In this document: positions 1-64,000 of the stretch, piece after piece
Position numbering within the stretch: position 1 is the stretch's first letter
Layout of the letters: each line of letters starts with the position of its first letter
Assembly (NCBI GenBank): GCA_958296135.2
Contig: CATQHZ020000001.1
Coordinates: 1,120,001-1,184,000 of the forward strand
Length of the DNA: 64,000 nt
Direction of reading: 5' to 3'
Source of the DNA: an uncultured Poribacteria bacterium
Lineage (GTDB): Bacteria > Poribacteria > WGA-4E > WGA-3G
Program-made: the position numbers and the translations under genes
The notes under the pieces: generated by a model
The model's input: only the letters and a program-made list of their open reading frames with translations
Told to the model about the DNA's origin: nothing
Database searches by the model: none

Positions 1-921
1 CTTCGTGCAGGACAGGGATGGATAATTTCCCTTACGCTAGATACGAGTGCTGGCAAAATGTATTGGCGCGAAAAAGGTAAGATTCGTTGTGCGAACCTCG
101 ATGGAACAAACCCGCAAGATTTGCTCACGGGACTGGTATCTGACTTAGTGCTAGATACTACCGGCGGCAAAATCTACTGGACCGAATTTGACGTGAGCAC
201 CGACGCAGATAAAATTCGTTGTGCGAACCTCGATGGTTCAAACCCCCAGGACTTGCTCACAGGATTGGCATCCGTATCTAGTCTGATGTTGGACACTATC
301 GGCGGCAAAATGTATTGGCGCGAAAACGGCTGGAACTTGCGCGCAGATAAATTTCGGTGCGCAAATCTGGATGGAACGGCCCCGCAAGAGCTCGTCACGG
401 GATTTGATGTCGGTTCCTTCAGACTAGATACTATCGGCGGCAAAATCTATTGGATCAAACATGACTCAAGCACCGGAGAAAACAATTTTCGGCGTGCGAA
501 CTTGGATGGCACAAATGTCCAAGCCCTCGTCACGGGCTTGGATGAAATTTGGTCTGTCACACTTGATGCTGCCGGCGGCAAAATCTACTGGCGCGAGTAT
601 GACTCGGACACGCAAGAAGATAAAATTCGGCATGCGAATCTCGATGGCTCAAACCCGGAGACTCTCTTTACGAAGAAGGGATCTCCGGGCATTGTACCTA
701 TCGTCGTGTTTCGCACAGAAGGTGCCGAGAGCGTGGTTGCTGCGGATGTCAATGGCGATGGGGTTGTGAACATTCAGGATTTAACCTGGGTCGCCTCGCG
801 TTTTGGGAGAACGGGGCCGGATAGCGCGGATGTTAACGGCGATAATGTTGTTAATATTATGGATCTTGTCTTGGTGGCTGGGGCCCTAGATGCTGAAGCC
901 GGCGGGCCTAGCGAAGATTGA
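1..921 (+). CDS. YWTD/LDL-receptor class B repeat beta-propeller protein with C-terminal dockerin (5' partial)
   Basis: Repeated 'GGKIYW..KIRCANLDG(T/S)NPQ.L.TGL' units and two EF-hand-like dockerin repeats (DVNGDGVVNIQDL, DVNGDNVVNIMDL). The frame is open back to base 1. Confidence 0.85.
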   Translation, partial: LRAGQGWIISLTLDTSAGKMYWREKGKIRCANLDGTNPQDLLTGLVSDLVLDTTGGKIYWTEFDVSTDADKIRCANLDGSNPQDLLTGLASVSSLMLDTIGGKMYWRENGWNLRADKFRCANLDGTAPQELVTGFDVGSFRLDTIGGKIYWIKHDSSTGENNFRRANLDGTNVQALVTGLDEIWSVTLDAAGGKIYWREYDSDTQEDKIRHANLDGSNPETLFTKKGSPGIVPIVVFRTEGAESVVAADVNGDGVVNIQDLTWVASRFGRTGPDSADVNGDNVVNIMDLVLVAGALDAEAGGPSED

Positions 922-1295
922 GACCAGGAGGGCGCGGGGCATCGAGCCCCGAGGTCTCTCCTACAAGGGGACATTGAGACGTGGGAGGTTGCGCCGCCGG
1001 TAGGAGGGACATCCCTGTCCCGATAAGGAATCAGCGAGACGCGGGAGGTTGCGCCTACAGCATCGAGACCAGGAGGTCTCTCCTACAAGGGGACATCGAG
1101 AGGCGGGAGGTTGCGCCGCCGGTAGGAGGGACATCCCTGTCCCGATACGGAACCAGCGAGACTACCGGGGAGGAGTCGAGCCCCGAGGTCTCTCCTACAA
1201 GGGGATATCGAGACGTGGGAGGTTGCGCCGCCGGTAGGAGGCGGAACCAGCGAGACTACTGGGGGGCATCGAGACGCAGGCGGTCTCTCCTACCG
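917..1295. repeat. Intergenic cluster of GTAG-type REP-like palindromes
   Basis: Multiple copies of tcgagaccaggaggtctctcctac (rc GTAG-GA-GAGACC-loop-GGTCTC), gggaggttgcgccgccggtaggagggacatccctgtcccgat and ggaggttgcgcctac. Confidence 0.85.
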
Positions 1296-1326
1296 AACAA
1301 GGAAGTAGACGTTTTTTTTTCGATAG

Positions 1327-2856
1327 ATGGGGGTGTTATTCATGCTAAACTTGAGCGATGTGCTCAATCCTTCAGCGAATGTGCAGGTGCATGCACACTG
1401 GGATGCGATGGCAGACGGGACGTTCAAACTATACGAAGATTCCCCACAACACGTGGAGTTGTTCAGCCTGTCTCCTGTCTCCCCGGTCCAGGCGTATGAG
1501 GCATCGGCGTTCACAGCCTTTCTCCCACCCTCGGACGTGACGGTGGGAGACGTATGGGAGTTGGAATTGGACAAGGTTGTCCCGTTCCTTTACCAATTTC
1601 ACACTGGGGCGACTGGGAAGTTAGTGCACGGGCAGGAAGGCGCGTTCGCCTGCTTACGGGCCCTTTCATCGGGTTATGCAGATATCGCGTTCCGCATCCA
1701 TGCAGAATTTACGTTGGAGAGTCCGGCACATAGGGAGTGGGCAAAGGCCAACGCGAGCGATGGTTGGGAGCCCCAGGCGCGTTTTATTCCATCGCAGTTC
1801 GCGGGACGCGTGCGGATCAATCTCAAGACGGAGCGGGTTCGCGATTTTTCGCTCTACCTGCCACCCCGCAATAGCAATGTTGATATCAACGCCTTTCGGT
1901 GCGCTGATATGGTATTTGTGCCGCGCATGGAACTTGGTGCCTCTGATAGGGCAGACCGCGGTGAGATTGCGTGGGATAGTGCTATCTCCGAGGAAGCCGC
2001 GCGCAAGGCGTTGGAACTGAAGTTCTACCGATTTGCTCAAATTGCGTGGAAACCGATTGAGGAGGCTGTTGCGTTTGCAAAAGCGGCGAACCGGCCCCTT
2101 CACGCGGTTCTGGTTTGGGGGCCGCTTGACGACGAATCGTGCTGAGCGAATGGCAAGAATTTGAGGGCGGGTCCGCTCTCTTCGCCGGAAGTTATTGAGA
2201 CGCTCAACGCGCAGTTTGTCAATACGTGGGTGCTACTTCGTGAGTTGCCGGCCCTGATAGATGGCGCGAGAGGGGAAGGTGCCGGTCGCGTCGCCGCGAA
2301 ACTCCAAGAGCATTACACCGATTCTGTTGATATTTTGGCACTGACTCCGGAGGCAGAGGTGATTATGCATCAGCCGGAGATGGCACTTATTGGGCGCAAT
2401 AAGGCCCCCTCTTATCTGACACTGCTTCGGCGTTCTGTGGAAGCGTTTGAGGGGAAACCCTTGCACCGCCCGATTAGTTTGGGGGAAAGGCAGGAGGTAT
2501 CAGGCACTTTTCGCGCCCCTGGCGATGGCTATCAGGATTACACGCCGGTTGAGATTGATGCCACCGCGTTTGAAAACGGCGGTGTCCTCCACATTGAGGT
2601 GCAGGTAGGCGACGACGGGGCGGAAGGCACGTGTGCCCTGTTTGATGCCGACACCGAGCTGCCGACAGAAGGAACGCCGGATGACGCGTTGGCTGGCCGT
2701 CGGGCTATTCCGCCCGGTGAAAAGGGACATGTTTTTCACCGTTTCAAACAGGGGCAGTGCTTTCGGCTGGGCGTGACAGGCAGCTGGGAAAACGAGAAGG
2801 GTAGCACCAACACCTTTCGCGCGCGTATTGCTATCGTGCCAAACCCGGTAGATTGA
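1327..2856 (+). CDS. Selenoprotein N (SELENON)-like protein, about 509 aa, with in-frame UGA (2143-2145) predicted as selenocysteine
   Basis: ORFs 1327-2145 and 2161-2856 are in the same frame, separated only by TGA. Read-through gives HAVLVWGPLDDESC-U-ANGKNLRAGPLSSPEVIETLNAQFVNTW, resembling SELENON [43 protein letters not shown] (from memory). FRIHAEF and GAFACL motifs are also shared. Confidence 0.88.
2146..2185 (+). promoter_or_regulatory. Putative bacterial SECIS element
   Basis: Hairpin GAGGGCG-GGUC-CGCUCUC (2163-2180) with the loop 24 nt after UGA, plus a lower stem GCGAA (2146-2150)/UUCGC (2181-2185). Confidence 0.75.
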
Positions 2857-2874
2857 TTTGTGGGGCGAGGGGGA

Positions 2875-3282
2875 AACCTGTCGCGCGCGTTTCAAATCTC
2901 CGCGCGCACAAAGGCGAGATACGCTCCTGACATTAACACATCGAGAGGCGGGAGGTTGCGCCGCCGGTAGGAGGGACATCCCTGTCCCGATACGAAATCA
3001 GCGAGACGCGGGAGGTTGCGCCTACCGGGAGAAATCGAGCCCCGAGGTCTCTCCTACAAGGGGACATTGAGAGGCGGGAGGTTGCGCCGCCGGTAGGTGG
3101 GACATCCCTGTCCCGATACGGATACAGCGAGAACAGAGGTTGCGCCTACCGGGGGAAATCGAGACCAGAGGTCTCTCCTACCGGGGAAATCGAGCCCCGA
3201 GGTCTCTCCTACCGGGTGGAACCTGTCGCGCGCGTTTCAAATCTCCGCGCGCACAAAGGCGAGATACGCTCCTGACATTAAC
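2875..3282. repeat. REP cluster (2938-3219) flanked by a 63-bp exact direct repeat (2875-2937 and 3220-3282)
   Basis: aacctgtcgcgcgcgtttcaaatc...cctgacattaac occurs twice. The second copy contains the 3' end of the permease gene. Confidence 0.85.
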
Positions 3283-4646
3283 GCGATGAAAAGCAGCACG
3301 AGCAGTAGCAAATCCACTGCGGCGGTGTTGAAATCTCGGTTGAGGCTGCGTGTGTCTTTAAAGCGCGGCATTGCGGCGGGTTCAACCTTTCTCTGTGACA
3401 TGCCGGTGGGCACGCCGATGAGATGGAGACTCTCCGCATCGTGTCCATCGTTCTCGATGATGAATTCCCGGAATTGGCGGGCGTAAGGCTGAACGTTCTC
3501 CAAGAATTGGAGGTGTCTCTCGAACCCTGTGCCGGCGAACGTCTCCATGAGATGCTGGACGAGTGCTACAGGAGAGATTCGGATGATGGCACGTGCCTCC
3601 TTAACTTGTTGGATTTCCTGTGCTAAGCGTTCTCTGTTTAAGCGTTCATGTTGCTGTGCGTCTTTGGTGACGTACGCTCCCTGTTCTTGCAGGACAGCGT
3701 ATCGTTTCGTGTTTCGGATCCGGATGTATTCGCGATACTGCTCCTTAAGTGCCGTATCAAGTTGTCCCCGGCGTTCCTGAAATTCGGCGCGGGACATTGG
3801 TGATGAGAACCCCCGGACAATGGTGGCGAGGGTGCTCGGCATGAAAACGACGAAGGTTACCCAAGCCAAGAGGAGAATCACGAGACTCACGGCGCTGCGT
3901 TGCATCCGTGCAGAAACGAGCAGGCCTAACGCGAGGAAAAGGCAGACGTAGAGGATTGCGATGATGAAGATGATGCCTAGCCGGCCCCACTCTCCTGCAG
4001 TGAGTTGGACGCTGCGGGACGTGGAAATCACGAGCAGGTTCATCAAGGTGGCGAGTGTGAAAGGGATGAGGAGACTGATGAGCGCGCCGAGGAACTTGCC
4101 GAGTAGCACGGCGTGCCGTGGAATGGCATTTGCTAGCATTAAGCGCAGTGTGCCGCTTTCTCGCTCACCGGCGATGGCATCAAATGTGAACAGCAGCGCG
4201 GTAAGACTCAACACATAGCCGACGATGAACCCCCAATCCACTTTGGTAACCTCTGGGCGGATATTAGCCAAATTGGGTCTGACGGAGGGATAGTGCAGCC
4301 GCCAGAAAGATTTCAGCGCACCCCGCCGCCACGAGTGGGATTCTCCCCGAACAACGTCGGGTATAAATGCCTCGCCGCCTTCGGCACAGAAGTGGAGCGG
4401 TGACGGCGTTTTGTAAAAGTTGCCGGGGCCCTTTTGTGCAAGGGTATACAGGTTGTCTGCCCGCGCCGTTAAAGCATTTCGGGTGTTGGTGATAGCATCG
4501 TGATACTTCTGCATCCGTTTTGGATGTTCGCGGAGATGCGTCACGGCATTGGTGAGCATCAATGCGAGGAGCAGGAGGAGTGTCAAGCCAAAGCGGAGGC
4601 TATTGAGATTCTCGTAAATTTCGCGTGTTGCGATGTGCCAAATCAT
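3237..4646 (-). CDS. ABC-2 type transporter permease subunit (type A, copy 2)
   Basis: Multiple TM helices and the motif FDAIAGERESGTLRLMLANAIPR..LLGK. Paralog of 6256-7659. Confidence 0.88.
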   Translation of the reverse strand: MIWHIATREIYENLNSLRFGLTLLLLLALMLTNAVTHLREHPKRMQKYHDAITNTRNALTARADNLYTLAQKGPGNFYKTPSPLHFCAEGGEAFIPDVVRGESHSWRRGALKSFWRLHYPSVRPNLANIRPEVTKVDWGFIVGYVLSLTALLFTFDAIAGERESGTLRLMLANAIPRHAVLLGKFLGALISLLIPFTLATLMNLLVISTSRSVQLTAGEWGRLGIIFIIAILYVCLFLALGLLVSARMQRSAVSLVILLLAWVTFVVFMPSTLATIVRGFSSPMSRAEFQERRGQLDTALKEQYREYIRIRNTKRYAVLQEQGAYVTKDAQQHERLNRERLAQEIQQVKEARAIIRISPVALVQHLMETFAGTGFERHLQFLENVQPYARQFREFIIENDGHDAESLHLIGVPTGMSQRKVEPAAMPRFKDTRSLNRDFNTAAVDLLLLVLLFIALMSGAYLAFVRAEI

Positions 4647-4700
4647 TTGTGTGTCCTCTGTATTCCCGGTAGGAGCCGCTCCGAGCCGCTCCGTTTGTGA

Positions 4701-6215
4701 TTACACCTCACTCCTCACGAACACCAGAAATATCGCCATAAATAAGACAAAGTTGGTTAGCACTAGGAGGAAAAGATGCGGCACTGCGCGCTGTGCGTTT
4801 ACCGCAATCCCGCTTCGCTGGTAAGAGAACGGCGGCAGCGTGCTCCAATCTGCCTCCGCTTTATCTGACAGAAACCACTCTCGCGCCGCGTAAACCTCTG
4901 TATCGTAGAGATAATTGACGAGTGCCCGCCGCCACTGCCGGGCTGCGACAAAAAAGTCTTGGATGCTCCCCCAATCGGTGCCTGCCCATGCTTGTGTTGC
5001 TGCATCATACATGCCGATAGGTGAAAGGTTCAACCACATTCTGTCCACTGCCGCCTGCTGGCCGTAGATATCCTTGAGTGCGGCATCTCGGACGTGCCAT
5101 GTCTGCTCTGCAGTCTTTATCATCAGCGGCACCAGGAATCGGAAATAATTCTGTGCGTGCGGTACCAGCGTTTCGCCCCTCGGTCCAACTTCACTATACT
5201 GGATGCTTATCCAGTAGTAATACCTTAAGGTTCTCCGCGAAGAGTTAAAGTCTGCTCCCACACTTCCGTATCCGTGTATGCCTAAATCCGGTTCCTCTCC
5301 AGGAACCAGATCATTGTGGAGGAACTTGAGGCGTTCTCTATCAAATTCTGTCCACAGTTGCTCTATCTGCTCAAAAGCGGTATCTCTGCGCGCCCTCGGG
5401 TCTTCCGGCGGATCCGTGGCGACTAAGATGACGTTTGGATACACCAGCACTAAGAAGCCCCATGCGAACATAGAGACTATCAAGGCGGTGCTTGTGCGGC
5501 GTGTCGCCGCCGAGATGAGCATTCCGATGAGGTAGAACACCGAGAGATACGCGAGCGATGCTAGCACGATGCCGCCGATGCGGAGAAAATCGTCGGTGCT
5601 CAGCGCGACGGCGGTGGCGGTAGTTAGCAAAATCAGCGCGAGGAGCAGACTCATCACCAACGGCACCAGGAGGCAGAGCATTGCACTGATGTATTTGGCG
5701 AGCAGGATGTATCCGCGGCGGATAGAATTCGTCAGGACTAAGCGTAACGTGCCGCGTTCGTGTTCTCCCGCAATCGCATCGTAGGCGAAAATGAGTGCCA
5801 TCAGGCTGAGCACTACCTCGAAGATGAAGACGATGTCAATGGCGGTGAAGATATTGAAGAGCGGATTATCCGCCCCGTGTGTGAAAGCATCCCACAGTGT
5901 CGGCACCAAATCGTGCGCAGCCGATACCGAGTTGCCCAACCGTTTATCCAATCCGACGTTGAAAATACTTAACGGATTCGGCGGTCTGGCGAGTTTTATC
6001 TCTTCGGCCAACCCCGCCATATAATTCTTTTTCTCCCGCAATTTCTGTTGATGCGTTTTGACAGCGGTGTTGTAGTCGGCTAATCGCCGCTCGTAGTCTT
6101 CAATGAGCACGGCCGTATTGGCGACGATTAACAGCAACATGATAAAGAGTGCCGCTGCGAAGCGGAATGTCATCAGATTATCAAGCAGTTCTCGGCGGAT
6201 AAGTGTTGTTAGCAT
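4701..6215 (-). CDS. ABC-2 type transporter permease subunit (type B, copy 2)
   Basis: YDAIAGEHERGTLRLVLTN motif and TM helices. Paralog of 7720-9228. Confidence 0.88.
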   Translation of the reverse strand: MLTTLIRRELLDNLMTFRFAAALFIMLLLIVANTAVLIEDYERRLADYNTAVKTHQQKLREKKNYMAGLAEEIKLARPPNPLSIFNVGLDKRLGNSVSAAHDLVPTLWDAFTHGADNPLFNIFTAIDIVFIFEVVLSLMALIFAYDAIAGEHERGTLRLVLTNSIRRGYILLAKYISAMLCLLVPLVMSLLLALILLTTATAVALSTDDFLRIGGIVLASLAYLSVFYLIGMLISAATRRTSTALIVSMFAWGFLVLVYPNVILVATDPPEDPRARRDTAFEQIEQLWTEFDRERLKFLHNDLVPGEEPDLGIHGYGSVGADFNSSRRTLRYYYWISIQYSEVGPRGETLVPHAQNYFRFLVPLMIKTAEQTWHVRDAALKDIYGQQAAVDRMWLNLSPIGMYDAATQAWAGTDWGSIQDFFVAARQWRRALVNYLYDTEVYAAREWFLSDKAEADWSTLPPFSYQRSGIAVNAQRAVPHLFLLVLTNFVLFMAIFLVFVRSEV

Positions 6216-6255
6216 GAGGGTTGTCCGATGTTTTCAGTTTGTAGGCTAGGAGGGC

Positions 6256-7659
6256 TCAAATCTCCACGCGCACGAAGGCAAGATACGCCCCCAATAGCAG
6301 CACGATGAGAAACAGCACGAGCAGTAGCAAATCCATTGCGGCGGTGTTGAAATCTCTGCCCAGGTCGAGTGTATCCTTGAACTTTGGAATTGCTTCCATC
6401 GCGACTTTTTTCTGTGACATCCCTTCCCGCACGCCAACAACGTGGAGACTCTCCGCATCGTGCCGGTCTGTCTCAATGACAAATTTCTGGAATTGGCGGG
6501 CATAAGGCCGAACGTTCTGCAAGAATTGCCGGTGCCGCTCGAACCCTGTGCCAGCAAACGCTTCAAACAGGTGCTGCACCATCGCGACGGGTGAAATTCG
6601 GGTGATGCTGCGCGCTTCGCGAACTTGTTCGAGCTGCTGGGCTAAGTGTTCTTGGTTCAAGCGTTCCTGTAGTTGTGCTTCTTCGGTGACGTATTCTGCG
6701 AGTTCTCGTCTTCTTCTTTCGGGCTGCTCTGCGTCATAAGTGTCATATTTCTTCCGAAGTTCGGAGCCAATTTCCTTTCGTCGTTTCCGGTACTCATCGG
6801 AGGACATGGGCGATGAGAATCCGCTTGCGATGGAGGCGAGCGTGTTCGGCATGAATACCACCAGGCCTACCCACGTTAGCAAGAGAATCACGAGACTTAC
6901 CGCGCTGCGTTGCACGCGGGCGGAGACGAGCAAGCCTAACGCGAGGAAAAGGCAGACGTAGAGGATTGCGATGATGAAGATGATGCCTAGCCGGCCCCAC
7001 TCTCCTGCAGTGAGTTGGACACTGCGGGACATAGAAATCACCAGCAGGTTCATCAAGGTGGCGAGTGTGAAAGGGATGAGGAGACTGATGAGCGCGCCGA
7101 GGAACTTGCCGAGTAGCACGGTGTGCCGTGGAATGGCATTTGCTAGCATTAAGCGCAGTGTGCCGCTTTCCCGCTCACCGGCGATGGCATCAAACGTGAA
7201 CAGCAACGCAATCAGACTCAACACATAGCCGACGATGAATCCCCAATCCACTTTGGTAATGTCCGGCTCGATGTTGTCTACGTTCGGTGTGACAGTGGGA
7301 TATTTCAGCCGCCAAATGCTGCGTAGCCCACTAGCCCAGCCCCAATCGCCGCTCCCGCCGTGGACAACGTTCGGCAAAAAGGCTTCTCCGCCCTCTGCAC
7401 AGAAGTGGAGCGATGACGGCGTTTTGTAAAGCCTGCCGGGCCCTCTGCGGACAAGTTCATACAAGTTGTCAGCCCGGTCTCTCAAACTGTTCAGAGATTC
7501 GGCGACTGCGTCGTGATATTTCTGCATCCGTTTTGGATGTTCGCGCAGATGCACCACGGCGTTGGTGAGCATCAGTGCGAGGAGCAGGAGGGTTGTCAAA
7601 CCGAAGCGGAGGCTATTGAGATTCTCGTAAATTTCGCGTGTTGCGATGTGCCAAATCAT
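6256..7659 (-). CDS. ABC-2 type transporter permease subunit (type A, copy 1)
   Basis: Same motifs as 3237-4646, with the identical N-terminus MIWHIATREIYENL. Confidence 0.88.
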   Translation of the reverse strand: MIWHIATREIYENLNSLRFGLTTLLLLALMLTNAVVHLREHPKRMQKYHDAVAESLNSLRDRADNLYELVRRGPGRLYKTPSSLHFCAEGGEAFLPNVVHGGSGDWGWASGLRSIWRLKYPTVTPNVDNIEPDITKVDWGFIVGYVLSLIALLFTFDAIAGERESGTLRLMLANAIPRHTVLLGKFLGALISLLIPFTLATLMNLLVISMSRSVQLTAGEWGRLGIIFIIAILYVCLFLALGLLVSARVQRSAVSLVILLLTWVGLVVFMPNTLASIASGFSSPMSSDEYRKRRKEIGSELRKKYDTYDAEQPERRRRELAEYVTEEAQLQERLNQEHLAQQLEQVREARSITRISPVAMVQHLFEAFAGTGFERHRQFLQNVRPYARQFQKFVIETDRHDAESLHVVGVREGMSQKKVAMEAIPKFKDTLDLGRDFNTAAMDLLLLVLFLIVLLLGAYLAFVRVEI

Positions 7660-7719
7660 TTTTGTGTCACCCGATGTCGGGGTAGGCGCGGTTTGAAACC
7701 GCGCCTACCGGACGGCCCT

Positions 7720-9228
7720 TTAGACTTCGCTTCTCACAAAAATCAGAAATATCGCCATAAACAAGACGAGGCTAATCATGAGCAAGAGCATCATATCCGG
7801 CAATGCGCGCTTTGCATTTATCTCCACGCTTCTTCTCTCAAAAGAGAACTGCGGTAGTGTGCTCCAATCCGCCGCGCTTTTGTCTGCCAAAAACCATTCC
7901 CGTGCACCGAACGCGTCTTTATCCTCGTAGTAGGTTATCACCGTTTGCCGGTACTGCCGCGCGGCATCAAAAAAATCGCGGATACCGAGGAGATTTGTGC
8001 CGGCCCAGGCTTGTGTTGCGGCATCATATACCCCGAGGGGCGAGAGTTTCAACAGGGTTCTCTTAAGGTTCGCCTGCCGCACGAGGGTGTCCACCAGTGC
8101 CTCTTTCCGAATGAGCCAGGTCCGGTCTGCTGTTTGAATCGTCAGCGGGATGAGGAATCTGTGATAATTTTGGACGTGTGGCACGGCTGGTTGGTATTCT
8201 TCATCAATTTCATCAAAGGCCAGCGTCCTGTCATATATATTAAAAAGTGTTAACCGATTTTGGTAATAGGATTCCACAGCATACCCCCAATACCCTTTAA
8301 TGTTAAACTTCGAGTCTTCCCCCGGAAAAGCGTCCGCTGCGAGAAAGCGTTGCCGTTCCCTGTCAAACTCCTCCCAAATCTGTTTGATGTGATTCAAGGC
8401 GGAGGCGGCACGCTCTTGGGGGATGTCCGATGTCTCGAGCGTCGCGAGCATCATGTTCGGATAGACGAGCACCAGAAAACCCCACACGAACATTGCGAGC
8501 ATGAGTGCAGTGCTGGTGCGGTGCGTTATGGCGGAGATCAGGAGTCCGATGAGATAGAACACCGACAAGTATGCAATGGATGCGAGGAATATCCCCCCGA
8601 TGCGGAGAAAGTCGTCGGCGCGCAAGGAAATGGCGGCGGAGGTTGTCAACAAAATGAGCGCGAAGAGCAGACTCATTACCACTGGCACGAGGAGGCACGT
8701 CATCGCGCTGATATATTTGGCAAGCAGCAGGTGGCCACGGCTGACAGAGTTCGTCAGCACGAGGCGTAAGGTGCCGCGTTCACGTTCTCCGGCGAGCGCG
8801 TCGTAGGCGAACATCAGTGCTATTAAGCTGAGAACTACCTCAAAAATAAAACCCAGGTCTATCGCAGAGAAGAGGTTGAGGAGCGGATTGTCGGAACCGT
8901 TCATGCCTGCTTCCCACAGCGTTGGCACCGTGTTATACATCAGCCAGAGCTCGTTGCCCAACCGTTTGTCCAATCCGACGTTGAAGATACTCAACGGATT
9001 CGGTGGCCGGTTGAGCACTATTTCTCCGTCTGCATACATTTTTTTCTTTTGCAGTTCCTGCCGATTCGTTTTAACAGCGGTGTTGTAGTCCCCCAATCGC
9101 CGCTCGTAATCGTTGATGAGGACCGCCGTATTGGCGACGACTAAGAGCAACATGACAAGCAGTGCGGCGGCGAAGCGGAACGTCATGAGGTTGTCGAGCA
9201 GTTCTCGGCGGATGAGTGTGGTTAACAT
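7720..9228 (-). CDS. ABC-2 type transporter permease subunit (type B, copy 1)
   Basis: Start placed at MLTTLIRRELLDNL (9228) by match to the paralog. YDALAGERERGTLRL motif. Confidence 0.87.
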   Translation of the reverse strand: MLTTLIRRELLDNLMTFRFAAALLVMLLLVVANTAVLINDYERRLGDYNTAVKTNRQELQKKKMYADGEIVLNRPPNPLSIFNVGLDKRLGNELWLMYNTVPTLWEAGMNGSDNPLLNLFSAIDLGFIFEVVLSLIALMFAYDALAGERERGTLRLVLTNSVSRGHLLLAKYISAMTCLLVPVVMSLLFALILLTTSAAISLRADDFLRIGGIFLASIAYLSVFYLIGLLISAITHRTSTALMLAMFVWGFLVLVYPNMMLATLETSDIPQERAASALNHIKQIWEEFDRERQRFLAADAFPGEDSKFNIKGYWGYAVESYYQNRLTLFNIYDRTLAFDEIDEEYQPAVPHVQNYHRFLIPLTIQTADRTWLIRKEALVDTLVRQANLKRTLLKLSPLGVYDAATQAWAGTNLLGIRDFFDAARQYRQTVITYYEDKDAFGAREWFLADKSAADWSTLPQFSFERRSVEINAKRALPDMMLLLMISLVLFMAIFLIFVRSEV

Positions 9229-9300
9229 GCTACTTTCTCGGCACTTGATTTGCTCCACTTGTCCCGACTTCTCGGCGGATGAGTGTGGTTAACATGCTAC
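9202..9300. repeat. 32-bp exact direct repeat with 35-bp unique insert
   Basis: ttctcggcggatgagtgtggttaacatgctac at 9202-9233 and 9269-9300. Confidence 0.92.
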
Positions 9301-9480
9301 CGCTCCCTAGAACTTATGATAATCTGGACAAATCTATCCTAATCTGACCTGTCCTCTTATCTGTCGTAGTTGCTGTTTCAACGCGTCGTGCCTCCGAGAC
9401 ACACGAGGTGTGCCTACTATGAGGGCTTATAGTCGCTCCGCAGCCGTTTTACCTCTCCGTCAAGCTCGCGGCGAGGGTTC
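9300..9480 (-). ncRNA. Putative TnpB omega/reRNA scaffold
   Basis: Position inferred from TnpB biology: it overlaps the tnpB 3' end and runs to the right end. Boundaries are approximate. Confidence 0.55.
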
Positions 9481-10549
9481 TTAAATTATGCGCGGCATTC
9501 AAGTCGCGGTCGATACCCACGCCACATGCCTCGCAGTGATATGTCCGCTCCGAGAGGGACAACTTCGTCTTCTTCTTCCCGCAAGCACTGCACGTCTTCG
9601 ATGACGGGAAGTTCACCGGTGCTTCGATAATCTCAACGCCGTGTGCCGCTGCTTTATACCGAAGCATCGTCAGGAAACCACTTAATGACGCATCGCTCAA
9701 CGCCTTTGCAAGACGGCGGTTTTTCAACAAGCCTGCCACGCGTAGACGCTCGATGCCGAGAACGTCAGCCGACTTTACAATCGCCGTGCTTGCCTTGTGA
9801 TGGGCATCCTCACGGAGACAGCAGATACGATAGTGAATCTTCTGAACGCGCACCTGCTTCCGATACCAATTCCTGCTTCGGTAAACCGAACGAGAGAGCT
9901 GACGCTGCGCACGCCGCAACTTCCGTAGATAGCGGTAGAGTGCCTTTGGGTTTTCAAACTCAACACCATCGGATGTCACGGCTAGGGTTTTGATACCTAC
10001 ATCAACACCAACTACCCGCATAGGACCCGCCTCAGAACGCACACGTGGCGCGCTGTCGGAAACCACCTTCACGAGAACCGATAGAAACCACCTGCCTGCA
10101 CGTTTTGAGACGACACACCGCCGAATCTCGCCACGCCACCGTAACTTCTCGCGCAGGCGAACCCAGCCAATCTTCGGTAGTTTGACACGTTTCTTATCAA
10201 TTCTCACACGTTCATTCGGTTGGTAGGAAGTCCTACTCGCTCGGGTGTGATAACGTGGGAATCGATTTTGACCGCGCCGCCACCGTTTGACTGCGTCATC
10301 AATGTGCATCACAGCGTTCTTTGCTGCACGTTGGTCGAGTTCCTTACACCACGGATATGTCTCGTGTTTCACGGCGTTGAATCGAACGTTCAACGTGTAA
10401 CCACTGCGCCACTCGTTTTCGGCGAGTCCCGCCTTGAAATCTGAGAGTGCATGGTTACGCGCCACGCGTGCATAACCACAATGTCGTGCAAGCAGCGTCG
10501 CCTGCTTATTATTCGGGTCCAACGCCATTAAATGCGTTTTCAATGTCAT
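9449..10549 (-). CDS. tnpB: RNA-guided endonuclease TnpB
   Basis: RuvC-I GVDVG, RuvC-II IERL, Zn finger CSAC..CEAC and RuvC-III DRDLNAA. N-terminal LDPNNKQ..ARHCGYAR HTH region. The catalytic D/E/D appear intact. Confidence 0.93.
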   Translation of the reverse strand: MTLKTHLMALDPNNKQATLLARHCGYARVARNHALSDFKAGLAENEWRSGYTLNVRFNAVKHETYPWCKELDQRAAKNAVMHIDDAVKRWRRGQNRFPRYHTRASRTSYQPNERVRIDKKRVKLPKIGWVRLREKLRWRGEIRRCVVSKRAGRWFLSVLVKVVSDSAPRVRSEAGPMRVVGVDVGIKTLAVTSDGVEFENPKALYRYLRKLRRAQRQLSRSVYRSRNWYRKQVRVQKIHYRICCLREDAHHKASTAIVKSADVLGIERLRVAGLLKNRRLAKALSDASLSGFLTMLRYKAAAHGVEIIEAPVNFPSSKTCSACGKKKTKLSLSERTYHCEACGVGIDRDLNAAHNLRTLAASLTER

Positions 10550-10657
10550 AGAGCGTCACCGTTCGCCGTTGTTTTTCCTTCCTACTAAGGTAAGGTGGAG
10601 GTGAGAGACACGGCGGGCAGCCGCGCTTAGTAGGTCTCACCTCCCAACGGTAACTAT

Positions 10658-10686
10658 ATTCTACCACAAAATCAAGCAGAACGCAA
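10658..10686 (-). promoter_or_regulatory. Sigma70-type promoter for tnpB
   Basis: Minus strand TTGCGT-17nt-TAGAAT with extended TG. Confidence 0.55.
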
Positions 10687-10730
10687 GTCAAAATGCACAT
10701 CGATAGATTCGGGTAGGTTCTGCTAGATTC

Positions 10731-11819
10731 TCATAGAGTTCTCGCCACTGCACCGATGCCCTGTTGCGCTACAAAAATGCGGTAGATTTCCTCAAACAAG
10801 CGCACATCTGTCAGCGTATCTTCGGCGGAGGAGCGGAACGGTTCATCGCTGCGGACATTCGCCACAAAGTATTCCGCCTCCCGGCGGTATGCCCACGTCC
10901 ACGCGGGGCGCGGAATAGGACGCGTGAGCTCCTGCTCTTCACCGGCGCGGTAAATTTCCACTTCGGCAGGTGTATTCTTCAACAACAGCGGCGGTGCCCA
11001 GGTGTGAACCCACCCGTTTTCAAAGTAGATTTGGCTATGCTCGTCCCACCGATAATGTGAGACATGCCCGGTCTCCAGCGTTACCCGAATGCCGCCCATA
11101 TTAAAGAGGACAACGCCGGCATACCCGTTTGCATCCAGATCGACGGCGGTAATGCTGACATCGTCGCCTGCATCGAGCAACCAGCGCATGAGGTTGATGT
11201 TGTGCGTGTACTGCTGGAGGTATCCCAAATAGGGGCGGCGATATTGCTCAGGCAGCCACTCCGGGGTGATGATAGGCGCGCTCGGCTTCGGTTCTTCCGT
11301 GCTGTCCATCTGTGTATCCAGATTGCACACCCAATCGCCGCCAAATCCGTGATTTCGGGCATAAGTCAACCTGCCGAGTTCACCGGATTCTCGGAATTGG
11401 GTGACTTTCTCCTTGACAATCTCGTTGCCGGCATCGTACCGTTTCATGTAGCCTACCATCAGTTTTTTGCCGGCTGTGCGCGAGGCATCGACGATGGCTT
11501 CCGCTTGCGCGAGGGAGACAGCCATCGGTTTCTCCATGAAGACGTGCTTGCCGGCGAGCAGCAGGTCCTTCGCGATTTCGCCTTGGAGCGCGAAGTCTGC
11601 GGATACGGCGACGGCTTCAATGTCCGCGTCTTGAGCGAGTTCGTGATGGTGTGCGTAAAGCCGTGGGATGCCGAACCTTTTTTGAACTTTCGCGCCGAGT
11701 TCGGTGCGCACCTCGGCGAGCGCGAGGAGTTCGCAGTCTGGGGTGCCGGTAAAGTTTGGGATGTGAACCTTTTGCGCCATGAATCCACATCCAATGTAAC
11801 CGAGTCGGATTTTTTCCAT
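10731..11819 (-). CDS. Gfo/Idh/MocA family oxidoreductase
   Basis: IRLGYIGCGFMA Rossmann motif and HVFMEKPMA. Start moved to MEKIRL because the upstream extension is repeat DNA. Confidence 0.9.
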   Translation of the reverse strand: MEKIRLGYIGCGFMAQKVHIPNFTGTPDCELLALAEVRTELGAKVQKRFGIPRLYAHHHELAQDADIEAVAVSADFALQGEIAKDLLLAGKHVFMEKPMAVSLAQAEAIVDASRTAGKKLMVGYMKRYDAGNEIVKEKVTQFRESGELGRLTYARNHGFGGDWVCNLDTQMDSTEEPKPSAPIITPEWLPEQYRRPYLGYLQQYTHNINLMRWLLDAGDDVSITAVDLDANGYAGVVLFNMGGIRVTLETGHVSHYRWDEHSQIYFENGWVHTWAPPLLLKNTPAEVEIYRAGEEQELTRPIPRPAWTWAYRREAEYFVANVRSDEPFRSSAEDTLTDVRLFEEIYRIFVAQQGIGAVARTL

Positions 11820-11840
11820 TCCAATTTCCTCAAAATCGAG

Positions 11841-12072
11841 TTTCCATTCCCTTGCGACGGGAAAGCGCAGTTCAAATCGAGACCGGGAGGTCTCTCCTAC
11901 AGGCGGATCCCATCGCGGGGTTTCCATTGCCTTGCGACGGGAAAGCGCAGTTCAAATTGAGACCGGGAGGTCTCTCCTACAGGCGGATCCCATCGCGAGG
12001 TTTCCATTGCCTTGCAACGGGCAAGCGCAGCTCGAATCGAGACCGGGAGGTCTCTCCTACAGGCGGATCCCT
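11841..12072. repeat. 80-bp tandem repeat x~3, each containing a GTAG REP
   Basis: Units start at 11841, 11921 and 12001. Confidence 0.9.
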
Positions 12073-12087
12073 CGGGTCTTTAGTTTA

Positions 12088-12116
12088 ATTATAGCACAAC
12101 TCAACTGAAATGTCAA
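12088..12116 (-). promoter_or_regulatory. Consensus sigma70 promoter upstream of the oxidoreductase
   Basis: TTGACA-17nt-TATAAT with extended TG on the minus strand. Confidence 0.8.
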
Positions 12117-12261
12117 AGTTTTTGAACTTTGCATGAAAATTGCCCCAACGGCGGATACTCCGAGATTTTTAGGGAAAATTGGCAGATGTTGGCGTGTCTC
12201 CCCCAAAATGGCCGCTTTACTGGGCTATGCGCGAGTGAGGAACGGTTGGTATGCTGGTTCC

Positions 12262-12771
12262 TTAAAATTGTTTGTGCCGCGATTCAATTTGCTCCACCGC
12301 GCTTTTCGCGCCTTCGCGGACTAGCGCGGACAGGTCGCGTTGCGCGATGTGTCTCAGTTTGTCAAGTCCTGCGGCAGCTTGTCGGGCAATCTGTCCATCG
12401 GCCCCGTTTACTTCAATTTTGCCGAGGGCTACCGCGACGAAGTAACGGACGTCCGCGTCCTCATCGTCTAGTGCTTCGAGCAGTGCCTCAATATCCGTGG
12501 GGGTGGCCAGGTCGCGTTCTTCGTTGCCGATGTTAATCAAGGATTGCGCTGCGATGCGCCGCGAGTGGATGTCGCCGTAGCGCAGCGAGGCGAGTAGCCC
12601 GTCATTGGCCGCTGCGGGGATAACGGTGAGATTGTCCCAATCGCAATCAAGGCAGAACCATGAATCTTCGGCTAGATGCTGGACGTTTAGACTGCCGCAA
12701 TAGGGACATTCGTCAAACGCCGTTTCCCCGGTGAGCGGGATTTGTAACCCCGCGTCCATTTTCTGACTCAT
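12262..12771 (-). CDS. Zn-ribbon plus HEAT-repeat protein
   Basis: CPYCGS..CLDC, and HEAT-like ALLEALDDEDADVRYFVAVALGKI. The start ATG overlaps the upstream stop (ATGA). Confidence 0.75.
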   Translation of the reverse strand: MSQKMDAGLQIPLTGETAFDECPYCGSLNVQHLAEDSWFCLDCDWDNLTVIPAAANDGLLASLRYGDIHSRRIAAQSLINIGNEERDLATPTDIEALLEALDDEDADVRYFVAVALGKIEVNGADGQIARQAAAGLDKLRHIAQRDLSALVREGAKSAVEQIESRHKQF

Positions 12772-13142
12772 GAGGTTTCGTCTTCCTCCAGTTCCGGTAA
12801 ATCGCGCCATATTTCAGGGCCTTCCGGTTTGAAATTGATGGTGGCGATAAACTGCATGCCGTGATAGAAGTTAATCTTGAACTTCCCGCCGCCGAAATGT
12901 TGCTTGAGGTAGTCCAAGGGGGTTTCAATCAACGGCCCCATTTCATCTGCGTAGTAAAAAGCGAGTCGTTTGAATCGCACCGTGTTACCGATGGGTTCCT
13001 GCACGAGGAGTCGCGCGGATGTTGCTGGAAACAGCACTTTAAACGCGTTCCACAGGTCATCCATCGTTGGGTTCGGATTGCCAACCCGCTTTTTGAAGTC
13101 GTTTACTAGGTATTCCGAGAACGTGTTAAATACCCATTCCAT
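12768..13142 (-). CDS. Hypothetical protein (124 aa)
   Basis: AAGGAG RBS upstream. Translationally coupled to the HEAT gene. Confidence 0.75.
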   Translation of the reverse strand: MEWVFNTFSEYLVNDFKKRVGNPNPTMDDLWNAFKVLFPATSARLLVQEPIGNTVRFKRLAFYYADEMGPLIETPLDYLKQHFGGGKFKINFYHGMQFIATINFKPEGPEIWRDLPELEEDETS

Positions 13143-13155
13143 AAAAAATCTCCTT

Positions 13156-13705
13156 CGTGGCCGCCCGGCATCGCGGGGGACAGGCCCCCGCGCTACGGTA
13201 GGAGAGACGGCTCTACATCGGTGGTCAGGCTTCCGCGCTGCGGTAGTCGTGGCCGCCCGGCATCGCGGGGGCCAGGCCCCCGCGCTACGGTAGGAGAGAC
13301 GGCTCTACATCGGTGGTCAGGCTTCCGCGCTGCGGTAGTCGTGGCCGCTCGGCATCGCGGGGGCCAGGCCCCCGCGCTACGGTAGGAGAGACGGCTCTAC
13401 ATCGGTGGTCAGGCTTCCGCGCTGCGGGAGTCGTGGCCGCTCGGCATCGCGGGGGCCAGGCCCCCGCGCTACGGTAGGAGAGACGGCTCTACATCGGTGG
13501 TCAGGCTTCCGCGCTGTGGGAGTCGTGGCCGCTCGGCATCGCGGGGGCCAGGCCCCCGCGCTACGGTAGGAGAGACGGCTCTACATCGGTGGTCAGGCTT
13601 CTGCGCTGCGGGAGTCGTGGCTGCTCGGCATCGCGGGGGACAGGCCCCCGCGCTACGGTAGGAGAGGGAGCCTCACGTCGGAAGACAGGCTTCCGCGATG
13701 CGGGA
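13156..13705. repeat. 92-bp tandem repeat x~6 containing a REP-like palindrome
   Basis: Units start at 13156, 13248, 13340, 13432, 13524 and 13616. Each carries atcgcggggg(a/c)caggcccccgcgctac. Confidence 0.92.
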
Positions 13706-13796
13706 GGAGAGCGGTGCCGACCGGTTACAGTGGTGCCTTCAAGAAGTCCTTCCAGTCAAAATGAGGCAGAGGGAACTCCTCCGTGGCTTTGCATTG

Positions 13797-14294
13797 TCAG
13801 AACGTGGCGGCTTTCTCGAAGAATTCGATATCGACGCGTTCGATTTGCGCGGCGCGCGCGTTTTCGGCGACACGCTGGACAACCATCTCGCGCACGAACG
13901 GGATCGGGATGCGCTTCACGCGATGCACCACTTCCTCCGTGCAAGGCACCGTGGTGTTTCCGAGGAAGGGGCCATCCTGCGCGGCGGCTTCTGCGAGATG
14001 CTCGCACGTTTCCGGCACCAATTGTTGCAAACGCATTGAGACGTAATTGGTTACCCACTGCTTTAACGCTTCCGCTTGTGCGGCATCCGTGCCATTATCG
14101 GTAGGAGATGCGTGCAGGGCTTGAGGCCCTGGGGCAGTAGGAGCAACCTCCTGTTCCCGATTCTCCTGTGCGTCACCTGATAAGCGCGCGTTTCTATCTA
14201 ACTTCTGGTTGATACTGACGAGGAGGCTTTCCACGTTGGTCAGCCGTTCTTCCACATCTGTCAGCCGTTCTTGCAGGTGAATTTGTTCGCTCAT
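13797..14294 (-). CDS. Coiled-coil protein with C-terminal PCP_red-like domain
   Basis: C-terminal TEEVVHRVKRIPIPFVREMVVQRVAENAR..ERVDIEFF. AGGAGG RBS before MSEQ. Confidence 0.7.
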   Translation of the reverse strand: MSEQIHLQERLTDVEERLTNVESLLVSINQKLDRNARLSGDAQENREQEVAPTAPGPQALHASPTDNGTDAAQAEALKQWVTNYVSMRLQQLVPETCEHLAEAAAQDGPFLGNTTVPCTEEVVHRVKRIPIPFVREMVVQRVAENARAAQIERVDIEFFEKAATF

Positions 14295-14339
14295 ATTTCC
14301 TCCTATGGCCATTGCACTCCGCTGTAGTGCTTCATCCTG

Positions 14340-15059
14340 TTAAATCGCCCAGTATTTCCAGAGTTCTTCTGGAATCTCGTATTTAATCGCCTCTCGGCGT
14401 TTGTGGGAGTAGCGCGCGAACACGCCGAAACGTGGGATATCCCTCATATTCGCTGAGCCTGTGTGACACAGAAACGCGTGCCACAGCACAACATCTCCCG
14501 CGGCGGCGGTGAATTCCCGCGGGCTTTCCGGCGATAAATCCGAGAGCCTGTTCCAATCCCATCCTTCAACCTTCCTGAAGCTGCCATCGATTTGCTCAGG
14601 ATACTGAAGGAAGTATTGATGCGTTGTGTGGTGACTTCCGGGCCAATAGACGAAGGCTCCGCCGCTGGGTTGCACATCGTAGAGGTACGTCGTCGCGCCG
14701 AGCATGAAAGGGCTCCAGCCGCTGGCGCCGTAGGCATCAATGTGTCCAATCGCTGGCATTGCCCATTTTTCGTTTGGGTTGGGCCATTTCACGAGAGGTG
14801 AGCCGCCGCCGCCCGTGAACGCGCCCCCGCCGAGTTGTTCGGTTATCGCCTGCATCGCAGGCAGCTGCCCGAAGAGCGGTGAGAAACTGAAGTTCTGCAC
14901 CACGTAGCCGTTGGGCCATGTCTCTGGCGTATCTAAACTGGAATTGAGATGCTCCCAGACCTGGGCGCGCCATCCGTCAATTACATCCGAATTGATGAGA
15001 TTTTCAAGGATAATGTATCCATTTTCCTGAAAAAATGTGACTTGTGCTGGTGTTAGCAT
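14340..15059 (-). CDS. Phytanoyl-CoA dioxygenase (PhyH) family Fe(II)/2OG dioxygenase
   Basis: LT..QV.FFQENGY, HID, PGSH and AGDVVLWH...HTGSAN...R motifs. Confidence 0.88.
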   Translation of the reverse strand: MLTPAQVTFFQENGYIILENLINSDVIDGWRAQVWEHLNSSLDTPETWPNGYVVQNFSFSPLFGQLPAMQAITEQLGGGAFTGGGGSPLVKWPNPNEKWAMPAIGHIDAYGASGWSPFMLGATTYLYDVQPSGGAFVYWPGSHHTTHQYFLQYPEQIDGSFRKVEGWDWNRLSDLSPESPREFTAAAGDVVLWHAFLCHTGSANMRDIPRFGVFARYSHKRREAIKYEIPEELWKYWAI

Positions 15060-15120
15060 GCGATTTTCCTTGTCAGCATAAGTGCCGTCGAACGACGCGT
15101 TGCGAGATACAAAAAACGCG

Positions 15121-16428
15121 TTAACGCCGCGGCGTGAAAGATGGAATTCCTGTCTTGTCAAACCGCTTTTTGACCGCTTTCATTAACTCCGGTGTGATTT
15201 CCCGATGTCCGTGTTCGTGCGCGTATTTTTCAACGCTCTTGATAACCATCCCCCGTGCGAAAGAGGGGACGCGCTTTAACCGCTTCTGTGCTGCATCATT
15301 CCACTGCAAATCGTAGGCTGGTTCTGTCGCGAACGCGGTTGTTTTTGCGAATTGAACGGCCTGACGTTGTTGCCCCGGTTGATATTCGCACGATGCGTCA
15401 GCGGCGAGGTAATTGCCGGTGTCGGCGTAGGCGCGCGCGCGGCATCCGCCGCAGACTTCTCGGAATTCACATGCGCCGCACTTCCCTTCGAGCCGGTCGC
15501 GGTTTCGCAAATTCTGGAAGGGTTCGGATTCATTCCAGAGTTTGACGAAACTTTCGTCCTTCAGGTTACCGACGCTCACGGGCAGATAAGGGCACGGAGT
15601 CAACTCTCCTTCCGGTGAGATGCGGCAGTAGTAAATACCACACGGACAGGTGCCGCTTGGGTAGCCCTGCAAGAAGGCGGAATCGGATTGCTGTTCGTAG
15701 ATGACGCGCTTATAGTGCGGTGCGCACTTCGCCGCGATGAGCATCTTCCCACTGTAGTCGGCTTGCAGCTGGAACATCGTCTCCAGCATCTTCTCATATT
15801 GCGCCGCGGTCAGATCCATCACCGTCTTCCCTCTTCCTGTCCGCACGAGAAAGTAGAGGTTCAGCACCTTCGCGCCGAGTTGGTAGGCGAATGCCACAAT
15901 CTGTGGGATTTCATCGTAATTCCACTGCGTTACCGAGGTCTGGACGAGGAAGTCAAGTTTAGCGCGTTTGAGTGCCTCAACGCCGTTCATCGTCGCTTTC
16001 CATGCGCCTTCCATGCCACGAAACCTGTCGTGGTTGGCGGGTTGGATAGAATCGATGCTGAGCCCTGCGCCGGTTACGCCGTGCCGTTGCATCTGCTCAA
16101 CGACTTCGTGGTTCAGTAGCACGCCGTTTGTGCCCATCACGACGAGGAATCCCGTGTCGGCGGCGTATTTGGAAATCTGCAAAATATCGGGACGTAACAA
16201 CGGTTCGCCGCCGGTGAGGATGAGCAGAATGTTTGGATTTATCTCGGCAATCTCGTCAATGATACGGAAGCATTCCGATTGGCTGAGTTCTGCGTCGCGG
16301 TAATAGCCGTGCGGGAATTCGTCTGTATCAACGAATCCTGCTGGCAGGTAGCAGTGCGTGCATTTCAGATTGCATAACCGCGTGATATTCCACGAGACTG
16401 CCTGAACTTTTGTTTTTTGGTTTTCCAT
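15121..16428 (-). CDS. Radical SAM/SPASM protein (NirJ/Ahb-like) with C-terminal PCP_red domain
   Basis: CNLKCTHC, LTGGEP, SPASM cysteines (CPCG..C..PC; CGACEFREVCGGCRARA) and C-terminal WNDAAQKRLKRVPSFARGM..E.YA..HG..EIT. Confidence 0.88.
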   Translation of the reverse strand: MENQKTKVQAVSWNITRLCNLKCTHCYLPAGFVDTDEFPHGYYRDAELSQSECFRIIDEIAEINPNILLILTGGEPLLRPDILQISKYAADTGFLVVMGTNGVLLNHEVVEQMQRHGVTGAGLSIDSIQPANHDRFRGMEGAWKATMNGVEALKRAKLDFLVQTSVTQWNYDEIPQIVAFAYQLGAKVLNLYFLVRTGRGKTVMDLTAAQYEKMLETMFQLQADYSGKMLIAAKCAPHYKRVIYEQQSDSAFLQGYPSGTCPCGIYYCRISPEGELTPCPYLPVSVGNLKDESFVKLWNESEPFQNLRNRDRLEGKCGACEFREVCGGCRARAYADTGNYLAADASCEYQPGQQRQAVQFAKTTAFATEPAYDLQWNDAAQKRLKRVPSFARGMVIKSVEKYAHEHGHREITPELMKAVKKRFDKTGIPSFTPRR

Positions 16429-16505
16429 TTCGTTTTTTAGTCGTCCGTGCGTGTCTGACAGATTGTAAGGACAGATTTCTATATCTGTCCGCTGCAAGCA
16501 AGGGG

Positions 16506-16958
16506 TTAGATTTTTAGTCGCATCGCGATGCCGAAAACAGCTAAGCCTGCGATGAGCGTCAAAACGCCGAAGAGATTGACAGTTGGGCTCGGGTTGCGCT
16601 GTGCGTTTTCTTGTTCAAGGTGCCGCCGATACAGCGAGCTGTGTAGCCCCCAAAACAGTGCCATGAATCCGAACGCTGCGAGTTTCACAACAAAGTTTAC
16701 CATATATCCGACATTGAATGCCATATCATTATTCCATGCGACGATAAAAAACACCATCGCGCCTGTTGTGAGGAGAATGTGAATCATGAGACGGATCCAA
16801 CGTCGGAGGCGGTTATGGATTTCCAGCGGCGCGTTGCTTGGCAAATGTCGCTGCACAATCGGCATGGCGATGAAGGTAGAGAAGACGACTCCGCCGAACC
16901 AGACTATCGCTGCGATGAGGTGTATGCATCGGATGCAAAGTTCTACGATTGTTCGCAT
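16506..16958 (-). CDS. Four-TM membrane protein (CopD/DUF4149-like)
   Basis: IHLIAAIVWFGG motif and four hydrophobic segments. Confidence 0.7.
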   Translation of the reverse strand: MRTIVELCIRCIHLIAAIVWFGGVVFSTFIAMPIVQRHLPSNAPLEIHNRLRRWIRLMIHILLTTGAMVFFIVAWNNDMAFNVGYMVNFVVKLAAFGFMALFWGLHSSLYRRHLEQENAQRNPSPTVNLFGVLTLIAGLAVFGIAMRLKI

Positions 16959-17011
16959 TTTTGTGTTGAAGTTTCGTTAACCTGGAGCTCATCCTATTTG
17001 GCGTGAGAGTG

Positions 17012-17896
17012 TCAACCGTGCGTTCCGCGCCCATTTGGATTTCCTGTAACGAGTGGGCAGATCCCTTCAAATTCAAGGCGCGTTGCGGGGCGAATGGAAA
17101 AATATTGGTGCCGCTGTCCCTTGAAGCGGGCTTTTAACGCCGGTCCTTTCTGGAAGGTTTGGTAGCGGGGGTGTGGATAGCCGCCGTTTAAGTTGAGGGG
17201 TATATCCTCTGATTCCCGCAGCTCTAAATCCAATTGAAGGATTTCTTCGACGGTGTAGGACAGTTTCAGGTAAAGCACGGCTACCAAGCGGGCAAACTTT
17301 TGAAACTGCACAGGCGTTTCGCGAAACGCTTGATAGAGTTGCGGTAGCGGCGATTCGTGGATTTCTAGGCCATTTTCGTGTTCTAATGAGGGGCCGTTAC
17401 GCACCCGATATTCAAATAGCCACGGACTCGCAACACCGAGTTTTTCATCGAGAAGGATTCGCTTTGCTCGCAGTTCGGCTATCTGATCTCCTGTAAAATC
17501 ACCGAACCTCTTCTCATGATGCAGGCCCTGCTCCTGACTCTTTTCCAGAACCACCTCCCAACCAGACGAAGTTTCAGTAACCGTTTGCGGCGCAACCCAC
17601 GCGGCGTAGTCGCGGTGCGCAAAAGCGAAGTCTCCACCGCCTCCCGTTTTTAGCGAATGCAAAAATTCGGTTTCTTCGGGTGATTCTGGCAGCAGTTTGA
17701 GAGAAATTTCGGATGAATTCACGCGCGCCTCTTGCACCCGAACAAAATACTGGATCCGGTTTGTCGGGCGTAGAAGCACAAATTCGCAGGGCTCGCTCTC
17801 CGGGGGGACTGCCTCAGTGAAATCACTGCTACTCGGCTGAGGGATGACCTTTCGGTACCTTTCCATGAGAGTGAGTTCATAAACGTGTTGTGGCAT
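17012..17896 (-). CDS. Hypothetical protein (294 aa)
   Basis: Long ORF with its own promoter-like sequence. No family recognised. Confidence 0.65.
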   Translation of the reverse strand: MPQHVYELTLMERYRKVIPQPSSSDFTEAVPPESEPCEFVLLRPTNRIQYFVRVQEARVNSSEISLKLLPESPEETEFLHSLKTGGGGDFAFAHRDYAAWVAPQTVTETSSGWEVVLEKSQEQGLHHEKRFGDFTGDQIAELRAKRILLDEKLGVASPWLFEYRVRNGPSLEHENGLEIHESPLPQLYQAFRETPVQFQKFARLVAVLYLKLSYTVEEILQLDLELRESEDIPLNLNGGYPHPRYQTFQKGPALKARFKGQRHQYFSIRPATRLEFEGICPLVTGNPNGRGTHG

Positions 17897-17967
17897 TTTT
17901 AGCGTTCAAGCAGATGTGCATTAATTAACGGCATCCGCGCCGCTTGACCTGGTTCTCCACGTTTTTA

Positions 17968-17996
17968 ATGCTAACAGATTCCGCGGAAAATGTCAA
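17968..17996 (-). promoter_or_regulatory. Sigma70-type promoter
   Basis: TTGACA-17nt-TAGCAT with extended TG. Confidence 0.6.
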
Positions 17997-18039
17997 ATTA
18001 ATTTCACGCGAAAAGAGACAAGTTTTCCATTTTGTCTTC

Positions 18040-19719
18040 CTACGGTGCCAGCATCGTCTTGATGTCTGCAGGCAGCTTAGCGTCGATAATCCGCTCAAAG
18101 TCTGCAACGCTCTTGTAGAGGGAGTGGAACAGGGCTGAAACATCCAACCCTATTCTTCCTGCAGCAGCCAAATCCGCTTTGGCTTTATCCCCATTTTGTA
18201 GGCACAGCCAAACGAGAGCCCGATTGAAATAAACCAGCGCATCATGCGGATTTACCCCTATTGCCGTGGTGTAGTCTTCAATGGCTAGATCGAACTCGCC
18301 TGTGCAGAAGTAAGCAGCGCCGCGATTGCAATAGGCTTTGGCATTATTGGGACTCCACTCTATCGCTTTGGTATAGTCTGCTATTGCCGGCTCAAACTGA
18401 CGTTTTTTGCCGTAAGCAACACCCCGGTCGTAATAGGCATCCGCGAAATCGGGGTTGAGTTTTATCGCTTCGCTCAAGTCTTCGATGGCTTTGCCAGCGT
18501 CGCCTGCTTTACCATAAAGGTTGCCGCGATTGTAGTAGGCATTGGCATAATTGGGATTGAGTTCTATTGCCGTGTTAAAGTCTGCAATCGCCCTTTCCAA
18601 TTCGCCGGTTTTGTGATAAACACTCCCGCGGCTGTTATAGGCCTCGGCAAAACACGGGTCAAGTTTTATCGCCGTGTTCAAGTCTTTGAGAGCCTTATCA
18701 ACGTTGCCTTCGTTGCTGTAGACGTTGCCGCGATTATTATAGGCATCGGCGTAATCTGGTTTAAGCGTAATCGCGGTGTTAAAGTCATTGATAGCGTTGT
18801 TAACTTCGCCTTTGACGTTATAAACGATGCCCCGATTGTTATAAGCCCCGGCATAACTAGGGTTGAGTTCGATCGCTGTGTTGAAATCGTCAAGGGCCTT
18901 TTCAACCTCACCGACGTTGCCGCGATTATTATAGGCATCGGCGTAATCTGGTTTAAGCGTAATCGCGGTGTTAAAGTCATTGATAGCGTTGTTAACTTCG
19001 CCTTTGACGTTATAAACGATGCCCCGATTGTTATAAGCCCCGGCATAACTAGGGTTGAGTTCGATCGCTGTGTTGAAATCGTCAAGGGCCTTTTCAACCT
19101 CACCTATGTTGCAGTAAACGATGCCCCGATTGTTATAAGCCCCGGCATGCTCTGGCTTCAGATTAATTGCATGCGAATAAGCTTCTATCGCTCTCTCCGT
19201 TTCCCCGAGCATCATCAGAAAGTTTCCCTGCTGGAACACCCACTCAGGTAGCGTTTCTTTTTTTGCAGCGTTAGATACCCGAGCCCGCGTTTCGGCAACA
19301 GCTTCTCGGATTCCATCTACCACGTTTTGCCAACCCCTACTCTCAGGATGCCATTCGTTAATCGGCACGCCTTTGTCAGGAAGTACCTCAAAATCCTGGA
19401 GTTGATGATTGAGCCAATCACAACTCTCAAGGATGATGGGGATGACTCTCATGTCTAACCTGAGTGCTTCGGCTAATTCCTTGTTGCAGTTTTTAGAGGC
19501 AAGACTCTCAGCAGAAACGAGATAGAGAAGCAAGTCCGAATCGGCAAGGTGTTTGAGAATGTCTTCTTGGCTCGCTTTGTCTCCCGCGGTGAGGTCTCCA
19601 TCGTGCCAAGTGGTGAGTTCGTTTTGCTGTTCCATCACAGCAAGACGCGTTCCCAATTTGTTCTTTGCTTCGGTGTCTGCATGCGAATAGGCAATGAATC
19701 CCTTGAGTGGTTTGCTCAT
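18040..19719 (-). CDS. TIR domain plus TPR repeat protein
   Basis: N-terminal FIAYSHAD..WHD..LVSAESLASKNCNKE TIR signature, followed by about 10 TPRs (AYNNRG..F..AI.L.P). Confidence 0.9.
   Translation of the reverse strand: MSKPLKGFIAYSHADTEAKNKLGTRLAVMEQQNELTTWHDGDLTAGDKASQEDILKHLADSDLLLYLVSAESLASKNCNKELAEALRLDMRVIPIILESCDWLNHQLQDFEVLPDKGVPINEWHPESRGWQNVVDGIREAVAETRARVSNAAKKETLPEWVFQQGNFLMMLGETERAIEAYSHAINLKPEHAGAYNNRGIVYCNIGEVEKALDDFNTAIELNPSYAGAYNNRGIVYNVKGEVNNAINDFNTAITLKPDYADAYNNRGNVGEVEKALDDFNTAIELNPSYAGAYNNRGIVYNVKGEVNNAINDFNTAITLKPDYADAYNNRGNVYSNEGNVDKALKDLNTAIKLDPCFAEAYNSRGSVYHKTGELERAIADFNTAIELNPNYANAYYNRGNLYGKAGDAGKAIEDLSEAIKLNPDFADAYYDRGVAYGKKRQFEPAIADYTKAIEWSPNNAKAYCNRGAAYFCTGEFDLAIEDYTTAIGVNPHDALVYFNRALVWLCLQNGDKAKADLAAAGRIGLDVSALFHSLYKSVADFERIIDAKLPADIKTMLAP
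18721..19104. repeat. 192-bp tandem duplication within the TPR region
   Basis: 18721-18912 matches 18913-19104, giving a 64-aa repeat in the protein. Confidence 0.9.
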
Positions 19720-19955
19720 GGCTTTCTCTCTTTCACGGTGCAAATTTTCTTCATGATGATAACATATCTCACGAAACAAATTGCAACTGAATTTCGCTAA
19801 TGTTCCAAACAGGCTGTCACTCGCAATCAGGACGCTCGGCGGGGGCTAAATACGTCGCCCTTCCATGGATAAAGAAGCCTTTAGTTCCGCATGGGAAAAG
19901 TCCCTCTGCCATGCGGCAGCCATATCCTTCGGTGGTGCCCCTCGGTAGTTATGAA

Positions 19956-20222
19956 TTAACCCTGTCGTATGCGCCTCTCGTATTCGTCGTGTTTTCCAAT
20001 CCAAAACCAGACGAGAGTTCCCTTTCGTTCAACAGCCAACATCCGATAGGCATCGCTGATTCGTGCAGCCCACAGCGTCTTCTTAACCTTTTTCAAGTGC
20101 AGTGACGGATGTTTTGGATTGTCAAACAACAATTTGATTTTCCTGAGTGCGCGTTCTTGAACGTTTTGTGGGAGTCTGTTATAATATCTCCAAAAACCTG
20201 CGTCCAGGCTATGTTTATTCAT
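19956..20222 (-). CDS. RelE/ParE-like toxin
   Basis: FW..Y..LP..VQ.RA..K..L...NP.HPSLHLKKV..WAARI..YR..WFWIG.HDEY pattern. ATGA overlap with the upstream gene. Confidence 0.8.
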   Translation of the reverse strand: MNKHSLDAGFWRYYNRLPQNVQERALRKIKLLFDNPKHPSLHLKKVKKTLWAARISDAYRMLAVERKGTLVWFWIGKHDEYERRIRQG

Positions 20223-20665
20223 AACTCTTCGTACGTGTAAGCGCGAAAATCAGAAAGATTTTGAGGCCTTCCGACTTTTGCGTCTCTGCATCCGAGCAAG
20301 GCAGTCTTCAAAGATTGAAGCACAGCCCCGGGGGCATCTGACGAGTGCTGCGCGAGAAACACGCCCAGGTCTTTGCATTTACCCGCGTCAAAATCGGCAA
20401 TGACGCGCTCGGCGATAGCATCGAATTTCCCGGCATCCACGTCTGCCTCGATTTGCCGATCCCAAGCGTCTGCGTGAGCTGCTAATGCCTCGCGAAGTCT
20501 GACTTCTAGCGTTCGCATCAACGCCTCTTTCGTTTTCGCGTGACACTTCACCTCAGGGAATTCCTGAATCGACCCATTCCATCCCTCGCTATTCTCCCAG
20601 ATGTTGGCGGTATAGATTTCGCCATCATCAGGGTCTTGGATTTCGTGAGTATAAACGCTTGTCAT
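20219..20665 (-). CDS. Putative antitoxin (HicB-like N-terminus plus WDRQIEAD..AGK module)
   Basis: Acidic ORF immediately upstream of the toxin, with a WDRQIEADVDAGKFD motif. Confidence 0.65.
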   Translation of the reverse strand: MTSVYTHEIQDPDDGEIYTANIWENSEGWNGSIQEFPEVKCHAKTKEALMRTLEVRLREALAAHADAWDRQIEADVDAGKFDAIAERVIADFDAGKCKDLGVFLAQHSSDAPGAVLQSLKTALLGCRDAKVGRPQNLSDFRAYTYEEL

Positions 20666-20720
20666 GCGTGGCTCCTTTCATTGATATGGGGCAGCGCGCT
20701 TGGAAAAGCGCGCCTACTTG

Positions 20721-21254
20721 CTAGAACTGCGAGGGGAAATTCCCACGGGCCGCATCCATTACCTCCGCGGTAATCTCTGCGTGGCCGTTGTCTTTCGCGA
20801 AACCTTCAATGCCCATCTTTGCCATAGGCCGGACAAAACTCGGGATCCGCTCCAAGCGTGCTAATGCCTCCGCTGACCAGGTGGGACCGGCAGGTTCTAC
20901 CTTCGGCTCTTCTTCCTCAAACGCGCCCGCGATAACGGAGGTAAAGGGACACTTGCCGCCCTCAGCAGTTCCCGCCGCGTTTGCGTCTTGTGCGTCGGGT
21001 GTGTCGGGCATCGGCTCGCGTTTGGCTGTGCCTAATTGTGAACGCACCATCTGCATCGGTTGCGCTGCCTCGGCAGTGCCGCCTAGCTGCAAGTCCAAGG
21101 ATTTTAGCATCTGGGTTTCCCAGGGGTTGAGGAACATCGCGAATTCCACGAAGCAGTCGGGGCATTCAAACACGGCGGTGACAGAGCCTTGCTCCGGGCG
21201 CGTCACGTCTTTGAATTTCATCGCTGTATCGCAGTCTCGGCATAAGAATTTCAT
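20721..21254 (-). CDS. Zn-finger plus PCP_red domain protein
   Basis: CRDC..CPDC, a KCPF motif, and C-terminal WSAEALARLERIPSFVRPMAKMGIEGFAKDNG..EIT. Confidence 0.8.
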   Translation of the reverse strand: MKFLCRDCDTAMKFKDVTRPEQGSVTAVFECPDCFVEFAMFLNPWETQMLKSLDLQLGGTAEAAQPMQMVRSQLGTAKREPMPDTPDAQDANAAGTAEGGKCPFTSVIAGAFEEEEPKVEPAGPTWSAEALARLERIPSFVRPMAKMGIEGFAKDNGHAEITAEVMDAARGNFPSQF

Positions 21255-21256
21255 TG

Positions 21257-22129
21257 TTAAGTCTCCTTAAAGAAATGTTGAATTTTTCCGGCAACTGCTG
21301 TGAGTGCTAGGCTTGCGGGAGTGTCCGGGTATTCTCGCACATAAGGCATGCCTTTGTCGCTACAGTAGGCGAGTTTCGCATCGAAGGGTATGCTACCGAG
21401 TGTCTCCTCCCATAAAGGTTCATCGGTAGAGAAGAGGGGTTCCTTTTCGCCACAATGCTGGCAGATATGAAACGCCATATTTTCGATAACGCCGATGATA
21501 GGCACGTTGAGGATATGTTGCGCCATCGCTAATGATTTTTTGACGATGAATTGCGACACCTCGGAGGGTATCGTCACGACGAGAACGCCGCCAAGGTTCG
21601 GCAGAAGTTCGACGACGTTGGGGAGTTTGTCTGTGCCCGGCGGCAGATCGAGCAGGAGGTAGTCAAGTGCGCCCCATTCGGTATCGCCGATGAATTCTCG
21701 GAGTGCGCCGACTTCCATCGTGGCGCGCCAGGTGAAGGCATCTTTCTGGGTATGCGCATTCCACAGCACGGGTGCCTCATCCTCGGCAAGCAGTAAATCC
21801 ATGGAGATAACCTTGATGCCGAGGGCGTTGACAATGGGGGTGACTCCTGCCGGCGAATAGTGGAGTGCGGCGTTCCGCACGCCCATCATTTTGGCTATCG
21901 ATGGCCCGTTGATATCCGCGTCGACTACGCCAACAGCGCAGCCTTCCAGCGCGAGCGCGGCGGCGAGGTTCGCGGTTATCGCGCTCTTGCCGACACCGCC
22001 TTTCCCGCTCATAATTGCGACGGTGTGTTTCACATCGGCAAGCCGTTTTTGGAGTCGGTTTAGCTGCGCTGTGACTTGCCCGATGATGTCGGATCCGGCA
22101 TCAGCCGGTAGTTCGTTGTAGGTTTTCAT
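21257..22129 (-). CDS. Mrp/ApbC/NBP35 family Fe-S cluster carrier ATPase
   Basis: SGKGGVGKS, DADINGPS, DLPPGT and ENM..CQHC motifs. Confidence 0.9.
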   Translation of the reverse strand: MKTYNELPADAGSDIIGQVTAQLNRLQKRLADVKHTVAIMSGKGGVGKSAITANLAAALALEGCAVGVVDADINGPSIAKMMGVRNAALHYSPAGVTPIVNALGIKVISMDLLLAEDEAPVLWNAHTQKDAFTWRATMEVGALREFIGDTEWGALDYLLLDLPPGTDKLPNVVELLPNLGGVLVVTIPSEVSQFIVKKSLAMAQHILNVPIIGVIENMAFHICQHCGEKEPLFSTDEPLWEETLGSIPFDAKLAYCSDKGMPYVREYPDTPASLALTAVAGKIQHFFKET

Positions 22130-22245
22130 AATGGACAGGACGGACGTGAACGTCTAAAACTCCGGTTCGGTAGGCGCGCTTTATTCGGAATTATCCGTTT
22201 ATTTTTTTACTTCATCAAAACGCGCCCCAAGGTTGCTGGAAAAGG

Positions 22246-22854
22246 CTAATCCGCCAGCAGTTTAAAAGTATGCCGATGGATTTCCGACGCGCCGAACTCC
22301 GCAATCGCTGTCCGATGCTGTGGTGTCGGATACCCTTTGTGCTGCGGAAATCCGTAGTTTGGATAGGTTTCGCCGAATTCAATCATCAGCGCATCACGTG
22401 TCGTTTTGGCGATAACGGAGGCCGCTGCGATGGAGAGACTCAAACTATCCCCCTTTGGAATTGCTTGTCCCATAACCCTTGTTTCGGGCAGATCCAACCC
22501 ATCTACCAGTAGGTAATCTGGAGATGGAGAGAGATTAGCAACAGCGTCCTGCATGGCTAAGAGCGTTGCGCCTAAGATATTGAGACGCGCTATCATCGGC
22601 GGATCGGCGCGGCCGACACCTACTGAGATGGCCACCCGGTGGATTTCATCCCGCAGGCGCGAACGTTGATGCGGTGATAACTGCTTTGAATCCCTCAAAC
22701 CGGGAATCTGGCAATTAGGTGGTAGAATGACAGCGGCGGCGATGACGGGGCCGGCCAAGGCGCCTCGGCCCACTTCGTCAACGCCAGCAATTTGTCGGTA
22801 GCCGTTCTGTCGGCAGGCGCGCTCGAAAGCGTTCAGGCAAACGTGTTTCTCCAT
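22246..22854 (-). CDS. rnhB: Ribonuclease HII
   Basis: GVDEVGRGALAGPV, DSK, KGD.S.SIAAAS.IAK and KGYPT motifs. Confidence 0.95.
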   Translation of the reverse strand: MEKHVCLNAFERACRQNGYRQIAGVDEVGRGALAGPVIAAAVILPPNCQIPGLRDSKQLSPHQRSRLRDEIHRVAISVGVGRADPPMIARLNILGATLLAMQDAVANLSPSPDYLLVDGLDLPETRVMGQAIPKGDSLSLSIAAASVIAKTTRDALMIEFGETYPNYGFPQHKGYPTPQHRTAIAEFGASEIHRHTFKLLAD

Positions 22855-22858
22855 CAGC

Positions 22859-23203
22859 CTATCTTCTTCTCTCTTTGACACGCGCGGCCCTTCCGGTGCG
22901 TTCCCGTAGGTAATACAACTTTGCCCGCCGGACGGCACCGTACCGGACGACTTGGATACTGTCAATATTCGGCGAATGGAGCGGGAACGTTCTTTCACTC
23001 CCGGTTCCGAACGCGACGCGCCGCACCGTAAATGTCGCCCGCGCGCCGCTGTGCGCGCGCCGAATGACGGTGCCTTCGTACACCTGAATTCGCTCTTTCT
23101 GCCCCTCCCGGATACGGGTGTTCACCTTGACAATGTCGCCGGGGCCAAATTGAGGGAGATCACTCTTCAGATATTGGCTTTCAACGGACTCAATTAAGTT
23201 CAT
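22859..23203 (-). CDS. rplS: 50S ribosomal protein L19
   Basis: ERIQVYEG, VRRAKLYYLR. Confidence 0.97.
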   Translation of the reverse strand: MNLIESVESQYLKSDLPQFGPGDIVKVNTRIREGQKERIQVYEGTVIRRAHSGARATFTVRRVAFGTGSERTFPLHSPNIDSIQVVRYGAVRRAKLYYLRERTGRAARVKERRR

Positions 23204-23325
23204 CGTGGGTTCCTCCTATGGATGTTTCGTTATTTGATATGAATAGGACTCGCGACACACGCTGGGTGGGTGCGGTTTGTAACCGCACGCGTAGTCAAAC
23301 ATGCGTGCGTCCAATGCGCGTCATC

Positions 23326-24060
23326 CTATTTCAATTCTGTCAACCCTGCCGCTTTGAGAATTGCGATATCCTCTGCGGTGAGTTCAAGTTTTTGAAGCAG
23401 TGCCGGGCGGCGTTGCGCCGTGCGCCTGAGTGCCTCCGTGTACCGCCACTTCTCAATGTTATCGTGATGTCCACTTAGTAGCACTTCTGGCACCTGCATC
23501 CCTTCAAATTCGGCGGGACGCGTGTAGTGCGGATGATCGAGCAGTTCGTGGCTGAACGAGTCGACTTGGGCGGATTCATAATCGCCGAGGGCCCCCGGTA
23601 GGACACGGCCGATGGCATCAATGAGGACGAGCGCGGCAATTTCGCCGCCGCTCAAAACGTAATCGCCGATGGAGATTTCAGTTGTTACCAATCTGTCGCG
23701 CACGCGTTCATCAACGCCTTTGTAACGTCCGCATAAGAGGATGAGGTGCGTCTCCAGAGAGAGCGATTCCGCGAGTGCCTGCGTGAGCGGCGTGCCTTGC
23801 GGTGTCAGGTAGATAACGTGCGCGGTCTGCCCCGGGTTTAAATCAGCGAGTGCAGAAAAAATGGGGCCTGGTTTCAGAATCATTCCTGCGCCGCCACCGT
23901 ACGGATAATCGTCCACCGATTTATGTTTGTCGGTTGCCCAATCACGCAGATTATGGACGTTGACAGCGAGTTTATCGGCCTCTTGCGCGCGTCTGAGGAT
24001 GCCGGTTTGCAGTGCTGGCGCGAGTATCTCTGGGAACAAGGCGAGAACATCGATTTTCAT
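23326..24060 (-). CDS. trmD: tRNA (guanine-N1)-methyltransferase
   Basis: [29 protein letters not shown]. Confidence 0.97.
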
Positions 24061-24254
24061 TTTTTCATGGGTTCAACATTTGCAATCGTGCCGGGGCCAG
24101 AGTGCGTCGGAGACGGCTTATGCAAACTCATAAAGGTGGCGCGTCTAGGGCTCGCTCTTATACCAAATTGCCCGAACCCGGCGAGCTCAGGTGCTCTCGC
24201 CCTAGAGAGAAAAGACGAGACGTTCTCCCTACGGCGAGGGCAGTCAACGCGGCC

Positions 24255-24512
24255 CTATGCCTCGGATGCCTCATCAGGGGATTCGATCAATTCAAGGATG
24301 ACCTTTCGATTCGCGTGTATCCCGGCGGTATAGAGCACACTGCGGATGGCTTTCAGGGTTCTGCCATATCTACCGATAATTTTCCCTAAATCTTCTTCTG
24401 CTACCGTCAATTTGACAATGACGACAGTCTCGCCAGTTACTTCGTGAACCACCACCCGGTCTGGATAATCAACGAGTGACTTTGCGATGTATTCAATCAA
24501 ATCTTTGAACAT
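24255..24512 (-). CDS. khpA: KH-domain RNA-binding protein KhpA
   Basis: DLGKIIGRYGRT motif and conserved position after rpsP. Confidence 0.9.
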   Translation of the reverse strand: MFKDLIEYIAKSLVDYPDRVVVHEVTGETVVIVKLTVAEEDLGKIIGRYGRTLKAIRSVLYTAGIHANRKVILELIESPDEASEA

Positions 24513-24793
24513 TTTGGTATCCTACTATGAAACGGGTGTTATCCACGTTCACTGGTGCCCCGGTCTTCGGATTGGCGTAGTGAGGGACAATAGTGAGGGA
24601 CAGTGGACATCTCTGCAGCGAGGCTGCAGCTCAGTCGATCGTGCAGTGTATTCCGTTTACGGAAGACACATCTTCGGCGTTCGGTATTCCCGAACGCCTA
24701 CACGATCGACAGCAGATGACAAAGTTATCGGTTCGCGGTGTCTGAAGACGGGCCCTCGCCCGACGTGAATCCGAGCGTGCCGAGTGCCTGCTG

Positions 24794-25177
24794 CTACTGC
24801 CCCGGGTCGGGTGTTGTTTCGGTGAGCAGCGTTCCCACTTCGGAGGGGGGTTTAGGCGATTCAACGTCTTCGTCTGGTTCTTCGGCAATCTCTGCGTCAG
24901 GCAGAGGTTTTCCGAGTTTCTCATAAGTGAATTTCTTCCAAATGCCGCGTTTGGCGAGTAAGTTTTTCGCCGTATCGGAGGGTTGCGCGCCGCGCCGTAG
25001 CCACTTCAAAGCCTTCTCTTCATCAATAACAATTTCCGGGGGCTCGGTGAGTGGGTTGTAATGGCCGAGGCGTTCCAAAAACGCGCCATCCCGCTGCGCG
25101 CGTACATCCGCCGCGACTAGCCGGTAAAAGGGACGTTTCTTTCTACCGTGCCGTTGTAATCTGATTCTAACTGCCAA
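24794..25177 (-). CDS. rpsP: 30S ribosomal protein S16 with acidic C-terminal extension
   Basis: [29 protein letters not shown] start preceded by AGGAG. Confidence 0.95.
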
Positions 25178-25319
25178 AAAATTATCTCCTCTTGTTTGAT
25201 AAGCGCGCTTTGAGCGCGCGTCTCTCTGATGTAGGGCCTGACATAGGGCGAGGGAAACCTCTCCCTCGCTGAGAACGGGTTTCTGGTGCGGTAGGCGCGG
25301 TTTGCAACCGCGCTGCCAA

Positions 25320-26714
25320 TTAACGTGATTTGCGGCGTTTGCGCCGCCGCGGCTTCTTCGCTTTCCGCTTCGGACGAGGGAGCGCGCCGAGCTTCGGGCC
25401 CATTTGCGGCATCGCCATCGCCGTTTGCTGATTGAGCATGCGGTTCATCATCCGCAGCTGATTCACCAACGTGTTTATCTGATTTACCGTGGTGCCACTG
25501 CCTTTGGCAATGCGGAGTTTCCGGCTCCTATCCAACAACGTGGGGTCCCGCCGTTCCTCGGGTGTCATCGATTGGATGGCGGCTTTCGCGTAGTTCAAAT
25601 GGCTCTCATCCGGCTTGAGATTCTTGACAGGCAGTTGATTCTTAAACGGAATCAGATCTACCAGTTGATCCAAGGGCCCCATGTTTCTGATTTGCTCAAG
25701 TTGCGTGAGAAAATCGTTGAAATCTAACCCCTTATTCTCGGAGAGTTTGCGTTCGAGTTCCCTCGCCTGGTCTTCTGAGAAAACATCCTCTGCCTTCTCA
25801 ATCAAGGTTTGGAAGTCGCCCTGTCCAAGGATGCGCGAGGACATCCGTTCTGGGTAGAATTCCTCCAACGCCGCTGCTTCAATCTTCTCGCCGATACTGA
25901 TGAACTTAATCGGCTTATCCGTGATGTGCCGAATGGAGAGTGCTGCACCTCCACGGGCATCGCCGTCCATCTTCGTGAGGATAACGCCGTCAATGTCCAA
26001 ATCGTTATTGAAGTTTTCGGCGACATTGACGGCATCTTGTCCTGTCATCGCATCGACGACGAGCAGGATTTCTGTCGGGTTTACCGCGTCCTTGATGCCC
26101 CGCAGTTCGCCCATTAGTTCCTCATTAATATGCAGACGGCCGGCGGTATCCACAATAACACAGTTCTGTCCGTGTGCCAAGGCTTCCGTGACAGAGGCTT
26201 TCGCAATTTTCACCGGTGAGACATCCGTGCCCATCGAGAAAACGGGGGTTTCTGTCTGTTCGCCGAGGATTTGCAGCTGCCGAATCGCTGCGGGACGGTA
26301 AACATCGGCGGCGACGAGGAGCGGGGTGCGTCCCTCTTTGCGGAATTTGAGAGCGAGTTTCGCTGCGACTGTCGTTTTGCCGGCACCTTGCAGCCCGACG
26401 AGCATGACGACTGTCGGCCCGCTTGGTGCGATGCGAATTTTCTCCGCCTCGGCCCCCATCAGTTGGGTAAGTTCTTCCCCAATAATCCGGGCGATTTGGA
26501 GCTCAGGCGTGAGGCTGCCCATTACCTCTTGGCCGAGGGCGCGCGTCTTAATCCGCTCTATAAAGTCGCGCGTGACTTTATAGTTGACATCTGCTTCCAG
26601 AAACGCGCGCCGCACCTCGCGCAGGGAGTCGGAGATATTACTCTCTGTCAATTTCCCTTGTCCGCGTAGTTTTTTGAAGGTGCTTTGCAGTCTTTCGTTT
26701 AAGCTCTCAAACAT
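25320..26714 (-). CDS. ffh: Signal recognition particle protein Ffh
   Basis: [19 protein letters not shown] and an M-domain. Start at MFESL. Confidence 0.97.
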
Positions 26715-26768
26715 CGTTTCCGCTTCCTTCCCGATTTTTCGTTTCGGATGGGCTTTATTATTATTATA

Positions 26769-26797
26769 ATTATAGCAAATTTTACTGCAAATGTCAA
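26769..26797 (-). promoter_or_regulatory. Consensus sigma70 promoter of ffh
   Basis: TTGACA-17nt-TATAAT with extended TG. Confidence 0.8.
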
Positions 26798-27086
26798 ATT
26801 TTTTTCGCGATTTGTCAGAATGGTAGGTTTTTCCGTGTATCTTGTGCTTCATTCAGCGTTAATTTCTGTTGCTGAATTGCGGATTTGCAGGATGAGGGTG
26901 GGACTCTCTGGCGTGCCACCGGCATGCTGGGTTGTCTTGTTTGGAGACGAGGCATCGCGTGAAACGTTTCTTTGGGGCGGTTAGGTCCTGCATATCTATA
27001 GCGCGTCGGAACGCCAACAACCCTAAGGTTAGTTAGGTCCTTAAAGTCCTGTTGTTCCTCCTATAGGTTTGATTCAGACAATTAAC

Positions 27087-27157
27087 ATGATACCAAATTC
27101 TGCGGCGGATGTCAAAATTTTTACGCGCTTGACAAAAATCGGTATCTCTGCTAAAAA
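27087..27157. promoter_or_regulatory. Back-to-back divergent sigma70 promoters
   Basis: Minus: TTGACA-17-TATCAT (27115-27087). Plus: TTGACA-17-TAAAAA (27129-27157). Confidence 0.6.
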
Positions 27158-27164
27158 TTAGGGT

Positions 27165-28205
27165 ATGAAAATCGCAATGTTAAAAACCCTCTTTATCCTC
27201 GCCTTGACATGCTGCTATTTGGGATGCCAAGGCGGCGCATTGAATCTCAATTCTGTCGGCGGCTCGGGGATTATTGAGAAATCTGGCGAACTCACCGAAA
27301 ACGAAGTGTGGGACGGACGTATCTATGTCACCGGCACCGTTATTGTCCCCGAGGGCATCACGCTGACTATCCGTTCCGGTTCCATCGTCGGGTTTGAGCC
27401 GATGGACACTCCCGGTGAAATTCTTGTGCGGGGGGAGCTCTACGCGGAGGGCTCTCCAGAGCTGATGATAGTTTTCGGTTCTCTCGGCGCGCAGCCGACG
27501 GAGCAACAGGAAACTGCACCTTCAGCGGCTTCGCCTATTACGAGTGGGTACGGCTTTCCGCAGACACAGACACCTATACAGGCAACACCGATGACGGCTG
27601 CCCCGCCAAAAGCCGGTGATTGGCGCGGCATTCGCATTGAGGCACAAAGCCCGAATAGTCGGCTTACCTATTGCCGCATTCAACACGCGACGGCTGGCAT
27701 TACGATAGTTGCGGATTCGGTGCAAATCGAGAGGTGCCTCTTCAGTATGAATAATATCGGAGTGCTGTGCGAGAATGCTAATCCGACTCTCACGAATAAC
27801 GAATTCAACCGGAACGGCACGGGGCTCCAATTTCGCGGTGCTGCTGCATCGGACGTTGAGCACAACGCCTTCGCCGCAAATGAGTACGGGATTATCTGCG
27901 AGGATGATTCTCGTCCGCGCATCGTTTACAACGAGATTCGCGCGAATTATCAGCATGCCATCGTCTGCTATTCCACAGCCTCGCCGGAGATTGTCTCTAA
28001 CAACATCACGATGAACGTCGGATGGGCAGTTTACGATGGCGGCAGACTCCGCGATAATTACATCAGCGGGAACAAACAGATGGGTCCGGGCGTTACAGAC
28101 CTTTCCATCGGAACGCAAAGCGACCAGGTTTACAGCGTTGATGAGACGTTAGATGCGAGGAGTACGCCTGTCCCGGAGGCAGGGGTTCAACGGGAGAATT
28201 TTTAG
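27165..28205 (+). CDS. Right-handed parallel beta-helix (NosD/pectin-lyase-like) lipoprotein
   Basis: Lipobox-like YLGC, GDWRGI motif and N-rich beta-helix repeats. Confidence 0.8.
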   Translation: MKIAMLKTLFILALTCCYLGCQGGALNLNSVGGSGIIEKSGELTENEVWDGRIYVTGTVIVPEGITLTIRSGSIVGFEPMDTPGEILVRGELYAEGSPELMIVFGSLGAQPTEQQETAPSAASPITSGYGFPQTQTPIQATPMTAAPPKAGDWRGIRIEAQSPNSRLTYCRIQHATAGITIVADSVQIERCLFSMNNIGVLCENANPTLTNNEFNRNGTGLQFRGAAASDVEHNAFAANEYGIICEDDSRPRIVYNEIRANYQHAIVCYSTASPEIVSNNITMNVGWAVYDGGRLRDNYISGNKQMGPGVTDLSIGTQSDQVYSVDETLDARSTPVPEAGVQRENF

Positions 28206-28335
28206 GGCGCGGTTAGAAACTGCGTTTCCCGGAGCCGGTCCTTCATCACTAAAAGCGCGTCTACGGTTACCCAATTTCGCCCGTTTGTAAGTGCTGATTT
28301 CTGTAGTTTCCGCCTGTCACCTGAAAGTAGCCATC

Positions 28336-29259
28336 ATGAGCCGACTGAGAGCCTATCTTGAACTCATCCGCTATCCGCTTTTTGCGATTCCGATAGTCGC
28401 GACGCTCCCCGGTGCGCTCATCGCGAGTCAGGGGCGATTGACGTGGCGCGTCGCGGCGGCCCTACTCATCGCGCTGTGCGGCTACTTCGCGGGGATGATA
28501 AAAAATGACTACTTCCACTGCGAGACAGACAGCCTTACGAATCCTGAACGTCCGCTTCCGTCAAACCGCCTAACGCCGCGGCAGGCACTTATCCCGGCGA
28601 GTGTTATCTACGGGCTCTGCGTTGTTGCAGGCTTCTGGCTGAACGTCAAAGCGGGATTTCTGGTGATAGGCTTAGTGGCGATTTCGCATCTCTATAACGC
28701 GATTTTCAAGGCGCGCGGCATCTTGGGCAGCCTCACATTGCCGGTGGGCATTGGGTTGCTGAGCGTTTTCGGTGCGTTGGTGGTGAGCGGTGCGGTGCCG
28801 CGGTTGGTGTGGTATGCCTTCGCTGCGACGACGCTTTACGATTTCGGCACGCACATCACCACCACGTTCAAAGATCTTTCGCGTGACGAGGCACTCGGCA
28901 TCACGACGACACCGCTCCAGATAGGTATCCGTCCGGCATTACTGCTCTCTGCGCTAGCAACAGTGCTCGCGTTTGCTATCGCGCTCCTCCCGTATTGGCT
29001 GGAGCCGTTGAGCCAGAAATCTTATGCGGTTTGGGTTGTTTTGGGTATCGTTGCGACAGTTGCGACACGGATCCCGCTCTACCTGCGGCCGAATGAGCAG
29101 AACGGCTATTTTGCGCTGAGGGGTTCGATGGTGGGCTCTATTCTGTTTTTTCCGTGCCTCATTGGCGCGCAAGTGCCTATTGTTGTTGCATCGGCGGTTA
29201 TCGTGCCGTTGCTATTGATAACGACGTTTTTGTTGAAGACGACGCGTCAAGAAGTCTAA
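28336..29259 (+). CDS. UbiA family prenyltransferase
   Basis: NDYF...DSLTNPERPLPS, KD...DEALGI.T.P and many TM helices. Confidence 0.88.
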   Translation: MSRLRAYLELIRYPLFAIPIVATLPGALIASQGRLTWRVAAALLIALCGYFAGMIKNDYFHCETDSLTNPERPLPSNRLTPRQALIPASVIYGLCVVAGFWLNVKAGFLVIGLVAISHLYNAIFKARGILGSLTLPVGIGLLSVFGALVVSGAVPRLVWYAFAATTLYDFGTHITTTFKDLSRDEALGITTTPLQIGIRPALLLSALATVLAFAIALLPYWLEPLSQKSYAVWVVLGIVATVATRIPLYLRPNEQNGYFALRGSMVGSILFFPCLIGAQVPIVVASAVIVPLLLITTFLLKTTRQEV

Positions 29260-29315
29260 TTGTCAGGGGTGGCTGTCTCTATCCGCCCATCATAAGCCAA
29301 AGGAGACTGAACTAC

Positions 29316-30764
29316 ATGAAAAACATCGTCTTACTCATTACGGACACGTTCCGTTATGACAATCTCGGAGAGCGGGCGGCACGTCCTATTCGCACGCCGC
29401 AGCTCGATCGGTTTGAGGCGACACGCGCTACTGCCATCGATAAATTCTATATGAGCAGTTTCCCCACGGTGCCGCATCGCACGGATGTGGCGACAGGCAC
29501 AGTCGGGTGGCCCCATTACCCGTGGCAGCCGATCGATCAGAGCGGTCCGAACCATATTGCGCAGCTCTTGGGGGCGCGAGGTTATGCGACGCAGTTGATC
29601 TGTGATTGCCCGCATTTGTTCAACACGCGCTTCCAGCACGGGTTTGATGCCGCCTTCCAGCACCGCGGGCAAGAAGGCGATAAACCGCTCTTGCACCTCA
29701 ATGATCCGGTTCAAATCGTCATGCCGGATGAGAAGACACGTCCACATCCGTCGTTCAGAGGGCACACCTTGCCCAACACGCATCGATGGACAAACCGCTA
29801 TTATCAATATGAGGCGGAGACGTTTTCTGGTAGGACATCGGAGACGACGATTCGGTGGTTAGAGGAGAACTACAAATCAGGTCCGTTTTTTCTGTGGGTG
29901 GATTTCTTCGATCCGCATGAACCGTGGGATCCGCCGGAGTACATCGTCAGACGGTATGACCCGGGTTACACCGGTGCGCCGATGCTCCATCCGAATTATG
30001 GCAGAGCGGCATTGTATACGGAAGCGGAGTTGCACAACTTGTGGGCGCACTATGCGGGCGAAGCAGAGCTGGTAGACCGGCACATCGGCCGCATCCTTGA
30101 GAAGGTGACAGACCTGGGTTTGTGGGACGATACCCTCGTTGTCGTCATGTCGGACCACGGTATGTCCATCGGGGAGCATGGCCGGACGGGTAAATCCAAC
30201 ATCGATGCGGATGACTCGCGTTACTGGCCGACGTATCCGGAGATTAACCACGAGATGTTCCTCATCGCGGGTGGCGATGTGCCGCGCGGGCAACGCCGGG
30301 ACTTCATCGCGCAGCCGATGGATATTCTGCCGACACTCTGCGAATTGGCTGGCGTTACGGTAGAACCGCGCAAACCGTTTGAGGGACGTTCCTTCGCCGA
30401 GGGGCTCCTCAGTGGTGAGGGACAGCATCGGGAGTATGCGGTAACGGGCTGTCATATCGGTGCGCGGGATGGCACGGTACCGAGCCGTGCGACAACGCCG
30501 TTTCTCGTTACGGAACGGTGGGGTTACGCGCCGGTTGGTGCCGATGGCACGCCGGAGTTGTTCGATCTGCCTGTCGATGCATTAGCCGAGAATAACATTG
30601 CGGCGGATAACGTATCGCTTGTTGCGGAATTGCACGAGATGTTCATGGCGCATTTGGTAGAGCATAACGCGCCGGAACATTTCTTGGCACTCTGGCGGGA
30701 GCTGCCTTCCGGGGAGGGGCGTGGCACCTGGTCTGTCGATTATCCGAATAAATCTGAGGAGTAG
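29316..30764 (+). CDS. Sulfatase-like hydrolase (alkaline phosphatase superfamily) with Thr at the nucleophile position
   Basis: NIVLLITDTFRYD, TVPHR, FDPHEPW and SDHG motifs. Confidence 0.88.
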   Translation: MKNIVLLITDTFRYDNLGERAARPIRTPQLDRFEATRATAIDKFYMSSFPTVPHRTDVATGTVGWPHYPWQPIDQSGPNHIAQLLGARGYATQLICDCPHLFNTRFQHGFDAAFQHRGQEGDKPLLHLNDPVQIVMPDEKTRPHPSFRGHTLPNTHRWTNRYYQYEAETFSGRTSETTIRWLEENYKSGPFFLWVDFFDPHEPWDPPEYIVRRYDPGYTGAPMLHPNYGRAALYTEAELHNLWAHYAGEAELVDRHIGRILEKVTDLGLWDDTLVVVMSDHGMSIGEHGRTGKSNIDADDSRYWPTYPEINHEMFLIAGGDVPRGQRRDFIAQPMDILPTLCELAGVTVEPRKPFEGRSFAEGLLSGEGQHREYAVTGCHIGARDGTVPSRATTPFLVTERWGYAPVGADGTPELFDLPVDALAENNIAADNVSLVAELHEMFMAHLVEHNAPEHFLALWRELPSGEGRGTWSVDYPNKSEE

Positions 30765-30789
30765 AGAAAGAAGCCGGGTTTCGTGGGGC

Positions 30790-31695
30790 CGACGGTAAAA
30801 AGGGCCCCTTAGTCCGTAGGGCGCGGTCCTGTGCTGCGCCATGCATCGGTAAAAAGGGCGCCTTAGTCCGTAGGGCGAGGGCCTGTGCTGCGCCGTGCTT
30901 CGGTAAAAAGGGCGCCTTAGTCCGTAGGGCGAGGGCCTGTCCCTCGCCATGCTGCGGTCTATCAATGAGGATTGCGAGGGATGGGTTCTTGCGCGATGGT
31001 GAAAGGGCCCCTTCGTCCGTAGGGCGCGGTCCTGTGCCGCGCCATGCTTCGGTTAAAAGGTGCCTTTCTTGTCGCGTGAACGATCGCGAGGGACAGGCCC
31101 TCGCGCTACGGTGAAAGGGGCCGTTTTGAGGGATCGAGCGATCGCGAGGGACAGGCCCTCGCGCTACGGTGAAAGGGGCCTCTTTCGCGCTACGATGAAA
31201 GGGGCCCTTAGTCCGTAGGGCGCGGTCCTGTGCCGCGCCATGCTGCGGTCAATTGAGGAAGATCGCGAGGGACAGGCCCTCGCGCTACGATGAAAGGGGC
31301 CGTTTTGAGGGATCGAGAGATCGCGAGGGACAGTGGACATCTCTGCAGCGAGGCGGCAGAGATGACAAAGTTTCGGCGTGACGGCCCTCGCGCGACGGTA
31401 GAAGGGGCCCTTCTTGTGGTCCGAGGGATCGCGAGGGACAGTGGACATCTCTGCAGCGAGGCGGCAGAGATGACAAAGTTTCGGCGTGACGGCCCTCGCG
31501 CGACGGTAGAAGGGGGGCCCTTCTTGTGGTTCGAGAGATCGCGAGGGACAGTGGACATCTCTGCAGCGAGGCGGCAGAGATGACAAAGTTTCGGCGTGAC
31601 GGCCCTCGCGCTACGGTAGAAGGGGGCCCTTCTTGTGGTTCGAGAGATCGCGAGGGGCACCCTCGGCGATTCGCGCTACGGTTATAAAGGGACCG
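30790..31695. repeat. Mosaic array of GTAG REP-like modules, including three ~110-bp tandem units
   Basis: Repeated gtagggcgcggtcctgtgc(c/t)gcgc, gtagggcgagggcctgtccctcgc, tcgcgagggacaggccctcgcgctac and gacagtggacatctctgcagcgagg. Confidence 0.88.
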
Positions 31696-32844
31696 TCAGT
31701 TAAAATGTGCCTTAGTCCGTATCTGATTCCGAAACAACTTCTGCAACGCCTTCGCGATGACATGCTCTTCCCCTTCGTTGAGGGTGTAGGCATTCATCAC
31801 CAGCGTCTCTTTGCCGTGTGTGTTGAGTTTGATGCGCGGCGTGCTGGCATCTAATTCATTCGCTATTTGCGCTGCATCCTTGCCGATGCGCGCCGCATCA
31901 AATGTGACATGCAGGTTGGACAGCGTATGACTCATCTTTTGGTGATGCACTTCACACGACACACCAGGGATGTTCTCAATGCCCCGTGTGAGCGCGGCGT
32001 ATCTTGCATCCTGTTCCGCGGAACGTTTTCCGTGGTCGGTGGAGAGCCAGATGTCAATTGCTGTCACTAACCCGATGATCTCCTGCCGGTCTACTTTCAT
32101 CCCGCGGCCGACAGGGCGCGGGCCAATGAAGCCGTGTGTTCTCACCGTTTGAATGAGTTCCTTTCTGCCACAGACGAATCCTGTTGAATGCGGCGCGTTG
32201 AAGTACTTGCCGCCGAAGCAAACCAGGTCTGCGGATTGCGCGTTCTGTCGGAAGTAGTCTAGCGGATAGATTTGAGACGCGGCATCGGCGATGAGCGGCA
32301 GGTTGTGCGAGTGCGCAATCTTCACTGCCTCCGCTAACGGCAGTGCCTTCCCCTGGTCGGGTTGGATGAGATAAGCAACCGCCGCTGTCTTTTCGCCGAT
32401 GGCATCGTTCAATGCTTCTGCAGTGCAGCCCTCTTCGTCGCCGACAAAAACCAGTTTGCTTCCCGGAATGGTAAACGCCCTGTCGTAGGTGTAGTGTTGC
32501 GTCTTCTGAAAGACGATTTCGTTTCTGAGCCCGGTGGTATCCGGGAGTTGTGCGCGCTTATCGGCATCGTTGCCGGTCATGACGGTGGCGGCGGTTAAGA
32601 CGAGTGCGGCGTAGCATCCCGCCGTGACGTAGGCATCCTCAACGCCTAACCGTTCGGCGATGAATTGCCCGGATTTCTCCAGCAATTCTTCCATCTCGAC
32701 GTAGCTTGCATCGGCTTGATGCATCGCTTCGCGCACGGCTGCGGCGGGTGTTGAGCCGCCGCGCACGGTCTGGTTGCCCGTGGCGTTAATCACGGGCCGC
32801 GCGCCGAGTTGCTTGTAAACGTTTCCCCAATCTGTATTCGCCAT
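31696..32844 (-). CDS. SelA-like/DgaE family PLP-dependent enzyme
   Basis: VINATG.T..GGS, DAA, FGGK (PLP lysine) and GRGMKV motifs. Confidence 0.85.
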   Translation of the reverse strand: MANTDWGNVYKQLGARPVINATGNQTVRGGSTPAAAVREAMHQADASYVEMEELLEKSGQFIAERLGVEDAYVTAGCYAALVLTAATVMTGNDADKRAQLPDTTGLRNEIVFQKTQHYTYDRAFTIPGSKLVFVGDEEGCTAEALNDAIGEKTAAVAYLIQPDQGKALPLAEAVKIAHSHNLPLIADAASQIYPLDYFRQNAQSADLVCFGGKYFNAPHSTGFVCGRKELIQTVRTHGFIGPRPVGRGMKVDRQEIIGLVTAIDIWLSTDHGKRSAEQDARYAALTRGIENIPGVSCEVHHQKMSHTLSNLHVTFDAARIGKDAAQIANELDASTPRIKLNTHGKETLVMNAYTLNEGEEHVIAKALQKLFRNQIRTKAHFN

Positions 32845-32893
32845 AAGATGGCCTCCTTGCAGCGTTCACAGGTTTGGACAAGAAGTTAAACGC

Positions 32894-32922
32894 ATTTTAG
32901 CAGGCGTGGGACAATTTGTCAA
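32894..32922 (-). promoter_or_regulatory. Sigma70 promoter
   Basis: TTGACA-17nt-TAAAAT with extended TG. Confidence 0.7.
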
Positions 32923-32959
32923 GAAAAAAACTGGGGGGACTAGGACGATTCGGTTTTCC

Positions 32960-34030
32960 GTTATGGTAAAAAGGGCCCTTCGTCCGTAAGGCGCGGTCTT
33001 GTGCTGCGCCGTGCATCGGTAAAAAGGGCCCCTTAGTCCGTAGGGCGAGGGCCTGTCCCTCGCCATGCTTCGGTCTATCAAGAGAGATTGCGAGGGATGG
33101 GTTCTTGCGCGATGGTGAAAGGGCGCCTTCGTCCGTAGGGCGCGGTCTTGTGCTGCGCCATGCTGCGGTCTGCAGAGGAGATGGCGGTAGTCCGGGATTT
33201 CGCGCGTTTTTTGTGTGGGTCGAGAGATCGCGAGGGACAGGCCCTCGCGCTACGGTTAATAAGAGCTTAGCGAGGGGACCCCTCGGCGATTCGTTATCGC
33301 CGGGCCCTCGCGCTACGGTGAAAGGGGCCGTTTTGAGGGATCGAGAGATCGCGAGGGACAGGCCCTCGCGCTACGGTTAAAAGGGCGCCTTAGTCCGTAG
33401 GGCGAGGGCCTGTCCCTCGCCATGCTTCGGTCTATCAAGAGAGATTGCGAGGGATGGGTTCTTGCGCGACGGTGAAAGGGCCCCTTAGTCCGTAGGGCGC
33501 GGTCCTGTGCTGCGCCATGCTGCGGTCAATTGAGGAAGCTCGCGAGGGGACCCCTCGGCGATTCGTGATCGCCGGGCCCTCGCGCTACGGTGAAAAGGGG
33601 CCGTTTTGAGGGATCGAGAGATCGCGAGGGACAGTGGACATCTCTGCAGCGAGGCTGCAGAGATGACAAAGTTTCGGCGTGACGGCCCTCGCGCTACGGT
33701 GAAAGGGGCCTCTTTCGCGCTACGATGAAAGGGGCCCTTCGTCCGTAGGGATCGAGAGATCGCGAGGGACAGGCCCTCGCGCTACGGTTAATAAGAGCTT
33801 CGCGAGGGGACCCCTCGGCGATTCGTGCTCGCCGGGCCCTCGCGCTACGGTGAAAAGGGGCCGTCGGTGAAAGGGGCTTTCTTGTCGCGTGAACGATCGC
33901 GAGGGACAGGCCCTCGCGCTACGGTGAAAGGGGCCGTTTTGAGGGATCGAGAGATCGCGAGGGGCACCCTCGGCGATTCGTGCTCGCCGGGCCCTCGCGC
34001 TACGGTGAAAAGGGGCCGTTTTGAGTCGCA
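32960..34030. repeat. Mosaic REP-like array
   Basis: Same modules as 30790-31695 in shuffled order. Confidence 0.88.
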
Positions 34031-34040
34031 ACAAAAATTC

Positions 34041-34121
34041 TTGACAAAAATGTGAAAAAATGATAGCATCTAAAAGAATTCACATTTTTAAGTTGACAAA
34101 CGCGCAAAAATGTGGTATCCT
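34041..34121 (+). promoter_or_regulatory. Two tandem sigma70 promoters
   Basis: TTGACA-17-TAGCAT (34041) and TTGACA-17-TATCCT (34093), both with extended TG. Confidence 0.7.
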
Positions 34122-34713
34122 ATTTATAGTATCAATTTTGGCATGAAATTCAACACAACGAAAAAGGAGCACGAACGTGAACACTCAATTCCACGCGGAT
34201 CCTCCGATTCGTCTGCAGACATCCGTGAAAGCGACGCTGCAGCCGCCCTGGCTGCGCACCGTATCCCCGTTTGCGTTTGCGCCTCCCGTTGATGATGCCC
34301 TAGACCGGATTACCCCCCCCCATTGCTTTACGCCTGTTAACCATTGCCAATCTCGGCACGAAGGGGCTCTGGGGGGATATCCCTGCTCACAATTCCAATA
34401 TGAAAAACCGCGCGCGGTGCATGCGCGCGACTCACATTGCTCCGTGGCAGCCGCTCACGTTCGCGTGGACGCGGCTGCCACGGGGCTCTTCGCGTTGCAC
34501 CGATGGCTGCAACGCCGAAGGCCACCAGCGTTGTTCCGGGGAAATTTCTGTCCCCACTAGGGGTATAAAGGGACAGGATAACCGTGGGCCTCCGCCCACG
34601 GTTACCCTGTGTTCTCCGCGGACGCTACTGCCTTCCAATCTAACATCGGACAGCGCGGCCGTGCCGCCGCTGTTATCTCACTTCACTCTATTTTCAATGG
34701 AGGAACTATTATC

Positions 34714-37700
34714 ATGACAACGAAATCGTTATTTTTCTACGCGAGATTCTTTGTTTGCCTGATGCTCGCCGGGGGTGTCTCCGTAATCGCTACCCCGAAC
34801 GAAGCACAGGCTGCCGCCCCGACGCTGGTGAGCGTATCGCTAGACCCGCCACCAGCCGGGCAGTCCGGAAAATCCCGTTATCATAAGGTGCGCCAAGAGT
34901 GCCCGGGGGCCGGTAGACGAAACCACCCTACTAACTGGCAATGTGACCTCACGGACCCCAAGGGCCTCGTGCACGACCACGGGTGGTCCCTTCCCACCGG
35001 CCCCAGGCCGGTGAGGTTGGACAATAGCCCAACAGCTGCCTACTATAAAGTTGGCGACACCGTGAGATTCAATGTGGAGTTTAGCGAGCCGGTCACCGTG
35101 AGTGCTCGTCCGCCGCTTGTGTATCTGCAAGGTGACGCTTTCAAGGTGCCGTATTTCACATACAGCTCTGGCTCGGGCTCAAAGGTGCTCACTTTTGAAA
35201 AGACCGTGGAAGAAGGACAGCATAGCTTCGGCGGATTGCAGCTTTTTAGCGGCTTTTGGCCGAATACCCATCAGGTTGCAAATGATCAGGCGGACCTCTG
35301 GAGGAAAGGCACTGCACTTTCCGCCGGTCAGGTCCGGTGGATAAGAAATGCGGCCAACGAGAATTTTGATATGGACACCAATGGTCAAACGGCATTGACT
35401 GCGTTCTTTGCTACGCAGGCCGACTCTGCCGCAACCGGTATCATCCAATACCTTGTAGATCCCATCCCGGCGACGGTGTGGATTCCCGGCTTGATAGATA
35501 ATGATGATACAGCGGTTGATGGAGATCCTGCTACGCACATGGAAGATCGGCGCCTCGAATTCATATCCGCGGTGACGAGGGGGGATTACGTGAAGGAGGA
35601 TTTTACGGAGACTATTACAGAAGGGACCCTGCAGACAGGTCCGTTTGATGTGGAATTCCGCTTTTTCAACCTTGATACGCCGAATCCGCTTAAGTATCCG
35701 GGAACTGAGGTCCTCGCGGACGAAGTGGGCACGAGTTTTGAACCGAGTGATGTTGAAATCATGTATCCGGGTGTCTCCCGAAGTGACTGGGGTGTCGAGC
35801 TGGCGTATGTCGGGCTGGACCATCGCGCGGGGAACGAGTGGCCGTGGAGTAGCGGTGCCACGCACGGCCCAGGTGAAGTCAAAAAGTCTGCATCGTTCCT
35901 CGTCTACAAAGCGACTATCACCCCGCCGGACGGTATTGGCGGCGATGTGGCAATCAGTCTGCCCCAAGGTGCCACGATGGACATCGCCGGAAATCCCAGC
36001 AAGGCATCAAATACGTTGATAGTGCCGGTGAGGACTCGACCGGGGGTGCAGCTAGCCCGGCCGGCAGGGGAAACGAGCGTAGCGATAGACGACTTTACCG
36101 TTGAATTGTCCTTCACTCACAACGTGGATTTTCCGCTGGATATCGAGAAACTCAGCATCACGCAGGCGGATGGCACCGCCTTAGATTGGCCGGTTGCGCT
36201 CGCCGATCGGACAGCTCTGGGCACGACAGACAGCATTGTTGTGACGCCGGCTGCCAATTTTGAGGGAGAGGTGCACATCACGCTTGCTGCAGGCGCGGTT
36301 CAGGACGAATCCGAGCAGTGGAACGTTGCCGCCGCGGCGGCATTAGTTGTGACGGTGGACACTCCGTTGCGCGTGGTGGAACCGCCGGAGATTGTCGAGC
36401 CCCCCGCGGGTGTCTATACCGCCGGGGATAAGATTGAAGTGTCGGTGACGTATGCCCAGGAGAATCTACGGTATGAAGGGGCGAACCCGCCGTATCTGGT
36501 GGTGTATCTGGGTGAACAGGTGTTAGCGAATGCGCGGCATGCTGTTTGGACAGCGGCGGCAGGCACGAATCCGACGAAAGTGACGTTTGCGTATACGGTG
36601 GCAGCCACGGACACGGTGACGGATGCAGTGCGTGCTCCCTCTGTTGAGATACTCGTGCCGGAAGAGACGACGTTGTTGTCTGGGCCCCTAGGTGCGCCGG
36701 ATGGGCAGCAGGTTGGGACAGCGGCGCCAGCTGTTGCGTCTGGTGCTGCGCCGGCCTCGGTGCCGGAGTTAGATCCGGTGGAAGATACGTCTGGACGTGA
36801 GCTTCCGCCGATCGTCAGGGAGACACCGGTTATACCGGTTGTGCCGTTTTTCCCCGAGGCGGCTTCGCCGAAGGCTGCTGCCTCCGAGGTGCCTCGCAGT
36901 CCGATTGTTTTCAACGAGTTTGGCAATGGCAGCGGTGATGCAAACGACTGGCTGGAGCTCCGCAATGTCACGGGTTCGGCTGTCTCCTTGAAAGACTGGG
37001 AGCTCAGTGTCGTGCAAGATGACAAAAAGGAAGATACGTCGCTCTTCGTTTTCGCGGATGTGAGCGTGCCGGCGAATGGGCTGCTGTTGCTGACGAACAG
37101 CGATCCGACAGCCGACGGCAACGTCCTCGCCGGTGGCGATGATGTCGCCACTGCCGATGTGGAGCACAAAGGTTCGCCGCATCAGTATCTCATCAACGCA
37201 GGGCTGTCCCTGCCGGATGATGGGCAGTTCCTGTTGATTCTGCGAAACGCCAAGGAGAAACTCGGTATGAACGAGGCATTTGTCGATGTCGCCGGTGGCG
37301 GTGGCAGTGACACGGATGCGTTCGTTCGCGAGCAGACAGGTGACTATGATACCTACGTGTGGCCGTTGCAAGTGCGTCAGGCACCGGGTGGTGATACCGA
37401 AGGGGCTCTCAGCTCTGGTAAGGTGTGGCAGCGCGCCAAGGCAGATATTGTGGGTTACCATAAAGATGCCTGGGCAGAGGCGGCGTTCACCGGTATCGGC
37501 TATGACAGGACTGTCTCGAAGTCTGCGGCGACGGGTGGCACGCCGGGGTATCCGAATGGTGCCGTGAAAACCGGTGCAGCCACGCCGAAAGGGAGTATCA
37601 CTATCAGCGAGGTGATGTTCGATTCAGGTGGTGGGACATTGCCGCAGTGGATAGAACTCTACAATGCTTCCAAGACAGAGGCCCTCAACCTGAACCGGTG

Positions 37701-38586
37701 GCAATTGGAGTTCCAGAATGTGGATTCGGAGGAATTGGTAGGGCGGCCGATTGTGGCGTTGGCGTTGCAGGAGAAGGTGATTCAGCCGAATCAGACGCTG
37801 CTGATTGTCGCGGGGCCTGCGCGTGCGTCATCAAGCACGGTGTTTCCTGCTGAGCGCGTTTACAACCTGTTGGCATTGCATCAGCGGAACCTGCGTATCA
37901 AGCGTGCGCAGGATACGTTCCTGAGCGCGGAAGGCTTCTACCTGAAGTTGACAGATAGCAACGGTAACCTCGTAGACGAGGTTGGCAACACTGATGGGAA
38001 TCGTCGGACGAAAGATGCGCCAGCGTGGGCGTTACCGGTGAGTGGCGAGGCAGGTGTTCGGAGCTCGCTGATTCGGCGTTACGACAACGGCGTTGCACTG
38101 AAAGGGAAGGAGCGTGCGAGTTGGGCGTTGTCAGCGAATCTCAAGAAACTCGCCGTGTCAGAACTCCACTGGGGTGATGCTGAGGACATCGGCACACCGG
38201 GGTATCGCGCTGGCGGTGCGTTGCCGGTGGAGTTGTCAAGTTTCTCGGTGATGCAGAATGAAGCTGGTGCGGTTGTCTTAACATGGACGACGGAGTCTGA
38301 AGTCGACAATGCTGGCTTCAACCTGCGCCGCAGCGAGAAACGCGACAGCGGTTTCACGCTGCTGAATGCTGCGTTGATTGCGGGTGCTGGCACGACGGGC
38401 GAGCGTCAGACGTATACGTATACGGATACGTCGGCGAAGCCGGGTGTTGAGTACTACTATCAGATTGAGGAAGTCGCGTTTGATGGGCGGCCGGCGACGT
38501 TGGCGACGCGGATGTTGCGGGGGCCTGTCTCTGCGGCGAATCGGATGCTGACGACCTTTGGTGCTCTGAAGCAGCAGGTGAAATAG
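34714..38586 (+). CDS. Large secreted surface protein with Ig-like domains, two lamin-tail domains and a C-terminal LPVELSSF module
   Basis: GGAGGA RBS, signal peptide (AQA), V.FSEPV Ig motifs, IVFNE..DWLELRN and ITISEVM..QWIELYN LTDs, TPG motifs, and terminal MLTTFGALKQ. Confidence 0.85.
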   Translation: MTTKSLFFYARFFVCLMLAGGVSVIATPNEAQAAAPTLVSVSLDPPPAGQSGKSRYHKVRQECPGAGRRNHPTNWQCDLTDPKGLVHDHGWSLPTGPRPVRLDNSPTAAYYKVGDTVRFNVEFSEPVTVSARPPLVYLQGDAFKVPYFTYSSGSGSKVLTFEKTVEEGQHSFGGLQLFSGFWPNTHQVANDQADLWRKGTALSAGQVRWIRNAANENFDMDTNGQTALTAFFATQADSAATGIIQYLVDPIPATVWIPGLIDNDDTAVDGDPATHMEDRRLEFISAVTRGDYVKEDFTETITEGTLQTGPFDVEFRFFNLDTPNPLKYPGTEVLADEVGTSFEPSDVEIMYPGVSRSDWGVELAYVGLDHRAGNEWPWSSGATHGPGEVKKSASFLVYKATITPPDGIGGDVAISLPQGATMDIAGNPSKASNTLIVPVRTRPGVQLARPAGETSVAIDDFTVELSFTHNVDFPLDIEKLSITQADGTALDWPVALADRTALGTTDSIVVTPAANFEGEVHITLAAGAVQDESEQWNVAAAAALVVTVDTPLRVVEPPEIVEPPAGVYTAGDKIEVSVTYAQENLRYEGANPPYLVVYLGEQVLANARHAVWTAAAGTNPTKVTFAYTVAATDTVTDAVRAPSVEILVPEETTLLSGPLGAPDGQQVGTAAPAVASGAAPASVPELDPVEDTSGRELPPIVRETPVIPVVPFFPEAASPKAAASEVPRSPIVFNEFGNGSGDANDWLELRNVTGSAVSLKDWELSVVQDDKKEDTSLFVFADVSVPANGLLLLTNSDPTADGNVLAGGDDVATADVEHKGSPHQYLINAGLSLPDDGQFLLILRNAKEKLGMNEAFVDVAGGGGSDTDAFVREQTGDYDTYVWPLQVRQAPGGDTEGALSSGKVWQRAKADIVGYHKDAWAEAAFTGIGYDRTVSKSAATGGTPGYPNGAVKTGAATPKGSITISEVMFDSGGGTLPQWIELYNASKTEALNLNRWQLEFQNVDSEELVGRPIVALALQEKVIQPNQTLLIVAGPARASSSTVFPAERVYNLLALHQRNLRIKRAQDTFLSAEGFYLKLTDSNGNLVDEVGNTDGNRRTKDAPAWALPVSGEAGVRSSLIRRYDNGVALKGKERASWALSANLKKLAVSELHWGDAEDIGTPGYRAGGALPVELSSFSVMQNEAGAVVLTWTTESEVDNAGFNLRRSEKRDSGFTLLNAALIAGAGTTGERQTYTYTDTSAKPGVEYYYQIEEVAFDGRPATLATRMLRGPVSAANRMLTTFGALKQQVK

Positions 38587-38619
38587 ATGTAGGGCGAGGG
38601 TTGTCCCTCGCGATGTAGA

Positions 38620-38657
38620 AAACGGCCGTGGTCCCTTGGGGCTGCGGCTGTTTTTTT
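38620..38657 (+). terminator. Rho-independent terminator
   Basis: GU-rich hairpin acggccgtggtcc/gggctgcggctgt followed by a T-tract. Confidence 0.6.
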
Positions 38658-38669
38658 CGTGGGTTGCGG

Positions 38670-39375
38670 CGATTGCGAGGGGGTCCTTAGTCCGTAGGGC
38701 GCGGGCCTGTGCTGCGCCGTGCGATGGTAAAAAGGGCCCCTTCTACCGTAGGGCGCGGGCCTGTGCCGCGCCGTGCGATGGTAAAAAGGGCCCCTTCTAC
38801 CGTAGGGCGCGGTCCTGTGCCGCGCCATGCATCGATCTGCAGAGAAGAGGCCCGAAGTCCTGGGGCTTCGGGCGTTTTTTGTGTAGGTCGGTAGATCGCG
38901 AGGGACAGGCCCTCGCGCTACGGACTAAGGGGCCTTCGGTTAAAAGCCTTAGTCCGTAGGGCGCGGTCCTGTGCCGCGCCGTGGTTCGGTCTATCGCGAG
39001 GGGCACCCTCGGCGATTCGCGATCGCCGGGCCCTCGCGCTCCGGTTAAAAGGGCCTTTTCTTGTCGCGTGAGAGATCGCGAGGGACAGGCCCTCGCGCTA
39101 CGGTGAAAAGGGCCGTTTTGCGAGGGACAGTGGACATCTCTGCAGCGAGGCTGCAGAGATGACAAAGTTTCGGCGTAACGGCCCTCGCGCGATGGTGAAA
39201 GGGGGTCCTTAGTCCGTAGCGCGCGGTCCTGTGCCGCGCCATGCATCGGTCTATCAAGAGAGATCGCGAGGGGCACCCTCGGCGATTCGCGATCGCCGGG
39301 CCCTCGCGCGATGGTGAAAAGGGCCGTTTTAAGGGGCGATCGCCGGGCTTTCGCGCGAGGGTGGAAAGGGGCCGT
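38670..39375. repeat. Mosaic REP-like array
   Basis: Same modules as the arrays at 30.8-34.0 kb. Confidence 0.88.
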
Positions 39376-39386
39376 TGTGATAATTC

Positions 39387-39415
39387 TTGCTTTTTTTTGC
39401 GAATTCTGGTATAAT
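39387..39415 (+). promoter_or_regulatory. Sigma70 promoter
   Basis: TTGCTT-17nt-TATAAT with extended TG. AAGGAGG RBS downstream. Confidence 0.75.
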
Positions 39416-39446
39416 AAATGTCAAACGGCTTTTGTAAGGAGGCACT

Positions 39447-40577
39447 ATGAAGGATTTTGCGTTTACAGGCGGCCGGCCAGATCCCTATACCTTCCCAACG
39501 GAAGGGCTCATCGCCGCGAGTGAGAAGGCACTCCGGAAACTTGGCGGCGACTTGGTGAATTATCCGGGTGAATCTGGCTACCGCGGCCTGCGTGAGCTCG
39601 CCTCAATGCGGTTTGAACGGCGCGAAGGCATCCCTCTCCCGATAGATAATATCTCGATTACCTCCGGTTCCATGCAGGCCCTGGAATTGGTGCTCGGGAC
39701 GCTTATCAACCCGGGCGACACGGTGCTGACGGAGGAATACACCTACAGCGGTACCTTGGGCATCATGCGGCATTTCAAGGCGAATATCGTCGGTGTGCCG
39801 ATGGACTATATCGATGGCATGGACATGGACGCGCTGGAGGTGCAACTGAAGGCGCTCCAGGCACAAAATATCCGGCCGTCGCTTATCTATACCACCTCGA
39901 ACCACCAGAACCCGACGGGTGCGATTTTGTCGCTGGAACGCCGGCACCGGATGTTGGAACTCGCCGAGGCATACGACACGCTCATCGTTGAGGACGACTG
40001 CTACGGCGACATTGACTTTACGTCTACGCCGACGCCGGATTCGCTTTTTAAGTTGGATACCGCAAATCGGGTGATTTTCATCGCCACGTTCTCTAAAATT
40101 TTAGGTGCAGGCGTGCGGCAAGGCTATTTCGTTGCACGAGAACCCTATTACGGGCAAATTCACCAGAGTCGGTGGGATGGGGGTACGAGCGCGCTAGCGA
40201 GTGCTATCGTCGCCGAATTTTTCATGGAGCACCTTGAGGCACACCTCGTGAAGACGAACGCCGCTGTCGGCGCGAAATGCCGCGCTGTCGTTGAAACGCT
40301 TGACAAACACGGCAGCGAGTGCTGCACGTGGACGCGGCCCCGCGGCGGACTTTTTCTCTGGCTCGATCTGCCATCGGAAACTGATTTGGACCGGTTGCAG
40401 CAACTTGCTTCGGCGAAAGGGGTGGGATACAGCAACGGCAGCGCGTTCCACTATGCGAGCGAGCCGGTCAAAGCGATTCGCCTCGCGTATGCTTACTGCC
40501 ACGTTGACGACATTCCGGAAGGGATTACCTATCTGTGCGAAGCTATCCGTGGCGCGCAGCGCACAAAAACGGATTAG
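39447..40577 (+). CDS. PLP-dependent aminotransferase class I/II (LysN/MocR-like, no HTH)
   Basis: NHQNPTG, VEDDCYG, TFSKILGAGVRQG and GGLFLW motifs. Confidence 0.9.
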   Translation: MKDFAFTGGRPDPYTFPTEGLIAASEKALRKLGGDLVNYPGESGYRGLRELASMRFERREGIPLPIDNISITSGSMQALELVLGTLINPGDTVLTEEYTYSGTLGIMRHFKANIVGVPMDYIDGMDMDALEVQLKALQAQNIRPSLIYTTSNHQNPTGAILSLERRHRMLELAEAYDTLIVEDDCYGDIDFTSTPTPDSLFKLDTANRVIFIATFSKILGAGVRQGYFVAREPYYGQIHQSRWDGGTSALASAIVAEFFMEHLEAHLVKTNAAVGAKCRAVVETLDKHGSECCTWTRPRGGLFLWLDLPSETDLDRLQQLASAKGVGYSNGSAFHYASEPVKAIRLAYAYCHVDDIPEGITYLCEAIRGAQRTKTD

Positions 40578-40592
40578 CGAGGGAAAGTTAAA

Positions 40593-41402
40593 ATGAAGAA
40601 ATTGACACATCGGCTCCTGAACCTGAGAACCGTTTGGGTTCTCTTGACGTTCGCCGCGAGTTTGGGATTCGCAACGCACGGTTATGGCCAGGCTGTTGTT
40701 TCGCTAGCGGCGACAGAAGGTGATACGCTGACTGTCGGCGAACAAATAGAGGTAAGCGTTACCGTCGCGAATGGCGCGGGGGTTGCGGGATATGCATTGC
40801 TCCTCGCCTTTGACGCGGCGGTGTTGCGCTATGTCAACGCGACACCGGGAGACTACCTCCCGCCGGGTGGTGTATGGATGGCACCTCAATTGCGCGCGGA
40901 CGGAAGTTATGAGGTCGCGCTCAGCGTTGGCGATGAAACATCGTCGGGCAAGACTGTGCAATTTGCGGAAGAGGAGCTCTCTGTACAGGATATGCTCTTC
41001 AATCTGCCGGGACAGCCGGCAGCGGTTGAGGATCCGTACGCTGTGTCCGTTCTGGCTTCGTCTGTCCCCGAGGCCGCCGAGGCAACGGATGGCACGCTTG
41101 TCACCTTCACGTTTGAAGTCATTGCGGCAAAATCGACTACCCTCAGCCTTGTTGAAAACCTCTCCGATGTTGAAGATGTCCCTTTGGCAGTTATTGCCCA
41201 GAGTCAAACGCTGTCCCTTAACGCTTCGGCGGCACCGGTTGATGTAAACGGCGATGGCACTGTCAACATCTTGGACTTGGTTTTCGTGGCTGGGCATTTC
41301 GGTGCGTCCGTGACGGCGGCGAATAAGGCGGCGGATGTCAATGGTGATGACGCGATTAACATTTTGGATTTAACGCTCATCGCGCAAAACTTCGGAAAAT
41401 GA
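40593..41402 (+). CDS. Secreted cohesin-like plus dockerin protein
   Basis: Signal peptide, cohesin-like AGY...FD..VL.Y..GDYL and GTLVTFTFEV, and two DVNGD..NILDL repeats. Confidence 0.8.
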   Translation: MKKLTHRLLNLRTVWVLLTFAASLGFATHGYGQAVVSLAATEGDTLTVGEQIEVSVTVANGAGVAGYALLLAFDAAVLRYVNATPGDYLPPGGVWMAPQLRADGSYEVALSVGDETSSGKTVQFAEEELSVQDMLFNLPGQPAAVEDPYAVSVLASSVPEAAEATDGTLVTFTFEVIAAKSTTLSLVENLSDVEDVPLAVIAQSQTLSLNASAAPVDVNGDGTVNILDLVFVAGHFGASVTAANKAADVNGDDAINILDLTLIAQNFGK

Positions 41403-41477
41403 GTGGAATTTCACGGGTGAATCAAAAACCGAGAGCTACATCGCTCTGCCTGCCAACGGTTAAGAGAGGTTCAAACT

Positions 41478-42845
41478 TTGCGCAATATCATTTTGATTTC
41501 ATTAGACACGCTGCGTGCTTCTAGCATGAGTTGTTATGGACATAGCAATTTGACGACACCGCATCTGGATGCCCTGGCAGAAAAATCGACGCTGTTTGAG
41601 GGTTGCATCAGTCCGCATATCCCGACGCATCCGGCGCATACGACGATGTTCACGGGTAAAGATGTGTTAACGCACCAGATCATCACACAGGGCGGTAGTC
41701 TCGATTTGGCGATGAACGTCAAAACGGTGGCGGAATTGCTGAGTGAGGCGGGCTATTTCACCGTGGCGGCGGATAACCTTGGGCGTTGGTTTCAGCGCGG
41801 CTTTTCATCGGCACACTACCGTGGGTATCAGTGGGAGACCCGTTATCGTGCTGCGCGCAAGGCGGAAGCTGTGAATCAGACGGCGATGGAATTGTTAGAC
41901 ATCGCGCGGGCCCAAGACAGCCCGTGGTTCGCGTTCTTGCATTATTGGGATCCGCACACGCCTTATTTGCCGCCGCTGCCGTTTGAGCGGATGTTTTATA
42001 GCGGTGACGAGTGCGCCCCGAGCAATCGGAGCATGGATGCGGTGTATGCGTGTGAACCGTTTACTGACTATTTCCGGCAGTGGATGTGGACACCGGATGC
42101 CGCGGATCCACATTTGCACAAAGGGCGGTTGTGGACAGACAGGCGGTATGTCAATGCGCAATACGATGCTTCTATCGCGTATATGGATGCCTGCCTCGCG
42201 CAACTCTTCCGCTACCTGCAGGATTCTGGGCAGCTGGAGGAGACACTCCTCGTCATCACAGCAGACCATGGTGAGGAATTGGACGAACACGAACTTTGGT
42301 ATGACCATCACGGGCTTTACCAGACGAATTGCCACGTGCCGCTCATCGTCCACTGTCCTGCGTTGGTTTCTGGTGGACAGCGGTTGGGGGGCTTAGTCAG
42401 TTTGAAGGATATTGCGCCGACGCTCTTGGATTACGCCGGGCACTCCGAGCTTGCAGCACGCGAGCAGATGGAAGGCACGAGTCTCCGGGCAGTGATGGAG
42501 AGTGGCACGCACGGTGGGACAGCGGATGCAGTCTATCTCACCGAGTGCGGCTGGATGAAGAAGCGCGGGTGGCAGACGAAGCAGTGGAAGTTGATTGTTG
42601 AGACCGGCGGTACGCCGGCTGTCTACAATACGCCGGAGATAGAGCTCTACGATTTGGAGGATGACCCGGACGAAGTCTACAATCTTGCGGAGGAGGCGGA
42701 TGATGTCGTGGCGCGGCTGCGCGGCGAGATGGAGGCTTTCGTGGAAGGCCGCCTTGCCGAAACCGGTCTTCCAGATCCGACGGAGGTGCAGGACATCACG
42801 ATGCGGCGCATTGGCGATAAGAGGAAGGCGGTGCCGCTTCCGTAA
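41478..42845 (+). CDS. Sulfatase-like hydrolase with Thr at the nucleophile position
   Basis: NIILISLDTLRA, PTHPAH, WDPHTPY and ADHGE motifs. Confidence 0.88.
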   Translation: MRNIILISLDTLRASSMSCYGHSNLTTPHLDALAEKSTLFEGCISPHIPTHPAHTTMFTGKDVLTHQIITQGGSLDLAMNVKTVAELLSEAGYFTVAADNLGRWFQRGFSSAHYRGYQWETRYRAARKAEAVNQTAMELLDIARAQDSPWFAFLHYWDPHTPYLPPLPFERMFYSGDECAPSNRSMDAVYACEPFTDYFRQWMWTPDAADPHLHKGRLWTDRRYVNAQYDASIAYMDACLAQLFRYLQDSGQLEETLLVITADHGEELDEHELWYDHHGLYQTNCHVPLIVHCPALVSGGQRLGGLVSLKDIAPTLLDYAGHSELAAREQMEGTSLRAVMESGTHGGTADAVYLTECGWMKKRGWQTKQWKLIVETGGTPAVYNTPEIELYDLEDDPDEVYNLAEEADDVVARLRGEMEAFVEGRLAETGLPDPTEVQDITMRRIGDKRKAVPLP

Positions 42846-42857
42846 AAGAGAAAAACT

Positions 42858-43853
42858 ATGAAATACAGAATTGCGATTCTATTGCACTTTATCGGCGTAG
42901 CGTGCGTTCTCAGTGGCTGCACGGCGTTGCAGGAGGCGCAAGAGAAAAGAGCGGCGCGTTTGCTTGAGGAGCGGGATGCGAATTCGCTCATGCTTGCGCC
43001 GTCGGATGCAAACATTCAGATTGCACCGGACGCTCTCTACGCTGAGAGCGACCACTATACCCTCAAGTTCGCCGCAGATTTGCTCGAGCTGGAGGGGTTT
43101 GATGAGGTGACAGAACGACACACCTTCGCACTCAGCGCGCTCGGCTACATGGAGAGCCTCTACGACTCGATGAACGACTACTTCGGGTTTCAACCGAAGC
43201 ATAAAATTCACGTGACGTTGTATGATGTCTATCGGGGAACCAGACACGCTGCAACAACCGGAACCAGTTATAGCCACGGCTATCGGGACGGTGCCTATGT
43301 GAAATTCGTTACCGGCATCACGATGAATTTTCCCCTCGCCATGTATGAACAATCCGATGTGAGGGCCCACGAATTGACGCACGCGTTCACCAATATCTAT
43401 TTCCTGCCGACGTGGTTTTCGGAGGGGCTCGCCGGGCTAATTCAGGCGGAGTATGCGAAAGGTGACTCCCATAGGAAACTCGATCTGCGCGGCAATTTGA
43501 AAATGAATCTTAACGGTGTCAATGCGCTTGAGGATTGGCAAGGGCACACCGGCAATAGCCCACTGACAGGCGGGCCGCTCACCCGCTGGCGGTATAACTA
43601 TTCCTATTCCATCGTGTCAAAACTACGTGCAGATTACGGGGACGATTTTTACATCCGCGTTTTCCAATTGATGGAAGCAGACCGGCTGCACCAAAAATTG
43701 CCGGGTAAAATGAAGACCAGTTTTCTCGTCTACTACTTCAGCAAAGCCGCTGGCGTTGATTTAGTGCCGTTCTTTGAAGAATTGCAGTTTAACGTGAAAA
43801 AATTAGACGAAAGTGACATTCTTCAGTGGATTGCAGACCTCGGGAGCCACTAG
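42858..43853 (+). CDS. Lipoprotein, putative gluzincin Zn-metallopeptidase
   Basis: Lipobox LSGC and HELTH...WFSEGLA. Confidence 0.75.
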   Translation: MKYRIAILLHFIGVACVLSGCTALQEAQEKRAARLLEERDANSLMLAPSDANIQIAPDALYAESDHYTLKFAADLLELEGFDEVTERHTFALSALGYMESLYDSMNDYFGFQPKHKIHVTLYDVYRGTRHAATTGTSYSHGYRDGAYVKFVTGITMNFPLAMYEQSDVRAHELTHAFTNIYFLPTWFSEGLAGLIQAEYAKGDSHRKLDLRGNLKMNLNGVNALEDWQGHTGNSPLTGGPLTRWRYNYSYSIVSKLRADYGDDFYIRVFQLMEADRLHQKLPGKMKTSFLVYYFSKAAGVDLVPFFEELQFNVKKLDESDILQWIADLGSH

Positions 43854-43870
43854 CGGAGGAGAAATTCATC

Positions 43871-44470
43871 ATGAAATGGAAACGAAGCGCGGGCATCATC
43901 CTGCTGTTCGGGCTGATGCTTTACTGCTACGGTTGCACACTTGGGCAGCAGTGGAGTGAAAACTACGCGCGCCTCCCCGGTGCCAAAGCGAATGACCCGG
44001 CCATCATTGATGGCAACTTGGAAACCGTTGGGCAGTCACAACGCAAAAAGGGTTCTGGCAGTCTTCTGACAGATCTCAACCTGCCGTCAGAGGCGATTAT
44101 CTTCTTACCGGAGAAAAGGGCGCTCTATCGCATCGTCATCCATTCGCCGAATCTGGAGGAATTCGCGTTGATGGCATTGGATTCGTTCGGCGAGTGGGAT
44201 AAAATCCACGATGAACGGAGCAATAAGCTGCCTGTTGTGGATATCCGTCTCAAGCGGGTTATCCGGACGACAGGCGTTAAATTGGTGGTTCGGCGCACGA
44301 CAGAAGATGCTGCTCGGAAACGCGAGAACGTCCAAGTGAGACGCGAAAATGTGGAGATTGGGGATGGGCAAAAACGGCGTGGGCGTTACTTACGCTATAT
44401 CACGGGTCCGACAACGGCACCCGCGAAAATCGCCGAGATCGAGTTGTATGGCTATGCTTCCGGCGAATAG
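43871..44470 (+). CDS. Lipoprotein, discoidin-like beta-sandwich
   Basis: Lipobox-like YGC, IIDGNLET and IAEIELYG motifs. Confidence 0.6.
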   Translation: MKWKRSAGIILLFGLMLYCYGCTLGQQWSENYARLPGAKANDPAIIDGNLETVGQSQRKKGSGSLLTDLNLPSEAIIFLPEKRALYRIVIHSPNLEEFALMALDSFGEWDKIHDERSNKLPVVDIRLKRVIRTTGVKLVVRRTTEDAARKRENVQVRRENVEIGDGQKRRGRYLRYITGPTTAPAKIAEIELYGYASGE

Positions 44471-44617
44471 GGCCGAATTGTGGGGATGTGTACGGGTGGA
44501 TTTCTAGCTCTGTCCCTATAGTTGGGTTCGGTGCAGGTGGCATTATTAACGGCTTTACGACGATGGACATCATTGGAGCCAACCCCGCTATGCGAACGCC
44601 TCGCGAACAACAAAAAC

Positions 44618-45757
44618 ATGCAATCCAATCACCTTCAAAAACAGTTAGACCGGTACCTCGGTATCCCGTTGTGTTTTTTGCTAGGCGGGTTCCGCGCGAG
44701 GCGCAATCTCCCGAGCGCGATGCCGAACAAGATTCTCTTTATCCAACTTTCTGCCTTGGGGGATACTGTTTTGGCGGTGCCGACGCTTCGCGCGATTCGG
44801 CACTGCTTCCCGAATGCCCATCTCACGATACTCGCCTCACCGATAAATCTAGCCTATTTGGCGTATTGCCCTTATATTGACAAGCGCGTCGCGTTTCAAG
44901 GCGGCATTTCCTACGAACTGCTCTCTACGCTCCGCCGGGAGCGTTACGATTGGGCGATAGATTTGGAGCATTGGCCGCGCCTGAGTGCGTTGCTGGCCTA
45001 TGCCAGCGGCGCGCCGATGCGCATTGGATTCAGCGCGGAGAGACAGCACCGGCACTTCCTCTTTACAGAAGTTGTGCCGCACACGCCGGGGCGGCATGAA
45101 GTGCTGAATTTTTTGGACTTGGCGCATCGGCTGGGGTGTCCGCTGCAAGGGACACATCTGGAAGTTTGGGTGCGCGATGCGGAGCGGGTGTGGCTAGAGA
45201 ATACCTTAGCACAGGAGGGAGGCGCGCTTTGTGAGCGCGCACTTATCGTGCTGCATCCGGAGGCAGGCAGGCGCGGCGAGCCACGCCGCCGCTGGCCCCA
45301 TGAACGTTATGTCCAATTGGCGGATGCTCTCGTCGCGCGCTATGACGCACAGATTGTCCTAACCGGCGCGCCAGACGAGGTGGAAGTCTCACAACAGATT
45401 GCGGCAGAGACAAAGCAGCGTCCCGTGGTGTTGGCAGGCAAAACGCGTATCAATCAGCTCGCTGCGCTCTTCTCGCGCGCCGCTCTGGTAATCAGCGGCA
45501 ATTGTGGCCCGATGCATCTCGCGGCGGCGGCGGGTACGCCTATCATCGCGTTGCATGGCCCGACAAATTCGGCGCAGTGGGGCCCGTGGACATCTCGAGC
45601 GACGGTGCTTCATGCGCGTGGGTTTTCGTGTAGTCCGTGTCTCAATTTAGGGTTTGAGTATGGGTGCCAGGCGTTGCCGGATGGCACGTCGCCGTGTATG
45701 CATACGATTGAGGTTTCGGCGGTGCTGCGGGCCTGTGCGACTTATCTTGAGAGTTGA
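44618..45757 (+). CDS. Glycosyltransferase family 9 (heptosyltransferase-like)
   Basis: SALGD, RRWP and GPMHLAAA.GTP.IALHGPT motifs. Confidence 0.9.
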   Translation: MQSNHLQKQLDRYLGIPLCFLLGGFRARRNLPSAMPNKILFIQLSALGDTVLAVPTLRAIRHCFPNAHLTILASPINLAYLAYCPYIDKRVAFQGGISYELLSTLRRERYDWAIDLEHWPRLSALLAYASGAPMRIGFSAERQHRHFLFTEVVPHTPGRHEVLNFLDLAHRLGCPLQGTHLEVWVRDAERVWLENTLAQEGGALCERALIVLHPEAGRRGEPRRRWPHERYVQLADALVARYDAQIVLTGAPDEVEVSQQIAAETKQRPVVLAGKTRINQLAALFSRAALVISGNCGPMHLAAAAGTPIIALHGPTNSAQWGPWTSRATVLHARGFSCSPCLNLGFEYGCQALPDGTSPCMHTIEVSAVLRACATYLES

Positions 45758-45895
45758 TTCATTTGGGGTCAGAACGCTTCAGTGCTCGGGTGAATTGTAA
45801 GGACAGCTTTCTATAGTTGTCTGAATCAGGGAGAATAGGGTTAATGAAAATATTTGGAAGTTTGCCTTAAAAAACGGCAGAATTGTGAAATTAAT

Positions 45896-45924
45896 TTGCA
45901 TTACTTAACAAATTATGGTATAAT
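45896..45924 (+). promoter_or_regulatory. Sigma70 promoter (probably leaderless transcript)
   Basis: TTGCAT-17nt-TATAAT with extended TG. The ATG lies 7 nt after the -10. Confidence 0.7.
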
Positions 45925-45931
45925 TAATGGT

Positions 45932-46234
45932 ATGATGGCAAATTTTCATGAAATGCGCGACCCGATTCATGGGTTCATCAAACTTTCTGATAAGGAAATG
46001 AAGTTGATTAACACACGAGTGTTTCAGCATCTTGAGGCAATTATGATATTTGACGAAAAGCGCGAGGTGCTAGAGTTTCTGCCTGAGTACACTGGTGAAC
46101 TGTTTTTCGTGAGGCCCGCCACCGCCGCCGCTTCTTTAGAGACCGTGCAGGTCTACGCGCCACTTGATCTGGCCAAAAAACAGAACCTATTGGAGCTTGA
46201 AACGGAAATTCAAGACATTTTGCGTTCTGATTAA
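45932..46234 (+). pseudogene. Internally deleted HD-domain phosphohydrolase (dNTPase/YwfO-like) remnant
   Basis: N-terminus RDPIHGFI.L...E..LINTRVFQ.L is typical of this family, but the RQL, H-x-RxEHS and HD core are missing. Confidence 0.7.
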
Positions 46235-46245
46235 AAGGAAACAAT

Positions 46246-46812
46246 ATGTACACGATGGATGTTATCCTCCTTGTTATCAACGAGGCAGGAAAAGAGGGTT
46301 TACGTGGGAGAACGCTCCTGCAAAAGAAACTCTATTTTTTATCTGTCTTGATGGATATTAATTTAGACTTCACCGCGCATCGCTACGGTCCCTACAGTAG
46401 TGCAGTTGCGGTGCATCTCGCTAGTTTAGTGGGGCATGGCTTCGTTAAGGAAGTGACAGAGTCCTTCGCAACGGCTTCAACCGAGCGGAGTGTCTTCGGT
46501 GAAATTCGCCGACACACCTATTTCTTAACCGAGGAAGCCGGCGAGGTGTGGAGCGACATTGAGAAGGAACCAGATTTTCCAAAATGGAAAGATACCCTCG
46601 GCCGGATAAATGCCCAGCCTATCGCCGACAATTTCAACAAACTCTCCATCGCCGCGAAGGTGCATTACATTGTCAATTGGAGAGGGAAAAGCACCGTTGA
46701 AGAGGTACGCCAAGTCGCTAAAGAGTATGGATGGGACGTGAGCAAGGAGGACATTGACAGCGTGCTATCCTTTCTGATGGCACTTGACCTGGTATCCGCC
46801 GCGGAGGTGTAG
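46246..46812 (+). CDS. YwgA/DUF4065-like winged-helix protein
   Basis: GRTLLQKKLYFL and F..HRYGPYS motifs. Confidence 0.7.
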   Translation: MYTMDVILLVINEAGKEGLRGRTLLQKKLYFLSVLMDINLDFTAHRYGPYSSAVAVHLASLVGHGFVKEVTESFATASTERSVFGEIRRHTYFLTEEAGEVWSDIEKEPDFPKWKDTLGRINAQPIADNFNKLSIAAKVHYIVNWRGKSTVEEVRQVAKEYGWDVSKEDIDSVLSFLMALDLVSAAEV

Positions 46813-46947
46813 CACCTTGCCGCGCAAAAGGGGGAGGGAACAACACTGCGGTTGTGCCCTCTCTCTTGATATGTTCTCCCTCAAGACGAAGGCGGCGGCG
46901 CGTTCCACTCGAAAATCAGAGCTGCACCGTAGGCTGTCAGATGCTCG

Positions 46948-47727
46948 CTAGAGAAGCCTTTCCTTCAACCGCTGCGTCGCCATCTTCACGTAGTGCGGAT
47001 TGCGCTCTATTCCCAGCCAACCTCTTCCTAACGCCTGTGCAACAACCGCTGTCGTCCCGGAACCTAAAAACGGGTCTAGCACCAGTTCTCCTGCCTCCGT
47101 TGAACAGAGAATTAGTTTCTCAATGAGCCCGTAGGGTTTTTGACACGGATGCCCGCACTTTTCTTTGGAGTTTCCTTTCAAACTTGGAACACGCAGCAGA
47201 TTCGTGGCGTATTTGCCCGCCATCAGATGCTGATGGCGCGCGGCTTTGTCCTTATAGCGGGTGTCCTTGAGATACGCCGCGATCGTCTGTTCATCGTAAG
47301 GAATTCGGACAGCATCCTTGATGAACTTCACCTTCTCGCTTTTGCGAAGCACGAGGATTATCTCGTATGCAGGCGTGAAGCTGTCTCGGCGTTCGTTGTA
47401 TCCGACGGCGCGATCCCAGATAACCAGGTCATGAAACTGAAATTCGGTGCAGAAGTGGGACATGAGATGGATGAAAACATGCTCGCGCTTGCCGAGTTGT
47501 CCGAAGCAGAAGAAGAGTCCGTCTGATTTCAACAGCCGGATGCACTGCCGCGCCCAGTGCATGGACCAGGCGAGATAATCCTCTTCGGAGTGCCATTGCG
47601 TATCCCAGGTCTCGTCGGTGAGGACGTTGTAGTAAGGCGGATCTGCGATGATGGTTTGGAATGCGGCATCGGGGAGTTTGGGTAATTCGTGGCATGCATC
47701 GCCGGTGATGATGTGGTTGGTTTTCAT
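46948..47727 (-). CDS. DNA N4C/N6A methyltransferase (beta class)
   Basis: DPPY precedes HPCQKP and LDPFLGSGTT. Confidence 0.92.
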   Translation of the reverse strand: MKTNHIITGDACHELPKLPDAAFQTIIADPPYYNVLTDETWDTQWHSEEDYLAWSMHWARQCIRLLKSDGLFFCFGQLGKREHVFIHLMSHFCTEFQFHDLVIWDRAVGYNERRDSFTPAYEIILVLRKSEKVKFIKDAVRIPYDEQTIAAYLKDTRYKDKAARHQHLMAGKYATNLLRVPSLKGNSKEKCGHPCQKPYGLIEKLILCSTEAGELVLDPFLGSGTTAVVAQALGRGWLGIERNPHYVKMATQRLKERLL

Positions 47728-47883
47728 GGGAGCTCCACTAGTGCATGTTTGAATTTTCCGGATGTCCTTGTCTGCCCAGGTCAAGATCGCCTGAAGTTCT
47801 GGCATGCTTGCCAAACGTTCTTAACCTCGTTTTCCGCGAAATGATTCTCCTTCATCCCGGTAATTTCAAGTTGGACACCAGTA

Positions 47884-50085
47884 CTAGCCATCCTGCTGAA
47901 AGATCTTGTCAAGAATCGACGGCAGAAGTTCGTCAAGTTCCTCGGCTGTCCGAACTTGGAGTGCCTTGATTTGCTGGACCTTTTCTTGGAACTTGTGAAA
48001 CTGATTCAGATAAGCGACAATGCGTTCTTGTTCTTCAGGGGGCGCGATTGGCACCTGAAGAGCTGCCAATTTTCTTCCGTTAAAATTTGGCTGAGCACTC
48101 CCAATTGTGTTTGCTGAAATCTGTTCCCAATAGTTTGGAGACTGGAAGAAGGCGTAGAGATATTGTGGCGTAACCCATTTGCGAACGCGAAGGCGAATCA
48201 GATAGGACGCGAATACTGCTGTCGGGCACTCGTCTACAAGGAAACTTCTCCCTGTCGGTCCAGTCCGAGCAAATAAGATGTCGTCCTTTTGGATAAGGAA
48301 CTTCTCCGGATTTGGACAGTCACAATAGGGCACCGTTTCCCAGTTGACGGATCCATCTTGAATATCCGTAATGCGGAGTAAGTGTGGGCCAATTTGCTCA
48401 GAAGTAGCCGAGGCAGTATAACCATACTGCGGTTTTTCGCACAACTCGCTGACAGGTTTAACAATCCATCCTTTAGAGGGTTTTAAAGCATCTCGGTAAA
48501 CTGAGAGACATTCCGCTCGGATTTCTTCCATGAGTTCCAGAATTATCTGTTCCTTATGGATGATGCTGTTGGCGATTTCCGTAGGCGGCAGATGTTTTAA
48601 AGCCGCCGCGCTGTTGGGGTTCTTGATATCCAAATTCACGGTGGCAATTTTGCCATCGTCGTTGTATTCCAAGACATCCTGCGGGTTAACCTTCCACGCT
48701 TGTTCGGTTTCCTGTCGTTCTGCGATGGGATGGAACCACTGGATGCACGCTGAGAATTCCTCAAACTGCATCGGCTTTGTTTTCGTGTAGTTCTTCCGTC
48801 CTTCAGGTAGCGGGAGTTCGTAAAACCAGATCTCTTCTGTCGGACCGGAGCGGTCGAAAAAGAGCAGATTGGTAGGAATGCTAGTGTACGGTGCGAAAAC
48901 ACCTTTGGGCAAACGGACAATCGTGTGAAGATTGAAGTGGGTGAGGAGTTCTTTCTTAATCCGGGCACAAACGCCATCCCCGAAAAGCGTTCCGTTCGGT
49001 ACGACAACAGCGGCGCGCCCCGGCTTCCCCTTGTTGTTTTCTGGGCGTTTGAGCCTACGCATGATAATCTGGAGGAATAGCAACGCCGTTTCCGAGGTCT
49101 GCATGTCCGCGGGGAAATAATTTTTGATGCTCGCCTCTTCTTCTCCACCGAAAGGGGGGTTGGTGAGGATAACATCGTATCGATCGCTGTTGCCGATTTC
49201 GCTATACCTTTTGACGGTGAGGGAGTTTCCAAAGTCGATACTTGGATTTTCCAAACCGTGCAGGAGCAAGTTCATCTGGCAAAGGAGGTAAGGAAGCGAT
49301 TTCGCCTCTGTGCCGTGGATGGTTGATTCTTGAAGAGTGCGGTGATTCGCGATGGTTTGGCACTGCTTCTGGAGATGCGCAAGTGCTTCGACAAGGAACC
49401 CCCCGGTGCCGCTGGCAGGATCCAGAACGGTTTCACCGAGTTGCGGTTGCGTTACTGCCACGATGAATTGCACCACGGGACGTGGTGTGTAGAATTCGCC
49501 GGAGTCGCCGGCGGCATCCCGCATTTCTTGGAGCATCGTCTCATAAAACCGGCTCAGGGTATGCATTTCCTGGGAGGAGTCAAAATGAATGCCGTTGACT
49601 TTGTTAACGACATCCCTGAGCAGGTAACCTGATTGCATCCGATTGACAGTTTCTCTGAAAACAGTAGAGATAACCTCTTCGCGGCCTTTTCCATCTGTAG
49701 AGCGCAAGGCTCGCAGATAGGCGAAAAGGCCGGGACCTTTAGTGCCGTCTGGCAGTTCAGTTTCGTCGTGGTTGACAAAGTTTATCAGCGCGTCGCCGGT
49801 GGTGCCCCCTTCATCGGATGCCCAATCCCGCCAGCGATACGGCGGTTTAATAATAGGGTAAAATTCTTCGTCTGCGAGTTCTGCTTCGGATTCGCGAATC
49901 CGTTCCATGTCATCAAGGAACTTAAGGAACATAATCCACGTCAGCATCGGAATCCGGTCTGCTTCACCGCTGAGCCCTTTATCCTTGCGCATGATGTCAC
50001 GCGCCGATTTGATAAGGACGCTCAGTTCTTGGGCCGTTGTCTGTGAGTCCTCGTGGAATTTCAACTGTTTTGCGTTTGGTGTCAT
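47884..50085 (-). CDS. hsdM: Type I RM methyltransferase HsdM fused to a single-TRD half-HsdS
   Basis: GEFYTPR, DPASGTGGFL and NPPF, then an HsdS-like segment (W....SELC..PQYG, RITDI, FASYLIR, IAPPEEQERIV). Confidence 0.88.
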   Translation of the reverse strand: MTPNAKQLKFHEDSQTTAQELSVLIKSARDIMRKDKGLSGEADRIPMLTWIMFLKFLDDMERIRESEAELADEEFYPIIKPPYRWRDWASDEGGTTGDALINFVNHDETELPDGTKGPGLFAYLRALRSTDGKGREEVISTVFRETVNRMQSGYLLRDVVNKVNGIHFDSSQEMHTLSRFYETMLQEMRDAAGDSGEFYTPRPVVQFIVAVTQPQLGETVLDPASGTGGFLVEALAHLQKQCQTIANHRTLQESTIHGTEAKSLPYLLCQMNLLLHGLENPSIDFGNSLTVKRYSEIGNSDRYDVILTNPPFGGEEEASIKNYFPADMQTSETALLFLQIIMRRLKRPENNKGKPGRAAVVVPNGTLFGDGVCARIKKELLTHFNLHTIVRLPKGVFAPYTSIPTNLLFFDRSGPTEEIWFYELPLPEGRKNYTKTKPMQFEEFSACIQWFHPIAERQETEQAWKVNPQDVLEYNDDGKIATVNLDIKNPNSAAALKHLPPTEIANSIIHKEQIILELMEEIRAECLSVYRDALKPSKGWIVKPVSELCEKPQYGYTASATSEQIGPHLLRITDIQDGSVNWETVPYCDCPNPEKFLIQKDDILFARTGPTGRSFLVDECPTAVFASYLIRLRVRKWVTPQYLYAFFQSPNYWEQISANTIGSAQPNFNGRKLAALQVPIAPPEEQERIVAYLNQFHKFQEKVQQIKALQVRTAEELDELLPSILDKIFQQDG

Positions 50086-50099
50086 CGGTACTTCTCTTT

Positions 50100-52403
50100 T
50101 CAGGAGGATTCATAAAGAAGCCGCTGAAGTTTTTCAACCGCTTCGCGGAGTTGATCTGTCCCTTTGAAAGCTTTGGCGATTTCAGAGACATTGCCGTACT
50201 CAGAAATAGGCGGAACATTTAAGGCATCAGGAATCTTCAGTTCCTTGTAGCCATGCTGACTGTATTTATCAAGCAGGGCCTGAAGGACGTACTGAGCCAA
50301 AGGGCCATAGTTGTTAAAAAAATCGGAAGCGTTTTGCACGGACTCGGCACGTTGTTTCCTCGTTTGAGTCGGTGCTCCGAAAGCAACGTTGCAGAACAAA
50401 TCAAAGGCATCCACGTCAGGTGCCTGTAATTCTTGGGCTAGTTGCTCCGTTTCAATACCGATCTCTTTCAACTCTTCAACGATTTGGCTTCGTGATTTCG
50501 GATCGAGCCATCTTTCGCGAAGTTCTGATTCGGATTGGTAGCGCGTATAGATTTGTTCGCCTGCGTATTCTGTGTAGGCTTTATGTTGCAGGTTTCCATC
50601 GTGGGTAAGGATGGAAACCCCTTCTTCGGCGATTGTTACGGTCCCTTCGTCGACGTAGAACTTTCGTTCACCGGTCCGGGCGGCGGTAGTGTTAACGTGA
50701 CTACGTTGTTTTCCGGTGGGTTCTTCGATGACTTCTTCCTCGGCGGAGAGTGGTTCGCCATCGAAATCAACGTCGTTAAAATGTTGGATGGAGGCACCTG
50801 TGTAGTCAAGGATATTGAAGGTGAACTTACCGTATTCCTCACAAACGCGGGTGCCTCTGCCGATCATCTGTTTGAATTCAACAATCGAACCAACCCCTCG
50901 GACAATAACAATGTTTTTGACCGTGGGTGCATCGACACCGGTGGTAAGGAGCCTAGAGGTAGTCACAATGCTAACAGAGTTGTCCTCAATATCCTGGAAT
51001 CGGCTGAGACGTTCACGTCCAAAATCACCTTCGTCGGCAGTGATGCGGCTGACATAGTCAGGAAACTTTTGGACATGCTCTGTGTTGAAGTTGGAGAGAA
51101 TCTCCCGCATGGTGTCCGCGTGCTCCTGGTTCACACAGAAGACAATGGTTTTGGCATAAGGATCTGCTTTCAGTAAATCTGTCAGATGCTGCGCTATCGC
51201 GACTGTCCGCGGCCGCAGTGCCAGCGTTTTATCAAAGTCTTCCGTGTTATACAGTTTGTCAGGTATTTCTGCGCCATAGCGATCTGTCTGTCCCTTTTCG
51301 GGTTGCCAACCGTGCGTGTCCGCTGTCGTTTGGATATTTCGGACGCGATAAGGCGCGAGAAACCCGTCTTGAATGCCTTGTTTGAGCGAATAGGTGTAGA
51401 CTGGTTCGCCGAAATATTGGTAGGTGTTCCGTGTTTCTTCGTGGAGCGGTGTCGCGGTCATACCGAGTTGCACCGCTGGCTCAAAGTGTTCAAGAATTGC
51501 GCGCCACAGGCTCTCATCTTGAGAAGAGCCGCGGTGGCACTCATCCACGATAATAAGGTCGAAGAAATCCCTTTCGTATCCACGGTAGAGCCCAAGGCGA
51601 TTTTCGCTTGGGCCTATGGATTGGTAAAGCGCGAAATAGATTTCTCGACTTTTTACTGCTTCGCCTTCGATCCGATGCCGTGCCTCGCCAAAAGCGGAAA
51701 ATTCTTTATTCATCGGGTCATCGACAAGAATTTTCCGATCTGATAAGTAGAGAATTTTCGGGCGATTTGGAGTGCCTTTGAGATTCCAGCGTTGATTCCA
51801 AAGTTTCCAACAAATTTGGAAAGCGGTGGTGGTTTTGCCGGTTCCCGTTGCCATTGTAAGGAGGATCCGCCTTTGTCCTTTTACAATAGCTGAGATGACT
51901 TCGTTGATCGCGATTTGCTGATAGTACCGGGGCGTTTTGCCGCCGGTGAGTTGGAACGGCGAAAGAATGAGGTCTGTCTCTTGTAAAGTGATGCCTTTGC
52001 TCGGGTGCAGACGATGCCACAGATTCACGGGAGTCGGCATTTCGTGGTATTGAGATTCTCTACCTGTGATGAAATCAAATTCCACAATCGCTTCGCCGTT
52101 TGTAGCGTAGGCAAATTTGAGCCCGAGCATCTCGGCATAGGTTTTCGCCTGCTGGATGCCATCGGATGGCAATTTATAGTTTGCCTTCGCCTCAACGACA
52201 GCAATTGGAAACTGGGGTTGCCGATAGTAGAGAATATAATCGGCGCGTCTCGCTTTTCCGCGCGTACCCTCCGCCTCTATTTTTCCATCAGTGAAGCGGA
52301 CCTCCCGTTTAAAGGCTGGCTCGTCAGGGGTGTTTGTATCGCGCCACCCGGCGGCTTTGAGTCGCGGATCGATGTTTCTGATGCGAGTCTTCGCTTCGTT
52401 CAT
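50100..52403 (-). CDS. hsdR: Type I restriction endonuclease subunit R (EcoEI-like)
   Basis: ADY..VVEAK nuclease motif, ATGTGKT, DECHR, MTATP and QMIGRGTR. Confidence 0.92.
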   Translation of the reverse strand: MNEAKTRIRNIDPRLKAAGWRDTNTPDEPAFKREVRFTDGKIEAEGTRGKARRADYILYYRQPQFPIAVVEAKANYKLPSDGIQQAKTYAEMLGLKFAYATNGEAIVEFDFITGRESQYHEMPTPVNLWHRLHPSKGITLQETDLILSPFQLTGGKTPRYYQQIAINEVISAIVKGQRRILLTMATGTGKTTTAFQICWKLWNQRWNLKGTPNRPKILYLSDRKILVDDPMNKEFSAFGEARHRIEGEAVKSREIYFALYQSIGPSENRLGLYRGYERDFFDLIIVDECHRGSSQDESLWRAILEHFEPAVQLGMTATPLHEETRNTYQYFGEPVYTYSLKQGIQDGFLAPYRVRNIQTTADTHGWQPEKGQTDRYGAEIPDKLYNTEDFDKTLALRPRTVAIAQHLTDLLKADPYAKTIVFCVNQEHADTMREILSNFNTEHVQKFPDYVSRITADEGDFGRERLSRFQDIEDNSVSIVTTSRLLTTGVDAPTVKNIVIVRGVGSIVEFKQMIGRGTRVCEEYGKFTFNILDYTGASIQHFNDVDFDGEPLSAEEEVIEEPTGKQRSHVNTTAARTGERKFYVDEGTVTIAEEGVSILTHDGNLQHKAYTEYAGEQIYTRYQSESELRERWLDPKSRSQIVEELKEIGIETEQLAQELQAPDVDAFDLFCNVAFGAPTQTRKQRAESVQNASDFFNNYGPLAQYVLQALLDKYSQHGYKELKIPDALNVPPISEYGNVSEIAKAFKGTDQLREAVEKLQRLLYESS

Positions 52404-52506
52404 AATCAAAAACCCTTGATGTTCCAATCTGAGCGGGCGGATATAGAAATCCGCCCTGACACCCCAGGATATTCTGGAAGTCCCTCTTGAGATTCTTAGA
52501 TGTTAC

Positions 52507-52535
52507 ATTATACACTGCATCACCGTTTTTGTCAA
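52507..52535 (-). promoter_or_regulatory. Consensus sigma70 promoter of the RM operon
   Basis: TTGACA-17nt-TATAAT. Confidence 0.8.
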
Positions 52536-52632
52536 ACCTTTTTTAATTCGTTGACAATTCGCCTGAAGCATTGTTGAGTTTCCGGTTACCTTATACAGAT
52601 TGGGTTAATGCTGGCAGGCGCGAGAGTCCGCG

Positions 52633-54192
52633 TTAGGAATTAAAAAAACCTAGGTATTCGGGAGGGGTTGTGACGAGCATTTCCCCACCCTCCTGATTGG
52701 AGTGCAACAACCAATTTTCACACCGGCTCTTCCAATTTTCCCATCTCGCCTTCATTTGCTCTCGTGTGACATCCAAGCACTCCCAGAGTTCCGAGAGTCC
52801 TGGATCGTTATGGAGAAGATCCGCGGCACGCTGTTTTATTTCGTCGGCACGCTGTTTTATTTCGTCGGCACGCTGTTTTATTTCGTATGTCTCGGAAAGG
52901 AAATCCCAAGGCACCCGTAACGGAGTGCTATTCGGAAAAGCGATTTCTGCCGCTAATTCATGGATGCTCAGTGCCATGTAATACGCGACGAGGGAAGCAC
53001 GATAGGTGAAGTCATCCTCAAATATGAGCCGCAGCCATTCCCACTTGTTATAAGCATTTGCCAGATCTTTCCAACACTCTTTACGATCTAGCAGCAATTC
53101 GCAGTCGCCCATAAGGTGGGGATTTTCCCAGACACGCGTCGTCCCGGAAGACTCAATTGCAAAGGGGACTTTTTCTCGGGCTAAACCCAAGGCGCGAGTT
53201 AACTGCTTCGTGTTGAGGCACAGTGCTCCGTGCAGGCTATGATACACATAACCGAGCGCGTAGGGAATCTGCACCCAAGTTTGGCTCCAGGGTTGGGTGT
53301 TATTGCCCTGCCAGCCACGGATAGTTAACAGGGCACTGAGCAACGATTTTTGATCATTGAACCGCTCGTTTCCTGATTCAACTCCCGCAAGGGCGACAGA
53401 GATTAAGGGCGCAACAATGTCAACGGCCTTATTTACGGCTTGGAACCGGTTTGCAATATCAACAGCCTTATTTACGGCTTGGAACCGGTTTGCTACGTTT
53501 CCCGGTGGTTGTGAATCTAGTTCCTTTTGTCTCCACTGCACTAACGATTGGAATGCATCGGAGCGAATGCTCTTAAGGAGTTGTTGCAAACCAATGGTGT
53601 CTCCCGCTCTAGCAAGTTTGATTGCCGAACGGTAGGCGTGAGATGCGGATTCAACTTTTTCGGGAATGTTGAGAAGGTGGTTGCTTGATACTTCAGGCGC
53701 GGAAGGTTGGCCAGCGTACGGATTTTTCCCTATTGGCGGTTTTTGGATACGCTGTGCTTGGTGGATTTCCCGCAGCAATTCATCGAATTTCTCGTCAAAT
53801 TGGTTGTCATCCGTGAAGTCAATATAGACCCGCGTTCGGAGAAAATCTGGAGTTTTCTTATTACCGGAAGATTGCCGGATGATAGGGATAAATTTCGTTG
53901 TTTCCGAATTCTGATAGAGCTCGGCTGTGATCATTGTGCCCTCATATCCTACGCCCCTTTTCCGGGCATTCGCTTTTTCCACGTAATAAGGGGTGCATAT
54001 CACAATGACCCTATCAGCGTCCCTAACGCCACTTTCTACGAAAAGCGTTAGGTCTCCACCAGGGCTTAAATCCCACTGGTCAAGGATTGCGTCAACCCCG
54101 TTTTCGCAAAGTTTGGTGCAAAGATATCGCACCCATTTCTTATGCTCAAGAGAGTCGTGGGAATATGAAGCGAATACTTTAGGATTTTTCAT
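52633..54192 (-). CDS. SEFIR/TIR domain protein
   Basis: PKVFASYSHDS..HK.WV, LDQW, VICTP.Y.EKA, GVGYE and KFIP motifs, followed by a helical C-terminal region. Confidence 0.88.
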   Translation of the reverse strand: MKNPKVFASYSHDSLEHKKWVRYLCTKLCENGVDAILDQWDLSPGGDLTLFVESGVRDADRVIVICTPYYVEKANARKRGVGYEGTMITAELYQNSETTKFIPIIRQSSGNKKTPDFLRTRVYIDFTDDNQFDEKFDELLREIHQAQRIQKPPIGKNPYAGQPSAPEVSSNHLLNIPEKVESASHAYRSAIKLARAGDTIGLQQLLKSIRSDAFQSLVQWRQKELDSQPPGNVANRFQAVNKAVDIANRFQAVNKAVDIVAPLISVALAGVESGNERFNDQKSLLSALLTIRGWQGNNTQPWSQTWVQIPYALGYVYHSLHGALCLNTKQLTRALGLAREKVPFAIESSGTTRVWENPHLMGDCELLLDRKECWKDLANAYNKWEWLRLIFEDDFTYRASLVAYYMALSIHELAAEIAFPNSTPLRVPWDFLSETYEIKQRADEIKQRADEIKQRAADLLHNDPGLSELWECLDVTREQMKARWENWKSRCENWLLHSNQEGGEMLVTTPPEYLGFFNS

Positions 54193-54307
54193 CGTTTTCC
54201 TTACCTTCAGGATTTCCGCAAGTTCCGTAATTTCAATCGGGGGACGCGACAAAGAGCGCGGGGGCCGCATATTAAGGTTCTATAGACTTCCGAACTACAG
54301 AGATTAA

Positions 54308-54985
54308 TTATGAAGCATCACTGCGAGGACCCATCGACTCCCGCAAACTCCGCTTCAACTCTTTGGAAATCGGATATCCCTCAATCTTCTCAAGGATTTC
54401 CGCGTCGGTCATCCCCTTTTCCTTGAGGTTATCAAGCACCCGTTTGAAGAGTTCCTCAAAACCAAACTTCGCTAAGGCACTGCCGATAAAGGTTGACGCA
54501 AGCAGAATAACGATGCCACCGAGGATACCGCCCGGGCCGAGAATAGTCAAGCCGGCAGTAATCGCTGCCGCACCTGCTACACCTGAAACTGACACCGCGA
54601 CAAGCAAGACGAGTCCGGGGATGCCCAATCCTGCGATGATCTCGGCGGCTTTGTCGATGGAAAGCACGTCTTTTTTGAGCTGCCGGGTCCATTCGGGCCA
54701 TTGGAATGTGGGAGTCTCCGGTTCTGTCTCCTTGGTGAGGGATGGCGCGAGGAATGCGGCGAGTTGCCTGCACGCGAAACTGATATCGCCGAGGGAGGCA
54801 TCGGCGGGGAGTTCGTCAAATAGGCCATCAGGCACTGCGTCAATCGTTTGCAACCGGGCCAGCGTGTTGTTAAATTGTGTAATGCATCGGGATTCGCCGC
54901 CTTGGATAGCGGGTTCTTCTGTCAGTTCGGCTGTCTGCCCGAGCATGTGATAGAGGGACCAGAGTTCCTGTTGATGTTTTTCCAT
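54308..54985 (-). CDS. Hypothetical protein with glycine-rich hydrophobic hairpin
   Basis: GLGIPGLVLL..GVAGAAAITAGL..GPGGILGG segment. Confidence 0.65.
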   Translation of the reverse strand: MEKHQQELWSLYHMLGQTAELTEEPAIQGGESRCITQFNNTLARLQTIDAVPDGLFDELPADASLGDISFACRQLAAFLAPSLTKETEPETPTFQWPEWTRQLKKDVLSIDKAAEIIAGLGIPGLVLLVAVSVSGVAGAAAITAGLTILGPGGILGGIVILLASTFIGSALAKFGFEELFKRVLDNLKEKGMTDAEILEKIEGYPISKELKRSLRESMGPRSDAS

Positions 54986-55071
54986 GGTTATTGTCCTATT
55001 TCTTACGCAGTATGAGCCGCGTAAGCGCGGTTTGAAACCGCGCCTACGGGACGCGAATGATGGCATTCGCT

Positions 55072-56775
<1,704 letters not shown>

Positions 56776-56842
56776 TTAATTCAGTATCAAAGAACTGATT
56801 GGGCGGTCTGCCTGCGCGGCTGCGCGATGGCGACCGCGGTGT

Positions 56843-57133
56843 TTAGCTCACCTTGGCTAGGATGTCATCCTCGCGCAAGATGAGATACTCTGTGCCGTTG
56901 TAGGTTACCTCGGTGCCGCCATATTTGGCGAAAAGCACCAGGTCGCCGATGGCGACATCAACGGATTGACGTTCACCGCTGTCCAGCAGTCGGCCGTTTC
57001 CGACGGCTACGACTTCGCCTTCCTGCGGTTTTTCCTTTGCGGTATCGGGGATGATAATCCCACCGCTGGTGGTCTGCTCATCTTCGTCGGACCGTTTGAC
57101 GAGTATGCGATCGCCAAGAGGTACAAGTGCCAT
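56843..57133 (-). CDS. groES: Co-chaperonin GroES
   Basis: [32 protein letters not shown]. Confidence 0.97.
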
Positions 57134-57258
57134 TGTTTTCAATTCCTCCTTATGTCGTGCGTGCTGGCAATGCACGCTTACAAAAACAGAAGTCCCGGTT
57201 GCGATTTCCGGGGTTTTCGGACGTTGCGAGTGCATCGTCTTCATTACGCTTAATATAT

Positions 57259-57394
57259 AGCAAAATTCGTGCCAATTCGCGCGAGCTGTGTAGACTAGCG
57301 GTCCGCGCGAAAGTTGTGACATTCTGGCAGGTTTTTAAGTGTGACAAATTGTCATATATTCATGTGATTGGCGTTAGGGTATGCCATTTTGGCA
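57259..57394 (-). promoter_or_regulatory. Sigma54 (-24/-12) promoter of groESL with three upstream palindromic boxes
   Basis: TGGCACGAATTTTGCT on the minus strand (57274-57259). Boxes TGACATTCTGGCA, TGACAAATTGTCA and TGCCATTTTGGCA. Confidence 0.75.
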
Positions 57395-57538
57395 CACCTA
57401 TTTCGGTGGAAATTGGGGAGTGGCGGCCGTATTCCGCGTCCCGCGTAGGGCTGGCGCGTTCAAATTACAATAGCGGGCCCGAACGCGCGCGTGCGCGGGC
57501 GGCCGCCAAGCGACGTTCGCGGGGCCCAGGCCCCCGCG

Positions 57539-58024
57539 CTACGTTCCAAGGGTGGGGTTTTCTGCGACGATAGCCTCGGTGGACAGCGGCTGCCTTCTGT
57601 CGCTCACGGGTGCGTCTAACACAGGGGAGGTTTCCTCTTCCGCTGTTTCAAACTGCACGAGCGGCTCAATGGAAATCCGACAGCCGAAGGTGTTCAGCAG
57701 CGTCTGAAGCGTGCTGAGGCAGTGGTGCGCCTCGTCGCTGCCTAACATGTCCAAGAAGGTTTGCGGTGCCACGTCAGTCTGCTTTGCAAGTGCGGCAATG
57801 CCGCCTTGTGCCTCAATGACGCTCTCAATGGCGGACATCACGGCAAGAGGATTGCCGAAGAGTTGGAAGTCTTCCATGACAGCGTGGAGAAAGCCGATTG
57901 CTTCCTCCCGGTCGGCAAGGCGTTCGACGAGGTATTCGCGCCAATCTCCGGTGTCGCTCAAGTCCAGCGTGTCGTTTAAATCTAGTGTGTCACTCAGCAG
58001 TTTTCGCAGTTGTGCGTTACGCAT
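57539..58024 (-). CDS. Addiction-module antidote-like (HI1420-type) HTH protein
   Basis: YL.ERLAD.EEA..FL..V.E and AQGGIAALAKQT pattern. Start uncertain. Confidence 0.6.
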   Translation of the reverse strand: MRNAQLRKLLSDTLDLNDTLDLSDTGDWREYLVERLADREEAIGFLHAVMEDFQLFGNPLAVMSAIESVIEAQGGIAALAKQTDVAPQTFLDMLGSDEAHHCLSTLQTLLNTFGCRISIEPLVQFETAEEETSPVLDAPVSDRRQPLSTEAIVAENPTLGT

Positions 58025-58157
58025 TGATAATTTCTCGATAGTGCGCGGACGGGTGTGGACGACATCCGCCTTTACAGTCATTTGGTTCGGGCGGATAGAG
58101 ACATCCGCCCTTACAGTCCGGGCGTGGGTGGCTCTGAACGCTGTCTGCCCAGTCGTT

Positions 58158-61100
58158 CTACGCTTTTGGCAGTGTTGGCAGCGTCAAACGCGGGCGTTCG
58201 CCGAAATCGGGGAGTTGCGGCGGGTTTTCCGCCATCTGCTGAAGAATCTCCGCGATTGCCCTGTCCAGCTGCGGATCGCGTTCATCAAAATAATCTTGTG
58301 GCCGGTAATCAACTTCAATATCCGGGTCTGTGCCGTAATTCTCGATGCTCCAGCCGACATCCTTGAACCAGTGGGAGTACTCCGGTTGCGTTGTTCCGCC
58401 GCCGTCGACGAACCCCTGATGCGGTGCGATGCCGATGACACCGCCCCACGTCCGTTTTCCGATGAGCAGCCCTAGTTCCATCAGTTTGAAGCAGTGCGAG
58501 AAAATGTCGCCATCGGAGCCGGCGTTCTCGTTTGTGACTGCTACCATCGGACCGAGGATGGAGGCATCTGGGTAAGGGTTCGGCGTGCCCCAGCGCGGCA
58601 CATCATATCCGATGCGGCGGCGTGACAACTTCTCCAAGATGAGCTGCGAGACATGTCCGCCGCCGTTATAGCGCACGTCCACGATTAAGGAGGGATGACT
58701 GACTTCGGCGAGGAAGCCGCGGTGGAATTCGGCATACCCGCGCCCCATCATGTCGGGGATGTGGACGTATCCGACTTTTCCATCGGTTTTCTGGTGAACG
58801 TACTGCCGATTTTGGGATACCCAGTCGCGATACCGAAGTTCGCGTTCACTGCGGAGTGCCTTGAGGGTGAGTGTGCGTTTCTCGCCGTTTTCGGCGTTTT
58901 GGAAGGTGGCTTGCACCTCTTGCCCTGCGAGGTTGACGAGCAGTTCGCCGGGGGTGACTTGTTGACTGACGCGCTGTCCACCGATTGCCAGCAAGATGTC
59001 ATTTGCGCTGAGATTCATGCCGGGTGCGTTGAGCGGTGAATCTTTCGTTGCTTCCCATGCATCGCCGTGCGGGATGCGCGCAATGCGGTAGCCGTTGTGC
59101 TCGGTATCGTAGGTGAAATCTGCGCCGAGGAACCCTTGCGCGTAGTTTGGCGAGCTGCGGTAATCGCCGCCGGATTCATAAGCGTGCGAGGTGCCGAGTT
59201 CCCCCTGCATTTCCCACATCAGGTCGGAAAATTCGGCGCGCGTTGCAACGCGTGCGAGCAGCGGCAGGTAGCGTTGATACACCTGCTCCCAATCGACACC
59301 GGACATATCGGCTGTCCAGAAGTAATCGCGTTGGAGCCGCCACGCTTCGCGATACATCTGATGCCACTCAGTTGCAGGAACGACGGATGCCTTGACGCGG
59401 TTGAGTTCGATCCAACCGTTCTGTCGGTTCGGTCTGCCGCGATTTTCAGGTTTCTGTTCATCTTCCGCCTTTTTGCCTGCCTTGAGGACGCGGAGCCGAT
59501 TCCCGGCGCGATAGGCGAGCGTTTTGCCATCGCGGGAGAGTTGGAATGTATCTACGCCTGAGGCGAGTTTCTCCTTTTTCTGCTCCTTGAAATCGTAAGC
59601 GTGGAGTATGCCTTTCGGTTTCTCGGCGCTAGCGGTACTTCCCGGTGCGGGAAGGGTATGTTGCATCGGGTAGGCGGTGAAAATCGCTTTGTTGTCAATA
59701 CCAGCAATTAGCCCGTAACGTCCCTGTGGATAGGGGAAAGCGACGATGCGCTGCGAGATGCCGTCCATCTCAATGCAAATCGGTTTATCTTCGTCGCTCT
59801 TTTCTTCTGTCGTAGCGGCAGCATCGCGAGGGCCGGGCCCTTGCGCCCCGTTATCGGAGGTGTCGGTATTCTCCTCGTCCTTCGGTTCTTCAAGCGGCCG
59901 GGGCTGCGGGATGAACGGATTCGGGAGTTCTTTCTGCAACGTAACGAGCATGGGCCGCGTTGCTAGTGGGAACCCGAGGTCGAAGTATAGCGCGTCGTAG
60001 ACAGGGTTGAATTCGCGGATGGAGAGGAAGTAAAGGTATTTTCCCGCTGGGTCCCAGGCGGGCGCGCCATCCATAAATTCTGGATGCGTGACGAACCACG
60101 TTTCGGTTGTGTCAACCTTGCAGAGTTTGATGGAAGCCGTGGTCTCCGTTGCGGGGAAGCTATAGGCGAGCCAGTTGCCGTCGGGTGCCCATGCTGCGCT
60201 TCGGATGCGGTTATGGTGGCTTTTGTCAAGCACGCGCACCTCCTGCGTCTCTAAATCCACGAGGAGCAATTCAAACCGCTGGTTGGTGATAAGCACCTGG
60301 TCCTTCTTGGGCGAGACTGCGAGTTGTCTGACGTGTCCGATGTCAAGCGTGTCGAGGCGCACTGGTTCCGCGCTGCCATCGCAGGTATGGATTTCAAGTG
60401 CTTCTTCGCCATCGGCATCGGAGAGCGTCACGATGCGTTTTCCGTCGTTGAGCCATTGCGTGAATCGGTATCGCGCGCCGTCTCGTTGTCCGTGCTGGAG
60501 GACAGCGCCTTCCCAATTCGCCATGGTAAAAGGTTTGCCGCGGACTGTCAACGCTAAGGCGTGGCCGTCAGGCGTTAGCGCGCAATCCTGCAGGTACTTC
60601 GTCGTGCTGACGAACTTCCGTTGCCGTTGGATGCGCGGGCTGTGGAATTCGACGTTGACTTGGGAATTCTGCTTGGTATCGGGTTCGTACACCCACAAAT
60701 CTGCGCCTGCGTGGTAGACAATATTCTTGCCATCGGTGTGCGCGGCGCGGCAGTAGTAGTCTTCGTGGTGCGTGTGGCGTTGCAAATCGTCGCCGGTCGG
60801 GAGGCAGGAATAGATATTTCCGATTCCCTCGTGGTCCGAAATAAAATAGATGCGTTCGCCTATCCACATGGGCGTGGTGAAATTTCCCTCGGCGGGCATG
60901 AGGAGTTGAAAGAAGCTGTTGCAATCCCGGTCGATCCAGATTTGACCGGCGGTGCCGCCGCGGTAGCGTTTCCATCGTGCCGGGTCGCGTGTTAATCGGC
61001 CGATGACAACGCCGCCTTCGTCGCCAAAAGTGATATGGTTGGCGGGGCCATAGGGGAGCCGTTTCGGTTCGCCGCCCTCGGCCGGGACGCTCCAAATCCA

Positions 61101-61433
61101 CGGGTCGAACGCTGAATTGGCACTGCTGGCGTAGTAAACCCCGGTTTGCGCCGGGTTCCAATCAGCGATGCTGACGTTGCTTCCCTGATAGGTGAGCCGT
61201 TTCGCTTCACCGCCGATGGCTGGCATGACGTAGACTTCCGTAGGACCCTCTTCACTTCCTGCGAATGCGATGCGTTTGCTGTCGCAGGATAAGCGGGGTG
61301 AGCCTACCGCGCTGAGGTTTGACGTGAGCCGCCGTGCGATACCGCCGCTGATGGGGACAGTCCACAAATCGTCTTCACAGACAAAAACAATGGTATCTTG
61401 CGCAATTGTCGGGGCTCTGTAGTATCCTGACAT
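58158..61433 (-). CDS. Tricorn protease (peptidase S41)
   Basis: RWKRYRGG, GELGTSH, PDZ, DVRYNGGG, catalytic AGSDGD and RTWGG. Confidence 0.95.
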   Translation of the reverse strand: MSGYYRAPTIAQDTIVFVCEDDLWTVPISGGIARRLTSNLSAVGSPRLSCDSKRIAFAGSEEGPTEVYVMPAIGGEAKRLTYQGSNVSIADWNPAQTGVYYASSANSAFDPWIWSVPAEGGEPKRLPYGPANHITFGDEGGVVIGRLTRDPARWKRYRGGTAGQIWIDRDCNSFFQLLMPAEGNFTTPMWIGERIYFISDHEGIGNIYSCLPTGDDLQRHTHHEDYYCRAAHTDGKNIVYHAGADLWVYEPDTKQNSQVNVEFHSPRIQRQRKFVSTTKYLQDCALTPDGHALALTVRGKPFTMANWEGAVLQHGQRDGARYRFTQWLNDGKRIVTLSDADGEEALEIHTCDGSAEPVRLDTLDIGHVRQLAVSPKKDQVLITNQRFELLLVDLETQEVRVLDKSHHNRIRSAAWAPDGNWLAYSFPATETTASIKLCKVDTTETWFVTHPEFMDGAPAWDPAGKYLYFLSIREFNPVYDALYFDLGFPLATRPMLVTLQKELPNPFIPQPRPLEEPKDEENTDTSDNGAQGPGPRDAAATTEEKSDEDKPICIEMDGISQRIVAFPYPQGRYGLIAGIDNKAIFTAYPMQHTLPAPGSTASAEKPKGILHAYDFKEQKKEKLASGVDTFQLSRDGKTLAYRAGNRLRVLKAGKKAEDEQKPENRGRPNRQNGWIELNRVKASVVPATEWHQMYREAWRLQRDYFWTADMSGVDWEQVYQRYLPLLARVATRAEFSDLMWEMQGELGTSHAYESGGDYRSSPNYAQGFLGADFTYDTEHNGYRIARIPHGDAWEATKDSPLNAPGMNLSANDILLAIGGQRVSQQVTPGELLVNLAGQEVQATFQNAENGEKRTLTLKALRSERELRYRDWVSQNRQYVHQKTDGKVGYVHIPDMMGRGYAEFHRGFLAEVSHPSLIVDVRYNGGGHVSQLILEKLSRRRIGYDVPRWGTPNPYPDASILGPMVAVTNENAGSDGDIFSHCFKLMELGLLIGKRTWGGVIGIAPHQGFVDGGGTTQPEYSHWFKDVGWSIENYGTDPDIEVDYRPQDYFDERDPQLDRAIAEILQQMAENPPQLPDFGERPRLTLPTLPKA

Positions 61434-61579
61434 TTTTATTTCTCGCTATGCGTTGTTCAACTGCTGTTGTGCAGAGAAGGTTGGTTTACCAGGCTGCATT
61501 GACGTTGTTGATGTTTATGTTCCTGGTATTTCTTAATCAAATATATGTTCAATTTGGCTCGGATGCCGTGTTCAAAATC

Positions 61580-61730
61580 AGCATCGAGACGCGGGAGGCA
61601 TCGAGCCCGAGGTCTCTCCTACCGGGAGGGGAGTCGAGACCAGGAGGTCTCTCCTACCGGGAGGGGAGTCGAGACCGGGAGGTCTCTCCTACCGGGAGGC
61701 CTCGAGCCCCGAGGTCTCTCCTACCGGGGC
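61580..61730. repeat. Cluster of four GTAG REPs
   Basis: tcgag(a/c)cc..gaggtctctcctaccggg x4. Confidence 0.85.
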
Positions 61731-61736
61731 TTCCGA

Positions 61737-63998
61737 TTAAGGCACCGTTGGTTCGTTGCCGAGCCAGAGGTTTATCGCTGGGCTGCTTGCGATGCGCCGC
61801 TGCCCAATGGCGGCGTTGATGACAACCGTGTGCGGCAAAGTTTGTGGATTGCCGATGAACGGGTTCCGCCGCAATTCGTTGCTGCCGGTGGCGATGATGT
61901 TCGGCACGAGCGTCAGCGTTGCCTCGGTTTCATGTTTTCGTAGGACGGTTGTGCGTCGCTGGAGCCGCACGCCGTTCGGCAAACCGACGGCGGTGAGGTT
62001 CAGATTCTGGCGATTGCCGGGCTGCCGCTCAACGGTGACGACGATGTCCACTGGCCCCCCGGGAGTTATCGTGATTTCTTCCTGCATCGCCGAGAGCCGT
62101 ACCGGTGAAGTCTCAGTTACACTGACAACAACGTTTTTCCGCTGCACCGTCAACGGGTTATTCTGAATGCGGTAAACTTCGACAGGAGTTGCGTTGCGCT
62201 GGATGGTTTGTCCGGCGGCAGTCGTCACGGTGCCGACAACCTGAACGATGCTATGCCGTAACTCAGCATCGGGTGCGGCGGTTAAGGTGAGGTATCCGAC
62301 ATTATTCCCGCCGCTGGAGAGAATCGCGCTCTCACTGGCGGTGATGCCTGCAGGTAGATTGTCGATGGAGAGCCGAATCGGTTCCGTGAACCCGACGCGG
62401 CGTTGCAGCGACACCTCCAAAAGGACAGTGCCGCCTCTGCCGATGTTCGGGTTGTCGGGTGTGACAGCCATGGCGAAATCGGGAGTCGTTGGCCGAACGT
62501 CGAGATGGTAGAGGTATCCTGCGCCGCCTTTTCCTGCGATGTCCTCAATTCGGACAGCATAGACACCCGGTTCAGTGAAGCTGTAATCGATGATGGCGTT
62601 TCGTCTGCCGCCCGCGCCGGCATTATTGGCTAGCACTTCACCTTCGGCGTTGAGCAGTGTGAGGGAAGGGCTGAGCGGCGAGTTCAATCGTTCTGCGGAT
62701 AGTGCGATGGAGTACCCGCCGATGTCGGCGAAAAATCCCCACGGGCCGTAGCCGTTGGTGATTTTGAAGAGGATCTTGTTCTGGCCTTTTTTGACTGGGA
62801 GTTGGATGACATCGTCTGCCCGCCGGAGGGGCCGATGCACATATTTGCTGAAGATGAGCCGGTCGTTCACCCAGATTTTAATCGTATCGTCAGACCCGAG
62901 GGATAAGAGATAGTTCTGGTCCCGTTCAGATTCTAGGAATGTGATGGCGTAGCCGGTGACATCGTCTTCTGGTACGTTTGAGAACAGGTTTTCGCCTCGG
63001 CGATCCGTGCGGTACCATCCGATTTTCCGGTTATTTTTTCCGATGTATTCCTTGTGAAAATCTATTTCTACTTCGGGAGGATAGACAGTGTCAAACCCCG
63101 TTTCGTTGGTGTTATCAAACGGATGGATTACCCACCACGGTCCGAGGCGCGCGCCTTCTGATATGGTAAACCGGTAATAATCGACTTCGCCCGGTTCTGA
63201 GATGCGTCCGCTGAGTCCGCCGGGTGTGCCAAAATGTTGTGCTTGTTCGAGTTGCCGTGCGATGAGTTCTCCGAGTCGGCTTGCTTCCTGCTCGATGAAA
63301 GCGAGGATCCGGTTGCGTTCGGTGGGTGTAATGTCGGCGTTATCTTTCGCCGCCATGCGTGTGATGGTTTGCGTCCATTCTTCTGCGGATAGAGCGCGGT
63401 TGGCGGGTGAGCGGAGTTCGTGGCAGGCGGTGCATTTTGTCTCGAAAAGGATTTCGGATTCGCTGCCTTCGTTTTCGGGTGTCGTGCTCGTACCGGCCAT
63501 CGCGCCTGGGAGGTTGCGCGTACGATTTTTTTCCACAGTTTCGGGCATGTCGTTGGCGATGAACGGGAAGATGCCGTAAGGGGTGCGGATGTGCTTGAGT
63601 CCGAGTTGTCTGTCAAGTTCAACCTGCCACTTCGTTTCAGGCAGATTTTCGCCGCCGATTGTCGCTTGGATAACCTCATCTGTTTTTCCGGCGGGTGGGA
63701 AGAGATAGGTATTGTAAGGGAGCGCGCCGCATGTCAGGCGATAGACAGCATCGGGGTTGCCGCGATGCAGTAAATCCCGGATGCGGAGGCGATAGGTTCC
63801 GTGCGCTGGCAAGGTGTAGTCAATGAGCGGATCGAGGCTATAGAACCCGTTGCTTCGCGCGAGTTCCTCGCCGGTTGCATCAAATAGGGACAAAGTCGGG
63901 TTGAAAAACTGCTGGCTAACGTTGTTGAGGCGATAAGCGTTCACGCTGAAAACGCATCGTTCGCCTTCAACGCCTTCAAAAACGTAGTAATCCTCGTC
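61737..63998 (-). CDS. PPC-domain secreted protein with an embedded c-type cytochrome motif (5' partial)
   Basis: Frame open to the window end (DEDYYVF...). PPC-like repeats, CTACH heme motif and PA14-like GSDD.IKIW.N segment. Confidence 0.75.
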   Translation of the reverse strand, partial: DEDYYVFEGVEGERCVFSVNAYRLNNVSQQFFNPTLSLFDATGEELARSNGFYSLDPLIDYTLPAHGTYRLRIRDLLHRGNPDAVYRLTCGALPYNTYLFPPAGKTDEVIQATIGGENLPETKWQVELDRQLGLKHIRTPYGIFPFIANDMPETVEKNRTRNLPGAMAGTSTTPENEGSESEILFETKCTACHELRSPANRALSAEEWTQTITRMAAKDNADITPTERNRILAFIEQEASRLGELIARQLEQAQHFGTPGGLSGRISEPGEVDYYRFTISEGARLGPWWVIHPFDNTNETGFDTVYPPEVEIDFHKEYIGKNNRKIGWYRTDRRGENLFSNVPEDDVTGYAITFLESERDQNYLLSLGSDDTIKIWVNDRLIFSKYVHRPLRRADDVIQLPVKKGQNKILFKITNGYGPWGFFADIGGYSIALSAERLNSPLSPSLTLLNAEGEVLANNAGAGGRRNAIIDYSFTEPGVYAVRIEDIAGKGGAGYLYHLDVRPTTPDFAMAVTPDNPNIGRGGTVLLEVSLQRRVGFTEPIRLSIDNLPAGITASESAILSSGGNNVGYLTLTAAPDAELRHSIVQVVGTVTTAAGQTIQRNATPVEVYRIQNNPLTVQRKNVVVSVTETSPVRLSAMQEEITITPGGPVDIVVTVERQPGNRQNLNLTAVGLPNGVRLQRRTTVLRKHETEATLTLVPNIIATGSNELRRNPFIGNPQTLPHTVVINAAIGQRRIASSPAINLWLGNEPTVP

Positions 63999-64000
63999 GC

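Follow-up and report, generated by a model that had tools for sequence, protein, structure and literature searches.

A predicted Cys-selenocysteine protein of the selenoprotein N family encoded across an in-frame UGA in Poribacteria

In the 64,000-nucleotide stretch of Poribacteria DNA analyzed here (hereafter, the window), an ORF of 272 aa on the forward strand (1327..2145), the product of which ends in ...VWGPLDDESC, is closed by a TGA (2143-2145) that directly follows a Cys codon (TGC, 2140-2142). Past this TGA, the frame is free of stops (ANGKNLRAGPLSS...) as far as the TGA at 2854-2856, and read-through yields 509 residues with U at position 273. The second listed ORF in the region (231 aa) starts from TTG 2161, five in-frame codons 3' of the first TGA. 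The single stop-free frame up to 2856 bears out an earlier reading made from the sequence only, which had described two ORFs in one frame separated by nothing but the TGA after Ser-Cys and had taken them for one Cys-Sec protein of about 509 aa; it had also anticipated that standard annotation would split the gene, and gene callers indeed give two "hypothetical" ORFs. ATG 1342 (M6 of the read-through protein) is more likely to be the start than ATG 1327 because the 85%-identical orthologue L008 begins at the position of M6 and the sequence GGGGGTG is located 6 nt upstream. The features of the gene are collected in Table 1. A gene for a dockerin/YWTD protein lies upstream, and the other neighbors include four ABC-2 permease paralogues on the opposite strand and a TnpB-like gene; the neighborhood of 1327-2856 gave no functional lead, and no RNA run covering the gene was found among the runs listed.

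Table 1. Features of the read-through gene (window coordinates)
Feature	Positions	Strand	Description and evidence
Whole read-through gene	1327..2856 (including the final TGA)	+	509 aa from ATG 1327, or 504 aa from ATG 1342 (more likely start); frame, orthologue start, GGGGGTG, dN/dS
N-terminal beta-rich domain	1342..1971	+	Common to animal SELENON; blocks GAFACLRA, FRIHAEF, PSQFAG, PRMEL; BLASTP, orthologue model
Thioredoxin-fold domain (predicted)	1990..2451	+	Secondary structure of the orthologue model; PDB fold matches; weak Pfam Thioredox_DsbH
Putative redox dyad TGC-TGA	2140..2145	+	Cys272-Sec273 (Cys267/Sec268 from ATG 1342); TGA column kept; corresponds to the Sec column of animal SELENON
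Putative bacterial SECIS-type hairpin	2163..2180	+	Stem GAGGGCG 2163-2169 paired with CGCTCTC 2174-2180, loop GGTC 2170-2173; 7 bp
C-terminal beta-sandwich (jelly-roll-like, predicted)	2488..2841	+	Residues 383-500 in the orthologue model, with eight strands

An internal TGA could have arisen in a former Cys gene, by mutation or as a sequencing mistake, in which case the locus would be a pseudogene or an assembly error. Nothing speaks for this except the stop itself and homopolymer indels at 2116 and 2432, away from the TGA, in two of the four run contigs. The contigs of all four runs span the entire stretch and carry the identical TGA at 2143-2145, these runs coming from one sample that is possibly the source of the window itself and hence not being independent; within that sample, the contigs do not show the TGA to be an error, the outcome that the sequence-only reading had held to be fatal to its claim. 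Across the Poribacteria phylum, a match to the window gene is present in 131 of the 176 genomes, with an in-frame TGA in all but 2 of the matches listed, and a single genome can contain up to 15 matches. The TGA column is identical in 30/30 close Poribacteria loci, 17/18 divergent Poribacteria paralogue loci and 6/6 Planctomycetota loci, and the motif ANGK.LRAGPLS directly 3' of the TGA is kept among the close loci. The dN/dS values are 0.14-0.27 on the 3' side of the TGA (7 pairs) and 0.14-0.31 on the 5' side (6 pairs computable), which points to purifying selection on the frame past the TGA that is comparable to the selection on the 5' part. Given this conservation and the agreement of the contigs, the pseudogene or assembly error reading retains practically no probability and, so far as sequence data can refute it, is already refuted.

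The sequence-only reading had proposed looking for Cys or UGA at this column in homologs, and both occur: besides the TGA-containing loci, six database proteins (P0119, P0121, P0123, P0129, P0138 and P0185; protein sequences) have Cys there. Other residues are found as well. The paralogue locus L037 has TGG (Trp), the database proteins P0005 and P0019 have Trp in their protein sequences, and a Gly codon is present in four of the six loci of the P0006 orthologue group (81-87% identical to P0006). An origin of this Gly as a gene-caller artefact (code 25 or code 4) was ruled out, the DNA of these four loci reading GGC or GGA. Gly or Trp would be odd in the column of a catalytic Sec, and the respective genes may be decayed or non-catalytic copies. 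A change of the genetic code was likewise rejected as the source of the internal TGA: 6 of the 24 long ORFs of the window are terminated by TGA, and so is this gene.

If the UGA at 2143 were a true stop, the locus would consist of two separate genes, with the 231-aa downstream ORF translated alone from TTG 2161. This is the division made by the gene callers, the TTG being only five codons past the TGA, and it has some backing in the databases, where 100 of the 146 aligned rows that cover the N-terminal side stop exactly at the Cys and the matches include many proteins of about 298 aa. However, the five codons from the TGA to the TTG (ANGKN) are kept at the protein level, and the feature kept across two phyla is the TGA column rather than a start codon. 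The Cys-containing and animal homologs run uninterrupted across the column, and, in the model of the orthologue, both halves fall within a single thioredoxin fold. Against this evidence, independent translation of the two ORFs appears extremely improbable, and a single gene read through the UGA is the interpretation pursued below.

The genome encodes tRNA-Sec, with selB adjoining the tRNA-Sec gene, as well as selA (518 bits) and selD (351 bits), the latter with one in-frame TGA of its own. The sequence-only reading had named selA, selB, selC and selD as the genes to confirm, and selA, selB, selD and tRNA-Sec were all found. The predicted hairpin stem begins 17 nt 3' of the TGA and is contained in the minimum-energy fold of the downstream sequence. 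Its pairing is maintained in 98.0% of 203 cells in 29 sequences and in 96.9% of 357 cells in 51 distinct sequences, compared to 37-72% in slid registers, and none of 500 shuffles reached the score. Three hairpin pairs are altered on both sides, with G-C changed to A-U in eight sequences and C-G to U-A in two; the independent covariation events are few because most of the hairpin sequences are close kin. The fold energy of the 68 nt 3' of the UGA gives z = -0.98, with 36 of 200 shuffles folding equally well, and the support for the putative hairpin is conservation, not folding energy. An Rfam search of 1200-3200 (E<=10) returned only chance-level matches and no SECIS model. In E. coli, SelB recognition needs G and U in the loop of a hairpin located shortly after the UGA (PMC8659212, in the part available), and both the spacing and the loop G and U of the hairpin at 2163-2180 agree with this rule.

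A selenium-free route past the UGA is conceivable, through low-level decoding by a near-cognate Trp or Cys tRNA or through suppression, with the hairpin as a mere stimulator of read-through. Hairpins that follow stop codons are able to stimulate read-through, and one is present 3' of this UGA; the paralogues with Trp (TGG) or Gly (GGA/GGC) in the column suggest that other residues are perhaps tolerated. This reading has to contend with a genome in which the Sec machinery is complete and selD itself contains a UGA, with the presence of Sec in the same column of animal SELENON, and with a loop that contains the G and U required by SelB in E. coli (available part of PMC8659212); we regard it as very improbable. 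The traits by which bacterial selenoproteins are recognized, namely a conserved in-frame UGA, coding conservation past the UGA, a downstream hairpin, sel genes and Cys homologs, are all found here, and the internal UGA 2143-2145 very probably encodes selenocysteine.

Searches of Pfam and NCBIfam with the read-through protein produced no significant match, and a PDB sequence search detected no relative at E<=1. When a profile of 15 bacterial members was compared to 1.84 billion proteins, the matches included animal proteins, namely P0202 from wombat (1.2e-49), P0206 from Nematostella (4.2e-49) and P0220 from a jellyfish (6.3e-48); relatives of P0202 carry the name "Selenoprotein N", among them human A0A804HLD6. 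In BLASTP comparisons, the window protein and three animal subjects are 27-29% identical over 296-381 columns (E 8e-32 to 3e-35), and the alignments run through both flanks of the Sec column, in agreement with the earlier claim of SELENON homology extending downstream of the UGA. The blocks that the sequence-only reading had described as colinear with SELENON are recovered in these alignments (GAFACL/GAVACL, FRIHAEF, SQF.G, VRDF/VQEF, P.MEL and EEA..LE). At the Sec column, the sequence in echinoderm rows is WGALDDQSC[U shown as C]GSGRTLRE, and TGA is present in 21 distinct metagenome loci of eukaryote type. These findings support the assignment of the predicted gene product to the SELENON family as a bacterial member. 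The family comprises 992 clusters at 50% identity (E<=1e-3) and is also present in Planctomycetota. The earlier reading had started from SELENON as a family generally regarded as eukaryotic; its evolutionary suggestion has to be narrowed, the family not being restricted to a sponge symbiont.

The structural models are of the 85%-identical orthologue rather than of the window protein (full-length pLDDT 89.5; core pLDDT 91.1, pTM 0.88), and the core was modelled separately because the C-terminal beta-sandwich dominated the whole-protein fold search (Tk-SP jelly-roll 3afg, GOLD, CBM6 and P-domains; E 3e-6 to 1e-3, with low TM over the full query). The top PDB fold matches of the core are 7tkv, 3ira, 2lst, 3f9u, 1sen and 2ju5 (E 1e-4 to 1e-3); outside the thioredoxin part, there was no PDB fold match with a probability above 0.1. 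Pfam Thioredox_DsbH (DUF255, PF03190) matched 5 of 40 family members weakly (best E 0.002), below the gathering threshold, and did not match the window protein. In the orthologue model, the Cys-Sec dyad is located in the loop joining the first strand to the first helix, the site of CxxC in thioredoxins, and the redox motif is predicted to be surrounded by a thioredoxin-like fold. The extra C-terminal domain of about 130 aa proposed previously corresponds in the model to a beta-sandwich of about 120-130 aa, which is absent in animal SELENON and in short bacterial forms (~386 aa). Other Poribacteria proteins carry this domain in fusion with Redoxin/AhpC-TSA domains or ECF sigma factors, and the database proteins P0097-P0116 and P0110 align to it only. 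The absence of the eukaryotic TM/EF-hand N-terminus, also proposed previously, agrees with the Pfam search of 40 members, in which EF-hand families matched eukaryote rows only (5/40) and the window protein had no match. No signal peptide was seen by eye in the window protein, and a cytoplasmic location is probable. Lipoprotein signals are present in many of its relatives.

Taken together, we consider it highly probable that 1327(1342)-2856 is one gene, that its product of about 505 aa is a thiol/selenol oxidoreductase of the cytoplasm and belongs to the bacterial branch of the SELENON family, and that the UGA specifies Sec. Under this model, the hairpin at 2163-2180, with its GGUC loop and an intragenic position as in other bacterial selenoprotein genes, would recruit SelB with Sec-tRNA(Sec), and the UGA at 2143-2145 would be translated as selenocysteine. 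The resulting Cys-Sec pair would alternate between the selenenylsulfide and the reduced thiol/selenol, similarly to the GCUG end of thioredoxin reductase, and the cycling dyad could reduce oxidized protein thiols (disulfides or sulfenic acids) or peroxides. The Poribacteria-type C-terminal beta-sandwich probably binds a partner or substrate.

In the trees, which are unrooted, lack an outgroup and come from a row set without sponge sequences, the animals make up a single clan on a long stem, the nearest rows of which are unlabelled lipoprotein-type proteins and Planctomycetota, and they are closer to the Planctomycetota-type group than to Poribacteria. The unlabelled clade closest to the animals contains P0160, P0163, P0169, P0170, P0197, P0214, P0217 and P0226. 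Placing the animals in one clan with all 13 Poribacteria rows gave an AU test p of 1.8e-7, and placing them with 11 window-type rows, a group chosen after inspection of the tree, gave p 0.0165. Poribacteria are known associates of sponges, and acquisition of the selenoprotein by Poribacteria from the sponge host would fit this lifestyle, the strong multiplication of the family in Poribacteria (up to 15 matches per genome), and the possibility, in an unrooted tree, that the root falls on the bacterial side of the stem leading to the animals. Nevertheless, sponge-to-symbiont transfer is disfavoured because the animals group nearer the Planctomycetota-type branch and because of the AU tests; the spread of the family over 992 clusters and two or more phyla also argues against it, and we consider it improbable. 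Of the two origins that had been suggested on first reading, transfer from host to symbiont thus fares poorly, and a bacterial origin of the family is plausible, if beyond what an unrooted tree can show.

In a codon alignment that runs from the UGA without gaps, the bacterial hairpin occupies nt +21 to +38 (loop +28 to +31) and the eukaryote-type hairpin occupies +10 to +48 (loop +26 to +32), with the pairing axes one position apart (i+j = 59 and 58, respectively); cnidarian-like sequences retain GGUCC (Gly-Pro codons) at the hairpin apex. The SRE hairpin of animals falls on the same codons as the bacterial hairpin, an observation that is new here. It is possible, if rather doubtful, that animal SELENON derives from a bacterial selenoprotein acquired by an early animal ancestor, with the SRE as the surviving, remodelled bacterial SECIS. 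If true, this would be a rare instance in which eukaryotic mRNAs have retained and repurposed a bacterial recoding signal. Because the bacterial SECIS-type hairpin and the animal SRE correspond in position, where the SRE came from can be tested directly.

A literature search limited to the papers themselves found no description of a bacterial selenoprotein N. Conference or thesis work may already mention a Poribacteria SelenoN. The text matches to "selenoprotein N" in the BSepDB paper (PMC13326102) are the words "selenoprotein name", and "bacteria" does not occur in the available text of PMC7474598. The catalytic chemistry and structure of SELENON are still poorly defined, with no sequence relative of the window protein in the PDB, and the available part of a 2026 review describes SELENON only with a "thioredoxin-like motif" (PMC12839072). 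The large and diverse bacterial branch, predicted to be soluble and free of a membrane anchor, should be tractable material for solving structures, measuring redox potentials and trapping substrates, and it offers a route to asking where the animal SELENON gene came from. Mutations in SELENON cause congenital myopathies, and missense variants of patients could be assessed against the deep alignment that the bacterial branch would provide. In standard annotation, hundreds of such genes are divided into two "hypothetical" halves.

Compared to animal SELENON, the window protein shares the N-terminal beta-rich domain and the thioredoxin-like domain, which together make up a homologous core of about 370 aa, the Cys-Sec pair in the same column (WG.LDD[EQ]SCU..G..LR) and an RNA hairpin in the codons directly after the UGA. 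It differs in having no transmembrane segment or EF-hand, in the additional C-terminal beta-sandwich, and in the dyad context, which is SCUA in the window copy as opposed to SCUG in animals (the paralogues L040-L054 also have SCUG). The predicted Sec route is bacterial, with a 7-bp hairpin, a GGUC loop and no 3' SECIS_1, which was not found at the bacterial loci L007, L008, L057 and L058, whereas the eukaryote-type loci have a 16-bp hairpin, with a SECIS_1 match in one of nine. Animal SELENON is a reductase of the ER lumen that acts on SERCA2 and participates in calcium sensing (available part of PMC7474598), whereas the bacterial protein is probably cytoplasmic, and bacterial counterparts of these partners are not expected.

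The loop of the E. coli fdhF SECIS itself is presumably GGUC. No bulged U was identified in the window hairpin, unlike the fdhF-type SECIS, and the stem of the window hairpin begins 17 nt 3' of the UGA as opposed to 11 nt in E. coli; what the two have in common is the location of a hairpin within the coding sequence soon after the UGA and the G and U of the apical loop (PMC8659212, in the part available). With the DsbH/DUF255 (PF03190) and ERp19/AGR2 class, the predicted second domain shares the fold and the position of the redox motif (7tkv, 3ira, 2ju5, 1sen and 9i3u). The sequence similarity is under the Pfam threshold and the likeness is at the fold level only; moreover, these proteins contain CxxC or CxxS instead of the adjacent C-U and have no SELENON N-domain. 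In mammalian thioredoxin reductase, the dyad is located on the flexible C-terminal tail of a flavoenzyme, whereas here it would lie inside a thioredoxin fold in a protein without a flavin domain. Nevertheless, the GCUG end of that enzyme, to which the available part of PMC12839072 compares SELENON, offers the same arrangement of adjacent Cys and Sec able to form a selenenylsulfide.

The plus-strand ORF 1327-2145 encodes 272 aa and ends in ...VWGPLDDESC directly before TGA 2143-2145, beyond which the same frame (ANGKNLRAGPLSS...) stays open to TGA 2854-2856, yielding a 509-residue product whose residue 273 is U. The two annotated ORFs were thus correctly described, in a reading made from the sequence alone, as lying in one frame and being split only by a TGA after S-C. 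The start of the gene is likelier to be ATG 1342 than ATG 1327, judging from the beginning of an 85%-identical orthologue (L008) at this position and from GGGGGTG 6 nt upstream. TGA is an ordinary stop here and terminates 6 of the 24 window ORFs of at least 300 aa, as well as the gene under study.

When the read-through protein was searched against 176 genomes of the phylum, matches were obtained in 131 of them, including 103 of 133 high-quality genomes, and in 10 of 31 genera, with up to 15 matches per genome and a single one in the window's own genome; an in-frame TGA is present in all but two of the matches listed. The TGA directly follows D-[DN]-E-S-C in all 30 best loci and in 17 of 18 more divergent paralogues (the remaining one has TGG), and in all six Planctomycetota loci the motif before the TGA is DDQSC or DNQSC, with conservation of about 113 residues beyond it. 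Nei-Gojobori dN/dS is 0.14-0.31 before the TGA (six computable pairs) and 0.14-0.27 after it (seven pairs), from which it follows that the sequence beyond the TGA is translated in the same frame. No disagreement at the TGA was seen among contigs from four runs, all of one sample that is possibly the window's own source. In other Poribacteria, tandem arrays of at least three family copies were detected, in which gene callers join the C-terminal half of one copy to the N-terminal half of the next (e.g., protein P0002).

The Sec column was surveyed in 184 aligned rows, of which 38 lack the N-terminal side, 100 stop exactly at the column and 46 continue. Cys is found in 22 rows that are loci translated with TGA as U and U written as C, in two vertebrate UniRef rows where C may represent U, and in six database proteins of unnamed origin (P0119, P0121, P0123, P0129, P0138, P0185). 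Other residues are Gly (P0006, P0008, P0050), Trp (P0005, P0019), Ala (P0163 and two vertebrate rows) and Phe (P0178); Ser in P0206 and the gaps in six rows come from mis-modelled eukaryotic gene models. In one orthologue group of six loci (81-87% identity), Gly at this column is genuine at the DNA level, with TGA in two loci (L063-L064), GGC in three and GGA in one (L065-L068), and a separate paralogue, L037, has TGG. Sec thus gives way in these copies to residues that are a single base away, and not to Cys.

The read-through protein had no match in Pfam, NCBIfam or, by sequence, the PDB. A word-based search identified 115 relatives, most of which are labelled "hypothetical proteins" in Poribacteria, measure about 298 aa and terminate at the Cys; full-length forms (526-564 aa) are few, and some proteins share the C-terminal 120 aa only. 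In a search of 1.84 billion representatives, an HMMER profile built from 15 members recovered 992 matches with E<=1e-3, of which 247 had E<=1e-30; the matches include proteins from the wombat Vombatus ursinus (P0202, 1.2e-49), Nematostella vectensis (P0206, 4.2e-49) and the jellyfish Sanderia malayensis (P0220, 6.3e-48). Used as queries, P0202 and P0206 retrieved vertebrate "Selenoprotein N"/"SELN protein" entries, one human among them. BLASTP of the window protein against these three animal proteins showed 27-29% identity over 296-381 columns (E 8e-32 to 3e-35 in this 3-sequence set); the alignment runs through GAFACL/GAVACL, FRIHAEF, SQF.G, P.MEL and WG.LDD.SC and continues past Sec with G..LR....S..I..LN..F..TW, so that the likeness to SELENON pointed out in the sequence-only reading is now computed on both sides of Sec. 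Echinoderm UniRef rows align at the window's Sec column, with U displayed as C, and 21 distinct eukaryote-type metagenome loci have DDQSC-TGA, continuing as ...GS[GA]RTLR in 19 and with an intron directly after the TGA in two. Taken together, these comparisons establish, at the level of computed alignments, homology to SELENON and a shared Sec column. A literature search of main texts found no description of a bacterial selenoprotein N relative; it appears that a known protein family has here been met in a domain of life new to it, where both the architecture and the recoding signal differ.

In an AlphaFold2 model of the 85% orthologue, not of the window protein itself (pLDDT 89.5; 91.1 with pTM 0.88 for the core, residues 1-375), a beta-rich domain without a confident PDB match (1-210) precedes a beta-alpha-beta ... 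beta-beta-alpha thioredoxin fold (~217-370), for which the top PDB matches are of the DsbH/DUF255, ERp19 and AGR2 kind (7tkv, 3ira, 2lst, 3f9u, 1sen, 2ju5, 9i3u; E 1e-4 to 4e-3). The model places the adjacent Cys-Sec at the nucleophile position of this fold, between strand 253-258 and helix 269-276. Residues 383-500 form an eight-stranded beta-sandwich resembling jelly-roll, P-domain, CBM and GOLD modules, and such a sandwich is found behind Redoxin/AhpC-TSA domains too. A Pfam scan of 40 family members detected Thioredox_DsbH weakly in five (best E 0.002), Redoxin/AhpC-TSA in two paralogues that end in a peroxiredoxin-like domain, Sigma70 in one, and EF-hand families in eukaryote rows only. 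At least three bacterial architectures exist, namely the core (~386 aa), core plus beta-sandwich (~510 aa, as in the window) and core plus redoxin (560-630 aa); fusions to an ECF sigma-factor domain or leucine-rich repeats also occur (P0123, P0110, P0140 from locus L057). Many relatives carry lipoprotein-type signal peptides; none was seen by eye on the window protein. The dyad would cycle via a selenenylsulfide, an intermediate that PMC12839072 proposes for the SCUG of SELENON from a comparison with thioredoxin reductase and its GCUG, and would reduce oxidised thiols or peroxides. Because paralogues are fused to peroxiredoxin-like domains and ECF sigma factors, a role in oxidative-stress defence or sensing can be envisaged, with the beta-sandwich as a putative binding module.

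The sequence-only reading had suggested host-symbiont transfer or a bacterial origin. In an unrooted FastTree of 141 N-domains, a set without sponge, choanoflagellate or algal rows, all 13 eukaryote rows fall into a single clan with support 100, whose stem is long (0.95) and which sits inside a group with three Planctomycetota and 45 unlabelled rows that is split from 24 Poribacteria and 56 unlabelled rows (support 99). IQ-TREE in "quick" mode with 70 rows recovered the same split (SH-aLRT 87), and there the rows nearest to animals are eight unlabelled lipoprotein-type proteins (support 82). AU tests gave p-AU 1.8e-7 for animals and all 13 Poribacteria rows as one clan, and 0.0165 for animals with 11 window-type Poribacteria rows, a group picked after the tree was seen. 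These splits and tests, made on unrooted trees, disfavour sponge-to-Poribacteria transfer. Since the family is so broad among bacteria, with two named phyla and hundreds of 50% clusters, a bacterial origin of the family appears the more economical reading.

Features of the gene, its surroundings and the Sec machinery
Feature	Location	Strand	Remarks
YWTD/LDL-receptor-class-B repeat protein, 3' part	window 1-921	plus	C-terminal dockerin type I domain
Repeat arrays	window 919-1290 and 2908-3217		~60 nt unit
First start listed after the TGA	window 2161	plus	TTG, five in-frame codons on
Hairpin, 17 nt after TGA	window 2163-2169, 2170-2173, 2174-2180	plus	GAGGGCG, loop GGUC, CGCUCUC; part of minimum-energy fold
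Four consecutive paralogous ABC-2 permease genes	window 3240-9258	minus	DUF3526 region in each
IS605 OrfB / TnpB-like gene	window 9452-10549	minus	Cas12f1-like TNB domain
tRNA-Sec	contig C1 2394171-2394264	complement	ARAGORN
selB	contig C1, directly adjoining tRNA-Sec		SelB-wing_3, 58.6 bits
selA	contig C1 3965983-3967089		517.9 bits
selD	G000:C1:2864299-2865270 (window's genome, outside window)		350.6 bits; one in-frame TGA
Tandem arrays, other Poribacteria	G140:C69:132488-140404; G164:C1:2833312-2842875		

The repeats that flank the gene on both sides comprise five copies of a 99-nt family and eight copies of a 24-nt core, with GC-rich inverted segments in the units, and resemble intergenic repeats of the REP or MITE kind. 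The dockerin type I domain encoded upstream is unusual outside cellulosome-forming bacteria. Contig C2 of this genome (143,886 bases, seven tRNA genes) has a G+C content of 36.8%, compared with 54.4% in C1, the 5.0-Mb contig, and is possibly a foreign element or a contaminant of the bin.

Both a bacterial-type recoding hairpin and the Sec machinery are present. The selA, selB, selC and selD genes, for which the genome was to be checked, are accounted for, with tRNA-Sec, selB, selA and selD all on contig C1; selD is probably a selenoprotein gene as well, because of its in-frame TGA. The folding energy of the hairpin region is by itself unremarkable (z = -0.98). Standard pairs occupy 98.0% of 203 cells in 29 close sequences and 96.9% of 357 cells in 51 distinct sequences that take in divergent paralogues and Planctomycetota, compared with 36.9-69.0% and 37-72%, respectively, when the 3' partners are slid by 1-3 columns. 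One pair is changed on both sides in the smaller set and three in the larger (G-C to A-U in eight sequences, C-G to U-A in two); the covariation score was equalled or exceeded by 11 of 500 and 0 of 500 shuffles, respectively, many rows being kin and independent events therefore few. Synonymous positions of the codons GCG GGT CCG CTC are almost invariant, whereas neighbouring codons vary. In the E. coli SECIS, as PMC8659212 describes it, the stem-loop lies 11 nt after the UGA and loop residues G23/U24 are essential for SelB; the window stem begins six nt further from the UGA and likewise has G and U in its loop.

SELENON mRNA has a Sec redefinition element, a hairpin after the UGA. SECIS_1 matched downstream in one of nine eukaryote-type loci and in none of four bacterial loci examined. 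Within the first 54 nt after the TGA, 19 distinct eukaryote-type loci (among L069-L099) have this element as a 16-bp helix, +10..+25 with +33..+48 counted from the UGA, in which 89.8% of 304 cells are paired, seven pairs are changed on both sides and 0 of 500 shuffles equal the score. Bacterial and eukaryote-type proteins align gap-free, codon for codon, from the UGA, so the nucleotides of both hairpins are directly comparable. The bacterial helix (+21..+27 with +32..+38) falls within the stretch covered by its eukaryotic counterpart and is centred on the same codons, the pairing axes being one position apart (i+j = 59 versus 58), and GGUCC is kept at the apex in several cnidarian-like sequences. 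This coincidence may stem from common descent; just as well, both groups may require a structure so far from the UGA.

What the first reader, a model, noticed from the sequence alone, without database searches (positions are those of the whole stretch)
9202..9300. TnpB guide flank duplicated as repeat-spacer-repeat over the start codon of the neighbouring ABC operon
Seen: just outside the predicted right end (...GAGCGG), the sequence TAGCATGTTAACCACACTCATCCGCCGAGAA recurs exactly 67 bp downstream and covers the permease ATG. The architecture is 32 bp, 35 bp unique, 32 bp. The first copy also starts a 21-aa mini-ORF (9295-9230) that stops 1 nt before the permease ATG. Established: TnpB uses the right flank as guide, and nuclease-dead TldRs repress ABC transporter genes. 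Inference, three options: (a) a cis target for TnpB-guided regulation, since the target copy is preceded by GAAAG rather than the presumed TAM AGTGG and so may avoid cutting; (b) an ectopic Cas1-Cas2-like integration forming a nascent CRISPR-like unit beside tnpB; (c) a repair scar.
Basis: partly seen in the sequence, partly recalled or inferred. Interest (0 to 1): 0.8.

Follow-up and report, generated by a model that had tools for sequence, protein, structure and literature searches.

The report
Stray CRISPR spacer beside TnpB transposon
A 67-base insertion next to a jumping gene most likely records the bacterium's own CRISPR memory enzyme pasting one spacer into the wrong place, which copied the start of a transporter gene without breaking it; this is a rare natural footprint of a known process, not a new regulatory device.

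Summary
An exact 32-nt direct repeat (9202-9233 and 9269-9300) flanks a 35-nt insert and abuts the right end of a tnpB-only insertion sequence.

Two bases are ambiguous, so the structure reads equally as a 30-nt duplication around a 37-nt insert, period 67. That is the geometry of two native CRISPR arrays in this genome: 30-nt repeats with spacers mostly 37-38 nt. One array has a complete type I-B operon with Cas4, Cas1 and Cas2.

The duplicated 30-mer matches the repeat of array B at 18 of 30 positions in exact register; 4.8e-5 of genome positions do as well. The insert copies a unique locus elsewhere, 35 of 37. Two congeners have one copy and no IS.

Best reading, confidence about 0.5: one off-target Cas1-Cas2 spacer integration, made after the IS arrived.

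Option (a), TnpB-guided regulation, is not supported. The RuvC triad is intact, the element has ten copies, and the presumed TAM lies inside the element.

Unexplained: the duplication starts within 1 nt of the IS end, and an 8-nt word ends both repeat and insert. A repair scar at the IS end remains a rival.

The parts
9269..9300 (-). Repeat copy next to the IS. It is a 32-nt exact repeat; read as a 30-nt pseudo-repeat it spans 9300->9271, followed by 2 ambiguous bases at 9270-9269. Base 9300 is the last G of the IS right end.
   Evidence: exact repeat; right end identical in 10 of 10 copies; 18 of 30 to the array-B repeat, starting at 9300
9234..9268 (-). Insert, spacer-like. It is 35 nt, or 37 nt (9234-9270) if the two ambiguous A's are counted with it.
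   Evidence: 33 of 35 (35 of 37) identical to G000:C1:919677-919711 (919675-919711), the only other match in the genome; not a strong hairpin (-3.7 kcal/mol; 11 of 200 shuffles fold as well)
9202..9233 (-). Repeat copy next to the gene (30-nt reading: 9233->9204). It carries the true permease start codon at 9228-9226 and the duplicated ancestral TAG stop at 9232-9230.
   Evidence: (orthologues start with the same first residues)
9230..9295 (-). 21-codon ORF created by the duplication. It starts at the duplicated ATG, 7 nt after a GGGAG in the IS end, and stops 1 nt before the permease ATG.
   Evidence: translation; sequence. That it is translated is inference.
7720..9228 (-). ABC-2 type permease gene (502 aa from ATG 9228), first of three tandem paralogues. 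It is left intact by the insertion.
   Evidence: PF12679, E 2.9e-33; DUF3526
9300..10762 (-). tnpB-only insertion sequence, about 1463 bp; left end near 10762, right end at 9300. No transposase gene inside.
   Evidence: ten full copies at 85-94% DNA identity share these ends
9449..10549 (-). tnpB (366 aa); RuvC D-E-D retained.
   Evidence: OrfB_IS605, Cas12f1-like_TNB; guided_TnpB, 264.6 bits; E 2.5e-52 to ISDra2 TnpB, aligned catalytic residues conserved
9300..9448 (-). Non-coding right-end segment, the expected omegaRNA scaffold. The guide would be the flank from 9299 downward.
   Evidence: Position is inferred from what is established for TnpB elements. No Rfam family reaches threshold (RAGATH-18, 21.9 bits against a cut-off of 44.9).
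10731..11927 (-). GFO/IDH/MocA oxidoreductase gene. Its last codons and stop now come from the IS left end.
   Evidence: in congener G001 the gene ends with a stop, 1 nt, then the permease ATG

Best explanation
The structure is the footprint of a single off-target ('ectopic') CRISPR spacer integration. The host adaptation integrase is most likely Cas1-Cas2, with Cas4, of the type I-B system, whose arrays have 30-nt repeats.

The integrase attacked two points 30 bp apart on opposite strands of a stretch that resembles a CRISPR repeat. That stretch began with the last G of the IS right end and ran through the first eight codons of the permease gene. A 37-nt prespacer was joined in, and gap repair duplicated the 30 bp.

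The prespacer came from DNA nearly identical to a small ORF downstream of a DNA methyltransferase gene elsewhere in the chromosome, or from a foreign relative of it.

Shown: the anatomy, the matching geometry, the resemblance to a native repeat, the presence of the enzymes, and the single-copy state in two congeners.

Inferred: the enzyme responsible, the order of events (IS first, then integration), and the consequences.

Consequences:
- The permease ORF stays whole.
- A 21-codon decoy ORF now sits between the Shine-Dalgarno-like end of the IS and the true start, and may pass ribosomes on by termination-reinitiation.
- The TnpB guide is unchanged, so the unit is not a working CRISPR array for TnpB.
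For: (1) Geometry. The 32+35+32 structure has a 2-nt ambiguity, because the donor also carries AA before the insert. It therefore reads equally as 30+37+30, period 67. Native array B has 30-nt repeats, with 18 spacers of 34-46 nt (38 nt x6, 37 nt x4). Native array C has 30-nt repeats, with 71 spacers of 33-41 nt (38 nt x23, 37 nt x11).

(2) Enzymes. Array C follows a type I-B operon: Cas6, Cas7, Cas5, Cas3, Cas4, Cas1b (452.5 bits) and Cas2 (Cas1 also).

(3) Repeat likeness. The 30-mer starting at 9300 (and at 9233) matches the array-B repeat at 18 of 30 positions in exactly that register. Across the genome, 543 of 10,375,878 positions score 18 or more, and 40 of those lie in array B itself, so the rate is 4.8e-5. 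With about 18 array, strand and register combinations, that is about 9e-4. Among 13 doublets of similar geometry in the genome, this one scores highest; the others reach at most 16.

(4) The insert is copied DNA. It matches G000:C1:919675-919711 at 35 of 37, the only other match.

(5) Derived state. Congener G001 has oxidoreductase stop, 1 nt, then the permease ATG, with one copy and no IS. Congener G002 has one copy after about 390 bp of REP-like DNA.

(6) Precedent. P. furiosus Cas1-Cas2 (30-bp repeats, 37-bp spacers) integrates off target at paired sites 30-31 bp apart. Those sites resemble the repeat, and G is preferred at the joint (PMC6698737, passages read). That paper cites Nivala et al. 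2018 for in vivo neo-CRISPR generation; I did not read the Nivala paper itself.
Against: (1) The duplication begins within 1 nt of the IS right end. If sites were chosen only by repeat likeness, this would be a chance of roughly 1e-5 to 1e-6.

(2) The IS end shows no similarity to the leaders of arrays B or C. In local alignment, 460 of 500 and 142 of 500 shuffles reach the observed score.

(3) An 8-nt word (GCCGAGAA) ends both the repeat and the insert. The integrase model does not predict this.

(4) No PAM could be derived. 0 of 127 native spacers have a convincing self-match, and array C has no match in phage or plasmid collections.

(5) The match to the type I-B array's own repeat (array C) is poor: 8 of 30 in register by my own count, and the best off-register scores are 13-15. 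The resemblance is to array B, which sits next to iscB and has no cas1 beside it. Use of array B by the I-B integrase is therefore assumed.

(6) The insert differs from the chromosomal donor at two adjacent bases, while the two repeat copies are identical.

(7) This is one event. None of 76 related TnpB loci, and none of the other 33 tnpB/iscB genes in this genome, shows anything like it.
Confidence: 0.5

Rival explanations
1. A repair scar made at the IS end. A nick or break at the right-end/flank junction (from the element's transposase or from TnpB) combines with a second nick about 30 nt away on the other strand. Both ends are filled in, and they are rejoined with a captured or template-switched 35-37-nt filler. 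This also gives right end-X-filler-X.
For: It is the only reading that explains why the duplication starts at the IS boundary. The filler is a copy of the genome's own DNA. Short homologies exist at one junction, and the 8-nt word shared by the end of X and the end of the filler hints at homology-guided synthesis.
Against: - No template-switch path I could write uses the 8-nt word and also gives the observed order.
- The junction microhomologies are only 0-2 nt.
- No canonical IS200/IS605 TnpA was found. The only Y1 hits are two weak ones of 45.2 and 30.2 bits in 274- and 226-aa frames.
- No Ku was found in a genome that is 94.7% complete.
- TnpB is reported to cut 15-21 bp from the TAM (recalled, not read here), not 30-32.
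- Under this model, the 30/37 geometry and the 18 of 30 match to a native repeat would both be coincidences, jointly about 1e-5.
- None of the other 9 copies, nor of the other 33 tnpB/iscB genes, has such a scar.
Confidence: 0.17
2. A product of the same unknown process that made other short insertion-plus-duplication units in this genome. Five REP-hairpin inserts of 35-41 nt are flanked by 28-33-nt duplications, also 66-69 nt apart.
For: Of 129 unique-flank doublets with spacing 30-160, ten have spacing 66-69. Five of these carry REP-like hairpin inserts, with duplication and insert lengths that compensate. An earlier unchecked scan note, e1-5079327, describes a constant-sum process of this kind in another genome.
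Against: - The insert here is unique-sequence DNA and not a hairpin.
- The REP inserts match only the multi-copy REP core.
- Their flanks do not resemble native repeats: at most 16 of 30 after about 30-44 tests each.
- This reading explains neither the IS boundary nor the repeat likeness.
- The REP cases could themselves be integrase products.
Confidence: 0.08
3. A functional cis target. The second copy of the guide-matching flank lets TnpB-omegaRNA bind over the permease start and regulate the ABC genes, in the manner of TldR.
For: A perfect second match to the presumed guide lies over the permease start codon. TldR-type repressors derived from TnpB exist (PMC10705468, abstract seen in a listing).
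Against: - RuvC D-E-D is retained.
- The element has 10 copies with intact ends.
- The duplication is unique to this copy.
- A nuclease-active TnpB with a perfect chromosomal target would be harmful unless a TAM is lacking, and if the TAM is lacking, binding is not expected either.
- The structure is fully explained as a by-product.
Confidence: 0.03
4. An assembly artefact.
For: Short exact repeats can be mis-assembled.
Against: A read-derived contig spans copy 1-insert-copy 2 (9204-9298) in 4 of 4 runs, at the depth of the flanking unique contig. The runs come from one sample, possibly the source of the assembly.
Confidence: 0.02

Closest known systems
Off-target (non-canonical) Cas1-Cas2 spacer integration, 'neo-CRISPR' units (Nivala, Shipman and Church 2018, recalled and seen only as a citation; Grainy et al. 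2019, PMC6698737, passages read)
   Same: An exact duplication of a repeat-length, repeat-like target around a spacer-length insert copied from elsewhere. The host has the integrase. Spacing of 30 bp and G at the first position, as for the P. furiosus 30-bp/37-bp system.
   Different: It sits exactly at the scaffold/guide boundary of a TnpB element. It resembles the repeat of an IscB-linked array rather than the I-B array's own repeat. PAM and leader likeness are not shown.
Proposed origin of type V (and IscB-linked) CRISPR arrays from omegaRNA (Altae-Tran et al. 2023, PMC10691335, passages read)
   Same: A repeat-spacer-repeat unit lies downstream of tnpB, where Cas12 arrays lie. The same genome has an iscB with an array upstream.
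   Different: That model supposes duplication of omegaRNA segments. Here the duplicated unit is the guide/flank plus only 1 nt of the element, so the new insert lies about 30 nt beyond the scaffold and cannot serve as a TnpB guide as it stands.
TldR, nuclease-dead TnpB-derived RNA-guided repressors (PMC10705468, abstract in a search listing only)
   Same: A TnpB-family protein next to ABC transporter genes, with a guide-matching site at a gene start.
   Different: The catalytic residues are intact, and the element is multi-copy and mobile. The match is simply the transposon flank, duplicated.
Templated-insertion or fill-in repair scars at staggered breaks
   Same: A duplication flanking a filler copied from another locus; the boundary lies at a site where an element-encoded enzyme may cut.
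   Different: No Ku was found, microhomologies are minimal, and the lengths coincide with the host CRISPR ruler.

Membership tests
Off-target Cas1-Cas2 spacer integration (neo-CRISPR unit) | Exact duplication of the target, equal in length to the host's CRISPR repeat | tested here: met
   The duplication is 30-32 nt (2 nt ambiguous). Arrays B and C have 30-nt repeats.
Off-target Cas1-Cas2 spacer integration (neo-CRISPR unit) | Insert length within the host's spacer range | tested here: met
   The insert is 35-37 nt. Native spacers are 34-46 nt in array B (n=18) and 33-41 nt in array C (n=71), with modes at 37-38.
Off-target Cas1-Cas2 spacer integration (neo-CRISPR unit) | Adaptation genes present in the genome | tested here: met
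   Cas1b, Cas2 and Cas4 of type I-B, and a Cas4-Cas1 fusion of type I-D.
Off-target Cas1-Cas2 spacer integration (neo-CRISPR unit) | The target resembles a native repeat in register | tested here: met
   18 of 30 to the array-B repeat; genome-wide rate 4.8e-5. The match to the I-B array C repeat is poor.
Off-target Cas1-Cas2 spacer integration (neo-CRISPR unit) | The insert is a copy of a protospacer found elsewhere | tested here: met
   35 of 37 to C1:919675-919711. No match in viral or metagenome contigs.
Off-target Cas1-Cas2 spacer integration (neo-CRISPR unit) | The system's PAM lies beside the protospacer | tested here: inconclusive
   The PAM is unknown. There are no self-matches of native spacers and no phage or plasmid matches for array C. 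A family-wide search was swamped by homologous arrays.
Off-target Cas1-Cas2 spacer integration (neo-CRISPR unit) | Leader-like sequence upstream of the target | tested here: not met
   IS right end against the leaders of B and C: 460 of 500 and 142 of 500 shuffles reach the observed score. This feature is not required for all off-target sites.
Functional CRISPR array | Several repeats, an adjacent leader or cas genes, and a processed crRNA | tested here: not met
   Only two repeats. The only cas1 genes lie at 3.65 and 4.40 Mb, while the window is at 1.12-1.18 Mb. RNA was not testable.
TldR-type nuclease-dead TnpB regulator | Loss of RuvC catalytic residues | tested here: not met
   D, E and D are aligned and conserved against ISDra2 TnpB. 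The residue numbers of ISDra2 are recalled.
TldR-type nuclease-dead TnpB regulator | Immobilised, single-copy gene without transposon ends | tested here: not met
   Ten copies with shared left and right ends.
IS200/IS605-IS607 superfamily tnpB element | TnpB domains and conserved multi-copy ends with differing flanks | tested here: met
IS200/IS605-IS607 superfamily tnpB element | A cognate TnpA (Y1 or serine recombinase) in the element | tested here: not met
   No tnpA in any of the 10 copies. The genome has 2 weak Y1 hits and 3 serine recombinases, one of which lies 68 nt upstream of a distant tnpB. The element is non-autonomous and its mobilising enzyme is not identified.

The most novel reading that the evidence does not exclude
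The scaffold/guide junction of OMEGA elements is a preferred landing site for host Cas1-Cas2. Under this reading the unit is a caught-in-the-act first step in the birth of a CRISPR array beside tnpB. The same genome holds the mature counterpart: a 20-repeat array placed at the guide position of a single-copy iscB. The new pseudo-repeat resembles that array's repeat. This would explain why the integration starts within 1 nt of the IS end, which chance does not.
Probability: 0.1. Interest if true: 0.85.

Novelty: new member of a known kind. Interest (0 to 1): 0.5.

Why it matters
Natural footprints of off-target spacer integration are rarely documented together with the host's own repeat length, spacer length, integrase genes and donor locus. 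Here all four can be checked in one genome.

Its position at the exact point where a TnpB guide begins bears on an open question: how CRISPR arrays came to lie next to TnpB- and IscB-derived nucleases. The genome also has an iscB with an array. If the position is more than chance, that question becomes testable with one integrase and one DNA substrate.

If it is chance, the finding is a neat but ordinary scar that left the transporter gene intact.

Tried and rejected
- Searched the 35-nt insert, with the two variable positions left open, in viral contigs and metagenome contigs: 0 matches each.
- Blasted 127 native spacers against the genome itself: only 17-21-nt chance hits, so no PAM.
- Searched array C against the phage and plasmid collections: no match.
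- Searched array C against 111 family genomes: 77 matched, but through homologous arrays only, so nothing was learned about protospacers.
- Compared the IS right end with the array leaders: nothing.
- Rfam: no omegaRNA family. Only RAGATH-18, below threshold.
- Promoter and terminator scan of 9000-10900: at chance level.
- RNA evidence: no RNA holder listed, so expression is untested.
- The donor's small ORF was not found at the syntenic place in G001 or G002. My first translation of it was one base out of frame; this affects no conclusion.
- Looked for flank duplications at 76 of the 80 related TnpB loci; 4 were too short to scan. Found one trivial 20-nt repeat and none with CRISPR geometry.
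- Tried to write template-switch paths that use the 8-nt shared word: none gives the observed order (reasoning).
- The 37+35+37 doublet on contig C3 was considered as a second event, by the type I-D integrase. It scores 12 of 37 to repeat A and has no donor, so it was not pursued.
- The autonomous-looking serine-recombinase/tnpB pair at C1:3726105-3727668 does not carry this element's end motifs, so the mobilising enzyme stays unknown.
- Nivala et al. 2018 is not held in the library.
- Supplements are closed. The SI tables of PMC10691335, which list array-associated TnpB and IscB loci, might already include relatives of these loci.
Full report
OBSERVATION

The region 9202-9300 holds two exact 32-nt direct repeats (9202-9233 and 9269-9300, + strand), 67 nt apart, with 35 nt between them. 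Neither the exact 32-mer nor the exact 35-mer occurs elsewhere in the 5.19-Mb, four-contig genome.

All genes here run on the minus strand. In order they are: a GFO/IDH/MocA oxidoreductase gene (11927-10731), a tnpB gene (10549-9449), then three tandem ABC-2 permease paralogues, the first starting at ATG 9228.

In read-derived contigs of four runs from a single sample, one contig covers 9204-9298 without a difference. Its depth matches that of the flanking unique contig. Both junctions of the insert are therefore in reads. The sample may be the one the assembly came from, so this is not independent support.

THE ELEMENT AND ITS ENDS

A search of the genome with the region finds ten full-length copies of a roughly 1.46-kb tnpB-only element, at 85-94% DNA identity. 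All ten end in the same 12 nt, closing with GAGCGG. Beyond that point the flanks are unrelated.

In the window the last G of the element is base 9300, which is also the first base of the repeat copy next to the IS. On the left, the copies begin to align at about 10762.

The TnpB aligns to ISDra2 TnpB at E 2.5e-52, with the three aligned RuvC residues conserved. The residue numbers in ISDra2 are recalled, not read here.

The genome holds 32 tnpB loci in at least three subfamilies. It holds no canonical Y1 TnpA: there are only two weak hits, in 274- and 226-aa frames. It has three serine recombinases, one directly upstream of a distant tnpB. The enzyme that mobilises this element is therefore not identified.

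The 80 closest TnpB loci in public genomes all carry titles of Candidatus Poribacteria MAGs.

ANCESTRAL STATE

In congener G001 the oxidoreductase gene ends with a stop codon, followed by 1 nt and then the permease ATG. It has one copy of the permease start and no IS. In congener G002, about 390 bp of REP-like DNA separates the two genes, again with one copy.

The window genome therefore gained the IS, which landed between the last sense codon and the stop of the oxidoreductase gene, and it gained the 67 nt.

The TAG that closes the 21-codon ORF 1 nt before the permease ATG is most simply the duplicated ancestral stop of the oxidoreductase gene. That it falls in frame is a one-in-three accident.

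WHERE THE INSERT CAME FROM

The insert matches one other place, G000:C1:919677-919711, at 33 of 35. With the two A's that precede it in both places, the match is 35 of 37.

That place lies in a small ORF just downstream of a 535-aa DNA methyltransferase gene, near a Rad50-like ATPase gene. The small ORF was not found at the syntenic position in G001 or G002.

The two differences are adjacent bases. No copy of the insert was found in viral or metagenome contigs. The insert is not a strong hairpin.

THE CRISPR CONNECTION

The genome has three arrays.
- Array A has 38 repeats of 37 nt and sits next to a type I-D operon with a Cas4-Cas1 fusion.
- Array C has 72 repeats of 30 nt with spacers of 33-41 nt. 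It sits next to a full type I-B operon including Cas4, Cas1b and Cas2.
- Array B has 20 repeats of 30 nt with spacers of 34-46 nt. It lies 326 nt upstream of a single-copy iscB gene and has no cas1 nearby.

Because of the 2-nt ambiguity, the window structure is equally 30+37+30, with period 67. That is the commonest geometry of arrays B and C.

The 30-mer that starts at 9300 on the minus strand, and its twin at 9233, matches the array-B repeat at 18 of 30 positions in exactly that register and orientation. An exhaustive count gives 543 of 10,375,878 genome positions at 18 or more, 40 of them in array B itself. The rate is 4.8e-5 per position, or about 9e-4 after allowing for three arrays, two strands and three registers.

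Published work on a 30-bp-repeat, 37-bp-spacer system shows the same behaviour off target: paired integration points 30-31 bp apart at sites that resemble the repeat, with G preferred at the joint (PMC6698737, passages read). The pseudo-repeat here begins with G.

WHAT DOES NOT FIT

Four things do not fit the integrase reading.
1. The duplication begins within 1 nt of the IS end. If roughly 500 repeat-like sites were equally likely targets, this is a coincidence of the order of 1e-5 to 1e-6.
2. The IS end does not resemble the leaders of arrays B or C, so leader mimicry does not explain the position.
3. The 8-nt word GCCGAGAA ends both the repeat and the insert. I found no model that uses it.
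4. No PAM could be derived. The resemblance is to array B, not to the I-B array's own repeat, so I must assume that the I-B integrase also feeds array B.

WEIGHING THE RIVALS

A break-and-repair scar at the IS end explains the boundary. It must then treat the 30/37 geometry and the repeat likeness as coincidences, jointly about 1e-5. It also lacks its enzymes here: no canonical TnpA and no Ku were found. It has left no trace at the other 9 copies or at any of the other 33 tnpB/iscB genes; 1 of 119 unique-flank doublets on the main contig lies within 500 nt of such a gene, and it is this one.

By my rough reckoning the two readings have similar likelihoods. I favour the integrase because the reaction is known and the enzymes are present.

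A third possibility came from a genome-wide scan. Of 129 unique-flank doublets with spacing 30-160, ten have spacing 66-69. Five of those carry REP-hairpin inserts flanked by 28-33-nt duplications. An earlier, unchecked note of this scan describes a similar constant-sum process elsewhere.

Those five inserts match only the multi-copy REP core, and their flanks are not repeat-like. I therefore treat them as a different, unexplained phenomenon.

THE TNPB-REGULATION IDEA

I rejected the TnpB-regulation idea for three reasons: the nuclease residues are intact, the element is one of ten mobile copies, and the duplication is unique to this copy.

CONSEQUENCES (INFERRED)

The permease ORF is intact. 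The GGGAG near the IS end now serves the 21-codon ORF, 7 nt upstream of its ATG. The true start has only a weak purine run upstream and may depend on reinitiation after the TAG.

The TnpB guide, which is the flank from 9299 downward, is unchanged. The second guide match, 67 nt downstream, is preceded by AAAG, not by the GG-ending motif seen at left flanks.

The unit is not a usable CRISPR array for TnpB, because the insert lies about 30 nt beyond the scaffold.

A survey of 76 related TnpB loci found no similar unit. This argues that the position is a one-off, not a hot spot.

VERDICT

This is a real structure and most likely a single off-target spacer integration, a known kind of event. It is made more interesting by its position at a TnpB guide boundary and by the iscB-linked array in the same genome. 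The boundary coincidence is not resolved.

Noticed in passing
L023:11961-15261 (G000:C1:3817960-3821260): A single-copy iscB gene (555 aa; guided_IscB E 3.5e-110) has a 20-repeat CRISPR array (30-nt repeats, 34-46-nt spacers) 326 nt upstream on its own strand, at the place where an IscB guide would lie. No cas1 is nearby. It looks like a CRISPR-associated IscB. The degenerate repeats are at the end far from iscB.
   Followed up: partly
G000:C1 right-end flanks of the ten IS copies (window 9226-9300; C1:1930082, 3123682, 3760657 and others): In 4 of 10 copies the right end lies 4-9 nt upstream of the ATG of a co-oriented ORF of 106 aa or more. The right end carries GGGAG near its tip. The element therefore seems to land between a gene's ribosome-binding site and its start, and to supply a replacement site.
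   Followed up: partly
window 10544-10762 and 11 other places in G000:C1 (e.g. 239590-239804, 4533820-4534036): The roughly 210-nt left end of this element (79-90% identity) also precedes tnpB genes that are only 42-44% identical in protein. Two tnpB subfamilies therefore share one left end but have different right ends.
   Followed up: partly
G000:C1:970231, 2975810, 4985311, 3748675, 4031474: REP-like hairpin inserts of 35-41 nt are flanked by 28-33-nt duplications of otherwise unique sequence, always 66-69 nt apart, with one mismatch between the copies. The mechanism is unknown. The flanks are not like the CRISPR repeats.
   Followed up: partly
L028 (G000:C3:14589-14697): An exact 37-nt duplication surrounds a 35-nt insert on a small GC-rich contig. 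The period of 72 is like that of the type I-D array A, but the match to that repeat is only 12 of 37, and no donor was found in the genome.
   Followed up: partly
G000:C1:4398128 (inside array C): A 29-nt stretch of spacer sequence recurs 61 nt later, so the same spacer seems to occur twice in a row in array C.
   Followed up: no
window 13155-13660: A tandem array of roughly 92-nt units built from REP-like palindromes. It shows up as a ladder of overlapping 54-aa ORFs.
   Followed up: no
window 10731-10762: The IS insertion replaced the stop of the GFO/IDH/MocA oxidoreductase gene. The gene now reads about 10 codons into the IS left end before stopping.
   Followed up: partly
window 4701-9228: Three tandem ABC-2 permease paralogues (504, 467 and 502 aa), each with a DUF3526 region. 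The first 30-40 nt of the paralogues are 84-91% alike.
   Followed up: no

Follow-up and report, generated by a model that had tools for sequence, protein, structure and literature searches.

Two described systems bear on the locus reported here. The first is the chlorophyll enzyme BchB, whose C-terminal domain the first-pass annotation had recognised in a module recurring in this locus; in the part of PMC4071322 drawn on here, the C-terminal helix of BchB covers the substrate cavity, and a passage of PMC12022308 describes the L-protein as contacting BchB via salt bridges, the residues of which it does not name. The second is the haem b synthase AhbD/NirJ2, and a passage of a 2026 review describes AhbD as present in coproporphyrin-pathway organisms without the other Ahb enzymes. 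Compared with AhbD/NirJ2, the radical SAM/SPASM enzyme of the present locus carries a C-terminal PCP_red domain and scores below both equivalog cut-offs. A literature search retrieved no published description of a PCP_red/radical SAM/Mrp module.

In our reading, the gene set in the window (the whole 64,000-nucleotide stretch of Poribacteria DNA that was analysed, from a sponge-symbiont genome) represents the form that a conserved accessory module of respiratory-oxidase gene islands takes in Poribacteria. Its core parts are an AhbD/NirJ2-like radical SAM/SPASM-PCP_red enzyme, a divergent Mrp paralogue with a Zn-ribbon-PCP_red protein, a CopD/HemJ-like membrane protein and a Usp protein with three PCP_red copies (Usp-PCP_red x3). 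The module likely functions in haem or tetrapyrrole maturation linked to respiration, and we lean towards the explanation that joins an oxidase-linked module, an AhbD-sister enzyme and PCP_red as an adaptor. The genes named in the first-pass annotation all exist where it placed them, on the minus strand. The cluster that it drew does contain the conserved module genes, but it also took in mobile insertions and missed both Usp-PCP_red x3 and the link to the oxidase.

PCP_red and its carriers

A common PCP_red-like module had been assigned to three proteins, and Pfam searches (PF08369, cut-off 32.5 bits) bear this out for two of them. The Zn-ribbon protein (177 aa, 20721-21254) scores 62.6 bits over residues 126-170, encoded at 20745-20879, and the radical SAM/SPASM protein (15121-16497) scores 55.8 bits over residues 399-443, encoded at 15169-15303. 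For the third, the coiled-coil protein (13797-14312, with a probable start at M7, 14294), the C-terminus encoded at 13809-13937 stays below the cut-off at 22.0 bits (E 1.7e-4). One of its orthologues scores 30.0 bits, and an hhalign profile-profile comparison of the coiled-coil and Zn-finger families gave an alignment of 46 columns that coincides with the PCP_red region (probability 52%, E 1.4e-4). Taken together, these scores make it probable, not certain, that the coiled-coil C-terminus is a divergent relative and thus a third PCP_red copy. Four residues of the coiled-coil protein, C103, H105, C124 and H130, are invariant in the alignment.

The occurrence of PCP_red here is above chance, because only one of 14 control genomes, the cyanobacterium, has a match, compared with six domains in this genome, in four open frames that range from 180 to 636 aa and do not include one the size of BchB. 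The fourth carrier, a 635-aa protein of the arrangement Usp-Usp-PCP_red x3, is encoded outside the window, at G000:C1:3.42 Mb, 2.3 Mb from the window cluster. In Brocadiales, a protein combining PCP_red with the sirohaem-binding domain NIR_SIR and Fer4 is encoded directly upstream of ahbA/ahbB (confirmed by Pfam in two genomes and by coordinates in a third, of four), which is a third context where PCP_red accompanies tetrapyrrole proteins. It is about as likely as not that PCP_red serves as an adaptor for assembly or hand-off; it would then be an element common to the enzyme, the Zn-ribbon and coiled-coil proteins and the distant Usp protein, uniting these proteins or the tetrapyrrole.

The radical SAM enzyme and the haem pathway

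Beside PCP_red, the enzyme matches the Pfam families Radical_SAM (81.1 bits) and SPASM (38.7 bits), with CxxxCxxC at residues 42-49 and nine further cysteines in the SPASM part. Its true start is probably M24 at 16428; its orthologues are 433-434 aa long. NCBIfam scores for AhbD (320, cut-off 500), NirJ2 (306, cut-off 500) and TIGR04053 (274, cut-off 395) all fall under their cut-offs. Judged by its sequence, the enzyme is a sister subfamily or paralogue of haem b synthase AhbD/NirJ2. The paralogy is directly observed in five of the 27 module genomes, four Brocadiales with AhbA/B and G019, where canonical AhbD (489-543 bits) is present alongside the PCP_red-fused enzyme (287-343 bits). The housekeeping haem b synthase of these genomes is therefore not the fused enzyme, whose chemistry may differ from that of AhbD. 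In the other 22 it is the sole AhbD-like gene.

The gene content of the present genome indicates that coprohaem is made by a coproporphyrin-type route (hemE, hemH, hemY): one cluster holds hemE, a ferrochelatase gene (TIGR00109, 176 > 124.6) and a gene for a HemY-type oxidase (TIGR00562, 285.6 > 97.85). Neither AhbA/B nor HemF was found in this genome, and its HemN family is represented by HemW (267 > 205) and by a second protein without assignment (hemN 140/325). The sole Chlor_dismutase-family protein is a weak match (66.6 bits in Pfam over half the model) and scores 44.6/235 and 42.2/253 with the HemQ models. By these searches, the genome has no convincing alternative enzyme for the last haem step. 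The Chlor_dismutase family is found in 19/27 module genomes, including all Poribacteria examined, so there may be another coprohaem decarboxylase. As to substrate and reaction, we infer that three [4Fe-4S] clusters are probably bound by the enzyme, that it probably works anaerobically on an iron tetrapyrrole, and that the likeliest reaction would be decarboxylation of the two coprohaem propionates to give haem b. We propose coprohaem decarboxylase chemistry for the PCP_red-fused enzyme tentatively.

Many SPASM enzymes are peptide maturases. Such families appear lower in the NCBIfam match list of this enzyme, and in Poribacteria its gene is flanked by those of small conserved proteins, so one might suppose a peptide or small protein as the target of modification, such as the coiled-coil or the 124-aa protein, with PCP_red as the substrate-recognition element. 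However, PqqE and mycofactocin maturase models score 126 each against 320 for AhbD; the coiled-coil gene, found by tblastn in 28/28 Poribacteria loci, is in 0/52 others, and the 124-aa gene, in 23/28 Poribacteria loci, lies beside the radical SAM gene in just 2/52 others (L081 and L084); and in other phyla the neighbouring genes encode haem proteins. Peptide modification is thus very improbable, and a tetrapyrrole substrate is preferred.

The Mrp paralogue and its Zn-ribbon partner

The gene at 21257-22129 encodes a divergent P-loop Fe-S carrier ATPase of the Mrp/NBP35 type (290 aa; PF10609, 230 bits). Its Walker A motif, GKGGVGKS, is at residue 42, and in the CQHC of residues 223-226 both C223 and C226 are invariant in 19/19 orthologues. 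The protein stays under the NCBIfam cut-offs for ApbC (169/348) and MrpORP (226/450), and a second, canonical Mrp encoded at C1:1017816 scores 349.9 bits, compared with 224.5 for the cluster Mrp. The Zn-ribbon-PCP_red gene begins 2 nt past the Mrp stop codon and directly follows Mrp in all 21 loci that hold it. In its product, C5, C8, C31 and C34 are invariant (alignment of 19 orthologues) and a K-C-P-F motif is found at C102; a further 12 orthologues, all from other phyla, retain both the Zn ribbon and PCP_red, but only six of them retain CPF. In 20/27 module genomes, a PCP_red gene is found no more than about 1 kb from the divergent Mrp paralogue, and in G016 and G017 the paralogue is directly beside the radical SAM-PCP_red gene. 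Co-occurrence of these genes across phyla, as the first-pass annotation had envisaged, is therefore well founded.

The same annotation had proposed that PCP_red is a docking tag recruiting the Mrp ATPase for Fe-S delivery; spelled out, an Mrp dimer would act in the manner of NifH/BchL and bring [4Fe-4S] clusters to each tagged protein. The adjacency in 21/21 and 20/27 cases, the placement in G016 and G017, and the requirement of the enzyme for about three clusters would all suit such a role, as would the shared P-loop class of Mrp and BchL and the weak NifH/BchL family matches to Mrp. Yet all four Brocadiales (anammox) genomes and G019 encode PCP_red proteins, including a radical SAM enzyme with three PCP_red copies, together with one canonical-scoring, non-adjacent Mrp and no divergent paralogue; PCP_red thus does not require the Mrp paralogue as a partner. 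Furthermore, PCP_red is carried by Usp, coiled-coil and NIR_SIR proteins without evident need of cluster delivery, although the NIR_SIR-Fer4 protein does bind clusters, and the passages on BchB in PMC4071322 and PMC12022308 do not confirm the contact of its PCP_red domain with the DPOR ATPase (BchL) that the annotation took as established. An apparent Mrp-PCP_red fusion in L078 was rejected, as it consists of two reading frames. Recruitment of Mrp by the domain is therefore unlikely. Under the adaptor reading, we infer that the dedicated Mrp paralogue and the translationally coupled Zn-ribbon-PCP_red protein most likely load or repair the Fe-S clusters of the enzyme, or take over its product.

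Oxidase islands, distribution and accessory genes

The 150-aa membrane protein of the CopD/HemJ clan (16506-16958) is encoded directly upstream of the radical SAM gene. It was first described as CopD-like; PF05425 gives 31.8 bits, just under the cut-off of 32.1, and UPF0093/HemJ 19.8 bits, and among 20 orthologues 19 match CopD and ten match UPF0093 (E <= 0.01). The first helix holds a nearly invariant His13, and the gene is found in 28/28 Poribacteria loci and in L058 and L084. The protein would tie the process to the membrane, acting there as electron sink or as a point of haem hand-over.

The oxidase of the module islands is cytochrome bd-like, of the OR-N type, joined in Poribacteria by cox/CtaA/CtaB. 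This linkage is observed directly. A homologue of the bd-like oxidase of this genome is present in 27/27 module genomes, and in 13 of them within about 25 kb of the module on the same contig. Among 121 sampled Acidobacteriota genomes, PCP_red occurs in six (one of them, G075, an unpublished genome) and the oxidase in five, all among those six and on the same contigs, while it is in 0/115 PCP_red-negative genomes (Fisher p = 3e-8, uncorrected for shared ancestry, the co-occurrence counts being phylogenetically non-independent). Genes for cytochromes c, EB_dh haem b proteins and the bd-like oxidase neighbour the module in other phyla. In the present genome, the Usp-PCP_red x3 gene has those for SCO1, cox subunits, CtaB and CtaA as neighbours and is separated by some 15 kb from the bd-like oxidase, and in a Brocadiaceae genome Usp-PCP_red is encoded inside the oxidase operon. 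In this genome, as in that of its nearest relative (G001), 2.3 Mb separate the module from the oxidase island, and in Nitrospinota the two are likewise far apart. The tetrapyrrole or haem context first suggested for the cluster is thus upheld by the type of enzyme, the haem-protein neighbours and the oxidase linkage.

Strict co-occurrence with the bd-like oxidase, the Brocadiaceae operon, the coexistence with canonical AhbD in 5/27 genomes and the scores below every AhbD/NirJ cut-off could indicate that the enzyme tailors haem into a special cofactor of the bd-like (OR-N) oxidase, or that it processes another iron tetrapyrrole, with the PCP_red proteins chaperoning the product; the main text of a preprint on OR-N oxidases mentions neither radical SAM proteins nor haem biosynthesis. 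However, as the sole AhbD-like gene in 22/27 genomes, the enzyme fits a plain haem b synthase there, and the Poribacteria module also lies by haem-copper oxidase and haem A genes, so that it is not specific to one oxidase. Such tailoring is rather improbable; on the preferred reading, the module probably completes haem or passes it on for use in respiratory oxidases.

Domain content and conservation were established over 80 related loci, 28 from Poribacteria and 52 others, which place the gene set in Poribacteria and about ten further phylum-level lineages. The PCP_red-fused enzyme is found in Poribacteria, Brocadiales, Nitrospinota, Nitrospiraceae, Methylomirabilota, Gemmatimonadota, Thermodesulfobacteriota, Acidobacteriota, Chloroflexota, Myxococcota and Latescibacterota. 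Full sets of Usp-PCP_red x3, Mrp, Zn-ribbon-PCP_red and the enzyme are present in L058, L075, L078, L084 and L086.

Other members of the row are a PhyH-family Fe(II)/2-oxoglutarate dioxygenase and the conserved 124-aa protein. The dioxygenase gene (14340-15161; PF05721, 40.2 bits), which probably starts at M35 (15059), is an accessory gene confined to Poribacteria, present in 19/28 Poribacteria and 0/52 other loci. The 124-aa protein (12768-13142), with an FGGGKFK.NF motif, has no Pfam or NCBIfam match, and its AlphaFold2 model has a pLDDT of 92. The Zn-ribbon and HEAT-repeat protein (12262-12810) probably starts at M14 (12771), directly past the stop codon of the 124-aa gene, and contains CPYC (residue 35) and CLDC (residue 53). 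It has a HEAT_2 match (PF13646, 30.4 bits) and is encoded in 23/28 Poribacteria loci; a weak NCBIfam match is to the bilin lyase CpcF (17.7/220).

The stretch from 17012 to 20665, also on the minus strand, holds genes that are patchy in relatives (Pfam TIR_2, TPR and ParE_like). The 294-aa hypothetical protein (17012-17896), once counted as a companion of the cluster, is found in only 2/28 Poribacteria loci; the ParE-like toxin (19956-20222) with its upstream partner (20219-20665), a toxin-antitoxin pair, and a close match (74%) to the TIR-TPR protein (18040-19779) occur in L008 alone among these loci. Confined to the closest relatives, these genes are insertions, outside the module. Finally, a tandem repeat search located 6.0 copies of a 92-bp unit at 13155-13706, with six exact or near-exact copies of the core against 0 expected. 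This repeat is intergenic; it splits the row between the coiled-coil and 124-aa genes and is not part of the module.

The gene row and its conservation

Respiratory islands have a conserved, haem-related accessory module, and the cluster at 12262-22129 is a copy of it that has been rearranged and interrupted by insertions. All of its genes lie on the minus strand. Transcription would begin with the gene of an Mrp-type ATPase (21257-22129), and the gene of a Zn-ribbon protein with a terminal PCP_red domain (20721-21254) begins 2 nt past the Mrp stop codon. These are followed by a ParE-like toxin gene and its partner (19956-20665) and by genes for a TIR-TPR protein (18040-19779), a 294-aa protein without a family (17012-17896), a CopD-like membrane protein (16506-16958), a radical SAM/SPASM protein with a terminal PCP_red domain (15121-16497), a PhyH dioxygenase (14340-15161), a coiled-coil protein with a PCP_red-like end (13797-14312), a 124-aa protein (12768-13142) and, last in the row, a Zn-ribbon-HEAT protein (12262-12810). 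The row is split between the coiled-coil and 124-aa genes by an intergenic tandem array (13155-13706; 92 bp x 6.0 copies, 95% matches), each unit of which holds the GC-rich inverted repeat GCGGGGGCC..GGCCCCCGC. A second intergenic tandem array, of 80 bp x 2.9 copies with 94% matches, lies at 11840-12071. Rfam at its gathering score retrieved no family from 11500-23000, tandem arrays included. Among the sequencing runs listed for 12262-22129, four from one study contain the DNA and none is of RNA. Judging by the names of the nearest proteins and by the related loci, the source organism belongs to Candidatus Poribacteria.

One genome per species was scanned, which gave 80 loci encoding relatives of the radical SAM enzyme, 28 in Poribacteria and 52 in other lineages; the genes of each locus were counted by tblastn with the window proteins. 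Among the Poribacteria loci, the CopD-like and coiled-coil PCP_red-like genes were found in all 28, the 124-aa and HEAT genes each in 23, the PhyH gene in 19, and the Mrp and Zn-ribbon-PCP_red genes in 16. The 294-aa gene occurs in only 2 of the 28, and the ParE-like pair and a close match to the TIR-TPR protein (74%) only in L008, the locus of the closest relative; on this gene content, we read all of them as insertions. The ParE-like pair and the TIR-TPR gene (18040-20665), common only to that locus, look like a mobile or defence-type insertion within the module; the toxin gene overlaps its upstream partner, and the TIR-TPR protein next to it contains an internal duplication (192 bp x 2, 18721-19112). 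Beyond Poribacteria, a gene combining Usp domains with three PCP_red domains (Usp-PCP_red x3) is present in 10 loci; L084 has both the CopD-like and the 124-aa gene, L058 the former and L081 the latter. A literature search found no paper describing the module.

The 124-aa protein matched no Pfam or NCBIfam family, and the Atlas gave no usable match. Its AlphaFold2 model has a pLDDT of 92; Foldseek against the PDB returned nothing at E <= 0.001 (best 0.017), and a wide structure search nothing at Z >= 5 (best 4.9). The CopD-like membrane protein falls just under the gathering cut-off of CopD (PF05425, 31.8 versus 32.1 bits) and further under that of HemJ (PF03653, 19.8 versus 34.2 bits), while at E <= 0.01 19 of 20 orthologues match CopD and 10 of 20 match UPF0093 (best E 8e-8). 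Like HemJ (UPF0093) and CopD, it is a small membrane protein of several helices, the first of which holds a conserved His, and it is a relative of them at the clan level only.

The PCP_red domain and the Mrp paralogue

The first-pass annotation had proposed that three proteins of the cluster end in the same PCP_red-like module, and that this module is a docking tag recruiting the Mrp ATPase. The family model (PF08369, gathering cut-off 32.5 bits) bears out the domain in the Zn-finger protein (62.6 bits) and in the radical SAM protein (55.8 bits), and leaves the coiled-coil protein (13797-14312) under the cut-off with 22.0 bits (E 1.7e-4), one of its orthologues reaching 30.0 bits. A comparison of the coiled-coil and Zn-finger families by hhalign aligned the PCP_red region over 46 columns (52% probability, E 1.4e-4), so that the C-terminus of the coiled-coil protein is likely a remote PCP_red relative, not a certified member. 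Across the source genome (G000), PF08369 has six matches, spread over four open frames of 180-636 aa; among 14 control genomes it is found in one, a cyanobacterium. The fourth PCP_red protein lies outside the window at 3.42 Mb of contig C1. It is the Usp-PCP_red x3 protein (635 aa), arranged as Usp, Usp, PCP_red, rubredoxin-like Zn ribbon, PCP_red and PCP_red, and SCO1, cytochrome c oxidase subunits, CtaB and CtaA adjoin its gene. The radical SAM enzyme has one PCP_red domain in the source genome and three in its Brocadiales versions.

The same domain of about 45 residues forms the C-terminus of BchB/ChlB in DPOR, and among solved structures the Zn-finger protein matches ChlB residues 460-506 best (2XDQ_B, E 5.4e-6). 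A 2026 review of nitrogenase-like enzymes, two preprints and a 2025 cryo-EM paper, consulted on which contacts the last 50 residues of BchB make, did not decide the matter. Stand-alone PCP_red proteins have two NMR structures, 2L09 (Asr4154; E 0.003 with the Zn-finger protein) and 2KRU, and a literature search on such proteins, these two included, found no functional paper. No BchB-sized open frame, BchB core, DPOR or photosynthesis genes were found in the source genome, and the BchB equivalog models scored 39.4 and 38.1 bits against cut-offs of 509 and 490, over their last ~60 positions only. Unlike that of BchB, the PCP_red domain of the module is carried by a radical SAM enzyme, a Zn ribbon and Usp domains and, in anammox bacteria, by a NIR_SIR-Fer4 protein. 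The latter, found in Brocadiales (L093 3056-3931 in genome G007; L094 2689-3711 in genome G009), combines an N-terminal PCP_red domain with a sirohaem-type NIR_SIR domain and a 4Fe-4S dicluster domain (Fer4), and its gene immediately precedes ahbA/ahbB, which encode the sirohaem decarboxylase; the arrangement was confirmed by Pfam in two Brocadiales genomes and by coordinates in a third of the four. No paper with this architecture was found. Since BchB, the NIR_SIR-Fer4 protein and the AhbD-like enzyme all carry it, PCP_red occurs on proteins of three tetrapyrrole branches. This distribution fits an adaptor for tetrapyrrole enzymes, which would bind either a common partner or the pigment; if so, a role for PCP_red, so far familiar only from the C-terminus of a chlorophyll enzyme, becomes testable.

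The Mrp protein is a clear member of its Pfam family (PF10609, 230.3 bits versus a cut-off of 27.1), with a deviant Walker A motif (GKGGVGKS) at residue 42 and CQHC at residue 223, both Cys being invariant in 19 of 19 sequences. It thereby shares the P-loop and the CxxC for the bridging cluster with the Mrp/ApbC/NBP35 carriers, including Desulfovibrio MrpORP. Its scores are nevertheless well under the equivalog cut-offs of ApbC (NF008669, 169.1 versus 348) and MrpORP (NF041136, 225.7 versus 450, matching only the first 249 of 365 positions), and in contrast to these proteins it is the divergent one of two copies, the other being a canonical Mrp, and is always paired with the Zn-ribbon-PCP_red gene. 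In Poribacteria and also in L058, L075, L078, L084 and L086, 21 of 21 loci in all, the gene after Mrp is a Zn-ribbon-PCP_red gene of full length, so these genes co-occur across phyla, a check proposed in the first-pass annotation. A divergent Mrp is found near a PCP_red gene in 20 of the 27 genomes that carry the PCP_red-fused radical SAM enzyme (hereafter module genomes). Where the locus has no Mrp, for example L017 of genome G005, the Mrp and Zn-ribbon-PCP_red pair is found elsewhere, beside the Usp-PCP_red x3 gene. Adjacency in 21/21 loci and 20/27 genomes, together with the second, canonical Mrp of the source genome, supports the Zn-ribbon protein and the Mrp paralogue as probable dedicated partners.

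Recruitment of Mrp by PCP_red in general is another matter. All four Brocadiales genomes and genome G019 have PCP_red proteins, yet each has a single, canonical-scoring Mrp located elsewhere; because these genomes carry PCP_red without the Mrp paralogue, the domain's general function must be something other than Mrp docking. When two Mrp chains were modelled with the Zn-ribbon-PCP_red protein, using custom 19-row alignments, the complex predictions scored 0.48, 0.49 and 0.41, and one unrelated control scored 0.42, a result that favours neither binding nor its absence. Docking of Mrp by PCP_red would be a proposal that fits only partly. An apparent Mrp-PCP_red fusion in L078 (a 455-aa frame) was rejected, tblastn placing Mrp and the Zn-ribbon protein in different frames. 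The Zn-ribbon protein also contains a K-C-P-F sequence, which we take to resemble the haem regulatory Cys-Pro motif. It is present in 19 of 19 close orthologues and in 6 of 12 more distant ones, and may serve as a lead, not as a family feature.

The radical SAM enzyme and the haem pathway

The NCBIfam families nearest to the radical SAM enzyme are AhbD (TIGR04545; 320.4 bits, 321.2 in the genome scan) and NirJ2 (TIGR04055; 306.5 bits), and peptide maturase families score far under both. The AhbD alignment spans the full model (positions 2-339 of 339). The radical SAM domain (81.1 bits) holds the CxxxCxxC motif as CNLKCTHC at residues 42-49 and is followed by a SPASM domain (38.7 bits); further Cys residues lie at 258, 284, 286, 291, 302, 340, 343, 349, 352 and 370. 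Nine of these were assigned to the SPASM region, and eight of the nine, all but C286, are invariant among ten sequences from several phyla. The enzyme therefore has the CxxxCxxC motif and Cys-bearing SPASM region of the AhbD type, a radical SAM core with Cys-rich SPASM being common to it, AhbD and NirJ2, its top-scoring families over the full length.

Simply calling the enzyme AhbD was nonetheless rejected. Its scores stay under the equivalog cut-offs of AhbD (320 versus 500), NirJ2 (306.5 versus 500) and TIGR04053 (274.2 versus 395). It also differs from AhbD in its additional C-terminal PCP_red domain and in its neighbours, which are the Mrp paralogue, PCP_red proteins and oxidase genes, not ahbABC. 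In 22 of the 27 module genomes no other AhbD-like gene scores higher (E <= 1e-30). The other five, four Brocadiales and G019, also hold a canonical AhbD of 489-543 bits, and there the PCP_red-fused gene scores 287-343 bits; AhbA/B were found only in the four Brocadiales (4/27). The failure to reach the cut-offs and the coexistence with canonical AhbD together mark it as a distinct paralogous subfamily. AhbD-like chemistry is our leading guess for what the enzyme may do. The module offers a short gene list for co-expression, and the canonical AhbD and its PCP_red-fused paralogue can be contrasted within one anammox genome.

In the source genome (94.7% complete), the genes for hemE, ferrochelatase (hemH) and a HemY-type oxidase form one cluster, in the order hemE, metallo-beta-lactamase-fold protein, hemH and hemY (L088 3165-8344; 4597-4602 kb of C1). 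Searches of the genome for AhbA/B and HemF found neither; its HemN-family genes are HemW and one further member, and its sole Chlor_dismutase-family protein is a weak, half-length match. As read from the genome, this is a coproporphyrin-dependent layout, with no convincing enzyme for the step from coprohaem to haem b besides the radical SAM protein. The context of hemE, hemH and hemY with neither AhbA/B nor HemF is compatible with the enzyme taking that step. A 2026 review describes AhbD in coproporphyrin-pathway organisms that have no other Ahb enzymes, the same gene set as in the source genome. Genes of the Chlor_dismutase family occur in 19 of the 27 module genomes; those of Nitrospinota and Nitrospiraceae, which are strong matches, could encode chlorite dismutases. 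If the assignment is right, how Gram-negative lineages with the coproporphyrin pathway complete haem without oxygen becomes testable. The idea of a tetrapyrrole maturation pathway, raised from the sequence at the outset, gains support from the AhbD/NirJ2-type enzyme, from the coproporphyrin-type gene set and from the haem-protein neighbours of the enzyme.

Association with bd-like oxidases

These neighbours, in other phyla, include cytochromes c, dihaem c-EB_dh proteins, multihaem cytochromes and a CydA-like protein of 600-700 aa. The source genome encodes a bd-like oxidase of 689 aa, and its gene, ~15 kb from that of the Usp-PCP_red x3 protein, has c-type cytochrome genes and the gene of an EB_dh haem b protein at its flanks. 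The oxidase matches the CydA model over the first half only (positions 3-237 of 418, 63.5 bits). According to a preprint by Murali, Gennis and Hemp (10.1101/2021.01.16.426971), the OR-N family has its first four helices in common and up to 14 helices in all; the oxidase fits this description and would belong to that family. The main text of the preprint makes no mention of radical SAM, and a literature search for the bd-like oxidase together with radical SAM found no paper.

A homologue of the oxidase is present in all 27 module genomes. In 13 of them it lies within ~25 kb of the enzyme gene on the same contig, four of the six further complete chromosomes of Poribacteria being among the 13. 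The oxidase operon of a Brocadiaceae genome itself contains a Usp-Usp-PCP_red gene. As a control sample we took 121 genomes of the phylum of genome G020 (Acidobacteriota). PCP_red was found in six of them and the bd-like oxidase in five, each of which is one of the six and has the two on the same contig; the oxidase was absent from all 115 PCP_red-negative genomes (Fisher p = 3e-8, or 6e-7 without the unpublished G075, values that overstate independence because the genomes are mutually related). The oxidase is the context of the module and not a part of it, lying 2.3 Mb away in the source genome. If the module does serve haem maturation for respiration, the cofactor supply of the widespread bd-like (OR-N) oxidases in nitrite oxidisers, anammox bacteria, Poribacteria and others becomes testable.

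A broader reading is that PCP_red is a general domain for tetrapyrrole hand-off or assembly, and that the module builds a dedicated, possibly modified haem and delivers it to the OR-N bd-like oxidases, with the Mrp paralogue and the Usp scaffold acting within one membrane-associated maturation complex. We regard this as improbable in its entirety.

The distance between enzyme and oxidase is 2.3 Mb in both the source genome and its closest relative (G001), so the module was displaced in their common ancestor. In many Poribacteria a PQQ-like beta-propeller gene stands between Usp-PCP_red x3 and Mrp (L007 8015-9292; L026 6564-7847), and in the source genome it remains beside the Usp gene in the oxidase island. 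Because this gene stayed with the Usp gene, the breakpoint lies between it and Mrp, immediately upstream of window position 22129, a place now taken by RNase HII and ribosomal genes. The bd-like oxidase gene of the closest relative (G001:C1:4309776-4311773) is 96% identical to that of the source genome and contains three in-frame stops (one TGA, two TAG), so it is broken or has been misassembled. A short way downstream of the row is an IS605-family OrfB/TnpB gene (9449-10549; OrfB_IS605 75.8 bits, Cas12f1-like TNB 68.7 bits), and a second TnpB gene is found near the Chlor_dismutase-like gene (L089 11835-13169). These TnpB genes may be related to the rearrangement that separated the module from the oxidase island.
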